In this document: positions 1-64,000 of the stretch, piece after piece
Layout: the number at the start of each line of letters is the position of its first letter
Position numbering within the stretch: the first letter of the stretch is position 1
Assembly (NCBI GenBank): GCA_951406725.2
Contig: OX597820.1
Location: 103,354,001-103,418,000, forward strand
DNA length: 64,000 nt
Direction: 5' to 3'
Source of the DNA: Octopus vulgaris
Taxonomy: Eukaryota
Notes under the pieces: generated by a model
Seen by the model: only the letters and a program-made list of their open reading frames with translations
Databases searched by the model: none
What the model was told of the DNA's origin: nothing
Translations under genes and position numbers: made by a program

Positions 1-679
1 TGCTGATGCTGTTCGTTGTTGTTGTTGTTGTTGTTGTTGTTGCTTAGCCCCCGGGTCAGTCCGGACCGAGTAGATCTATTATGATCAAAGACAATCCATT
101 CATGATCATTCCATCTTATTTTCAGATAATAGCCGTGATATTATCCAAAAAATAAAAAAGCAAAAAAAAAACGTGTCCTTTTTTCCTTTCTATATCAAGA
201 CAGAGGTGTGGTTGTGAAAGGAATTTGGTTGCTATTTCTAGCAAGGTAGCAGGGTCGTACAATGTGATTTTGTCGGTGTTGTTGCTGCTGAAGTTGTAAT
301 ATATAATATATGATTGTTGTAGTTGTTGTTGTTATTGACGTTTCTATTTGATTTGATGACGGCTTTAACCAAAGTGATGTCTTAAGTTTGTTATTGCAGT
401 TAATGTCATCGCCTTATTTATATATATATTGACTTACTTCTCCCCCACCTCCTCTTTCCCCTCTTTCCCCCACCCCTAACTAACAACCACACCCAACCAT
501 CCGTCCACCCAACATACTCCCTTTCACACCCAGAACTCTATTCTTCACCACTTCCACTACCTCGCACCTACCATTTCCCTCGATCACATCTTCAGCCACC
601 ACCTTTTTTTCCTGAACATAAACTCACACACACGCGCGCATACATGCATTCATACATACATATGCATGTCTATATATAC

Positions 680-715
<36 letters not shown>

Positions 716-822
716 TTATAGATAAATATACACATGCGCGTGTATGTATATGTAACTGTATATCATATATTCATATGTGTGTATATATAAGTACATATAA
801 ATGCGCATGTGTTTTTTCTATG

Positions 823-945
<123 letters not shown>

Positions 946-986
946 GTGTGTGTGTGTATATATATTACTTTATACCTTTTTCTATT

Positions 987-1035
<49 letters not shown>

Positions 1036-1886
1036 ACATGTATGTATGTATAATATATATAATTATACACGCACACGTAGTCACACATCTCTTCTTTCTC
1101 GACATTCCTCTCACTCTCTTTCCGCTCTTTATCTTCTTTTCCTTTTTTTCTCCCCCCCCCCATATCTATGCCCCCTCCTTCTCTCTCTCTCTCGAACCAA
1201 CCATGCGACATGCTGGAAAGTGCAGTCAAATTTCTTTGAAACCACATCTTACTGTCCCGGACTTACAAAAAGGTATTGCGTTTGATAAAATATAACCGGG
1301 TTCTCTTCATTTAGAAAGAAAGAAAAAAGACAGAGTGGTCACGGATGGAGTACCTCTGATGGTAGGGCTGGTCATTCAGGGCTAAACTTGCGCCTAAACA
1401 ACAACAACAACCTTGTCCACCTTTCTGTTTTTCTTAGTTTATTTTTCAGCAAACCATTCAACTATTAATTCCCACTCTCTCTCTCTTTCTCTCTCTTTCT
1501 CCCTCTCTCTCTCTCTCTCTTCATTTATCTGTCCGTCTGTCTGTCTCTCTGTCTATTCATCTATCTCCATTTCTTTCAATTTCTTTTAATTTCTCTTTCT
1601 CTGTCTGTACATCTGTCTGTCTGTCTGTCTGTCTCTCTCCCTCTCTCTCTCTCTCTCTCTGCTTCTCTCTCCTTAACCCTCTAATTCTCAGCATCTCTAT
1701 TAACACCCAACACATCCTCTAATTCTCTCTATCTCATTCCAACATATTCTCTCTTTCTCCTTCTCTTTCTCTCAACCCATTAACAATCTCTATTGTCATA
1801 CCCTCCTATGTCTCTCTTTCTCACTCTCTCTGATTTTTTCTCTCTCTCTTTCTCAACGCCAACCACTACCTCTCTACTTCACATTA

Positions 1887-2014
<128 letters not shown>

Positions 2015-2287
2015 TCACAACCAAGTCGTTCCACCTTATTGTCTCAGTATCTCCTTTTCACACACACACACACATGCAGATACACACACACACACACACA
2101 CACACACACCACGCGCACACACATACACACAAACACACACACACGCACACATGCTAATACACATTTATTTTCCCCATTCCCATCTCTAGTCCCCCCTTTC
2201 ACTTCGCTCTTTCTCTCTCTCACTCTCTTTTCTTCTCTCTTCTCTATCTATTTATCTCCATCATTCTATCTATTTATCTCTATCTTT

Positions 2288-2417
<130 letters not shown>

Positions 2418-2424
2418 TTATCTT

Positions 2425-2520
<96 letters not shown>

Positions 2521-2888
2521 GTTTGACTTCCCACACACAAGCATATATCCCTCCTTCTCTTTCCACCCTCTACACACCCTCTCTTACTCCCACTCATGTA
2601 CCCCCTCCTCCCTACCTCCCTACCTACCTACCCAGAAACGTAACTACCTATTTAGCCGTCTTTCCTCTCCTCCCATCCTTTGCCCTATTCTCCCTCCCAC
2701 ATATTTTGAACCACCCTCTCCCTCTACAGACCACCCTCTTCTACCCACCACTGCTCACCACTTCCCAACCCTTTCTGCAATACACGCACGTCTTATTCCT
2801 TCGTCTCTTCGTATCATCTCAGCTTTTCTTCTTTCATTTTTCTTTCTTTTTCTATTCTTTTATTACCCAACCCCTCCCCCTCTCTCTG

Positions 2889-2927
<39 letters not shown>

Positions 2928-3030
2928 TAATGCTTGTTTTTATGATCAGTTATAATAAAAAAAATTTACATTAATCTGAAGAGTTACTTTATACTTTTGT
3001 AGAGAACAAATTATTATTCTTAGACCAAAA

Positions 3031-3124
3031 TATTGACGGTGACTGAAAAGTTTCGTCCCGCTAAACCGTCGTCAACAGTCCAACGACGGCTTAGCAGACA
3101 GGAACTTCGAAGTCACTATCAATA
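3031..3124. repeat. Imperfect fold-back palindrome with degenerate hammerhead-like motifs (probable PLE terminal relic)
   Basis: The arms tattgacggtgac...gctaaaccgtcgt and acgacggcttagc...gtcactatcaata are reverse complements. The + arm reads agt-CCAACGA-...-GAAC-ttcgaa-GTC-act, which is HHR order with a mutated core. Confidence 0.5.
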
Positions 3125-3139
3125 ATATTTTTGTTTGCT

Positions 3140-3282
3140 TCCAAACAACATGATTCCGGATTCAGTCTCATTGTGTGGCACCTTGGCCAAGTGTCTTCTA
3201 CTACAGCGTCGGGCCGACCAAATCCTTATGAGTGAATTTGGTAGACAGAAACTGAAAGAAGCTCGTTGTATATATATATATA
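3140..3282 (+). mobile_element. SINE family A, 5' part, ending in its internal (TA)n
   Basis: Matches the intact copy at 15037 (ttccgg.ttcagtc.ca.tg.gtggcaccttgg.caagtgtcttcta...gaaactgaaagaagc). Confidence 0.75.
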
Positions 3283-3655
3283 TTCTCACTAGTTTCAGCT
3301 CAGAGCTGCGGCGATGCTGATTCACCGCCGTTTTGCTACAGCCTCTTCTAATATGTGGCACTTGGTGAACAATGGAGTTTGATATAGCTACCCTCATTTG
3401 CACCTCTTGCCGTGAGGTAGGTTCATCTGGGACTCTCGACAGGAAGAGGTCCAGCTTTGATATAAAAACCCCTACATCTAGTTTGTGCAACTTCCTCAGA
3501 CTCTTTGGGAGAATATTAAAAAGCTGTGGGCCCTTGAAACCCAGGCTTTTGCAGTAACTGGTCCCGAAGCGTGATGGTATTGCTGGGATCTTTGGCACTA
3601 TGCAGTGTCGTCCCGTTCTGGCATTGGTGTAGCTTTCAATGCCAAAATTTGGCAC

Positions 3656-3657
<2 letters not shown>
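3283..3657 (-). mobile_element. 5'-truncated CR1/L2-group LINE 3' end (ORF2 C-terminus plus 3' UTR), flanked by (TA)n
   Basis: ORF 3119-3655 translates as ...SLGFKGPQLFNILPKSLR...GVFISKLDLFLSRVPDEP, the typical CR1/L2-group ORF2 C-terminus (N.LP...F...LD.FL). (TA)n lies on both sides. Confidence 0.75.
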
Positions 3658-3729
<72 letters not shown>

Positions 3730-3907
3730 CGAAATGTTAGCGCCAAGCAGTGTTTAGGCATAAGCAAAATTAGTTAAAATATGTTTTTGATATATTTCAA
3801 CTGCCAAAAGGCAAAAACGCTACAATTAGCGCGGAGAAAATATCTCTCTTATGGTGAAAGAGAGATATATGTTTATTCAGTTTGTTCAATGTCGCCATCA
3901 ATCACGA

Positions 3908-3949
<42 letters not shown>

Positions 3950-4083
3950 ACACACACACACACACACATGCTTACAAGCATACATTACATACATTCATAA
4001 CTACATACTTGCACACACACACACACGCACACAAAACATCTATCCATTTTGTGTGTATGTGTGTGTGTATGTGTGTGTATGTG

Positions 4084-4136
<53 letters not shown>

Positions 4137-4138
<2 letters not shown>

Positions 4139-4541
4139 TGAGTTTAGTTAAGCATTTTATCTGATCAAATTCATCATATGGTTGCAGGACTGTTTCCGAA
4201 GGGAAACGTAATCTTTCAGGATGATAATGCACAAATTCTCACAACTAAAGTTGTCACTGAATGGCCACAGTCCCCAGATCTCAATATTATTGAACATTTA
4301 TGGTGCATTTTAGAAAAACAAGTAAGGAGCCGATATTCTTCACCATCATCACTACAAGAGCTGGAGACTGTTTTAGCTGAAGAATGGACAAAAATTCTTT
4401 TGGAAACAATTCAAACTTTGTACGAGTCCATACCTCGTGGAATTCAAGCTGTAATCATTGCCAAAGGCGGTCCTACCCCATATTAAAATAAATTTGTTTG
4501 GAATTCTAAGGTGTTTCTATTATTTTTGTCCAATCCCTGTA
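4137..4541 (+). mobile_element. Tc1-type transposon 3' fragment (DD34E transposase C-terminus plus right terminus)
   Basis: ORF 4178-4486 contains FQDDNA...WPQSPDLNIIEHLW...YESIPRGIQAVIIAKGGPTPY and the element ends in ...ttttgtccaatccctg-TA. Confidence 0.85.
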
Positions 4542-4546
4542 TATGC

Positions 4547-4930
4547 AGGCGTGACTGTGTGGTAAGAAAATTGCTTCCCAACTACATAGTTCCGGGTTCA
4601 GTCCCACAGCGTGACATCTTGGGCTTGTGTCTTCTACTATAGCCTTAGGCCAATCAAAGCCTTGTGGATTAGATAGATGGGAACTGAAAAAAAGCCCACC
4701 GAGTATATATGTATGCATGTGTTTGAATATATGCTTGTTTCTCATAACCGCTTGACGACGGGTGCTAGTTTGTTTACGTCTCTGTAAACTAGCGGCTTAG
4801 GAAAAGAGACTGATCGAATAAGTACCAGGCTTAAATAGATATAAGTCCTGTGATATATTTTTTCGACTAAAACCCTTGAAGGCAGTGCCCCAGCCTGGCC
4901 GCAGTCAAATAATGACTGAAACAAGTAAAA
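4547..4930 (+). mobile_element. SINE family A, diverged full-length copy
   Basis: tRNA-like head, cttggg...gtgtcttctactatagc body and the tail ggccgcagtcaaataatgactgaaacaagt. Confidence 0.85.
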
Positions 4931-4959
4931 AGTGCATTCGTGGATGGTCATTTTGATAG

Positions 4960-7640
4960 TTTAGCCAACGAAAACATACGCACTATATACATTTTTGGTG
5001 TTCATTTGCTTCAGCTTTATTTTATATTAGCTGTATTTCGACCACAGTTCTTTCGTCACACTTCTGTGACCTCATCAGTGGTCCTTTGCTTTCTTCTTTC
5101 TTTTTTGTGTCTCCCCTTCCTAACGATCTGCCATTTTGTATTCCTATTGTATGTGTCTTTATTTGCGCATGCGTATATCCCTGTGTGTCTATGTTTAGTA
5201 AGTGTGTGTGTGAGAATGTGTATGGTACCTGCATTATTAGTATCTCCTGTTTATTCGCGTTCATTTAATTTACTTTTATTTATTTTATTCATTTTTATCT
5301 ACTTATTTTTCATTTCTTTCTTTTTTTGTATTAATTTAATTCAATTTAATCTATTTTCTTTTGTTTATGTATATAATTATTTAATTCAATATATCTATTT
5401 GTCTATTGTATGAGTTTCATATTATTATTAGGCAATGCAACCTCACATCGCCAATATGAAAGTAACAACTTTACAGGCGCATGAGGAGAGAGAAAAGGTC
5501 CATGATGTGGACAATTGTTCCGGGACCTCAGAAACGCACGGCCAACAATTTCCAAGCCTGGAACAACGATATCCTGACGCTGTATAGACTCCGCAAGGAC
5601 CACAAAATAACCATCAATCCAATGGCGGGATCACCAAGATCAGTCTGCGGTGCGAATATCGCTAGCAACTACAGGATCTCCTACTTCCTCTCAATGATCA
5701 TATGCTCCATAATCCAGATGTTACCAGATGTTTGTGACAGCACGGAAGATCTCCTCAGCAGGATCAACGACTGTAACAACACCTGCGACCTGTCAGGTTG
5801 TATAGTGGGTAGCACGGATGTGGTATCCCTATACCCACCCATCGACGTAGAAGTGCGTGGAGATGATCAGCGAAAGCGAAGTAGAGTTCCGCAGTGTCAA
5901 CACAGAGGAACTAGGCCTCCTACTTAGACTGACATACGACAGTGAATATCTAGACAAATATGACATTAGAAGTCTCTGCCCCAGTAGACGTTTAAGAGGT
6001 AGACCCCCTACAATTACATCTATGGCTAGGAAGACCCATATAGAGAGATGGACCAGATGGACCAGAGCCATACGGACTCTCGAAAACCAGTATCAAGTAA
6101 AGAAAATGATCGCACATACACTAGGAGCTAGTATAAGAGTTGCCCTAAAAGGCCACACGTTTAAGTTTAACAACAAAATATATGTCTAGGATGAGGGGTT
6201 AACATCGCCGGTGATGTGGCTAACCTTTTCACGGTATAGTGGGACAGGAGGCTTACAGAATACCTGGCACAAAACTCTATACTCATCAACATGTACTCCC
6301 GCTATGTCGATCATATCAACATAGTGGTAAAAGCACCCCAACAAGAGAATATCCTTGATATAGAAATAGAAACTAATACATAGAGAGCATCCAGCAAATA
6401 GCAAACTCCATCCACTAGAGTACTAAGGTCACGATAGACTTTACGAAACACCCTAGCCATAGACTACCAGTACTAGATACAGAACTCTGGCTGGAAACTG
6501 AAAAATAAAACCTAAATCCTCCATTCACACTGTGCCAAACCTATGGCCTCCAAATACCTGATCCACTGGAACTCAGCTATCGCGAACAATGCCAAATTCG
6601 ATATTATTGATGGCAGATCTCATCAGAGTAATGAGAAATGTGTCCCACATGTGCGACCCTGCAAAGTTAAAGACACACATACAATATTTCGTTCACTGCA
6701 TGCAGTTCTCAGGATACAGCCATAGAGAAAGGATCAGAGTATACAAAGGAGCCATGAGGAAATTTGAAACTATCATACGTAACGATAGGAATGGGATTTG
6801 ACCACTCTATAGGAGCAAGTCATGGAATACCATTGAAAGGACTAAGAAAATAGGGAAGGCTAACTCATGGTATGATAGCCACAAATAACAGATTGTCATG
6901 TTCATCGACAGCACCCCTAGAGGTGAATTTGCGTACCGCTTTAGAAGGGTCCTAGAAAAGCTTAAGCTAAGAATTAAGTTTGTAGAAAGGCCAGGAAACC
7001 CTATCAAATCCCTAATCAGTAGAAGCTACCCTTTTAATTGAACCACTGTACTGACAGGAGCTCTATTGTATGTAGATTTAGCCCACAAACAAACTGTAAA
7101 GCTTGGAATGTAGTCTATAGTATAAGATGTACAGAGGGACGGTGCAGAAACAAGGAAATTATGTATAAGGAAGACAACACGGAGCACAAGAGACGGGTAA
7201 ATGAGCATTGGACGCAACGCTTAGACAAATTACAGAAGCTACACACATAATAGATGATAAACTTGGCCTAAATAGAAAACTAGAATGGAACACTAGAGCC
7301 CCCTACACACACACACACCACAACTATGACGGAATGAGATCCCCATAAACTAATAATAATATGAAACTAATAAAATAGACAGATAAATAAATTGAATTAA
7401 ATAATTATAAACATAAACAAAATAAAATATATTAAATTAAATGAATACAAAAAGAGAGAAAGAAATGAAAAAGTAAGTAGATAAAAACAAATGAATAAAA
7501 TAAATAGAAGCAAATTAAACGAACGTGAATAAACAGGGGATACCGATAATGCAGGTTCCATACACATTCCCACACACACATTTATTAAACATAGACACAC
7601 ACAGGGATATACGCACACGCAAATAAAGACACGCAGAGGG
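4960..7640 (+). mobile_element. Decayed Penelope-like retroelement (RT + GIY-YIG) with an inverted 5' copy of its 3' terminal repeat (pLTR)
   Basis: Frameshifted peptides LYRLRKDHK...STDVVSLYPPID (5481-5927), YSRYVDHI (~6295), KPMASKYLIHWNSA, FVHCMQFSGYS and CKAWNVVYSIRC (GIY-YIG start, ~7090). About 5150-5430 is the reverse complement of about 7350-7635. Confidence 0.85.
5039..5083 (-). ncRNA. Minimal type I hammerhead motif in the inverted PLE pLTR (cleavage-site base is G, so probably inactive)
   Basis: Minus strand: gacca-CTGATGA-g-gtcac agaagt gtgac-GAAA-gaac-TG-tggtc. Stems I and II pair. Confidence 0.7.
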
Positions 7641-7819
7641 ATATAAAATGGCCGTCTCCAAATTCAACAATATCTATTTCAACACACGAATTCACATCAA
7701 GAATCTTGCAAAACGAATATATCAACGTATATATATATATATATATACAAACATATGCATATGTATGTATTTCACGCACGCACACAAACATAAACACATA
7801 CACACGCATGCATATGAAT

Positions 7820-8130
<311 letters not shown>

Positions 8131-8282
8131 TCTTTTCTTTATATGTCTTCTTCCTCTCCCCTCTCTCTTTCTCTTCTCTCTTTCTTCCTCTACCTGGTGG
8201 TGGTTGTGGTGGTTGCCGGAGTTGCTGGTAGGTCAAGGTGATGCGTGTGGCAGTTTTGTAATTATCGTACTGACGACGATGA

Positions 8283-8337
<55 letters not shown>

Positions 8338-8776
8338 AAGATAGACACAAAGAGAGAAAGACAGAGAGAGAGAGTGAGAGAGGGAAGAAGGGACGGAGAG
8401 AAAGAAGGAGGGAGGGAGGGAGGGAGAGAAGCAGAGCGTCAGGCGTAAACAAACTGTTCAGATTGACTTGATAGAGAGACACGTGTAGAAGGCGAGAATG
8501 TTTAGAAATCTTTCTTACAGAACAGATGGTAGAAGGTGCAGTGGGGTGCGGGTAGGGGTGTGAGAGAATTCGGGTAGGGGTGATCGGTTTAGTGTTAGAT
8601 GACTGACGGGTGGGATGGTAGGGCTTGGAAGGGTAGGAGGGCGGCTAGCAGGGTGTTTGGCTCGATGGCTGGATGGGTGGCAGAAGTTAATATTTTTGGT
8701 ATGTCAATACGCAGAGAACGGAGGTATGGACCGTAGGGAGTTTGGCATAAAGATAGATTGATTGACAAGCACATAT

Positions 8777-8927
<151 letters not shown>

Positions 8928-9040
8928 TAACTTGATTGCTCGGCAGATAAATATATAGATATATATATGCAGTCAGATAAACATGCTGACAAATACATAC
9001 ATACTTGCATACATACATACATAATACATACATACGTATG

Positions 9041-9078
<38 letters not shown>

Positions 9079-9092
9079 ATTTTAATCCCGGG

Positions 9093-10135
<1,043 letters not shown>

Positions 10136-10444
10136 TTCAATTTATTAGACGGTGTCCAATAAATGTCATCAAATAAATGGAACAGGTTTTGATGGTTATA
10201 TGGATTATTTATTTAATTATTTATTTAATTTAATTAGACAGCTCTTTCTGTCGCAAAAGAAATTCATATTACCATCAAAACTCCGTCTAATAATTTGAAT
10301 CTTCCAGTGATTTTTATTTATATATATTCATACAGAAATGAAAGGAATCCCTTAAATAAAGTATGATTTAAAAACCCTGGAAACTTTGGGAATAACACCT
10401 TCAACGGAAGAAGTATTTTTATCCGGAAAAATATTATATATATT

Positions 10445-10674
10445 CTTTTATTCTTTTATTCTTTTATTTGTTTCAGTTGTTTGACTGCGTTCATGCCGGA
10501 GTACTGCCTTTAGTCGAACAAATCGACCCCAGGGCTTATTCGTGGTAAGCCTAGTACTCATTCTATTGGTCTCTTTATCCGAACCGGTAAGTTAGGGGGG
10601 TGTAAACACACCAACATCGGTTGTCAAGCGATGGTGGTGGGACAAATACAGACACAGAAGCATACATATATATA
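10445..10674 (-). mobile_element. SINE family A, 3' half
   Basis: Reverse complement of the family A tail and body, ending at its internal TA/CA tract. Confidence 0.8.
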
Positions 10675-10874
10675 CTTTATTTAAAAGCAGCAGAAAATTC
10701 AACAAAACCTGTAACTCTGAGTTTTACGTTCCCGTTCGTCGGACAGGGAACGTGAAACTCAGAGTTACAGGTTTTGTTGAATTTTCTGCTGCTTTTAAAT
10801 AAAGCATATTACTCTACCCCTGGTATTTGAGTACACTTTTTTCCACCTTATTTCACATTTATGTGTTTACTCCA

Positions 10875-10875
<1 letters not shown>
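10675..10875 (+). mobile_element. PLE terminal fragment with a 59-bp-arm fold-back (10675-10804), inserted in (TA)n
   Basis: Arms 10675-10733 and 10746-10804 differ at one position. The minus strand at 10709-10746 reads ctgt-CCGACGA-acg ggaa cgt-aAAACT cag AGT-T-acag. The same family occurs at 20834-20965. Confidence 0.7.
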
Positions 10876-10930
<55 letters not shown>

Positions 10931-10932
<2 letters not shown>

Positions 10933-11610
10933 TTGTCATGTTTCTGTGGAAGATATCACGCATGTAATTAGCAGCTGTCCTAAAATGTCGTCACGGTACT
11001 ATCTCCCTATGCAGCATGATGTTGTTGCTAAAACAATTTACAATGCCATCAGCAAAAAAGACTGTCCTGAAATAAACTTAGAAAATCCGTGTTATGGAAT
11101 ACATTCATAAACACCAATTCAAGGAATACTGGTGGAATATTCCTATCAAGACTTCTATCAAATGTAAACATAACAGGCCGGATATTGTTGTTTGGGACAG
11201 AGCGGCAAAGGTATGTACCTTCATAGAAATCAGCTGCCCTGCAGATATAAATATCTCCTTGAAAATCAAAGGAAAAGAAGATATCCATGGATAACTGCTT
11301 CGAAACCTTTGGCTTCTATATCCAGACTATGAATTCATATTCATACCAATAATAATTGGAGCAGTAGCTTTTGTTAGTAAATGCTTAAAGAAGAATCTGT
11401 ATAAACTGGGATTTTCAGAAATCGACCATCTAATTCGTACAGTGCAAATGCAATCTGTGAGTGAAACAGTAAAAATATGCAAGACTTTTCTCAAGTTACA
11501 AATATGAATTTGCCTGTGTTAACTACATCCCAAACATGGGGCCATGTATCTTTGTTGGAAACCGGCTCCCTACTCAGCGGAAGATTTATAATAATTAAAA
11601 AATAGAAGAG
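10931..11610 (+). mobile_element. R4/Dong-like LINE 3' fragment (CCHC zinc finger + restriction-like endonuclease)
   Basis: CHVSVEDITHVISSCPK...HDVVAK...WWNIPIKTSIKCKHNRPDIVVWD...FIEISCPADINI...IPIIIGA; ends next to acat repeats. Confidence 0.8.
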
Positions 11611-11631
11611 ACATACACACATACATACATT

Positions 11632-12070
11632 CACAGACCCGGCATAATAATTTGGGATAGAGAAGAGAAACTATGTACAGTTGTAGAAATAAGCTACCCA
11701 GCGGATATTAACTTAAAGCTAAATATCAGTGAAAAAGAAAATACTTACGTTGAACTATTGAGGAATCTACAGCTACTCTATCCAGATTACAAGTTCAGGT
11801 ATATACCTGTAATTATTGGGGCACAGGAATATGTAATACACTGCCTAAATACCAATCTTGAAAAATTAGGTTTCTCAAAGCCAGAAAAGAGAAAGCTGTT
11901 TCGAAGACTACTGATCCAGCCATCACTGGAACTGTAAAGACCTGTAAAACTTTCCAGAAGTTTATCATTGAAGATGCAACTGCATGTGTAGGCTATGTGA
12001 TGTTTCTGCGGAAGACATGCAACTATATGCATGAGAATACATACGTAAAATAAAACATACAAATCTGTGG
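11632..12070 (+). mobile_element. Second R4/Dong-like endonuclease 3' fragment, followed by (ACAT)n
   Basis: RPGIIIWDREEKLCTVVEISYPADIN...LYPDYKFRYIPVIIGA, paralogous to 10931-11610. Confidence 0.75.
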
Positions 12071-12082
12071 GTATACACACAC

Positions 12083-12480
12083 ATACATACATACATACAT
12101 ACATACATACATACATACATACATACATACGCACGTACATAAATACATACATCCATACATCCATACATACATACATACGTACGTACATACATACATACAT
12201 ACATACATACATACATACATACATACATACATACATACGTACATACATACATACATACATACGCACGTACATAAATACATACATCCATACATCCATACAT
12301 ACATACATACGTACGTACATACATACATACATACACACACATACGTACATACATACATACATACATACATACATACATACATACATACATACATACGTAC
12401 ATACATACATACATACATACATACATACATACATACATACATACATACATACATACATACATACATACATACATACATAC
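12083..12480. repeat. (ACAT)n microsatellite with internal higher-order duplication
   Basis: Read directly. Confidence 0.97.
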
Positions 12481-12612
12481 GTAAATTTATTCGTTGCCCA
12501 CTCCCATTTCTTTCAATCCTTTCTAATGTTATGAGCTAATGAAAATATTTTTATCGTAGTGCTTTAAAATTCAATGTTTTGTCGTGTCACCAGGAGTTAT
12601 GAAGAACGTGTA

Positions 12613-12946
12613 ATGGTGGTGGTGGTGGTGGTGGTGGTGGTGGTGGTGGTGGTTGTGGTGGTGGTGGTGGTGGTGGTGGTGGTGGTTGTAGTGGTGGTGG
12701 TGGTGATGGTGGTGGTGGTGGTGGTGGTGGTGGTGGTGGTGGTGGTGGTGTGGTGGCGGCGGTGGTGGTGGTGGTGGTGGTGGTGTGGTGGTAATGATGG
12801 TGGTGGTGGCGGTGGTGGCGGTGGTGGTGGTGGTGGTGTGGTGGTGATGATGGTGGTGGTGGTAGTGGTGGTGGTGGTGGTGGTAGTGGTGGTGGTGGTG
12901 GTGGTGGTAGTGGTGGTGGTGGTGGTGGTGGTTGTGGTGGTGGTGG

Positions 12947-12977
<31 letters not shown>

Positions 12978-13088
12978 GGTGTGGTGGTGGCGGCGGTGGT
13001 GGTGGTGGTGGTGGTGGTGTGGTGGTAATGATTGTGGTGGTGGTGATGATGGTGGTGGTGTTGGTAGTGGTGGTGGTGGTGGTAGTGG
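12613..13088. repeat. (GGT)n G-rich trinucleotide repeat
   Basis: Read directly. Confidence 0.97.
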
Positions 13089-13720
13089 TGTCTTCGTTTT
13101 GCTGAACAACCTGGATGCGACGAATATCATTGTAGTGTGCATAGCTTCTGCAGCCAGTTCTACTCTCTCACCCTTCAAACTTGTATTAGTCCGGTGCAAC
13201 AAGTACCACGAGCCCCGTGGTTTACTCAGTATAGCGAACTGGTGGTTTATAAAAAAAAAAAGGGTTCGAATCTTACTTCTCGCTACACGCGTAAACATGC
13301 ATACAAACACACACACACACACACCCATGGACTGACACACGCGCGCGCACATACATACATAAATACATACATACCTGCCTACATACACTCACACACACAG
13401 GCATGCACATATATACATCCACACACATACATACATGCATATATACATACACTCACACACACATGCACACTCATACACTCACACACACACGCATGCACAT
13501 ACACACACACATACATACATACATACATGCATACATACATACATACATACATACATACATACATACATACATACATACATACCTGGAAAGAGTGGGACTT
13601 TATAGTGCAATTAATCTGTTTCGAATTTCAGTTTTTCGACATATGATAGAAATTACAGGCTAATTCAGGTGACAAATACTTATCACCTGTATATTATATA
13701 CTATACTTTATCGTCTATGT

Positions 13721-13920
13721 CAGTGGCTGTCAACCAGGGTTCCGCCAGTACAGTCCAGGGGTTCCGCAAGAAGTTACAAAAATGATAAAATCGACAGTAA
13801 TTTTTAATTCTCCTGTGCAGATATGTGTGCATAAGACAATTAAATTATTGCACAGGGGTTCTTCGAGCCAGTGAAATGTTTTCTTGGGGTTCCGCTCCAG
13901 CAAAAAGGTTGAAAGCACTG
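13721..13920. mobile_element. hAT-type MITE (200 bp)
   Basis: TIRs cagtggctgtcaacc and ggttgaaagcactg; near-identical 8-bp TSD gtctatgt / atctatgt. Confidence 0.8.
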
Positions 13921-14069
13921 ATCTATGTATTAAACATGGCGACCGTAATTAATAGTTCGATATTCGGACGTATGTACCTAGCGCTTATATAAACGCAACA
14001 AGCCATATTATTGGAAAAGTTGGCCTACAAAATGCATCTGAGTAAGCACATTAATACTTGTATATATTT

Positions 14070-14392
14070 GAAGACGCGTGGCTTAGTGGGTAAGGGTATA
14101 CACTCACGATTATAAGGTCGCGAGTTCGATTCCTGGCGGTGCGGTGTCCTTGAGCCAGACACTTTATTTCACTTTGCTCCAGTCCACTCAGCTGGCAAAA
14201 ATGAGTAGCATCTGTATATGAAAGTCTCAACCATGTCACATTCTGTGTCACGCTGAATCTTCCCGAGAACTACGCTAATGGTACACGTGTCTGTGGAGTA
14301 CTCAGCCGCTTGCACGTTAATTTCACGAGCAGGTTGTTCCGTTGATTGGATCAACTGGAACTCTCGTTTTCGTAAGCAACCGAGCGCCAGTG
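14070..14392 (+). mobile_element. SINE family C (tRNA head + CORE-like domain)
   Basis: A/B-box-like tggcttagtgg...gagttcgattcct, then gtgtccttgagc.agacactttatttca. Confidence 0.85.
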
Positions 14393-14461
14393 CCATCTGT
14401 ATATCCACATTGCATATGCTGTAACGCCCAAAGATAAACAAATACGACAAACGTATCTATA

Positions 14462-14642
14462 GACGCAAGCGTGGCTGAGTGGTAAGAAGATTGCCTCCCA
14501 ACTATGCGGTCTTGGGTTCAGTACCACCGTGGAGCACCTAGGCAATTACGTATCTTCTGCTATAGCTTCGGGCTGACCAAAGCCTTGTGAGTGGATTTGA
14601 TAAACAGAAGCTGAAGAAAGCACGTTGCACGTGTGTGTGCGC

Positions 14643-14691
<49 letters not shown>

Positions 14692-14897
14692 CGTGCGTGC
14701 GTGTGTGTGTGTGAGTGTACGCGCGCGCTCGCTCACGTTTGTGTTTGTTCTCCACCATTGTTTGATAATCGATGTTGGTGTGTTTACGTCCCTGTAACTT
14801 AGCAGTTTTGGCAAAAAGAGGCCAATAGAATAAGCACCAGGTTTAAAATATAAATAAGTATTGTGATCGATTTGTTCGACTAAAATCTTTCAAGGCT
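14462..14897 (+). mobile_element. SINE family A, diverged
   Basis: Homologous to the copy at 15037, with an internal (CG)n/(TG)n tract. Confidence 0.8.
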
Positions 14898-15036
14898 GTA
14901 AGCAAAAGAAAATATTTCAGTCATACGTACAAATATATACTTACGATGATTTCGTCGCCGCCACCTGTACCAGTACAGCCATCGTCACCACCAACAACAA
15001 CGGCAACAGTAAAAAGAGTAACACCACTAACATACA

Positions 15037-15207
15037 GGCGCAGGAGTGGCTGTGTGGTAAGTAGCTTGCTAACCAACCACATGGTTCCGGGTTCAGTCCC
15101 ACTGCGTGGCACCTTGGGCAAGTGTCTTCTGCTATAGCCTCGGGCCGACCAAAGCCTTGTGAGTGGATTTGGTAGACGGAAACTGAAAGAAGCCTGTCGT
15201 ATATATG

Positions 15208-15273
<66 letters not shown>

Positions 15274-15497
15274 TGTGTGTGTTTGTGTGTCTGTGTTTGT
15301 CCCCCTAGCATTGCTTGACAACCGATGCTGGTGTGTTTATGTCCCCGTCACTTAGCGGTTCGGCAAAAGAGACCGGTAGAATAAGTACTGGGCTTACAAA
15401 AGAATAAGTCCCGGGATCGAGTTGCTCGATTAAAGGCGGTGCTCCAGCATGGCCGCAGTCAAATGACTGAAACAAGTAAAAGAGTAAAAGAGAGAGT
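15037..15497 (+). mobile_element. SINE family A, young full-length copy with internal (TA)n/(TG)n
   Basis: Near-identical to 32736-33152, 38976-39385 (-) and 40582-41002. tRNA-like A/B boxes; 3' hairpin cagtcaaatgactg and (aaagagt)n tail. Confidence 0.92.
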
Positions 15498-15578
15498 ATA
15501 TCTCTATATTTAACAGATAAAAATGTTGATTGCAGAATAGATACAGCTTAGTACAATCTTTAAAGACAGAAGAGAATA

Positions 15579-16091
15579 CCGTAAATCCTCGAGTATAATC
15601 CGCATTTCCCCCCAAAATTGAAAGGTCAAAATCCCTAGTGCGTACTATATACGAGGTTAACAATAAAAAATATTTTCTAAGCAATGTCTGAGTTTCTCTT
15701 TGCTGTCTGGCAATGTTTATTCAGACGCATTTTGTGATGTTGGGCGCGAAAATACCTTAAGCTAAGCCTGAAAGCAATGAAGCCATAAAAGAATCCTTCA
15801 TAACTTGCAGTAAGCAACATTTATTAAAATAAAAGTATTCATGACATGTAACGAAAACAATTTGCAAACATATTTACATTCCCATATAACAGTTAAGAAC
15901 ATCACCATTATTGTATTACGCATGCGCGGAAGTGTGTTTGTTCGACTAGGTGCTGCTGGCTTAATTACGCACGACTCAAGTTAGAGAAGGGGTGCGTATT
16001 ATACACAAGGTTTAGGTTTTTCAGAGGTACAGCCCCTTAAGAATCCCCTGCGTATTATACTCAAGGTCAGACTATACTCGAGGATTTACGG
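15579..16091. mobile_element. pogo/Tigger-type (Tc1-mariner superfamily) MITE
   Basis: TIRs ccgtaaatcctcgagtata and tatactcgaggatttacgg, flanked by a TA TSD, with subterminal gtgcgta.tatac repeats. Confidence 0.85.
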
Positions 16092-16130
16092 TATTTTCAC
16101 GTTTATGAATTTGTTTAGCAAAATTCCTGA

Positions 16131-16385
16131 GGACGGTCTTCTTTTGTCAAATAAATACCTGCACTTTATACTTCTTCCTCACTTCGGCTTTATTATTGTT
16201 CTTATTTTAGTGTCCTTTGTCTCCTCACACGTGGAAGGGATATTCGCTGAAGAAGTCACAGGGTGTGTGACGAAAGATTTCAGACAAAGGATAGGAAAAT
16301 AAGAATAACAATAAAGCTGAAGTGAAGAACGAGTATATAGTGCGTGTGTTTATTTGCCAAAGTAAAAAAAAACAATGACCGTACC
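16131..16385 (+). mobile_element. PLE terminal fold-back with a degenerate hammerhead in the loop
   Basis: Imperfect arms 16131-16222 and 16282-16385. The loop has CTGAAGA-a-gtcaca gggtg tgtgac-GAAA (16247-16275). Downstream sequence is homologous to the pLTR at 4965-5075 (-). Confidence 0.65.
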
Positions 16386-16479
16386 GAAATAGAAAAATAT
16401 TTTCAAATCTCTCAATTTATCATTGAAGAGAGTAAAAGAAAAAGAGAAAAATATAATCCCAAATTGAATGTTATGGACT

Positions 16480-16690
16480 ATATAAAAACACGCAATAACG
16501 ACTATTGTATATAAGTTATGCATACCAGACGCTGTGCCTAAACTTACGACGCTCTTTAATCTATCGCTATCTACGGGGATATAACCTGACATTTGGAAGC
16601 ACGTCTTACATTGTCCCATTCCAGAGAAAGGTAAACTCCTCTGATTCAGCTAACTATCGCCTCTTTTCTCTCATTTCTGACATTTCTCTC
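16480..16690 (+). mobile_element. Degenerate LINE RT fragment
   Basis: SSDSANYRLFSLISDIS resembles the NYRPISL motif just upstream of non-LTR RT domains. Confidence 0.5.
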
Positions 16691-17054
16691 TCTCTCTAAC
16701 ACACACACACACACACACACACACAGATGCGCGCGCGCTTTCTCCCACCGTCTCTCTATCTTATCTCCCCTCAGTGACCACTAATGTGACTACGACCGAG
16801 TCAGATCCACTGGAAACATGTTCTCTTACATCACTCATCAGCTGCTATCACTCTGAAACAACACAGAAGGTATTTGGAGTGTTCGAAATAAAGAAATTAT
16901 CAAACCCAAAACTTAAAAGGGTGAATTCGAGACGTTGCGTGAAAGATTGCGTTACAGAAAAAAACGAATTTTTCAATTGCAGCGTAGAAGGTGTTTGTAA
17001 GCCATTTAAGAAACACACAAAAGCCGTTCGATTCACTTCAACATTTAAGTTTAA

Positions 17055-17105
17055 TTTGTCAAAATATTTTCGTCGCTTTAAGACTGCAACCTGTTCACTG
17101 ACAAA
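17055..17105 (-). ncRNA. Minimal type I hammerhead motif, G3:C8 core variant (mirror copy)
   Basis: Minus strand: tttgtca-GTGAACA-g-gttgc agtcttaaa gcgac-GAAA-atat-TT-tgacaaa. Confidence 0.7.
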
Positions 17106-17124
17106 AATCTGTGCTGCACGGATT

Positions 17125-17175
17125 TTTGTCAGTGAACAGGTCACGGTCTTAAAGCGACGAAAATATTTTGACAAA
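17125..17175 (+). ncRNA. Minimal type I hammerhead motif, G3:C8 core variant
   Basis: tttgtca-GTGAACA-g-gtcac ggtcttaaa gcgac-GAAA-atat-TT-tgacaaa; 7-bp stem I and palindromic stem III (AATATT). Confidence 0.7.
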
Positions 17176-17479
17176 TTAAACTTAAATGTTGAAGTGAATC
17201 GAACGGCTTTTGTGTGTTTCTTAAATGGCTTACAAACACCTTCTACGCTGCAATTGTTTTCGTTTCAGCACACGATCACAGATCAAATCACTTGCTATAC
17301 AAGTACATCTCCACAAAATTTTCAGGCCAGCATTAAATACAAATTTGTTTGTAATCTACAAGTTGTACGACGTTGAAGTGATCGCAGAGCAACGTGAAAT
17401 AAAGCTTTTTGCTGAAGAACACAACGCATCGCGATCACGAGATGGTGAGATCAACACCCTTACTACTAAGCCCTTTCTA

Positions 17480-18800
17480 TTGGAGATTAAGAGATAACTT
17501 CTTAGTGAAAGTAACCCTTTCTCAGGAAGATCATAAAGCTTTTTAGAGTGTAAAAGAGGATTTCGGCTGAAAAGCATCATGCAATAAAATTCACAAATTA
17601 GAATAATTTCGGATGCGTTGATGAGGAGGAAGGCATTAATGATGACGCTTCGAGCAAAATCTTTCTCCAAGGCAGAGAAAAAGCTAAATATTTAGTGTAA
17701 CACTAAGGTGCGAAGAATTGCAAAAAGGATAGATAGAAATGAAAGAAGGGAGCAAGGAAAAGACGAATAACCAAACGAAAAGGGTATTAATAGGCGGTCA
17801 ATGACCAGAGTGAGAAAGCTAAGGGAAAGGAAGGGCAGTAATGAGTTATACAGACTAAATATTCAAAGATGAGGAAGCGCCAAAAGGCAGCAATAGAGTG
17901 AGGAGTGTACTGTGTAACACATATGATGAGAAACATATACACATAAAAAATAAAGAAAATACATGCGTGTATATATAATAACAGCAAAAGTGATGTGTAT
18001 ATATAATGACAGTAAAAGTGATGTTTTACACCATCTTTAAACCGAGTAGCCGTTTTCCGATATAACTAAAGATGCGATAATAAAAAAATAGCTTATAAAG
18101 GTGATATATATTTAATTGAGAAGGAGTTTATATATACTGAAATTCCAAGTTTTAAGAGTAAGCATTTAAAATATTTAACAGTTGACAAGGAATATAGATA
18201 GAAATATGAGTGTCGAAGTAAAAAGAAAAGTGTAAGGCAATGAGGTATACAGAAATTTCACCTTAGAGAAATAGAGGAACTAGAGAAACATAAAAGAAGA
18301 GAAAGAAAAGAATGTATGATAGAAGTATGATAGAAAGGGGATAAAGAAAGGAAGAATATAAAAAAGAAAGAAGGGGGAAATCGAACTACAAGAATAGTCG
18401 ATACAATTAGTTGTGGTAGCGTTATGGGGTAAAGGGTGTATCTCCGAAAGGAGTGAGAAAGTAAATAAGAAATAGAATTGCTTATGATTATGTAAATGAC
18501 CTTGCCCTTTGCCAGACACCTATTCTTATCCCGCGTAGAAGCAAGAAGAAAAGAGAAGAAAGCCCTAAGAAAATGTAATGTTTATGATTGAATAAGTGAC
18601 AGAACGTCCCGAGAGAAAGAAACAGTGAATAGGAAAAGGTGGAAGTATTCTAGATTTCGAAGCATTGAAGTGTAAGGGAAAGGAGGGAAAAAGAAAGTTA
18701 TAGTAAAATTCAGAAAAGGAAGAAAGAAAAAGAAAAAAGATAAGAAATGGTTAAGTGGAAAGCGCCATATAGTGACACTACAGTTAAAGATGACCGGTAC
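17480..18800 (-). mobile_element. Possible highly decayed LINE body
   Basis: Strand-asymmetric purine-rich tract; LEKDFARSV at ~17670 loosely resembles the RT motif D.EKAFDxV. Nothing else is intact. Confidence 0.3.
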
Positions 18801-19734
18801 TTAAATAAATACAAAAAAAAATTGGTGTTTTGATAGATAAGATAGAATATAACAATGATTAAATCATTTCCTGTCACCTCAGCCAGAGGCTATGGCTAAG
18901 CTGAGGTACCATTAAATAAATAAAATATCATAAAATAAAAAGTAGTCCAAGATTCAATAATCAAATTCAATTATTCAAATAATGAGGGAAAAGGTGCCAT
19001 TTTACAGATAGTTTTCAATCTCCTGAGAAGAAACGTTCAACAACACAAACTACAGATCAAGATGGATAGGATATGCAAAGGACATGATATTTGCAGATGG
19101 TCTAGGAACCTCCAGAAATATTAGACGATTTCAAAACCATTCCACTGGAGAAAATACAATATATTCAGCCTGTAGATAGAGTAAATTTTCGCAACTTGTT
19201 ATAGTGACGACATTACGAGATTAACTAACACCTAGAATTCAGGAAGTCGATATCACGAATTTTTCAATAGTATACAGAAAGAGCAGAATTTAGACTCTCT
19301 CATTGCACCACCAGATATGGTTTGACAAATTCTACCGCAACATGCCATCTTAAGATGCATAGTTTTTTTCCCTGATGTGCCGCAAAAGAGAGATAGTATG
19401 AATTTTCTTCAGGTTCACTGTCACATACGTTTTTGAAAACAAGAAGGACAATGCATCTATGTAGGGCAGAGAATATGTATATTTGTGGATGTGTGGATAC
19501 GTATATATGTACACATCGTCAAGAACGCTAGTGAATATAAAAATGTAGGGTAAATAACTACAATGTATAGGCATTCTTGATCAGAGATATAGAATTGCAC
19601 CGAACAATATTGCTGCTGATATATTTGCTTGGTTCAGAAAACAAAATTCATGTACTGTTGTGGCGGTCAGCTTCCTTGTCTATATAAATATTTCAAAATA
19701 AGTAAGGAAGGAAACATCTGCTTCTGAAACTGGA

Positions 19735-19935
19735 AGTAAATCCTTCCGAAGCTTATCTAATTCATGACTGTTTAAATTATGGGTGACTATAAGGCCGTCA
19801 TCCCTATATAATCCTGCGTCTATAAGTGGGAATTCTAGCTTTAGATTGTGCAAAATATAAGCTCTTATGAGCACACATAACTCAGACCCGTCGTATACAT
19901 CGATACATCGAAAAGAGAATTCTCACCAAGTGAAT
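19735..19935 (-). mobile_element. Penelope-like RT fragment (YRDD type)
   Basis: YDGSELCVLIRAYILHNL...AGLYRDDGLIV...ELDKLRKDL. Confidence 0.8.
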
Positions 19936-20206
19936 AGCCAGCTCCAGAATTAACTTGTATGTCTGAGCATTCTACATACACATATATCTTTAAAGTAATT
20001 CTCATACAAAATCAGAACGACTCAGTATTTGACAAGGCTGTACTTTTTGTACCTAACAATTAAATCTAACGTTAAATTAAATATTAAATGGAATCGATAA
20101 GCATTTTCCAATCAATCCCTGCCACAGAAAATTGAAATAATTTAATTTTAATTGTTTATTTTAAATCTTAGCTTCGATCGATCCATCCATCCATCCATCC
20201 ATCCTA

Positions 20207-20432
20207 TCTCTTTACTACCCACAAGGGGCTAAACACAGAGAGGACAAACAAGGACAGACACACGGATTAAGTCGATTATATCGACCCCAGTGCGTAACTG
20301 GTACTTAATTTATCGACCTCGAAAGGATGAAAGGCAAAGTCGACCTCGGCGGAATTTGAACTCAGAACGTAACAGCAGACGAAATACGGCTACGCATTTT
20401 GCCCGGTGTGCTAACGTTTCTGCCAGCTCGCC
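20207..20432 (-). mobile_element. SINE family B inserted in (ATCC)n
   Basis: Reverse complement reads ggcgagctggcagaaacgttagc...gagttcaaattccgccgaggtcgactttgcctttcatcctttcg.ggtcgataaattaagtaccag; the centre resembles the MetaSINE domain. Confidence 0.9.
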
Positions 20433-20833
20433 ATCCATCCATCCATCCATCCTACAGACGTAGTGACTGGCTTGAATTCTGCAAAAGGGAAAAACTTAAA
20501 TCTCAAACACAAGCATGTAGACACACAGATAGATAATTAGAAAGATATGCGTGTTTGTGCGCATGTGTGCTTGCGTGTAAGTGTTTATCGTTTACTTGTT
20601 TCAGTCATCAGAACGTGGCCATGCAGGGGGACCGCCTTAAAGAATTTTAGTCGAAGAAATCGGCCCCAGGACTTCTTTCTAATTCTGCTAAGGGGACTCA
20701 AACACACGAACACCGGTTGTCAAGCAGTGGAAAGTGAAGCACACACACACACACACACACGCATATTATTTATAGGCGATGCTTCTGGTTTAGTCCCACT
20801 GTGCGGCGCTCTGAGAATATATATTTATCATAT

Positions 20834-20965
20834 CTGTTCGACGAACGGGAACATGAAACTCTGAGTAACAGTTCTGTGATAATTTTGCAATGTTTATAAA
20901 AAAGTATATTACTCTACCTTTGGTATTCAAGTACTATTTTCCCACTTTGTTTTACACTTATATGC
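20834..20965 (+). mobile_element. PLE terminal fragment, same family as 10675-10875, with a degenerate HHR
   Basis: ctgt-TCGACGA-acg ggaa cat-GAAACT ctg AGT-A-acag, then ...tattactctacc.ttggtatt..agtac. Confidence 0.65.
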
Positions 20966-21064
20966 TCAGCTGAGTGGCAACCTAAATCTGCCTTTAATGA
21001 AATTATCTCCGATACTTCATGAGTATGACCTCACCCACTAAGATGTTTGGAGAACTCATATGTA

Positions 21065-21155
21065 TTTTAGCTGATGAGTACGGGACACTTTTATCTGCTG
21101 CAATTTTTGCAACTTGTAATAAAGCCTGTCTTTGTATGAAACAATTGTACTAAAA
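21065..21155 (+). ncRNA. Type I hammerhead ribozyme motif with canonical core at a PLE 3' end, just before (TA)n
   Basis: ttttag-CTGATGA-gtacgggaca...tgtctttgtat-GAAAC-aatt-GTA-ctaaaa; perfect stem I and palindromic stem III ACAATTGT. Confidence 0.8.
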
Positions 21156-21183
21156 ACTAATCCATTCTTGTTGCTTCTTTCTC

Positions 21184-21238
<55 letters not shown>

Positions 21239-21526
21239 TTCTTACAGTTTCCGTTAAGCAGTTCCACTCAGAACGCTTTGACCAGTTGAAGGCTATAGCA
21301 AAAGCACTTGCCTTAGTTGGCACACAGTGGGATTGAACCTGGAGTCGTGTGGGTGGGAAGCAAACACCTTACAACCGCAGCCACACAATCACGCTTGCGC
21401 CTGTAGTGTAACATTTGTGTAAAGAACAGAAAAAGAAATCACGTACGTTTAAAGCAAGGCTCGCATGAATTATACTTTGATGTAATAGCAAGAGATTATA
21501 TATATATATATATATATCCACTGATT

Positions 21527-21740
21527 AGGCGGCGAGCTGGCAGAATCTTTAGCAAGCCGGGGGAAATACTTTGCCGTATTTCGTCCGTCGTTGTGTTTTG
21601 AACGCAAATTCCGGTGAGGTTGACTTTACCTTTCATTCTTTCAGGGTCGATAAAATAAGTACCAGTTGCATACTGAGGTCAATCTAATCGACTTGTCTTC
21701 GTCCCCGAAATTGCTGGCCTTGTGACAAAATTTGAAACCT
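21527..21740 (+). mobile_element. SINE family B, diverged
   Basis: ggcggcgagctggcagaatc...gggtcgataaaataagtaccag. Confidence 0.8.
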
Positions 21741-21767
21741 ATGTATATATACATACATACATACATT

Positions 21768-21808
<41 letters not shown>

Positions 21809-22297
21809 CCACTGATGATGGATAGTTGCTATCGCATATCGATTCGTGATAAACTTATGACTTCTTTGCCAGAGACCATTACAAAATGGACATCAAGGAG
21901 AATCTGAAGCCACAATATGACCAAACGGGCCGCTTCTATGCAGTTACTCGATGAGTGAGAAATAGCAACAGAATCTCAATTTATTCCCCATTGTCTGTGA
22001 AACGAAAAGGATTCATCGACTAATATAGTCTTATACTGACAACATACTCGTCGCTGACGTGGAAGTGCACTGGATTGCACTGCCCCCCTCCCACTATTCA
22101 ATAGTTCATCCTCAGATTTACTCCATTTTAGTGACTCCACTTTAGCATTATAACAAATTAATGCCTACCCGGAATATTCTGTAGCACCCCGCAATGTCTG
22201 GTGACAGTTTTGATTGACAAATTTAAATAAAATGTGCGATGGTCAGAAATGGAATGTATTTCATCATAGGCTTGTTCGATCACGTATTACCTGATAT

Positions 22298-22609
22298 CAC
22301 CGTGATCACCGTGACCGACCAGGCTATCAGATGTTGTTACACATCGCTGGTCACAATGCGCTTCGCATTGTTTTAGCCTTCAAATGACGCCACCCCGCTG
22401 GCTAAGCGAGAAGGCCAACAGAAGAAAGAGTGAGAGAAAGTTGTGGCGAAAGAGTACAGCAGGGATCGCCACCACCACCCTGATGGAGCCTCGTGGAGCT
22501 TTAGGTGTTTTCGCTCAATAAACACTCACAACGCCCGGTCTGGGAATCGAAACCGCGATCCTACGACCGTGAGTCCGCTGCCCTAACCACTGGGCCATTG
22601 TGCCTCCAC
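22298..22609 (-). mobile_element. SINE family D with TSD
   Basis: Head gtggaggcacaatggcccagtggttagggcagcggact...; TSD ttacctgatat at 22287 and 22611. Confidence 0.9.
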
Positions 22610-22785
22610 TTTACCTGATATAAGCAACTAAATTAACTATGATGGTTATGATAAATCTTAACTGAAATGATAGAATGTCCAGAAAACTCACCATATATCT
22701 GTAAATGTATATTGAAATGGTTCATTTTCGATTTGATATCGATACTAGGACTATTTCTTCCAGATCTAAACAGCCTTGTCTTTAC

Positions 22786-22824
<39 letters not shown>

Positions 22825-22835
22825 CATCATCATCC

Positions 22836-22866
<31 letters not shown>

Positions 22867-22908
22867 TATCATCATCATCATCATCATCATCGTCATCATC
22901 ATTATTAT

Positions 22909-23448
22909 TGAGTGAGAGAGCAGTGCTTGCCATCAAAGTGACACTGGGGTAAAATATACAAAGCCCAGTATACCCATCGTGACCACCTGTCTAATAAGGG
23001 CACACCAGGGACATGCATCACAACCACATATGTGCGACATGGTGATCTCATATCAAGATAAACAGCACATGACCTTGCAAGTGGGGCCTAGCTAGAAATT
23101 TCTTCAGGTTGAATAGCCCATCCCTGAATAAGGGTTATTTAAGGATGTTGAACAAAATACCCATGTTTCCAAAGGTGAATTATCCAAACCCCAAAGAATT
23201 CCTCACAACACATGGCTATGATGCTCCCCCACTACTTCTGCTCCTGATCAGAAATGCACATATCGTCAGCCACTAAGGGATATGCTCAACTGGTTATGGT
23301 CAAACAAATGACAAGCAGATCTGCAGTACTGAGCAGAATATTTGCTGTAGCCCATCTTTTATACCAAGACAAAACAATATACATGATAACACTTCCAATG
23401 AGTTAAGATGAGAAGCCATGAGAGCCAATGCCTGGTACTGCATCAGGG

Positions 23449-23450
<2 letters not shown>
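22909..23450 (-). mobile_element. Non-coding element embedded in (TAA)n; putative Dong-dependent non-autonomous retroelement or long 3' UTR
   Basis: (TTA)n on both sides. The 3' end ...gcactgctctctcactca(ATA)n recurs at 32289-32386. Confidence 0.7.
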
Positions 23451-23499
<49 letters not shown>

Positions 23500-23501
23500 C
23501 G

Positions 23502-23535
<34 letters not shown>

Positions 23536-23536
23536 T

Positions 23537-24345
23537 GTCATTTACTTTTAATCTGCATGTTTGATGCAATCACCTGCCGGGGCACACCCAGCGCCCTAGG
23601 GCAAGTGAAGGTTAAGAGTTGTTGAAATATAGCTGAAAGCTTGGGGAGGGGAAGTAGAGATATATCTCCATGTAATGCAAACACAGACATTTACATTGAT
23701 AGGGTTTTTCTAAGGATGTGGGCAGTACTTGTTAGCACAATCTTTTGGATTTCCTTGAGACATGGTTTTCCAGGGATATTGTCTAGGTGTTTCTGACATC
23801 CCTTTTTTATCATACCTAGGGCACCTACAATAACAGGAACAGTTTTTGTTTTAAGATTCCACATCCTCTGTATTTCGATTTCCAGGTCCTTATATTTACT
23901 AAGTTTGTCAAATTCCTTGACAGATACATTTTTATCAGTGGGGACGCTTACTTCTATTAGTCTGCAGGTATTTTCTTCCCTGTCTTTAACAATTATGTCT
24001 GGTCGATTAGCCTTGATCGTTCTGTCAGTGTTGACTGGAAAATCCCAGAGGATGGTGACATCTTTACCTTCAACAACTGGCTGAGGATGGTGTTCATACC
24101 AGTTAGCAGGAGTGTCGGATTTGTAGTGTTTACATATCTTCCAATGTATATACTGTCCTACCCTATCGTGGCGATTTTTGTATTCGTTTGGTGTCAGCAC
24201 AGGACATCCCGAAACGAGATGGTCTATCGTTTCGTCAAATGTGTCGCAGAATCTGCATTTAGGGTCAGTACCGTTTCGGAGAACGTTAGCCTGGTAATTT
24301 CTGGTAAACAAGCTTTGATCTTGTGCTGCCATTATGAAACCTTCA

Positions 24346-24346
<1 letters not shown>
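23537..24346 (-). mobile_element. R4/Dong LINE copy A, 5'-truncated (zinc finger + endonuclease + 3' UTR)
   Basis: TEGFIMAAQDQ...CRFCDTFDETIDHLVSGC...RHD...NRPDII...EVSVP...KLSKYKDL; open to the stop at 23691 and bounded by (TTA)n. Confidence 0.92.
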
Positions 24347-24417
<71 letters not shown>

Positions 24418-24418
<1 letters not shown>

Positions 24419-27400
24419 TATGTTTGACTTTTGCTTTATATTTGTACAAGTTGGCGCCAAGTCTCACCCAGAGACCTCAAGAGACAACAGGGTTGGAAGT
24501 TCATGTTGTTGTTATGCCTAGTTTGCCATATATTTGGGGGGTGGGGATGTTGTACTAATGAATGTCTAAAAAAAAAAGTTTTTTTTTTTTTTTTTTTTAA
24601 ACCGAAAATTATGGTTGTTTTAAACCTTGAGGTTACATAGAGAGTATTTTGCGTAGGATATGAGCAGTTCCCATGAGCACTATCTTTTGAACTTCTGCCA
24701 TTTTTGGGTTTCCTGGTATCTGAGTTAGGTAGCTATCAGCCCCTTTTGCTATCATTCCCAGGGCACCTATGACAACAGGTATTGTTTTAGTCTTCAGCTT
24801 CCACATTTTGCTGATTTCTATTTCAAGATCTTTATATTTGCTCAGTTTTTGGTAGGTCCTGACAGATACGTTTATATCGATTGGGACAGTCATATCAATG
24901 AGGAGGCATGTTCTTTGTTTGAAGTCTTTCAATATGATGTCTGGCCTATTTGCATCTATCTTCCTGTCAGTTTGAATGGTGAAGTTCCAGAGGAGTGAGA
25001 TGTGGTCATTTTCAAGCACTGGGGGTGGTTTGTGTTCCCACCAGTTTTTTTCATGGGGCAAATCCAGGTTTTTACAGATTACCCAGTGAATATATTGTGC
25101 AGCTCTATCGTGCCTGTTGAGATACTCTGTAGGCGCTAGAAGACTGCACTTGGAGACCACATGGTCAATGGTTTCATTTTGTTGCTTGCATACACGACAC
25201 CTTGGACTGCTTCTGATCTTTAATATGTTGGCCTGGTAGTTTCTTGTTGGTAGGCATTGATCTTGAGCTGCTATGATAAACCCCTCTGTTTCAGATTTTA
25301 AGCCAGAGGCCATTAGCCATTGATGGGTCAGGGCTTTGTCGATATCTGCATTATTCGCTCTCTTTGGGTATTTGCCATAGAGAGGTTTTTCTTGCCATTT
25401 ATTATTCAGAATATCTAAGGCCGCAGTTTTGGCACGGGTTTTCATGCGCCTAGCTTTTTCTGTGCTTGTTTCTTGTATGTCTATCTCTAATTCCGAAATT
25501 GGTTGTATTCGGAATTCACTTAGATATTCCTTTGCCTGTTTTGTGACTGAGTATGATGCTTTCTTGTTTTCATGTTTTGAGACAAGTTTTAACATCCAGT
25601 CCTCAGAGTTTTTCAGGTAGGTGTCTAGGCCAATTGTAGCAATCTTCATTGTTATTGCCAGTTGCAAAAGACCACGGCCTCCCTATTTTCTTGGCAGATA
25701 GAGTCGTTCTGTATCTGCCTTAGGGTGGTGCATTCTATGCATTGTCAACAGTTTCCTTATTTTTCTGTCGAGCTGACATATTTCAGTAATTGACCAGTTA
25801 ACAATATTGAAACTGTAAGTCACGACTGGTATAGCTAATGCATTGATTGCTTCGATCCTGTTTCTTGCATTCAGCTCTGTCTTGAGTATTGCTCTCACTC
25901 TTCGATAGCATTCTCTCCTGATCCTTTCCTTCATCTCTGAATGCCTTATTCCGTTCCCTTCAATTACCCCTAGGTACTTGTAGCTCTCCGCTGGGTCTAG
26001 TTCTTTTATGACATTCTGTTGGTCAAGGTTAACGTTAGATGTTTCTATCATTTTTCCTTTGATAAAGGTAGCCTTTGCACATTTATCGAGGCCGAATTGC
26101 ATTCTGATGTCGTCACTGAATTGTTTGACTATCGCTAGTAAGCCCTTGAGTTGTTGATCATTTTTTGCAAAAAGCTTTAAATCATCCATATAAACGAGAT
26201 GATTTATATTTTTATCAAACATTTTATACCCGTACTGCGCGTCATTGAGCAGCTTTGAGAGAGGTATTAAGGATAAACAAAAGAGGAGTGGTGACAGTGA
26301 GTCACCCTGGAAAATGCCACACGAAATTTTTACATCACCAGCATTTAGGGATTCACTGTCACTGTTCAGAGTTAGTGTGGTTCTCCATGATCTCATACTT
26401 ACAGTCAAGAAGTTTCGCAGAGTTGGTGCTATCTTATACATTTCAAGGCATTTCCTAATCCAGCTATGTGGTAGGCTATCAAAAGCCTTTTTATAGTCTA
26501 TCCAGGCTATTGATAAGTTTTTGTGTCGTTTGTGACAATCTTCTAAGATCATCTTATTGATGAGTAGTTGGTCTTTACAGCCGTAGGATCCACGTTTACA
26601 TCCTTTCTGTTCATTAGGGAATATGCTGCTGTCTGTTAAAAAACTATAGGTATATTCCGTCAGGACAGATGTTAGTGTTTTGTACATAGTTGTTAAGCAG
26701 GTTATGGGTCTATAGTTTTTTGGTTCATTTGTTTCTTCACTTTATGGAAGCAGGAATGTTAACCCATTAACTAGCAAAGGAGGCATCCTACTACGGTGTT
26801 GCAAAACATCATTGTACAGTTCTGTTAGCAGTTCATGGCTCTCTGGGAAGGCATTCAGCCAGAAGTTAGGAATTTTATCCTTTCCTGGAGACTTCCATTT
26901 GCTTGACCTCCTGAGAGCAGATCTTATATCTTCTACCTTGACACCCTCCCACTTTTGCTCTTCTAAGGGGTCCAGTTCTGTAGATATTCTGTCAATCCAG
27001 GGGGCCTTTTCGTTGTGTGTTTTTTCTTCTGCCCAGATTTTATTCCAAAATCTCTGCACTTCTTCTTTTGATGGTACAGACCCTGCAGTAAACGCTGTTT
27101 TTCCTATCTTCCTGTAAAAATTCTTGGTGTTATTTTTGAACATGTTGTTGTCCTTGAAAAATCTAACACGCTTTTCATACCTCGCTATGCGGGCAGCTTT
27201 GGCAGATACCTTTTGTTTGATGGTTTCTATGGTGGCATCAATATCAAGTATAGTTTTCATATTGTATTTTTTCAGTAATTTTTGGGTTTTTGTAGGTTTG
27301 GTAGTCTTGTGAGCCTTAAGGTTTTTCAAATATTCAATGTCAGATCTAAATACTTTAATTTGTTGTTGCAGACGCTCTTGCCAAGAAGGTTTTTTGTGGG

Positions 27401-27679
27401 ACTGTTGCCGTTTTCTAATCTTTACACCACATAGGATCGTTGAGATTTTCGCGGATGCATAGTATAGGTGGTTGAGGTTTGTGATATCAACATCATTAAC
27501 TGAAATTATATCCTTAAGTGCAAGCCGGATTTTACCAATTATTTTCATGTTTTGGTTAGAGTTGCGGATTTTAGGAAGTGTATCACGCTCATCCATGCTG
27601 GTTTCTTTAATTTTCAGCCATTCAATCATGATTTGATTTTTCAGCTCATGTAGTTCTGTTGGGTCAATATTTGTGTGAC

Positions 27680-27681
<2 letters not shown>
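24418..27681 (-). mobile_element. R4/Dong LINE copy B, 3.26 kb, 5'-truncated
   Basis: RT motifs KSPGKDKI, NYRPITC, WIDYKKAFDS, GIFQGDSLSPLLF and YMDDLKL; CCHC finger CRVC...H...C; endonuclease RHD...RPD...D...K..KY; bounded by (TTA)n. Confidence 0.95.
24633..27629 (-). pseudogene. Reverse transcriptase / restriction-like endonuclease polyprotein, single frame with two premature stops
   Basis: The three track ORFs are in one frame, joined as LLP*SEETNEPKNYRP (TAA at 26742-26744) and LPRK*GGRGL (TAG at 25683-25685). Confidence 0.92.
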
Positions 27682-27733
<52 letters not shown>

Positions 27734-27752
27734 CATTATTATTATTATTATC

Positions 27753-27788
<36 letters not shown>

Positions 27789-27890
27789 CAGTAGTTTTAT
27801 TTTTATTTTTATAGCGTGCTTTCACTTCACTACCGAGCGCAGCTCTGTGTGCCTTGGGTATGTGCTGTGATTTGTTGTGATGCTCTGATA

Positions 27891-27892
<2 letters not shown>
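27789..27892 (-). mobile_element. ~100-bp 3'-UTR-only copy of Dong family C
   Basis: Near-identical to 28015-28115; (TTA)n on both sides. Confidence 0.85.
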
Positions 27893-27956
<64 letters not shown>

Positions 27957-27975
27957 CATTATTATTATTATTATC

Positions 27976-28013
<38 letters not shown>

Positions 28014-28014
28014 T

Positions 28015-29248
28015 CAGTAGTTTTATTTTTATTTTTATAGCGTGCTTTCACTTCACTACCGAGCGCAGCTCTGTGTACCTTGGGTATGTGCTGTGATTTG
28101 TTGTGATGCTCTGATGGTTATTGTATGGAAAGTGTTCTGCGTAGGATGTGTGCAGTGCCTAGTAGTGCAATTTTCTGTATGTTATATGTGTTTGTAAGTC
28201 CTGGTGTTTTTGTTATGTATTTGTCTGAATATTTTTTTATCATGCCTAATGCACCTACTATGATAGGAATTGTTTCTGTTTTCAGATTCCACATTCTAGT
28301 TACCTCTATTTCCAGGTCTTTGTATTTTGAGAGTTTCTCCATTTCTTTTAGAGACACGTTGTCATCTGCCGGTACTGATACATCAATTAGAAAGCATTTT
28401 TTTTTCTTCATGGTCTCTGACAACTATATCTGGTCTGTTGGCCTTAATTTCTCTATCTGTGTGTATCGGCATATCCCAGAGTATGGTTGCTTTCTCGTTT
28501 TCTGTGACCTTTTCTGGTGTGTGCCTATACCATCTTTTTTCTGTTGTTATTCCATAATGTTGGCATAGCTTCCAATGTATGTAAGTTCCAACTCTGTCAT
28601 GTCTGTGAATATATTCCTTCTTAGCCAGGACTGGGCAGCTAGAGATAATATGATTTATTGTTTCTTGTCCATCTCCACATATTCTGCAGTTACTTGTAAT
28701 ATTTCTTTTCATTACATGTTTTTGGTAATTTCTGGTGGGGAGGCTTTGGTCTTGTGCTGCAATTAAAAATCCCTCTGTTTCTGCTTTGAGTCCTGAGCTT
28801 CTCAACCATTGCTGGGATTTTTCTTTGTCTATTTCTTTTGCGTTTAGTTTAGTCCAGTATTTACCATGAAGGGGCTTTTCTTGCCATCGTTTTATCATGG
28901 TTCGTTGCTGTTCTATTTTTAGTTTGGATTTCATTTTTTTTATAGCTTTTGTTGTTTCTTCATCTTCTTCTTCTTCTTCTTCATGTTTATTAGGTGGTAT
29001 GATTTCTTGTTTGTATTTGTCAGCTTCCTTAAATACTGAGAACAGTTTTTTGTTTTGCTCGTGTTTTGCCGCTATCTGGATCAGTTTTCCTTCCTTCTGA
29101 AGTAGATATTTTTGCAGTCCTATGGTGGTTATTTTATAGTAGTTTTCCAGCTGTATAAGGCCTCTACCACCTTCTATACGTTGTATATATAGTCTTTCTA
29201 TGTCAGATTTTGGGTGGTGCATCCTAGATCCTGTCATTATTTTTCTTC

Positions 29249-29250
<2 letters not shown>
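28015..29250 (-). mobile_element. R4/Dong LINE copy C, 5'-truncated, one frameshift in a poly-A run (~28400)
   Basis: MHHPKSDIERLY...GGRGL...AAQDQSLPTRNY...CRICGDGQETINHIISSC...RHD...RPDIVV, continuing in another frame as CFLIDVSVP...KLSKYKDL. Confidence 0.92.
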
Positions 29251-29320
<70 letters not shown>

Positions 29321-31489
29321 TTGTTACGAACATCAATCTCATCCATTTTTGCCACGAACTTTACAACCATTTCTGTCACGCACATCACACCAGGTAAATG
29401 AGAATTGCGACCACATTCATTATTGTTTGGCAAACTCATTAACATTTTTCGAAATTTCCTGGTCATTGTAAATAAGCATAAACACCAGGAGGCTTTTTAT
29501 ACTGCTCAGGAGAAATCCAGAGGAATTAGCAGCTAATATTTTCAGGTGAAAAAAAAAATAATCATGTCACGTACGTCACAGTTTTAGAATCCTTCCCAAA
29601 AGATTTCGACATACATTCCCAGGTAAAAAAAATTTTTTTTGTTTAATACTTGTCTGGTTAGTCAAACTTTACTGTGGAAATGAATCAATACAATTCTTGT
29701 AAATATTCAGGATTTACAGCTGATATATATTGTCTTAATTTGTGTCATTATTACATACGTCACGAGAGAATAACTCCGATGTATATGATAAAATATCTTG
29801 CTGAATTATGACTTCTATCTGAATAAAGAGGAATGTGACAAAGCCATGTCATAGGAATTGTTTTAATTAAAAAATAAAATAGAATGAAATATTTCAATGA
29901 TGTGTTAAAACACATCGGCATGTCAAAACATTGCAAGAAATAACAGTCAAAACATTAAAATATACACGAATGAAGTTACTATTAAAACATTCGCAAGCAA
30001 ATTTAATATATTTAAAAGCTACGAACAAACAAACCAACAGGAGTTGCTAGAAATAACAGTCAAAATATTGTTTAAAACAGAATTTATTAGTAAATAAAGA
30101 ATTCAGCACCCCACTTCCATTGCACACACACACACATTCACACACACATACACACACACACACTCACACAAACATTCCTATACCTCCCTTTTACATACAC
30201 ACACATACTCACACAATTGAAATGCTCCCACCACCAGTTTGCCATCACCCCTTCCTTCCCTATTCATCTATCACCCCTTCCTTTCTCATTCATATATCGT
30301 GACGGAGAGAAACACAAGAATATAATTATAGTAGATTATCTTTCTCGTATCTCCTTATCCTCCATGGACGCATGCGCAGCATCTTTGGTTACTATGGAAA
30401 CATAGTTTTTCGCCACAGGTGTGTGTAAAATACTCGCTTCTGATTGACTAAAATACCCAGATTTTGCAAGTTTTAAAGGCTAATAACATATTAATTATGG
30501 ATTTATAGAAAAAATGAATTTCATTTTCCTAATTAGTATACAAAACTTAATCCATAACCAAATTTGAAAGCAAAACGAAATTGTAAGTAATGACGAAAAC
30601 CATAAAGATCCTTGAGAAGTTGTATAATGAAAACTCTTCCAATTATGACCATCACGTCCTTTTTTTTTATTTTAAGTTAATATATCCGGTGTATATCGTT
30701 TTTAAAGATGCTGCTCTGACTATTTGTAACAGTTCGAACGACCGCATGTAGGTTTCAGCGTTGGTTCATAACTGACGTAATAATGACATATATATAGCAA
30801 AAAAGAATAAAATATTATACTGGCATTAGTACAGAGGAATATGGTGGACAGCGGCTCGATAAAAGCAGTGATGTGAAATCGATGGCTATAATAAATGTTT
30901 CTGATATAGGTACAAAACCTGAAACTTGGAGATAAGTTAATTGAAGAGGCCGCAGTTGCTGCCTAGTACCTCATTTCACTGATTCCGGAAAGAAAAAATA
31001 AGAAAATGAAAACTTGAACCTCGGCGGATTTTGAACTCATAGCGTAAAGAGCTGGTGAAAATACTAAAAGGCCTTTTGTCTGACGTGCTAACGATTCAGC
31101 CGATCCAACGAAGGACAGTTATAGAAACAAAACGAAATAATGTTTCATGAGACAAAACAACGGATGTAATAAAGCTAGTGACGTGATAAAGCCACTGCTG
31201 CTTCTGTTGTTTTTGTTGTTGTTGCTGTTCTTTAAGTCAACTTTGACCGAATAGAGTTAAGGCCAAAGGCGTTTTAACAGCTTTTCCTCGGCTTTCATGT
31301 AAAAGTATCAATATATTGCTTAATGAGCATAAAACTGCCTACCCGATCCTGTTTGCGTGTTTATTCTGATATCATAAGGACTGGGCAGACAAATGATGTG
31401 TCCTGTTATCTCATTCAGTTGATTATAAAACCTGCACATGATGTTAACTTTTTTTTTCATTGTTTTATTCTGATACCCACGTGCACGCG

Positions 31490-31526
<37 letters not shown>

Positions 31527-31647
31527 CCTTTCGTGGTCGACAAAATAAGGACCAATTGAACACTGGGATCGATATAATCGACTTAATCTCCTCCCTCAAC
31601 CTGCCCTTAACCCAAAAATTATTATTATTATTATTATTATTATTAAA

Positions 31648-32258
31648 GGACGGCGAGGTGGCAAAATGCTTAGAGGTATTGCGTTCTGCTTAGAGGTATG
31701 CAAAATGCTTAGAGGTATGTACGTTCTGAGTTCAAATTCCCCCGAGGTCGACTTTGCCTTTCATCCCTTCGGGGTCGATAAATCAAGTATCAGTGAAACA
31801 CTGGGGTCGATGTAATCGACTCATCCTCTCCACCAAAATTTCAGGCCTTGTGCCTTTAGTAGAAAGGATTATTAAGGCGACGAGCTAGCAGAATCGTTTG
31901 CACACTGAACGAAATGCTTAGTGGTATTTCGCTCGTCGCTTTGTTCTGGGTCCGAATTCCGCTGAGGTCGACTTTGCCTTTCATCCTTTCGGGGTCGATA
32001 AAATAAGTACCAGTAAAACACTGCGGTCGATGTAATCGACTAATCCCTTCCCGCTAAATTCAAGCCCTGTGCCTTTATAAAATTATTTTTATTAAGGCGG
32101 TGGGCTGGCAGAGTCGTTAGCACGCCGGGAAAAATGCTTAGCGGCATTTCGTCAGTCTCTACGTTCTTAGTTCAAATTCCGCCGGAGTCGACTTTGCCGT
32201 TCATCCTTTCGGGGTCGATGAAATAAGTTCCAATTGAGCACTGAGGTCGATATAATCA
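31648..32258 (+). mobile_element. Three tandem SINE family B copies
   Basis: Heads at ~31648, ~31875 and ~32095, each with gtcgactttgcc.ttcatcc.ttcggggtcgat. Confidence 0.85.
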
Positions 32259-32288
32259 AATTTCAGGCCTTTTGGCCATAATGGAAAG

Positions 32289-32385
32289 GTGCACCATTAT
32301 CAGAGGGGAAATCATGATGGGTGTATTGGGCTCCGTATATTTGTACCCGAGTGTCACTTTGATGGCATGCACTGCTCTCTCACTC

Positions 32386-32386
<1 letters not shown>
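32289..32386 (+). mobile_element. 3' end of the (TAA)n-associated non-coding element, followed by (AAT/AAC)n to ~32605
   Basis: Homologous to the reverse complement of 22909-23003. Confidence 0.75.
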
Positions 32387-32425
<39 letters not shown>

Positions 32426-32433
32426 TCAACAAC

Positions 32434-32465
<32 letters not shown>

Positions 32466-32481
32466 CAACAACAACAACAAT

Positions 32482-32519
<38 letters not shown>

Positions 32520-32562
32520 CAACAATAATAATGACAACAATAATAATAATAATAATAATAAC

Positions 32563-32606
<44 letters not shown>

Positions 32607-32735
32607 CAAAAACGATGATTTCATTTATTTGCCACCAGGGTGAAAAATGACAATATAAAGACAGGCATAAAGTGTAGGTATTTACATATAATGAAGATTA
32701 AAAATATATAATGAAGATTAAAAACCTACAATGTA

Positions 32736-33152
32736 GGCGCAGGAGTGGCTGTGTGGTAAGTAGCTTGCTTACCAACCACATGGTTCCGGGTTCAGTCCCA
32801 CTGCGTGGCATCTTGGGCAAGTGTCTTCTGCTATAGCCTCGGGCCGACCAATGCCTTGTGAGTGGATTTGGTAGACGAAAACTGAAAGAAGCCTGTCGTA
32901 TATATGTATATATATATGTATGTGTGTATATGTTTGTGTGTCTGTGTTTGTCCCCCCAACATCGCTTGACAACCGATGCTGGTGTGTTTACGTCCCCGTC
33001 ACTTAGCGGTTCGGCAAAAGAGACCGATAGAATAAGTACTGGGCTTACAAAGAATAAATCCCGGGGTCGATTTGCTCGACTTAGTCGAGCAGTGCTCCAG
33101 CATGGCCGCAGTCAAATGACTGAAACAAGTAAAAGAGTAAAAGAGAGAGTAG
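32736..33152 (+). mobile_element. SINE family A, young full-length copy
   Basis: Near-identical to 15037. Confidence 0.92.
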
Positions 33153-33980
33153 TCTAGCCTACGCTTTACCGATTCTGCCTCATCACCATCCGTGCAAAGA
33201 AATTATCATTTGTAGCTGTAACGTGCTTATCAGAAAAAGAAACAAGCAGGAAAGAAAAAGAGTTTCATCACTTACATATTGGAACAAATATTAGTAAGTT
33301 GAGCGTGGAAGAAGTTAAAAGAGATGGGAAGGGTAGCATACAGATGGGTGGGTCTGAATGAGGTCGAAACTAGAACCTCATTTTTCTTTGCATGGGTGTA
33401 AAATACTCGCAGGGAACGACTGGTTAAAAAGAAAAAAAAGATACAGCAAGCACTTACGTTTCTCAAAGTAGCTTGAGGGAAAATAAACGACTGTGAGAAA
33501 GAAATGAGGTGTGAAGACTAAATGGGCCGGATAGGCTAGTTAATACGCTAGTGAATAAGGTGAAGAAATTCAAGATATCGAATGCATCTTGAAGCCGCAG
33601 CAGTATTGGCTCAAGATAGAAAACCTATCAACTGGACCAAATAAATATTTTCAAAACGCAAGAGTCAATTTTTTAAGATGACCCCAGAACGTACATTGAA
33701 TTAATTTGATTTCTACTGTAGTAGATTATATAGCAGTTTACTAACCAACCTTCAAAAAATCCCTAAAAGTGAAAATATAACAGAGAAAACTGAGAAAACT
33801 CTGTCGTAGGACGTGATGAATGCAATGAGAAATTGTGTCTATTTGGAGTTATTTATTAATTAACAAAATGCTTAAGGCATGTCTGAGATTCAGAACTATT
33901 TCTTCAATATCTAACTGCTGATTAGAACATAAAATGAAATTTTAATTTGAATCAGTTTAAAACAGGGAATTTGTTTTATA

Positions 33981-35800
33981 CCAGTGCCAGGTATCCAGAT
34001 CATCCGAGATCCCGGCCTTGGCGAAAACTCAAGCTTTTCTTTCGTTTAAATTTACTTTAGCGGTCTTTTGTACATGCGTGCGCATTCTTGAGCGCCTCAA
34101 CCACAGCATGATAACAACATGTCTGAGACTGCTTTGGATCTATAATACAAATTCCCTGTTTTAAACTGATTCAAAGCAAAATTTCATTTTAGGTTCTAAT
34201 CAGCAGTTAAATATTAAAGAAATAGTTCTGAATTTTTCGTGATTTTTCAAAATTAATTGAAATAAATGCAGTATGTTTCATCAGGATTATGGTAACAAAA
34301 GCTATTTTAAGGATATATTGATTGTTGAATTTTCTGATTTAATAACGAAATGTTTGAGGTTGAAAGACAAGTATAATAGGTATGATATAATAAAAGTTTA
34401 AAAAATCCAGTGCCAGGTATCCAGATCATCCGAGATCCTTGGCGAAAACTCAAGCTTTTCTTTCGTTTAAATTTACTTTAGCGGTCTTTTGTACATGCGT
34501 GCGCATTCTTGAGCGCCTCAACCACAGCATGATAACAACATGTCTGAGACTGCTTTGGATCTATAATACAAATTCCCTGTTTTAAACTGATTCAAAGCAA
34601 AATTTCATTTTAGGTTCTAATCAGCAGTTAAATATTAAAGAAATAGTTCTGAATTTTTCGTGATTTTTCAAAATTAATTGAAATAAATGCAGTATGTTTC
34701 ATCAGGATTATGGTAACAAAAGCTATTTTAAGGATATATTGATTGTTGAATTTTCTGATTTAATAACGAAATGTTTGAGGTTGAAAGACAAGTATAATAG
34801 GTATGATATAATAAAAGTTTAAAAAATCCAGTGCCAGGTATCCAGATCATCCGAGATCCTTGGCGAAAACTCAAGCTTTTCTTTCGTTTAAATTTACTTT
34901 AGCGGTCTTTTGTACATGCGTGCGCATTCTTGAGCGCCTCAACCACAGCATGATAACAACATGTCTGAGACTGCTTTGGATCTATAATACAAATTCCCTG
35001 TTTTAAACTGATTCAAAGCAAAATTTCATTTTAGGTTCTAATCAGCAGTTAAATATTAAAGAAATAGTTCTGAATTTTTCGTGATTTTTCAAAATTAATT
35101 GAAATAAATGCAGTATGTTTCATCAGGATTATGGTAACAAAAGCTATTTTAAGGATATATTGATTGTTGAATTTTCTGATTTAATAACGAAATGTTTGAG
35201 GTTGAAAGACAAGTATAATAGGTATGATATAATAAAAGTTTAAAAAATCCAGTGCCAGGTATCCAGATCATCCGAGATCCTTGGCGAAAACTCAAGCTTT
35301 TCTTTCGTTTAAATTTACTTTAGCGGTCTTTTGTACATGCGTGCGCATTCTTGAGCGCCTCAACCACAGCATGATAACAACATGTCTGAGACTGCTTTGG
35401 ATCTATAATACAAATTCCTGTTTTAAACTGATTCAAAGCAAAATTTCATTTTAGGTTCTAATCAGCAGTTAAATATTAAAGAAATAGTTCTGAATTTTTC
35501 GTGATTTTTCAAAATTAATTGAAATAAATGCAGTATGTTTCATCAGGATTATGGTAACAAAAGCTATTTTAAGGATATATTGATTGTTGAATTTTCTGAT
35601 TTAATAACGAAATGTTTGAGGTTGAAAGACAAGTATAATAGGTATGATATAATAAAAGTTTAAAAAATCCAGTGCCAGGTATCCAGATCATCCGAGATCC
35701 TTGGCGAAAACTCAAGCTTTTCTTTCGTTTAAATTTACTTTAGCGGTCTTTTGTACATGCGTGCGCATTCTTGAGCGCCTCAACCACAGCATGATAACAA
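33981..35800. repeat. Tandem array, 421-bp unit, about 4.3 near-identical copies
   Basis: Unit starts (ccagtgccaggtatccagatcatccgag) at 33981, 34407, 34828, 35249 and 35669. Confidence 0.97.
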
Positions 35801-35916
35801 GCGACAACGTGGTCGTCTTTGTTAAACGAGTTAGCAAACTACGACAACTTACATAAATTTGAGCTTTACTCTTCACATTTACCCCATATAGCATGCATAT
35901 TTAGAAGCTCATCATA

Positions 35917-36040
35917 TTGGCTCCTAAAATAGATAAACTTCGTCGTAGCAAAAGGAATATCACGTTGAAATTGACATACAAGCTTGAAATAATTAAGAAG
36001 CTAGAAGGTGGTGAGAGAAATTGTTTTTTAATGAAACCAC
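35917..36040 (+). mobile_element. pogo/Tigger transposase N-terminal (CENP-B-like HTH) fragment
   Basis: Hand translation LAPKIDKLRRSKRNITLKLTYKLEIIKKLEGGERN resembles KR..ITL..KLEII...E.GE. Confidence 0.6.
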
Positions 36041-36084
36041 ACGAAATCTGAAAATCTATAATCTACGTTATATACATATATGAT

Positions 36085-36275
36085 TCGCCATGATAGATCG
36101 CTAGCCACTACACATTCTTTATTTTCTCTCCTTGTTTCTTTCTGTGTTCCTTTTTGTGGAGGCTCGAAGCTTTAAAAACTTTTTCACTTCCCGGGTGTTA
36201 AACTAATACATCTGTTTGTTGTCTACACCACCTGTCTTCGTCTTTTTTTTTTTTGTTTTTTTTTTTGTGAATTCT

Positions 36276-36278
<3 letters not shown>
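36085..36278 (+). mobile_element. Probable PLE-type terminal fragment ending in (TA)n
   Basis: Pyrimidine-rich terminus abutting (TA)n, like the other PLE ends here; no intact HHR core. Confidence 0.3.
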
Positions 36279-36336
<58 letters not shown>

Positions 36337-36404
36337 GTGTGTGTGTGTGTGTGTATGTGTGTGTGTGTGTGTATGTATATATATATATATATGTATATAT
36401 ATAT

Positions 36405-36954
36405 GTCAGGTCACTTTCGAGTGCTACTGGTAACATGTAATCCAGTACAACCTGTTGCATGGTCGGGTCGTCGGGGACTAAACCGGCAACTCCACCAAGC
36501 TTGCTTGGTGAGGAGGGTGTTTATTGGACACCCTGAGGGATGAAAAACAAAACCCGTCAAAGGGCGGAGGAGCTCTTGAGAATCAACGGCCATCCAATAA
36601 ATGTCTTAAGGCTGTCTCATGCGCGGGGACATAGAAATAATCGGACTGAATACCCGATTGCGCGGTTAAACCATTGGGAGTGAAGGACTCCTAGCCTTTG
36701 TTAGGGCATCCTTCTAGGAGAAGGTAATTCAGGTAACTGGGATAACTCCGACATAAAACCTGCGGCTCAGTGGTTACCGATGATGTTGACTTGTTCTTCT
36801 TTTCGGATTATGGCTGCTGTTGCTTAGTGAGTGAGATTGACACAGTGCACAGCCTTTCCTCACTTTAAAAAAATCTCCTGGCACAGGCATTGCACGATAA
36901 CAACATTGATTAAGCTTGGTGCAATGGTCATACTCGATAACGAGGGGGCAGCCA

Positions 36955-36957
<3 letters not shown>
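36405..36957 (+). mobile_element. ~550-bp non-coding element between (TA)n tracts; RTE-derived non-autonomous candidate
   Basis: GC-richer island with sharp (TA)n borders. ggcatccttctaggagaaggtaattc...aaacc resembles the motif in RTE 5' UTRs (GGCAACCAGTCTAGGAGAAGGAAAACTC, recalled from memory). Confidence 0.55.
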
Positions 36958-36992
<35 letters not shown>

Positions 36993-37231
36993 GGTCTGAT
37001 CGATTTTGCTTTTTATTGTTCTAAATATTTTTGTTCGTCTTATATTCCCTTGCAAGTACTTACACTCTCATTCTCGTTGATAATGGTGTACTCTCCAGAG
37101 TTATGAGGTTTTGTTAATGTAAAATCTTTTCGTATTTGATTCAAAAAGCGTGTTAACCAGGAAGAAGCACTGAGAAATTTTCTTTAAGTATTGACTTTTT
37201 CCTGTTTTCCTGTTGTATATATATATATATA

Positions 37232-37470
37232 TAAACTTACTTGGAGAACACGCATCGAGTCGAACCAGAGGCAGCTGATGAAGGGCAATTTCCTTGTATT
37301 GTTTGTCCTGTACTCTGTTTTTTCGTTGTTAGAAAAAGTTCGTTTCCTTGTTTTATTTTATGTTTTCGTTTCTCGTTGTGTTCTACGTTTATGCATGTAT
37401 ATATACATATAGATGTAAGTATGTACATATATGTATGTATATATGCATATGTTTTATTTATTTATTATAT
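37232..37470 (+). mobile_element. Terminal-repeat relic of the 9221-10135 family
   Basis: Reverse-complement homology to 9255-9500; contains CTGATGA at ~37275. Confidence 0.5.
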
Positions 37471-37527
<57 letters not shown>

Positions 37528-38975
37528 TCATGTTGTATATATTTTTATTGTATTGTTGTATATATTTTTCCAAATGACTCTACTGGGATCAATCTTCTCG
37601 TTTTCCTCGTTATCAGCTTCGTTGCTGAATTGATAAAATCGTACAGCATTGAATAGATAAGATCATTGTTGATACCTACGTAGTTTGGTTCTGCGGTTAG
37701 AATTTGCTTTGCAAGATCCAGCTATATCTATTTATTTATTTATTTAGTCTTCTTTAGAATTCTTTGTGAGGCAGGCGTGAGGTAGGCATGAGGCAGGCGT
37801 GAACACCCTTCTTTTTTCTTTATTGTTTCTGATACGGCGCAATGTTAACTGTGGTTGATTTATTATATTCTTTTATTCTTTTATGCGCATCAGTCTTTGA
37901 ACTGCGACCATGCTGGGGCACACTCTAAAGAGTCGAACAAATCTTGCGTTTTAAAGTTGGACACTTTTGTCGAACCGATAATTTACGAGGACATAAACAA
38001 AACAACACCGGTTGTAAAGCGGTGGGAGCACAAACATAATGACATTCACTCACAACGCTTTGGTCAACCTAAATGTACAGTAGACGATTTGCGTAGTGGG
38101 ACTGAACCCAGAACTACGTTTTCGTGAAACGAATTTTTTAGCCACACAGCAATACCTTCGCTTATGTATTTGTATTATTATTCTGTTTCTTGTGAGAATT
38201 TACTATTGAGGATAAATCTTCGCTGTTGATGTTTATTTCGTTGAATGTTCATGAGGATTTTAATGAGCTTCAATAATTTTGGATTTTAGTACTGCCAGCT
38301 GGATCACGTGATCAGTCGAAAACTGATCCTAATAGAGAATTAGAAAAGGATATGAGTGATGATGGTCTGGCAGAGATTCTGGCTGTCGATGAGGACGGTC
38401 TCAATAGTCTAGAATATTCTCAGGTCATGCATCTTGAACGCTTTTAAAAATATTTGGCAATTCTGCATGGAGGGCTTCAGCTGTTCGAGGTAAACTCTAC
38501 AGGTGAAGCCGTTTGCAGATGCCAGGAACCGAACTAGTTCGTGATGTGCGCAATGGGACGAAACCGTCCGCCCATCGCTACTTTGTGGGTTCACTTGAAA
38601 AACAGTTGTGAGTACGCGTAGGTATGGCGATGCGGCTGTTACTCGAACCTGATATCTCTCTTGGACAAGGACGAATGGGTAGTCTTGCTCTGTCCGATGG
38701 CTATGGAGAAAGAATGTGAAAAGTTTGAGGCTGAAAGATCTAAGAATAAAAATATAATTCTCAGGCCAAACCCTTTTCTTCTTGTTACAGCTACACTTGA
38801 CAGATAAGGGTAAAACATGAATTGTTATCCTTAAATGTTTTCGAAAGGTTGATAAAGATGATGAAATTGGTGTGGCCAGATGGATCTACATTATGCGAAT
38901 GGCGTCAATCTGCAACAGCTGAAAGACTGTTCTTTATTCTTTATTCTTTTATCCTTTTATTTGTTTCTGTCATTT

Positions 38976-39385
38976 GACTCTTTACTCTTTACTCTTTTAC
39001 TTGTTTCAGTCATTTGAGTGCGGCCATGCTGGAGCACGGCCTTTTAGTCGAGCAAATCGACCCCGGGACTTATTCTTTGTAAGGCCAGTACTTATTCTAT
39101 CGGTCTCTTTTGCCGAACCGCTAAGTGACGGTGACGTAAACACACCAGCATCGGTTGTCAAGCAATGCTAGGGGGACAAACACAGACACACAAACACACA
39201 CATACATATATATATACATATATACGACAGGCTTCTTTCAGTTTCCGTCTACCAAATCCACTCACAAGGCATTGGTCGGCCCGGGGCTATAGCAGAAGAC
39301 ACTCGCCCAAGATGCCACGCAGTGGGACTGAACCCGGAACCATGTGGTTGGTTAGCAAGCTACTTACCACACAGCCACTCCTGCG
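38976..39385 (-). mobile_element. SINE family A, young copy nested in an older family A copy (38935-38975 and 39386-39525)
   Basis: Reverse complement of the 15037 consensus; older tail sequence resumes after the head. Confidence 0.85.
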
Positions 39386-39692
39386 CTGTGGCCATGCTGA
39401 AGAAATCGACCACAATACTTTTTTTTTAAAACCTAGTACTTATTCTATCGGACCCTTTTGCCCGACCGCTAAGTTACGGGGACGTAAACACATCAACACA
39501 GGTCGTCAACACACACACACACATATATATTGAAGAAAAACGCAATAGGGGACAATAAAACATTCGGACAGATACACGATAAAAAGACGGAGAAGAGAAA
39601 CAACAATTAGAAGGACAGGCAAAAACATACGGGTCGTTCGTGGTCTTCTTTTCTCAGTCAAGTTACCAGAAGTCACGACGGACTACTTTCAG

Positions 39693-40289
39693 TTTCTTAT
39701 TTCTTTATTGCCCACAAATGGCTAAACAGAGGGGACAAAAAAGGACAGACAAAGGGATTAAGTCGATTACATCGACCCCAGTGCGTAAGTGGTACTTAAT
39801 TTATCGACCCCCGAAAGGATGAAAGGCAAAGTCGACCTCGGCGGAATTTGAACTCAGAGCGTAATGGCAGATGAAATACCTATTTCTTTACTACCCACAA
39901 GGGGCTAAACACAGAGGGGACAAACAAGGACAGACAAACGGATTAAGTCGGTTTTATCGACCCCAGTGCGTAACTGGTACTTAATTTATCGACCCCGAAA
40001 GGATGAAAGGCAAAGTCGACCTCGGCGGAATTTGAACTCAGAACGTAGCGGCAGACGAAATACCCATTTCTTTACTACCCACAAGGGGCTAAACACAGAG
40101 GGGGCAAACACGGACAGACAAACGGATTAAGTCGATTACATCGACCCCAGTACGTAACTGGTACTTATTTAATCGACTCCGAAAGGATGAAAAGCAAAGT
40201 CGACCTCGGCGGAATTTGAACTCAGACGTAGCAGCAGACGAAATACCGCTAAGCATTTCGTCGTACTAACGTTTCTGCCAGCTCGCCGC
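39693..40289 (-). mobile_element. Tandem trimer of SINE family B sharing one head
   Basis: Unit (tttc)tttactacccacaaggggctaaacacagag...cagacgaaatacc repeats at ~39698, ~39882 and ~40067; the head is only at 40250-40289. Confidence 0.9.
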
Positions 40290-40581
40290 TTTTCCAGTTT
40301 CTGTCGACCAAATCCACTCACAAGGCTTTGGTCGGTAGAAAACATTTGCCCCAGGTGCTACGTAGAGGAACTGAACCCGGAACCATGTGGTGTGGAAACA
40401 AACTTTTTACCACACAGCCATGCCTGCGGCTTTAGGTATGCCAGAATAATACGTGGTTGTATGTGAGATTCCACGGATCACTCTTGTGGTTACGAGCTCC
40501 TCTATGAAGGATACCCCTTCCCCTTCTTGTTCCTTCTTTTGCTGTTCTATACTGGGTTTTGTCTTTATTATCATTATCATA

Positions 40582-41002
40582 GGCGCAGGAGTGGCTGTGT
40601 GGTAAGTAGCTTGCTTACCAACCACATGGTTCCGGGTTCAGTCCCACGGCGTGGCATCTTGGGCAAGTGTCTTCTGCTATAGCCCCGGGCCGACCAATGC
40701 CTTGTGAGTGGATTTGGTAGACGGAAACTGAAAGAAGCTTGTCGTATATATGTATATATATATGTATGTGTGTGTATATGTTTATGTGTCTGTGTTTGTC
40801 CCCCTAGCATTGCTTGACAACCGATGCTGGTGTGTTTACGTCCCCGTTACTTAGCGGTTCGGCAAAAGAGACCGATAGAATAAGTACTGGACTTACAAAG
40901 AATAAGTCCCGGGGTTGATTTGCTCGACTAAAGGCGGTACTCCAGCATGACCGCAGTCAAATGACTGAAACAAGTAAAAGAGTAAAAGAGAGTAAAAAGA
41001 GT
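40582..41002 (+). mobile_element. SINE family A, young full-length copy
   Basis: Near-identical to 15037. Confidence 0.92.
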
Positions 41003-41164
41003 AGTTATTAAAGGTTTCATTGCTTTGTTGAATAATCCTTTATACTTGACGTAAACTCCCCCCACCACCACTGTCTTTTGTATGTTGCTTATATTTGTAT
41101 TCGCCTTTGTAGCATTGCCAATGTCTTGGTCCCTTGTGATCGATAAAAAGTAATTGGATGAATT

Positions 41165-41978
41165 GTTAAGGCAGAATCATTAGAGCATCGGACTGAAATC
41201 TGGGCAGTATTTCTTCCGACTTATTTCGTTCATAGTTCAAATCCTACCAAAGACAACTTTGCCTTTCTCCGTCGATAAAATAATGTACCAGATAAGTATT
41301 GAAGTCGATGGCATTGAGTATTACCTTTCCCCCAAATATGCTAGCATTGTGCCTACATGAGATACAATCACATAACGGAGGATTGGCAGAATAGTTAGAG
41401 AGTCGGACAAAATACCGAGTACGGCTCTTTATGTTCTGAGTTCAAATCCCACCGAGGTCAACTTTGTTTTTTTAATTTTTTCGGGGTAAAATAAGTACCT
41501 GTTGAACACAGAAGTCGATGTAATTGATAATTCAATAATTACTGGCCTTTTGCCAAAATTTGGAACCATTATTCTTTTCTACTCTAGGAACAACGCTCGA
41601 AATTAGATCGATCCCAGTACGCAGCTGGTACTTAATTTATCGACCCCGAAAGGTTGAAAGGCAAAGTCCATCTCGGCGGAATTTGAACTCAGAACGTAAA
41701 GAAAGACGAAATAACGCTAAGCATTTCGCCCGGCGTGCTAACGTTTCTTATTTCTTTATTTCCCACAAGGGGCTAAACAGAGGGGACAAACAAGGACAGA
41801 CAAAGGGATTAAGTTGATTACACCGACACCAGTGCGTAACTGGTACTTAATTTATCGACCCCGAAAGTATGAAAGGCAAAGTCGACCTCGGCGGAATTTG
41901 AACCTAGAACGTTCAAACGGGCGAAAAACCCTCAAGCATTTTGCCCGGCGTGCTAACGTTTCTGCCAGCTCGCCGCCT
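41165..41978. mobile_element. Cluster of SINE family B copies (two old on +, two younger on -)
   Basis: Family B motifs at 41170, 41380 (+) and 41605-41747, 41750-41978 (-). Confidence 0.75.
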
Positions 41979-42724
41979 TGCTTGAAGCCATTCTTATTAG
42001 TTGTATTAGATGCTATTAGTTGTAGTAGTAGTAGTGTTTCTTTAGTGTCCCGGGGTCGTTGAATGAGATATGATACGATGACGAATTGAAAAAATATAAA
42101 TGAAATGAAATGTAAACTTATGTTCATTGAAAGTGTAGCAACAGCCATCTAGGATCCTAACCTAGGAAACCAACTCTACAGATCCCGAATTTCCTAAGGA
42201 CCAAAAAATCAATGTCTTTTTTCACTTAGAACACTGCACCACAGCATATAATATATCATGCCATATCTCTCTCTCTCTCTCTCTCATAAACTCTGCATCA
42301 CATCACAGTATAAGTATACAGCACGAAATTGCACAGCGCCCAGCGATCAGTGATCAGCTATATAAGCACCACCGACACTACGGAGCTGATATCTTTGTTA
42401 TTACACTACCGTTGTGTTATACTGCTGCAGCCACCGCCAATACTGTCGAAATTATATTAGATGCCACTATTTCAGAAATGGCACATTTTCGTCGTCACTC
42501 TGATATCGGCAAACTGGCATTCATCTGCACCTTTTGTTGTCAATATACCTTTCTCTACAAACCAGCACTATCACCACAATCACAAAATTAATCGCAACAG
42601 CTACCATCATCACAACCACCACCACCACTTCTAACACCACTGCTGTCTCTGCCGCCACCAAAGCTTCCCTCACTGCCTCCTTCTTCAGTATAAAAAAGAA
42701 CAGCAGCAACTGCAACATCAACAA

Positions 42725-42979
42725 CGTAAAGACAGGCGAAATACCTATTTCTTTACTACCCACAAGGGGCTAAACACAGAGAGGGGACAAACAAGGACAG
42801 ACATAGGTATTAAGTCGATTACATCGACCCCAGTGCGTAACTGGTACTTAATTTATCGACCCCGAAAGGATGAAAGGCAAAGTCAACCTCGGCGGAATTT
42901 GAACTCAGAACTTAGCGGCAGACGAAATACCGCTCAGCATTTCGTCCGGCGCGCTAACGTTTCTGCCAGCTCGCCGCCT
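42725..42979 (-). mobile_element. SINE family B, young
   Basis: Near-identical to the units at 39882. Confidence 0.9.
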
Positions 42980-43138
42980 AAGATTATCTTTACCATATAT
43001 TCGTCACAGTCACCGCGGTCGCCGCTACCTTTACGGCCACGCATCATCTCCACCAACGCCAATACTTCTAACTATGTTTCATTTATCACATTCTCTCACT
43101 CACCCCATTACTCTCCCTACCTTCTTTCTCTCTGTTTC

Positions 43139-43141
<3 letters not shown>

Positions 43142-43184
<43 letters not shown>

Positions 43185-43289
43185 TATATATATATATCCA
43201 TATATATATATATACACACATATATATACACGTATATATATATACACATATATATATATACATATATATATACATATATATATATATAC

Positions 43290-43338
<49 letters not shown>

Positions 43339-43499
43339 TATATATATATATATACACGTATATATATATACACATATATATATATACATATATATATACA
43401 TATATATACATATATATATATATACATATATATACATATATATATATATCCATATATATATATACACACACACACATATATATATACACATATATATAC

Positions 43500-43566
<67 letters not shown>

Positions 43567-43577
43567 CATATATATAT

Positions 43578-43615
<38 letters not shown>

Positions 43616-43638
43616 ATGTATATGTATGTGTATGTATG

Positions 43639-43670
<32 letters not shown>

Positions 43671-43680
43671 TGTATGTATA
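43142..43680. repeat. Compound (TA)n/(CA)n/(TATG)n microsatellite
   Basis: Read directly. Confidence 0.97.
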
Positions 43681-43894
43681 TGGGGTGGGTGTTTAGGGAG
43701 AGGGAGTGAGCTAAAATACTTTTTTTTTCTCTCTCTCTCTCTCCCTCATTCTATAGATAATAGAGAGAACCATCACCTCCTCACAAGCATCCTGTACGAG
43801 AAGCACATCTGTCATTTCGTCTCTTAGTCTTTCCATTTCTATACGTGCATGTTTACAAATATATCTATTTGTCTCTCCCCCCTCTCTCTCTCTG

Positions 43895-43936
<42 letters not shown>

Positions 43937-44069
43937 GAATATCTGTGTATGTATATGAATATGTATAATATCTATTTATCAATCTATTTATCAATCTCTC
44001 TCCTGCTCCCTCTCTGTGTATTCATATATACATCTGTGTGTGTTATGTTATGTGATATATGTATGCACG

Positions 44070-44105
<36 letters not shown>

Positions 44106-44651
44106 AACATAAATACGCAAACATACACACAAGCGCGCGCACACATACACATATATATATATAATACATATGCTTACATATATATGTTTATATGCATACA
44201 TCCATACGTATTATGCGAGTGTGTGAGCGTACGCGTGTATGTTATATATATATACATATATGTATGTGTGTATGGATATATATATATATATATATATATA
44301 TATCTAAGGAGAAAGAGGAGAGTTCGAGAGAGGAACAGAGAGTAGGGAAGGGGTAGAGAGAAACAGAATCTGCCTGATAGAATGAGAAAAGACAGAAAGT
44401 CAATCAGACAGACAGACAGACCGCCAAACAGACAGACAGACCGCCAGACAGACAGACAGACAGACAGAGAAAGTGGTGTAGGGTGTGTGAGGGGTGGAGT
44501 ATTTGTGCACGTGGGGTTGGTAAGGAGGTAGATTTGTAGGTGGGGTTTTGATGATCGGCTGGCTGGGTGGCAGACCTCACACAGAGTGATCAGGCGAATG
44601 TCACCACTCGAACATACCTCCCACAAACTAGTTGCTCTCGTTATCTTCTTG

Positions 44652-44743
<92 letters not shown>

Positions 44744-44918
44744 ACATCATCATCATCATCGTCGTCGTCGTCGTCGTCGTCATTATTACCATCATCACCA
44801 ACAACAACAACACCACCGCCGCCATCACCACCATCATCACCACTACCACCACCTCCACTGCCACCGCCGCCGCCGCCGCCGCTACCAGCACGAGCGTAAT
44901 CCTCATCTTCATCATCAC

Positions 44919-44950
<32 letters not shown>

Positions 44951-45146
44951 GCTGTAGATGTAGCGCAACAGCAGCAAGAACTGCATAATCGACGCCGCCG
45001 CCGCCGCCACCAGCACGATCAACACCACCATCTGCGACAACCACAGAATCACCGAACCACCACCACCATCATCGTCGTGGTCGTCGTCTCAATGATGATA
45101 ATGATGATGATGATGATGATCATCATCATCATTATCATCATCGTCG

Positions 45147-45181
<35 letters not shown>
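44652..45181. repeat. Compound trinucleotide tract (CAT/CGT/CAC/CGC)n
   Basis: Read directly. Confidence 0.95.
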
Positions 45182-45182
<1 letters not shown>

Positions 45183-45837
45183 GCGTCACTAATGTTACCT
45201 GAATTCATAACCTCCACCGACAATTACGTTTCTTTCAACAATACCAACATGAACACGAGACAATGAAGCGGCAGTAGAGGGCTAAGGATGCACGTAGTCG
45301 CTATATCTGCTAGAAATAGCAGCAAAATTTCCCTCAAAATTGAAACATATCGTCTTTCAAATGAAAGGACACGTTCTATAATCGTTTCTACTCTAGGCAC
45401 AAGGCCCGAAAAACACGTTCTATAGTATAGTCTTAGATACAGTTTCTCTAAATCAAAGCTGGTATGGTCACAACTAGGACGTAAGTATCATAGCGCAACT
45501 TGATGAAGGCCTCTGCATGGACGTTCGATCTTCCTGTTTCTCCTTATAGACACAAGGTCTGAAATTTTGAGGAAAGGGGTTAACGATTACACTGAACCCA
45601 GTGCTCGACTAGTACTTATTTTATCGACCCTGAAAGGATGAAAGGCAAAGTCTACCTCAAAAAAATTTGAATTCATAAAGTAAAGCCGGAAGAAACACCG
45701 GTAAGTATTTTGTCCGGCAAGCTGATAATTCTGCCAGCTCACCGCCTTAAATCTCGCTTAAATAATACCCTATCGTTTAAAAAAAAATTAGAGAGACATT
45801 AGATAATGTATTCTTTGATAGACTGTGTCTGATTAAA

Positions 45838-46065
45838 GAGGAGGTCTGTGACTTAGTGGTTAGGGTGTTGGACTCATAATCATAAGATCATGGTTTCGAT
45901 TCCTGGGCCAGGCGATGCGGTGTGCTCTTGATTTCACGTTGCTCCACTCCACTCAGCTGACAAAAATGAGTAATCCTGCAATGGACTGGCGTCCCGTCCC
46001 GGTGGGGAATACATACGCCATGGAAACCAGGAAATTAGTTCTTATGACTCGAGAAGGAAACTTTA
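45838..46065 (+). mobile_element. SINE family C head with a V-domain-like 3' module
   Basis: Head g.cttagtggttaggg...; CORE remnant atttcacgttgctccactccactcagctg; then cctgcaatggactggcgtcccgtcc. Confidence 0.75.
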
Positions 46066-46249
46066 TTTTATTTAATTTTTTTCGTTAATATCTGATTAAA
46101 TCGGTATTATTATGGCTGAACAGTCTAGTTAGGATTTTGTTCATATATAGCTTGGTTTAAAATTAAACAACATATTAGCATTATCAATACCTTCAGTTTC
46201 TCCACATCATATTTAGTCTATCTTGCTCTCAATATTAATGTCCCTCAAT

Positions 46250-46820
46250 ATGGCGAGTTAGCGGAATCGATACCGCGTCGGACAAAATGCTTAGCGACAT
46301 TTTTTCTGAGTTTACGTCCAGAGTTCAAATGCCACCGGGGTCGTACATTTCATCTCTTTCGGGGTTGATAAAATAAGCACCAGTTAAGTACTGGGGCTGA
46401 TGTAACCGACTTACCGATTTCCACGAAATTGCAGGCCTTGTGTCGAAATTTGAAATCAATGTTAATGCCCTTCAATTCCGCCGAGGTCCACTTTGCCTTT
46501 AGTCTTTTGTGGGTCGATAAAAAATAAGTGCCAGTCGAGCACTGAGGTCGATATAATGGACTTACCCACCCACCCCTACAAAAATTTCTAGTTTTGTGCC
46601 AAAATGCGAAACCAGTATTAATGTCTCCCAGGACAGCGAACTATGGCAGAATCATTAGCACACTGGGCAAAATACTAAGCAGCATTTCATCTGTCTCTAC
46701 GTTCCGAGTTCAAATTACCCCGAGGTCAACTTTGGCTGTCGGGGTCGAGCACTTGGGTCGATATACTCGATTTAGCCCCTCCCTGGAAATTGCTGGACTT
46801 GTGACAAAATGTGAAATTAA
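46250..46820 (+). mobile_element. Old SINE family B cluster (also 45540-45750 -, 50700-50925 -, 54385-54520 -)
   Basis: Degenerate family B motifs. Confidence 0.7.
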
Positions 46821-49764
46821 TATTGATATCCCTCTCATTATCAAAGTAGTGTCTTAGCTGAATCGTTAATGATTCTTATACAATGTCTTGCAGTATGCAG
46901 TTCTGCTCTCTGCGCGCAGTGTTCAAATCTGGCCATAGACAAATTTGCCTTTCGTTAAAGTACCAGCCGAGTACTGGTGTCGCTTCTTCTTCTTCTTCTT
47001 CTTCTTCTTCTTCTTCTTCTTCTTCTTCTTCTTCTTCTTCTTCTTCTTCTTCTTCTTCTTCTTCTTCTTCTTTCATCTCCTCTTTGAATTATACTTGCAA
47101 TTCAAAGGCCCTTTGAATCGCAGTGGAACAGAATGATCTTTGTTTCATTCTGTCATGCTGAATCAGCTTGTGAAGTGTTTGCAATAAGGGTGCATGTGTT
47201 CGTGGAATACTCAGCCGTCTGCATATTAATTTCTCGAGTAGAAACAACTGACTACTCATTGCCGAGACCAAGCAGAGAACCCACTACACCACAAGGGGAA
47301 TGTATTCGCTTCAATCTAGAACTTATTCATAAACTCAGCATTCCAATCATCGTATATGCTTCTCTTTAACACTGTTCCCAAGTTTGCAGTATATACAGCA
47401 TCTCTAACTCCCTATAGACTAGTAACTTGACAAGATATTCAATATATGGAAGAAGAGGGCGGCTAGCTGGCAGGAATCGTTGATTGGCTAATTGATCTTT
47501 TTCAGTTGCGCTTAAAAGAGAGAGAGAGAAAAGAGAATAAAGGAGAAATAGTGTGAGATATATAAAAAGTTCAGGATGAAAGTACACACCAGGCTTGGTG
47601 GCAGGCAATGATTAAAGGAACGTTTTACACAACACACACACACACACACACACACATGTCAGCACTGCGTATCATATAATTGATTTCCAATCGTCATCGG
47701 TCGTCTTATCCCTGGATGTGTACTTTGTCATATTCTGTCTTGACTTGATTTGGCCCCTCGACTCTCTACTAGAGTCGCAGGAGCGTCATTGTGACATACG
47801 GTGTGTCTCGGATTCCTTTTTGATATGGCGGAGCCTACTCCACTCTAGGCCTGACAACAGCCTATTTCTTCTTGATCAAAGAAAGTCAACGAGAAAGAAA
47901 GAGTAAAGGAAAGAGAATAAGCTATTCTAGAACAGGTCTAGTACTTTATTTATTGACCCCTTAAAGATAACTTTCTACTCCTTAAAGATAAAAAGCAAAG
48001 TCGTCCTCAATGGAATTTGAAAGCGGAACGGAGAGAGTCGGAGCGATTACCAAAATTCAATCTATCCGACACGTTAATGATTCCATCAATCAGCTGCTTA
48101 TGTGTGCGTTGTGTACTGGATTCTGATCTAGATTTCAATTAAATCGATCAAAATATGATGTAATTGTAAATGTTATATATAACTTTCAAAAAAAGTAGAA
48201 TGAACCAAGGTAGGTAACTCAACGCTATGAAATTGGATAACTAAGTTAAACTTATGAGCGTCGAAAGCGGATATATCTGCTCAAAATTTTATTATCGTTA
48301 ACTACGGAAAGTGGCTTTACTTCCTCGGTTTTGAAAAACCTCTCCTCAGGCTGCGACAAGTGGAGAAAGTCCCCAGTGACACATTTAATAAGAGGTAATT
48401 TTTCAGATTTAAAAAATTTTTTTTATACATATTTCATTAAATGTCTTTTTATAGAACAAGAATCAAATACTTTTAGTGCTGAATATGAAAACCGTACCCA
48501 CAGGAAATACTGAAAAAGTATTACAGGAGTAGAAAATATCAATTTTATTTTTTTATGGATAATTAACATCATTACGTGAATAACCATAACACTTAATTAC
48601 TCTGTCAGAGTTAAAGAAGAACTAAAAATAATTTGTTGAAATTACGGTCTCTCATGAAATTTGGAATAAATTTCTCAGAGTTAGTTTTCAGGAAGAGAGA
48701 ACTTTGAACATGTTCCTATCAATTAGATCTCATCAGCACAGTATAGACTAAACAAGCTTAATTGATCAATTGACAGTTATTTTTTTTCATATATTGATAG
48801 AAAGCGTTATAAAGCGTTGAAATTATTACACACGCGCAAACACACATTCTCTCTTTCTCCCTCTCTCTCTCATCCCTCTCTCTCTCCCTCTCTCACACAT
48901 ACACGCATACGAACACGCGCACGCACACACATACACAAACACACACACGCACACAAATGCACGCAAACACTCGCATACACTCACTTATAAATATTAGTTT
49001 TGCATTCATGTCTGTGCATATGTGTGTACATTCCATTGATATGAAACTATTAGCCTGAAAATTATAAGCCTTTTTAACAACTCACCTCGCACATAATCCA
49101 TTTCTTATCTCTGTCTCGAGTTCAAATTGTATTCGAAAATTTTGAATGAAGGAAAGAGTTTAAACTCAGGAAGTAACCTCGAGCAAAATAAAATAAAATA
49201 AAATAAAAACTCCATGATTTAGTGACGATCCTAGTGAGAGACATTACGAGACACTTCCAAAAAATAAAATTAAAAAAAACATCTTCCTCGTCAGAAAACG
49301 TTCATGGTTGACACCCATTTCATGTTTGTCAACTATTAAACATTTAACACTTCTGTGAACAGTAGCTTGAGATTCATCAAACTTTTACTAATTACCCTTC
49401 TTTCTTTACACACATGACACTTGGTTAGTAAAATTACTGGGTTCAGGTGTCAAAAGAAGCAGGCTAATCTGCTCTGCGGCAAGCAAACTATTGGCATCTT
49501 GAAATTATTTAAATCATAAGGAAAAAAAAAATCTAGTCTCAAAAAATTTATCTATTTTTTTAATTTGACTACAGATACTTTGTAAGAAAAAATATCTGCC
49601 GGAACGTATTGAGATTATGAACATACATGCATACATGCATGTATGCATACATGCATACATACATACATACATACATATCCGTTTAGTTTAATTTGGGTAA
49701 AAGCCCCATAATGAGCTCTTAAAATAAATGTATATATACACACACTGTCATCTGTCATTATATT

Positions 49765-50078
49765 TTTTAATGCGCCCTTTTTAAGCCTGGCGAGGCTCAT
49801 GTGTCCGGTTTCCCGTTTTCTGTGGCGTATGTGTTACCCCAAGTTGGACGGGACGCCAGTCCATCGCAGCGTTACTCAAGAAATAGGAAGAGAGAGTGAG
49901 AGAAAATTGGGGCGAAAGAGTACAACGGGGGTCGCCACCCCCACCCCCCTGCCGGAGCCTCGTGGAGCTTTAGGTGTTTTCGCTCAATAAACACACACAA
50001 CGCCCGGTCTGGGAACCGAAACCGCGATCCTCCAACCGCGAGTCCGCTGCCCTAACCACTGGGCCATTGCGCCTCCAC
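49765..50078 (-). mobile_element. SINE family D head with a V-domain-like 3' module, with TSD
   Basis: Same head and body as 22430-22609 but a different tail; TSD tctgtcattat at 49751 and 50081. Confidence 0.88.
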
Positions 50079-50133
50079 CGTCTGTCATTATGAGGATATA
50101 TAAACCTCTTATAGGGCTAGTTTTAATCAAGAT

Positions 50134-50460
50134 CTTTTAGACTCCGCCGGTTACGACGACGAGGGTCCCAGCTGATACGATCAACGGAACAGCTTGCTCG
50201 TGAAATTAACGTGCAAATGGCTGAGCATTCCACAGACACGTGTACCCTTAACGTAGTTCTCGGGGATAATCAGCGTGACACAGAGAGTGACAAGGCTGAC
50301 CCTTTGAAATACAAGTACAACTCATTTTTGCCAGCTGAGTGGACTGGAGCAACGTGAAATAAAGTGTCTTGCTCAAGGACACAACGCGTCGCCGGGAATC
50401 GAACTCACAACCTTACGATCATGAGCCGAATGCCCTAACCACTAAGCCACGCGCCCTCAC
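50134..50460 (-). mobile_element. SINE family C, young, with TSD
   Basis: Head gtgagggcgcgtggcttagtggttaggg, CORE-like gtgtccttgagcaagacact; TSD ttaatcaagat at 50123 and 50461. Confidence 0.9.
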
Positions 50461-50926
50461 TTAATCAAGATACATTGGTTTAATATATCATATTATGAAG
50501 ATTTTAATTCTTCAATAAATATATTATACAAATACCAAATATTAATTATTAAGCAAGAAAATGGAGAGATATAATGGATACAAATCAATTTTTAATCAAT
50601 TAACATTGCCTACAATCATTTCAATTTACAATGCTTTGCATTGCATCAGCATGACGGCGTGACTGGATTGATTTGGTTGACTAAAATAGTAATAATAATG
50701 TTTTCTATTATAAGCACGAGACCTAAAATTTGGGGAGGGGATAAATCGATTACATCACCCCACCCCCTCCCACCCGCCAATATGCAACTGGCTCTTACTT
50801 TATAAAGCCTGAAACGATGAAAGACAAAGCCAACTTCGGCGGAATTTGATCTCAGAATAGCAAGACGGACGAAATGCCGTTTAGCATTTTGCTCGGCGTG
50901 CTAACGAGTCTGCCAGCTCGCCGCTT

Positions 50927-50979
<53 letters not shown>

Positions 50980-50988
50980 ATAATAATG

Positions 50989-51028
<40 letters not shown>

Positions 51029-52288
51029 TAATAATATGCCCTGATGTAGTATGTGTTTATGCCCTGCATAAATATTCGGTAATAGATGTCTACCATAAGA
51101 CGATTAACCATAAGAGCCGAAACCTGAATGATCAAAAATCAATACTTGGATTTATTGGTACAGAAGAACAGAGCTCTCATCAATAGGATGAGATGGGAAA
51201 GGCGGCGCGTGGGGGCATTTTACTTTATATATATATATATATATATAACAAGAGAGAGGGGAAAGGCGAGAGAAAGAGAGAGTGACAGAGAAATAGAGAG
51301 AAAATTTGCAGACACATGCATTTTATTACAATGAAACCTGAGATCTATGATCTATGCTGAGAAGGTATCACATAATACTTTGAACTTTTACGTCACAACC
51401 TGAAAAAAACTTCGTCTTCGTTTTTTTATATCGAAAGTATCTTGCACTGCAAACTAATGCAAAACCCATCGTTGATACGGCATTCATTAACTACTCGTGC
51501 TAATATAATGCATTCCTTTGTTTTCTATATTCAGATAGATGCATTGGGCTGTTAAGAGTTATATTTCTTTCTCACGATCATCGCGCAGATCCGGTGACGA
51601 TATACGAAACGTGGACCTTTCGGTTGATGACCCAACACCGAATCTACTCGACCAGCTGTGATTCGCAATCTCAATACATTATAATATATTAACATAAATA
51701 CACATATTTATACCTTCATGAGTGTCCCTATCTATTTTCTGTGTATGTGCGTATGAATTATGGTTGTATTAAACAGATTCACCTTTTGAGTTTCCCTTTC
51801 GATTTATTTTTTCTTTTACTATAGGAAGATTGAAACGAAAATGATTGAAAAAAACTACTATGGTAAATATCATATTAACAAAACCTTAAATTGTAAAGAT
51901 AGTTTACAGTACATAATTTTTCAGGTGACACCTGTTTTTGTTAAAATACCTTCGAGATAAGAAGTATTAAATTATACTTAGGTTGTGGCGATTACCAATG
52001 CTAATGACGAAAGTGAAGGACAATAAGCATATATTTGTTGAAGGAACGAAAGCAATATAAGGGAGTAACTCGGCAATGTCTTCCTGGTATGTGATATAGT
52101 CGGAAACAGGAAAAGGGAGTGATCGAAATGATAGTCATGAGAACAATATCTAAGGAACAGTTGTTAAACCACCTCCCCACTCTCCCTCATTCCCCTCTCC
52201 TCTTCTCTTCCACTTCGCTTATGTATACGTGTTGCGCGCGTATGTGTAGAAATACATACATGCATACATACATACATACATACATACA

Positions 52289-52319
<31 letters not shown>

Positions 52320-53102
52320 GCACATACATACATACACGTCTATGTGTGCATGTGTCTATGTGTTGATAGCTAGATTGATAAACAGGTAGGTAGGGAGATA
52401 AATGCATGTATGTGGTAGGTGCGACTAATTATAAATGCACATATTACTTCTCAAACGTTCTACATGTGACTTTACAAGATTATTGTTGTCTGAATTCCAA
52501 TGATGAAATCCTTTTTATTTGTTAGAGACTGTTTCCTTCTTTCCTGGAGATAGCTGACTATAGAGAAACATAAAATAAACATACGTTAAACATCACCGGC
52601 AACTTCCCTAAGGTGTCACCAAACATCTTTAACGAATCATAAAACAATATACAATACTATCGTTGTGGTACAGTCGTAGAGAAATATCAGCAAAGAATCC
52701 GTACACACCTTTCGACTTAATAAATATTAATGGAAAATTCCAATAAAAAATTCGAATCTTTACCACTAAACGCACGCAGTCCGATGTTATTGGAAATTTT
52801 TATACAGATACAGACTTGCAAACTAGTTACGAAAATGCTATAATTATTTAAGAGAGATTATTAATTAAAAGGTTACATCTCTATAAAACTGAGATTTTCT
52901 TTTTTCTCTTTGAGAGTTTAGCTATCCAGATCCGTATATTCTGAACAGTACAAGAAACCAAAGTTTGTTCCTTATATGTGTTCCCACAGCAGCTAATGGG
53001 GCTAGGGCTGGAGTCGTGATTTAAGGTTATGATATAGGGTTTAGGGCTAGAGATCGAGTGTAGAGGCAGGTTAGGGCTTAGGTTTAAGATTATGCGTTAG
53101 GG

Positions 53103-53287
53103 TACTGCTCTACAACCGGTATGCTGCGGCACACTGGTGGGCCACAAGACGGTGCTAGGTGTGCCGCAGTCTAACCTGAATATAACTTTTTCCCTATACT
53201 TTTAGTTATATTTTCAGTTCAGGTGTGCCGCCGAATTTCGAAAAGAATATAAGTGTACCGCAAGTGAAAAAAGGTTGCGGAGCATTG
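53103..53287. mobile_element. hAT-type MITE
   Basis: TIRs tactgctctacaacc and ggttgcggagcattg; TSD-like cgttaggg / ctttaggg. Confidence 0.65.
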
Positions 53288-53295
53288 CTTTAGGG

Positions 53296-53608
53296 TATAG
53301 GTTCTCAACCATTCTTTCTTTTTTTTTTTTTGTCAATGGACCCCTTACAGTGGTTAAGAACTAATTTTATAGATACTTTCAAAATTCTTGCCTGGTTATT
53401 AACTTATTCACTTGTAGAGGTTAAACTATGTACAATGCTGGAGGAAGAAACCTAGATGTTTCTTGAAGTACGTACTTTTAAATCAAAATTTTTTATGGGC
53501 CCTTAAAATACTGCTGTAGATTCCCGATTTACTATTTTACTAGCATGGATCCCTAAAAATCTTATATAGATCTCTAGGGGTCATATGACTCCCGGTTGAG
53601 AACCGCTA
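53296..53608. mobile_element. Second hAT-type MITE, abutting the first
   Basis: TIR cores ggttctcaacc and ggttgagaacc; internal atggaccc-like repeats. Confidence 0.65.
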
Positions 53609-55040
53609 CTATGGGGTTCGGGTTAGGGCTTGCAGCGCTCCGCAAAATTTCATTTGTTTTTCTTTCTTTTCTTTTAGCTGTTTCAGTCATTATGATTGCG
53701 GCCATGCAGGAGCACTGCCTTGAAGGGTTTTAGTCGAACGAATCGACCCTAGAACATTTTTTAAACTTAGTACTATGGATAACATTGGTGGCATGGAGAG
53801 GGGAGGCTGATATGCATAGGTGACTGTTGGTCTTCAATAAACAACCTGGCTTGGACTTGTGCCTCGGAGGGAAACTTTCAAGGTGCACTCCCATGGTCAT
53901 TCAAGACCGAGAGGGTCTTTAATCTTTTACATCTGTACAGAAATTTCCAATAAATTCTTAAACGGCAAAGGTTCTAAAATTTCGTCAAATACAAATTTAA
54001 AAGCAGTTTTCATTTAGTCACTTGGGATTCTTTAAAAGACTTACTATTGTGGAAACCTACTGTCAAACATTAACGAACATCTCTTAGAAAAATAAGGAAG
54101 CTAATCCAGACTTTTCAACTACAGTATCATTCTTATAGGTTCATATTAAATTAAGTTACTGATAATTTCGAAAAACAATGGTTACAGCATGTTATTCTTC
54201 AGAGTTGCTTTTTTAAAAAAATTACTATTTGACTATTATGTCTTAGAAACATCATTTGTAGTTCTACCAACCTTTTTTTGTGTGTCGACGAAGATATTGT
54301 GTATAAAGCCGGGATGTCTACATCTATCTATTACATAAAGAGTGAGCTAAAATCTATAGATATGCTCTGTAATACAATATATTGATTTCAAATTTTGGTA
54401 CAAGGCCAACAATTTCGGGTGGGTGGGCGATAACATCGACTCCTGTTCAAAACTGGTGCTTATTTTATCGATCTCAAAAGGTATGAAAGGCAAAGTCGAC
54501 CTCGGCAGAATTTGAACTGTTGAAGACAAAATAGATACCTCTACTGATGTAGTGGATAGATAATAACCCGAACAACCTTTTAGAATCCTATAAATTCGTA
54601 AACAGAAGCACTTAATATTTCTCATTTGCTTTAGTTTTTATTCATTTCTGGAAGAATAAAACTTGCGACTTGAGCTATAACTGAAGTTAGTCCAAAGAGA
54701 AAATATTAGGGATCATAGTCACGAATGTGATAGAAGTAAATACGAAATCAAGCTTTGGTGATATAATGTAACTAAAGAGCGATGTAGGCCGCGGTAGTTA
54801 TTCATTTTGCTGGGATTTTTTCCCCCTGAATCAACCGTGATCAATTGACCGATAACATTCTAACTGAATCCCACCCACCCACCATTTTCTTTTATACCAA
54901 GATGATACAGCCAGAAGTGATAATCTCTGTTCTACAAAACGCTTCATTTCATTTAATGGAAATCATATTAATCCACATGATGAACATATAGATCATAAAA
55001 AAGAACTCTATACATTTTTTCATTCACAACTACACACATT

Positions 55041-55148
<108 letters not shown>

Positions 55149-55199
55149 ATGTGTGTGTGTGCTTGTGCGTGTGTGTGTGTATGAATGTATATATATATA

Positions 55200-55749
55200 T
55201 ACATGTAAAATCAAAATAAGCAACAGGATATCATGAAGTAATGCAGTACGACCGTTTCAAGCGGCTCCATTTAATTGAACAATACAATCATTAAATCAAT
55301 TTAAATGCAGTGCTATCATCAGCTGCACAAATAAATAGAATTTTAACCAGTTGGACACATTAATATAATTTTTCTCAAATACTTTAACAGAGCATGAAGA
55401 TGGAAGAAATTCATGTTGTCGCTGTTGATAAGAAAAATACTAATATATAGCCATATTTAATAATCAAGTCGCGATTTTGGAAGGCGTTGAAAGAGCAGGT
55501 AGAATCCGTCTTTACATACGTAAGAGGTCTGAAAATAATGATTTGGTCTGGTGTAACGGTCCCTTCAACTGTGCCATATCCACAAGCATATATAAGGCAT
55601 TTATGGCAATTTGGAAAAAATTTCCCTGCCTCCCATAGATATAACGGAATATTTTCCCGTAAGACAGTTAGAATCTCGTATTCTAACCTTCCCAATATGG
55701 GTACCATCATAGCCAGATTAAATATAAAGAATATAAAATCGGCAGAGGG

Positions 55750-55823
<74 letters not shown>

Positions 55824-55833
55824 CAACAACAAC

Positions 55834-55895
<62 letters not shown>

Positions 55896-56148
55896 TAATA
55901 ATAATATTGTCAACACTAGTTTAAGCCCCTACAAGGAAAATAATATTAATGGTGATGTAGGAATTAGAAACAACAGTACTAACATATCTAATATGTACGA
56001 TATAGACTGTAACTCCGCGGTTTATACTAGCACAGGGATTACTGATACAATGCCCGTTGATGCTGAGATGAATTTGAATGATACTACAGTTGAAGGAAGT
56101 ATAAATAATAACAGAGATAAAAATAACACATACGATAGTAGTAGTAGG

Positions 56149-56224
<76 letters not shown>

Positions 56225-57990
56225 TCAGTGATATTAATAGTAGTAATGCTCCTGGTTACAATTGTAGAGTTAAATCCCACTGTCCGTTATTAGGCCGATG
56301 TCTAATCCAAAACGTAGAGATTGGTACTTTATATATATAGGATGTTCGATAAATATGAAAAAACGTATCAATAACCATTTTCCATCTTTTAGACTCAAAC
56401 ATAAAGCCAATTTTACGTCCTTATCTAGCAAGATTTGGGAAATGAAGGAAAGCGGGATCGAAATTAGCCTTAAATGGGATATAATACGGAAAACGCGGCC
56501 TTATAGAAATAGTCGATACGGGTGTGAGCCGTACTCTATGGAAACTTATGAGATTTTTAAGTATAGGGACAACAACAACCTGATTAATAATAGATTACAC
56601 CTAAGGGTATCATGCGTGCATAGTGTCACCCGTATATTTAAGTACTTTCGAAATTAGCGATTATAGGTGCCATACTTGAACTTTGGTGGTTGAAATCAAT
56701 TTTGGTGTCGCATCTTTTTTAAACTTACCCTCTAGTATTTAATATAATAAAATCATGGGATATTATGTTATATGGTGAATTAAGTTGCATTGCATATGTT
56801 ATAAGCTATATGTTATGGTATGTGGTGTGCTATATGTAATTACTATCCCATGATAACTCCTCCCTAGTTAGTCTGACTTCATCATATTTTTGGTGATTAA
56901 ACTATTTTTTCTTTTATTTCCTTTCTATGATGTCTGATCATATGTATATTTGTAATGGCTTTTATGTAAGTAAGTATTCTAATTATATACCCCCTAGAAA
57001 CTATAAAATCATATATTTAATAACACCTGTAGCATAAAAATTTATAAGATCTCTTCGGTCTGAATACCTCTAACTGCCCTTACTATACCCATACCTACTG
57101 CCTCCGCTTTTCGGGTTACCTTTATATCTTCCCTACCTCAAATTTTAATACCCTGTCTCTTTAAATATAGGTTATATATATTTCTTATTTTCTATAAATT
57201 CTTATTATCATGTTTTCTTATTTTGATATCCTTACCTATTAACCTCTTATCCCTTAAAATTGTTACTGTTCTTAAATAGAGATTTTTCAGCTACTTAGGT
57301 CTATGCGAGAGGGTTATACTATATCCATATAAACGTAAAAATATTTGTATATGTGTATATATGCATATATGTGCATAACCTATTAATCTCTTATCTCTTA
57401 TAAATTGTTATTTTTCTTGTTCGTAAATAGATACTTTTCAGTTACTTAAGTCTATGCGAGATGGTTATACCATATCCATGTAAAGATATAAATATTTGTG
57501 TATGTGTATGTGTGCATGTGCGCATATATATATAAATATGTGTGTGTCTCTGTACACATCTTTATTTTTTCTGATTCTTGGCTTATAATTAATATATAGA
57601 TTGTATGTTTATCTTTCGGGTATTCCATAAGTAAGTGCATTGAGCAGCCTTTATAGAAAGCACCTAATAAGTAATTAATTAAGTACATGAATGAATATTA
57701 AACTGATTTTATGTAATCTTTCTTTGTTAATGTTGATAATTGATATATACACACATATTACCTATTTTCGTTATGATACCATTTTTTATAATCTTAAATT
57801 TTATTTTTATACAACATAACAATATTGTTTATAAACAATCACCCATATACCCCAAGATAAAATTTCCTCTGTATTAACATCCTAACTTTTATTAGCGTCT
57901 TGCCCCTTTAACTGGTAATTAACATCATTATGAGATCATGGTTAATCGTCTTATGGTAGACACTATAGGTGCAGTTCTGAAGATGCACCT
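55200..57990 (+). mobile_element. Decayed Penelope-like element: inverted terminal piece, RT C-terminus, poly-Asn linker, GIY-YIG endonuclease, AT-rich 3' region (3' limit uncertain)
   Basis: FPASHRYNGIFSRKTVRISYSNLPNMGTII (~55620-55720); YNCRVKSHCPLLGRCLIQNV; YIGCSINMKKRINNH...TSLSSKIW...LKWDII...CVH (56298-56657). Confidence 0.8.
55242..55327 (-). ncRNA. Type I hammerhead ribozyme motif with canonical core, at a PLE end next to (TA)n/(TG)n
   Basis: Minus strand: tgcag-CTGATGA-tagcactgcatttaa...ttaaatggagccgctt-GAAAC-ggtc-GTA-ctgca. Confidence 0.75.
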
Positions 57991-58679
57991 CATATGGGCA
58001 GCATGCATAAGCAAATACAACGTCAGACAAAAAGGAGTGATAACATTTCCTTCAAAGAGTTTATGCTGTTGTGGAGGAAGTTCGGGTAAGCAGGATGGTG
58101 ACGCTCAGCAATAAGGATCTTGTACAAGATGGGTCAACATACAGCAGAGGAACGTCACTTGATTGGATCTCTAGAGGGCTGGGATCAAACCCATCAGATT
58201 TCAGATCCAGGATGTGTATGACATATCACCAAGTCCGTCAATTTTCCACAGTGAAGCACTTTCCCGGCCCTTGTTGAAAGAAAAAGCCCTTAAAACATCT
58301 CTGCAGTATCTGCTCTTGAACCCTAGCTGACGGCAGCTACTGTTAGCCTAATAACCAAAAACTCAAGGCGGTCACTGAAGGATGTTATCAGTAATTCAGT
58401 TCAGTAGATATGACCCTAAGAAGAAAGCTATCACTTCTCTTATAGCTAGAGAGGAGCTCTGTTCACTGAATCAACGATAGTACCTACTTTCCTCAGCTCC
58501 AGACTGGCTACCAAAAGGGTCTTGTTAAACAATTAACCCTCGACATATTTCCCTGTCATTCATGTATCATATATGAAACAGATATCCATCTTTTCTCAAC
58601 CAACAGAGTAACTTGAGACTTATGAAAGCTAAGCTTAATATAATTCAGAACGTATGAAACAAAGCTGCCTTAAAGTCTG

Positions 58680-60545
58680 AAAACAAGTATGTAAATATTA
58701 ATCGGATTATGCAATATTCTATATCCATTACGGCTGATCTTACCTATCGGTTTCGCACTAGGGGTTCAACGGTGTGTTAAGTAACAGTCCAATTATATAA
58801 CCCTGCGCTCCTCAGAAGTAGCCGTTATGGAATGAAATATGGTGACTACGCTAGTTTTGGAGGTGAATAGACACATTCGGTTTGTGTGCTGTGAAAAAGA
58901 TGAGGAAACAAATCGAGCAGGAGTTAGGCTAAGTGTTATGTCGCTTGGTATCAAAAACATCATCCCTGGGGATGGTTTTGTTGCAAGTTGGCAAGAGATT
59001 TCTGGAAAAGAGTTTATGGGAAAAGTGTACATCTTTAAGGTTGATGTTCTTGTGAAAACGGAATGTGTAAAGTGGTACCGTATGTATAGCCTATGCGGGT
59101 AGGGGTAACATGTCTGTGTTTGCTAGTGTGTTTTCTTTCTTTTATGCTTTGGTTAAACTCTTAGGGTATTTATGTATGCATGTAGTGTGTGTAGAGGTAC
59201 AATCTGTGTAGGGGCTTATATAGGGGACGGTGGAAAAAATCTATTGGGTGGATATTCGCCGTGCTAGGGCGTGTGTGTTTGTGGGTGCGTTTGTGTATGT
59301 TCTGGTCAAACTCTTTGCCACAATCCCAGGTGTTGATGGAGGGCCGAAGTTGTGGGGGGGGGCTGATGATTATAGTCTTGATGGGGTATGCAGGTATGAT
59401 AGGATGTACTTCCTTTCATGTGAGCAAGGATTAAAAATTTCACTTTGGCTCTTCAAGTAGATGCCTGTGTGTTGGGATATCTTTAGAATCGCTCTTTTCT
59501 CAGCCAGGCCTAATCTGTACTTCCTGCTGCTATTGAAGTACATTTTACATTTCTCTAGGATCATCCACTTTATGCCACACGTGTTTGGCCAGGGTTGTGG
59601 TGTTATGTCTCTCCGAGATGCTGAAGGAGGACTTGCAGCTGTTATAGTGGGGCCTGAAGGGGGCCTTCTGTTGCTGCCATGTGCTTTCGCTTGTTTGGTT
59701 GCCCACTTGGCCCTATTACTGCTACCTCCGCCTCGTATACGATGGTCTCTGTATTACAGTGGGCATTCAGTGGACATGATGTGTTACCCCTACATAAGAA
59801 TCCTACCTCTGTCTCAGGTGTGGGTCTAACCACTTAAATCTTTTTTACATTGTTTGCATGGATGCACAACTAAAAGAAACTCTCAGGGTGTATCTATTAA
59901 ATATTTTGCTGAACCTATTTGTACGGAGGAAGTGCTTGTCTACTAAGTTAAGGAAAATATTACCTACCCAGATTTTGATACTTAAAGAGAAGGGCGGTGT
60001 GAACCACAACACTCTTCGGTGGCACTTTCTCTTGGATGGTTTAGGATCTAGCGTGTAACTAATGCTATCCTTGAAACCGCTGGCAGCCAGAGCCTCATTA
60101 TACTACGGGGTGGAAACATAAAAAATCTCTTTGTTTGAGGATAAGTTGGAGATTCTTCTATTGACGCCCTTTACTAGGTTCTTGAAACTATGGCTGGATG
60201 ACGAACCTGTGTTAATATATGCTAGCTTTGCATCTGGTTTCCTAAAGGATCTATAGGCACCGTACTCCAAGTCCATGGTCACATCAAGGAAATCCACCGT
60301 TTTCTGGTTGGTTTCTATCGTGGCCTTCAGTCTGAGTGAATTCATGGTGCTGGTGAAGTCCTTTCTAAGATTATCTAGTGATGGCCATTTGCCCATCTTG
60401 ATATTGCCAGCAAGTCACCCCTGTAGAGGCCAAAGTTAGTGGAATGGGGCTTAATTTTTAGTAAATCTTTGACGAAGAAACCATCAAGTTCATACACGTC
60501 AGCACTGTCGAACACGCCCATTGTTGGTCCATGAAAGACTGTTTT
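58680..60545 (-). mobile_element. Decayed Penelope-like element (RT, GIY-YIG, 3' repeat with HHR)
   Basis: TMGVFDSADVYELDG...GLYRGDLL; VDFLDVTMDL...FRKPD...RRISNLSSN; WFTPPFS; CRGNTSCPLNAHCNTETIVYEA. Confidence 0.85.
58725..58830 (-). ncRNA. Type I hammerhead ribozyme motif with extended stems I and II
   Basis: Minus strand: ccataacggct-actt-CTGAGGA-gcgcagggtt...aacccctagtgc-GAA-ACC gata GGT-A-agatc-agccgtaatgg. Confidence 0.78.
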
Positions 60546-60589
60546 GATGATCATTGTTACTATCATTTCAGAGCTTTCTACTAACATAT

Positions 60590-61160
60590 CCATGCATGGT
60601 CTTCTGTTCATATACGCTCATCCTTTCATCTGATGATACGTTGCAGTAGAGTCGTGCGACTTCTTTGAGCATGTATTTAAGGTTATCAGAGAAGGAATGC
60701 TGCTCAAGGAGCTACCTTCCTAGTCTTATGATGTTATCAGTTTTATGTATGCAAATTTGGTCAAGGGATGCACTTCGATACTTGGTGGTTAAAAGATGTT
60801 GCCAAAGTGATATGATTCGACATTCAAAGGCAGTTTCGATTGATGTTAATCCTCTGCCGCCTTGTTTTCGTTTAGGTAGAGGCGGTCTACGTCACTGTTT
60901 ATGCGGAAATTATGTGTGCTTGTTAGTATCTTCCGGGTTTTCACATCAATGGCTCGAATTTAACCAAGCGTCCAATCAAGCAGCCTAAATGTTGGTATGC
61001 GTACTGGCACTTCAAACAAATAGTAATCCACTGTTTCATTGAATGCAGAGAGTTCTGAGATCCAAATATTCCTTATTCGGCTGTAATATTCTTTAGTGAC
61101 ACGTGTTTTGTTACAGGTGCCATTGTAAGGTATGTTTTCATCCACCCCTAGATACATGTA
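60590..61160 (-). mobile_element. R4/Dong-like LINE internal fragment (post-RT region)
   Basis: YLGVDENI...KEYYSRIRNIWISELSAFN...LLDWT...IDVKTRKIL...LYLNRKQGGRGL. Confidence 0.75.
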
Positions 61161-61179
61161 TGTTTGTATGCATATATGT

Positions 61180-61500
61180 GAAGGCGCGTGGCTTAGTGGT
61201 TAGGTTATTAGACTCACAATCGTAAGGTCGTGAGTTCAATACCTGGCGGCTCATTGTGTCCTTGAACAAGACAATTTATTTCATGTTGCTCCCGTCCAGT
61301 TAACGAAAAAAAATGAGTAGTATCTCTATTTTAAAGGGCCAGCTTTGTCACTCTTTGTGTCACTCTGAATCTCCCGGAGAACTACGTGAAGGGTATACGT
61401 GTTAGTGCAGTGATCAGACACTTACGCGTTAATTTTACAAGCAGTGTTCTGTTGTTCAGATCAACTGGAATCCTCGTCGTCAAAATCGACAGCGGGCCAG
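61180..61500 (+). mobile_element. SINE family C, diverged
   Basis: gaaggcgcgtggcttagtggttagg...gtgtccttgaacaagaca. Confidence 0.85.
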
Positions 61501-63486
61501 TTTAAATGTATGCGTTTTCTTATAAGAGTGAAAGAAAGTTGATTAGCCAACAATCAAAACCATTTTTCTGCTTCAGTTATTTGGAAATGTATTTCTTGTT
61601 TATATATGTTCACATCTTCGCATTTACATATGTCAAAGAAATTTAAGTGTACCACTGAGGGCTGTTATGTCCTAACCAAGTCGAGTTTGTGACCAATTAC
61701 AATTTATATTTGAGCCATCCTACTTATAATGTCTCAACATATCTACGATTTCTGGTATCAGCATTAAGAGGCTTGATTTGAGTTACCTAAAGTCTTTGCA
61801 CGTGACTGGACTGGAAGTTGCTGGAAGTTTTTACTTTCATTTTCACATTTATTGAATTTGTTAATCAGTATTTATCTGAAATTAAATATTTAATCTTCTA
61901 GATTCACTACTAAACACATACAACTTCACAACCAAGACGGCTTGATTCATCCGTCTCCTCTCACTGGATCTGTCACGGTGTCTTTCATGATACACCCCAT
62001 AGTCCTTTCATCTTATGAAAAGTAAGACCGAATGACTGCAGCTTGAACACCATTGATCATTTAGTCTTCTCCATCAGAACTGGGTGCGTTTGCACAGTGG
62101 GTGATATTTTCTCGGTGAACTAAATCCGTGACCTGATTTGTATCTTTAGCTGAAACCAATTTATTGTCATATCTATTATTAAAATGACCTTGAGAGAGTA
62201 CCAACTTCCTTCTACTGTTCTTTCTGAAATGTTATTTCTCAATATTCGTTGAAAAGTTTCAGGAAATTGGGAGAAAATGTACTTAAGGGCATCACAGAAC
62301 AATTATGTTTTTAAAGCACGAAACTAGATATTTATAGGAGGAAACTTTGAGAGAAAATTGCGTGACGTCCATACCTTTCTCATTATCTAAGATAAGGGCC
62401 ACCATTAAGTTCATTTTACAATATCATGCTCGTCATCAGTTATAACACGTATAAACAAGCAGAACTCGGGGAAAAATAAACGGTGTAGGTGTATATCAGC
62501 AAATGTTATGCAACAAAATTGGTTAATTTGAACAAGTTTGTATGCCGCGAGGAGAAAAGGCATCTCATATTACATGACAGTCTTTTTGTCTCAGGGAAGA
62601 GAAAGTTTTGAATTCAATTATCAGTTATATTTTTTGTTCTGGAATTATTTAAGAAACCCCAGTTCAGTTAAAAGTTAACGGGTAGTTGTAACAATTGTAC
62701 TTTATCCAAAGCAATCAGCGACAGAACCAAAGTATAAATGGCGTTCAAACGAAAATGAAACTGCGATATAGCCACAACTCGTCGGTTGCTCCGCCATTCC
62801 TTTACAAGATCAGATAACTTATTAAATTCACTGATTCTTATTTAGAAATGAAAGGAATGCAATATTGTAGCGTTCATTCTTTTAATAAGGGCGTCAGCAA
62901 CAAAAATTAAATAAAATGGATTCAATTGAGAATCGAAACCGCGTCTATGGCAGGGCTTATTGAAAGCATATCTCTTACTGTACGTTCGCGCGTCAGCAGA
63001 ACAAGACACCGTATTAAACAAACAACTGGGTTGAAAGCAATAACAATGAGGTTACATAATAACCTTATCCAAACAGAATCAAGTGCCATAAACAATACAT
63101 ACATACATACATACATACATACATACATACATACATACATACATACATACATACATACATACATACATACATAGAATTAGCTTTAGTAAAATCCTTTTCA
63201 AACTGAAATACATTCACTGGAGACATCAGAAATATCATCTTTGTTTCTGTCTTAATCGTACACTTGATACCAACAAGCACACACAAAAGAAACTATCAAA
63301 TTTCTTTAAAAACAATATGGAAAACTCATTTAAAGAGGGGGAAAAAATACAGCAGCCTTCTCAAAAATATTCTGTTCCGTGGCCTTCTCATTGCTATCGG
63401 TAATGCATGTGCGAATTGTATTTTGATATTACGTGAATATGTATGCTTGTATACAGATAGATATGAGTGTTGTTTACATTAGATAC

Positions 63487-63576
<90 letters not shown>

Positions 63577-64000
63577 TTGATATAAACAAATAACATTTTG
63601 GGATAAACAAATAATGCTATATATGTATGTACATATATACTCATATACATGCATATATATATATATATGCATGTATATACATGTATAGCTATACACACAA
63701 ACATACCTACACACAAATACATACACACACACACACTTACACAGAAACACACACACGAATACACACAATCACATAAATATATACATACGTATACATGTAA
63801 ACGTATCTGTGATGTAAATCGGTGAGAAAAACTATAAACTTTCGAAAGAAAGTTCCCTTTTATAATAATTGCTTCGCCTGAGTTGCTCGAGCAATCCCTT
63901 GTTACTCTTGTCGTAAAAAAACACAGTGAACCAGTGAGCCAGAGTTCGAACCTTCTAGAAACCTGTGAACGACGATGCTATTTGCCATAAAATGATGTTA

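Follow-up and report, generated by a model that had tools for sequence, protein, structure and literature searches.

Minimal type I hammerhead ribozymes are known from the pLTRs of metazoan Penelope-like elements (PLEs; Cervera and de la Pena 2014, PMC4209133). They combine the type I topology with an additional residue that separates position 9 from 10.1, a G10.1-C11.1 pair and a palindromic stem III, can be paired on opposite strands, and include a natural covariant of the 3:8 base pair, U3-A8 (PMC3088659, PMC4209133). All these traits, including the place in a pLTR, the opposite-strand pairing and the natural covariation at 3:8, recur at a locus of Octopus vulgaris (contig OX597820.1), which we analyzed within a 64-kb window, the whole stretch of DNA under study. 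The differences lie in the 3:8 pair itself, which is G3-C8, and in stem I, which has 7 bp as against 4-5 bp. The text of PMC4209133, as far as available to us, contains no natural G3-C8 core, nor is there one among the 9 occurrences of GUGA in its supplement. We found none in the literature searched; the study of PLE hammerhead variants by Lunse et al. 2017 could contain it.

A PLE that offers a precedent is Poseidon PAc of the lizard Anolis carolinensis (Frangieh et al. 2024, PMC11167929), whose protein extends both target strands, beginning from two internal positions that delimit the "tail" of the element. Like PAc, the octopus element, referred to here as family A, has its hammerhead close to where the ORF begins, inserts into AT-rich targets and, as we propose below, uses two internal start sites that delimit a tail, and an uncut RNA as template. 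In PAc, however, G3-C8 is an engineered C3G/G8C swap, partly active with protein, and the ribozyme overlaps the ORF start, whereas in family A G3-C8 is the wild type and the motif lies wholly upstream of the ATG. Family A further differs from PAc in its tail of ~56-60 nt and its Cys-rich RT-EN linker.

Inverted 5' copies and a tail at one end are typical of PLE insertions (PMC8557442). With the Neptune/Nematis-type PLEs of that study, family A shares the RT, the CX2-5CxxC linker, the GIY-YIG domain, inverted 5' copies, the one-end tail and (TA)n targets, but its tail is longer than their 30-40 nt; the comparison with Neptune or Nematis is by published description. Non-LTR retrozymes (bioRxiv 10.64898/2026.07.22.740005) are likewise short non-coding hammerhead units from PLE pLTRs. 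They form tandem units, each with a complete hammerhead, whereas family A mostly occurs as single or head-to-head copies ending at fixed 3' sites, and the present locus is head-to-head.

Our reading of the locus, to which we assign a probability of roughly 0.7, is that it consists of head-to-head PLE copies, each with a predicted minimal hammerhead having a natural G3-C8 pair, which were put in place by the insertion mechanism described below.

The palindrome and its hammerhead-like motifs

The inverted repeat has two arms of 141 nt each, which are 97% complementary and separated by a 1-nt spacer (Table 1). Four mismatches distinguish the arms, with CpG-type decay among them. An earlier note had described a 283-bp palindrome with a predicted hammerhead on each strand; the arms, the fold and the GUGAACA core in each arm are as it stated, and its placement of the predicted cut is correct for the plus-strand motif. 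The element itself extends beyond the palindrome on the right side only.

Table 1. Positions of the palindrome, the element copies and the hammerhead-like motifs in the window
Feature	Positions	Strand	Remarks
Left arm of inverted repeat	16974..17114		
Right arm of inverted repeat	17116..17256		
Inverted short copy of PLE terminus	16974..17118	-	inferred RNA +4 to first fixed 3' end; basis: inverted repeat, left arms at other palindromic loci stop alike, 3'-end classes
Short copy of PLE terminus	17116..17316	+	inferred RNA +8 to second fixed 3' end; basis: family search, 30-locus alignment, matches near RT-EN ORFs
Microhomology (3 nt) joining both arms, palindrome centre	17116..17118	.	sequence versus family 5' end
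PLE tail, ~56-60 nt, right arm only	17257..17316	+	stretch between the two fixed 3' ends; element ends at ~17316
First 29 PLE ORF codons	17225..17312	+	ATG at 17225; N-termini homologous in sister families B and C
Possible imperfect target-site duplication	17317..17324	.	matches 16967-16975, one T different
Minimal type I hammerhead-like motif	17125..17175	+	predicted cut after U17 (17168)
Stem I	17125..17131	+	
Core GUGAACA	17132..17138	+	G3 17132, C8 17137; extra G 17139
Stem II	17140..17158	+	from G10.1 (17140) to C11.1 (17158)
GAAA	17159..17162	+	
Palindromic AAUAUU (stem III)	17162..17167	+	
Stem I'	17169..17175	+	
Mirror hammerhead-like motif	17055..17105	-	G3 at 17098; cleavage predicted between 17062 and 17061

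A relaxed hammerhead descriptor found exactly 2 matches in the window, the two motifs of the palindrome, and only 1 match across 40 locally shuffled windows used as control. Measured against the minimal type I hammerheads of PLEs, the motif has a Watson-Crick pair at 3:8, the expected residues U4 G5 A6, A9, G12 A13 A14 A15.1 and U16.1, a U at H17, the extra nucleotide between 9 and 10.1, the G10.1-C11.1 pair, a palindromic stem III and a position in the pLTR of a PLE. The literal CUGANGA core is absent; since both arms and the family have GUGAACA instead, we treat the motif as a variant and not as a member of the consensus. Stem I has 7 bp in each arm. In the plus copy one pair of stem II has decayed, leaving an A-C mismatch at 17143, a position with G in 77 of the 98 aligned copies; stem II of the minus copy is intact, with a U-G wobble at the equivalent pair.

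An Rfam scan of 15000-19500 yielded no hammerhead family. Rfam was also blank for relatives with C3-G8, and reported none at five loci with C3-G8 or U3-A8 motifs; since relatives with the usual cores are missed too, this result is uninformative on the swap. For the 197-nt short RNA, the predicted minimum-energy fold is not the hammerhead, and the predicted pair probability of stem I is 0.43-0.48. The ribozyme is likely to be slow, and would need a second copy, via the palindromic AAUAUU, or the element protein.

The parent element

Searching the genome with 17116-17330 gave 1,592 candidates, of which 40 were scored; the best copies were 95-98% identical over ~197-204 nt. Exact matches to the motif pattern number 4,639 genome-wide (2,341 + 2,298), compared to 0 for the reversed-pattern control. 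In 6 of the 30 best loci the shared sequence continues upstream, and in one of them (L016) it reaches a GIY-YIG-like frame, which in turn has 3,950 candidates in the genome. The motif lies ~1 kb downstream of long RT-EN ORFs, where the sequence of the right-hand copy recurs, as it does upstream of the ORF in a tandem copy (L057), in which the motif leads into the next ORF, with an ATG equivalent to that at 17225.

The family-A ORFs (839 and ~1000 aa) have a YVDD motif and a Pfam GIY-YIG match at the C-terminus (25.4 bits, cut-off 22.6), preceded by a CX3CxxC motif that conforms to the CX2-5CxxC linker. Pfam RT does not match the family ORFs; their named homologs are RT-domain proteins, the closest being from Octopus vulgaris. 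The features of PLEs are thus present: a single ORF with RT and C-terminal GIY-YIG, partial tandems forming pLTRs, and an inverted 5' copy with a tail at one end. Because the motif is continuous with RT-EN, GIY-YIG ORFs, we identify the element as the terminus of a PLE, of Neptune/Nematis type by its linker.

One array of family A (L009 / L033:5977-7793) comprises six head-to-tail units of 180-196 bp plus two inverted copies. Stem II is broken in 5 of the 6 tandem units, and the array may be retrozyme-like or the result of local amplification.

Variation of the 3:8 base pair

Of 98 aligned family-A copies, 97 have G3 and 95 have C8, and no core position varies in more than 3 of them; since the family is young and G3-C8 is confined to one lineage, this conservation is weak evidence of selection. 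C8 is lost in two diverged copies (L081, L068). CpG-type decay at 17143 apart, the largest column differences are in loop II. Coding was considered as a cause of the conservation and rejected, as an upstream ATG at the element start soon meets a stop in all three subfamilies.

The comparison with other lineages carries more weight. Eight PLE lineages have the motif and all are Watson-Crick at 3:8, four with C-G, three with U-A and one, family A, with G-C; as these lineages are related, the covariation does not represent eight independent events. Family B, with ~54% identity to family A over RT-EN, combines a C3-G8 pair with C9; its stem II differs from that of family A, and it has a G15.2-C16.2 pair. 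Family C has U3-A8. In both sister families, the motifs lie 92-135 nt upstream of ATGs homologous to that of family A. Among nine metagenome relatives, four have the motif, two with C3-G8 (L201, L206) and two with U3-A8 (L203, L204); the other five have none, several of these being short. An unplaced family (in L102) again has C3-G8.

Our first descriptor demanded a 3:8 pair. With this demand lifted, all 32 matches in 42 loci were still Watson-Crick (24 C-G, 5 U-A, 3 G-C); a broken family-B-like copy (L106) with U3-G8 is the exception. The sister lineages covary at 3:8 and also in stems II and III. In our tree of the loci, families B and C are joined first and then family A (support 100); the deeper nodes are weak (30 and 43) and therefore do not fix the ancestral 3:8 pair. 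The earlier note had proposed a natural covariant family of PLE-type minimal hammerheads, in which a genome search should find G3/C8 and the stems conserved. As far as sequences can tell, the proposal is well supported: the core is kept in family A, in thousands of matches, and 3:8 and stems II and III covary in its sisters. The G3-C8 motif is thus likely to be a natural variant of the ribozyme.

Two pairing-restoring changes separate a C-G or U-A pair from G-C. A G3-C8 mutant was reported to be less active with C17 than with G17 (PMC3884650); U17 is common in the clade, and the absence of C17 may have permitted the swap. If the G3-C8 form cuts, then a core swap that we met in the literature searched only as an engineered mutant is in use in nature, and ribozyme searches based on CUGANGA overlook whole high-copy families. 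The sister families in one genome (G-C, C-G with C9, and U-A) would allow core variants to be compared under the same protein context.

Some further variants came up in these searches. In family B (L078/L079, e.g. L079:1637), whose ORFs of 1,312 aa are intact, every descriptor match has C in place of A at position 9, as does the metagenome locus L203; this C9 makes a second natural variant of the core. In L204:291, U3-A8 is accompanied by U, not G, at position 5, in a single copy that may be a variant or decayed. L102:3820 (-) and 4128 (+) are canonical CUGAUGA minimal hammerheads of another family, head-to-head and ~300 bp apart. A supposed second G3-C8 family in L083 was discarded, as the GUGAACA match lies outside the element.

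RNA template and ends at the predicted cut

Only 910 matches retain what precedes the apparent +1, as against 4,639 with the longer motif pattern. In the first 100 listed of the 453 matches with a non-C base before +1, this base is G in 77, A in 13 and T in 10, with AT-rich targets. Of 30 loci read, 24 start with G, and in these the G is preceded by target DNA or by the inverted arm; as these loci share no upstream sequence, we reject the idea that the extra G derives from a spliced first exon. An extra G is the mark of capped full-length insertions in LINE-1 (PMC11702581), and Penelope has an internal promoter (PMC2377424). As the non-templated G stands ~60 nt upstream of the predicted cut in many short copies, we infer that the template was a capped RNA, beginning 7 nt upstream of 17116, which was reverse-transcribed through the uncut hammerhead. 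The +1 region also resembles a splice acceptor, with branch point, pyrimidine tract and AG (L057:5695-5722 and equivalents), so that this start-site reading rests on the extra G.

In the mechanism we propose, the pLTR promoter would give rise to this capped RNA, whose first 70 nt would contain the hammerhead and whose ORF would begin near +117. Cutting would strip off the cap and the first ~60 nt, and most of the templates copied into the genome would have been uncut. Cleavage may then be a brake and not a step of transposition, which sharpens the question of what role hammerheads have in PLEs.

The 5' ends of the copies bear on whether the motif cuts at all. For the predicted cut our estimate is ~32 ends (48 matches; 20 of 30 loci read), and for a control position ~19 (70 matches; 8 of 30 loci read), a ~1.7-fold difference that is based on one control position and confounded by microhomology with TA repeats. 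Ends abutting TA are scattered, with 3-4 of 32 loci at the predicted cut. A clear genomic pile-up of 5' ends at the cut was not seen, and the account of the lizard PLE in PMC11167929, so far as available to us, likewise reports no genomic sign of cleavage.

These ends and the mostly uncut templates agree with a different view of family A, namely that it descends from a hammerhead-bearing PLE but its G3-C8 form no longer cuts, being either a structural relic or an RNA element that binds protein or overlaps the promoter. It would fit this view that PAc inserts in vitro without cleavage (PMC11167929) and that Naiad PLEs thrive without canonical hammerheads (PMC8557442). Against this view, the step to G-C requires two changes that restore pairing at 3:8, the rest of the core has been retained together with the extra nucleotide, the G10.1-C11.1 pair and a palindromic stem III, and the engineered double swap keeps part of its activity. 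We regard a loss of cleavage as unlikely, albeit as the alternative to be taken most seriously.

Two 3' ends and the origin of the palindromes

Head-to-head copies are common in family A. Among the first 100 motif matches listed there are 11 minus/plus pairs within 250 bp, 10 of which have a gap of 22-35 nt, as at 16974-17256; extrapolation gives roughly 460 head-to-head palindromes in the genome. Among loci whose base before +1 is not C, 18 of the first 30 are head-to-head. The 3' ends of the copies fall into two clusters. From 129 loci we collected 209 ends, of which 188 are in the clusters, 77 near +148 and 111 near +205, and 21 are elsewhere. Among 58 distinct head-to-head pairs, 46 combine one end of each cluster, none uses the same site twice, and 12 include an unclassified end. 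The two clusters, listed in Table 1 as first and second fixed 3' ends, would be start sites 1 and 2 of reverse transcription. The locus follows this two-site pattern, its left arm ending at the mirror of 17256, its right arm at the far end of the tail, and the two meeting at the 3-nt microhomology.

From these ends we infer that the two target strands prime at separate fixed sites, one per strand, and that the cDNAs meet at the 5' end of the RNA. The element protein would nick both strands of AT-rich DNA and prime inside the RNA, near +148 on one strand and near +205 on the other. Both cDNAs would proceed to the RNA 5' end and join there via microhomology, leaving a palindrome with a one-sided tail. 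Together with the cap-like G, the strict pairing of the two 3' ends provides genomic support for the origin of the tails and inverted repeats of PLEs.

By this comparison of sequences, the palindrome at 16974-17256 is a pair of head-to-head short copies of a PLE end, and both copies were likely made in a single insertion event. A search for the empty site with the right flank gave nothing but an unrelated short repeat (17369-17432). Sequencing runs under three other organism labels contain part of the stretch. A more ambitious reading joins the two lines of evidence: an active and hitherto unreported natural G3-C8 hammerhead would be fixed in a PLE family of thousands of copies, and the palindromes would record a rule of integration by which each strand primes at its own fixed site on capped, uncut RNA. 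We advance it tentatively, at somewhat under even odds. If it is true, the catalytic 3:8 pair occurs within one clade in three of its four possible Watson-Crick states.

The full palindrome as a hairpin

Residues +1 to +3 are absent from both arms. The +1 start is thus lacking on either side, and a read-through RNA would form the full hairpin, so that the locus is probably an inert by-product. The full palindrome is predicted to fold as one near-perfect 140-bp hairpin of -234 kcal/mol, in which the predicted pair probability of the hammerhead stem I is ~1e-49. The earlier note had expected a transcript of either strand to contain a ribozyme with its antisense, in a ~140-bp double strand that could switch cleavage off or feed ADAR/Dicer. 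The predicted hairpin is in agreement with the first part, but a switch is not what it suggests: the antisense arm is made first on either strand, so that the ribozyme would be locked, with the hammerhead fold predicted absent and cleavage permanently off. Nothing in the analysis supports a role with ADAR/Dicer: PLE insertion routinely yields head-to-head copies (PMC8557442), and no host exon was found nearby in the 123 ORFs scanned.

That the palindrome is nevertheless kept as a regulatory hairpin, one that would keep the ribozyme silent or supply ADAR or small-RNA pathways with substrate, appears quite improbable to us. In its favor one could cite the stability of the predicted fold and the contigs of four presumed-RNA runs, which cover the family pLTR and include two opposite-strand joints. 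The coverage is at the family level, however, with strand, ends and locus not discriminated, and the contigs are specific neither to this locus nor to one strand; no intron-type joint was seen in them. The insertion mechanism should yield such palindromes by the hundred, and CpG-type decay is among the mismatches between the arms. A Pfam scan of 123 complexity-filtered ORFs (of 194), which short exons could escape, revealed no host exon near the palindrome, its only matches being a weak DDE and a weak GIY-YIG one. The hairpin is most likely a by-product of insertion; the locus is not a special one and is in itself probably of no consequence.

A further reading, by which a MITE or foldback DNA transposon resembles a hammerhead by chance, is scarcely credible in spite of the long terminal inverted repeats and the high copy number. 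Inverted repeats do not bound all copies, since among the 30 best about two thirds consist of one arm plus a tail, and the target duplications are of variable, not fixed, length. Sister families carry hammerheads at the equivalent place, and the sequence is continuous with an RT-EN ORF, the motif running into the PLE ORF in L057, which rules such a transposon out.

Other features in the window

Further remnants of mobile elements are scattered over the window. A broken family-B-like PLE ORF copy lies at 5399-7324 (+), and a weak GIY-YIG match below the cut-off at 56274-56654 (+) is probably another PLE remnant. Frames at 23691-29249 (-) resemble, by eye, the RT and C-terminal endonuclease of a non-LTR retrotransposon, and 4148-4483 (+) has a weak match to the DDE_3 transposase, below the cut-off. 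A SINE-like repeat containing microsatellites is present twice, in diverged form, at 14458-14853 and 15033-15404, and a second inverted repeat, with 80-nt arms that are 83% complementary and 59 nt apart, lies at 16143-16361.
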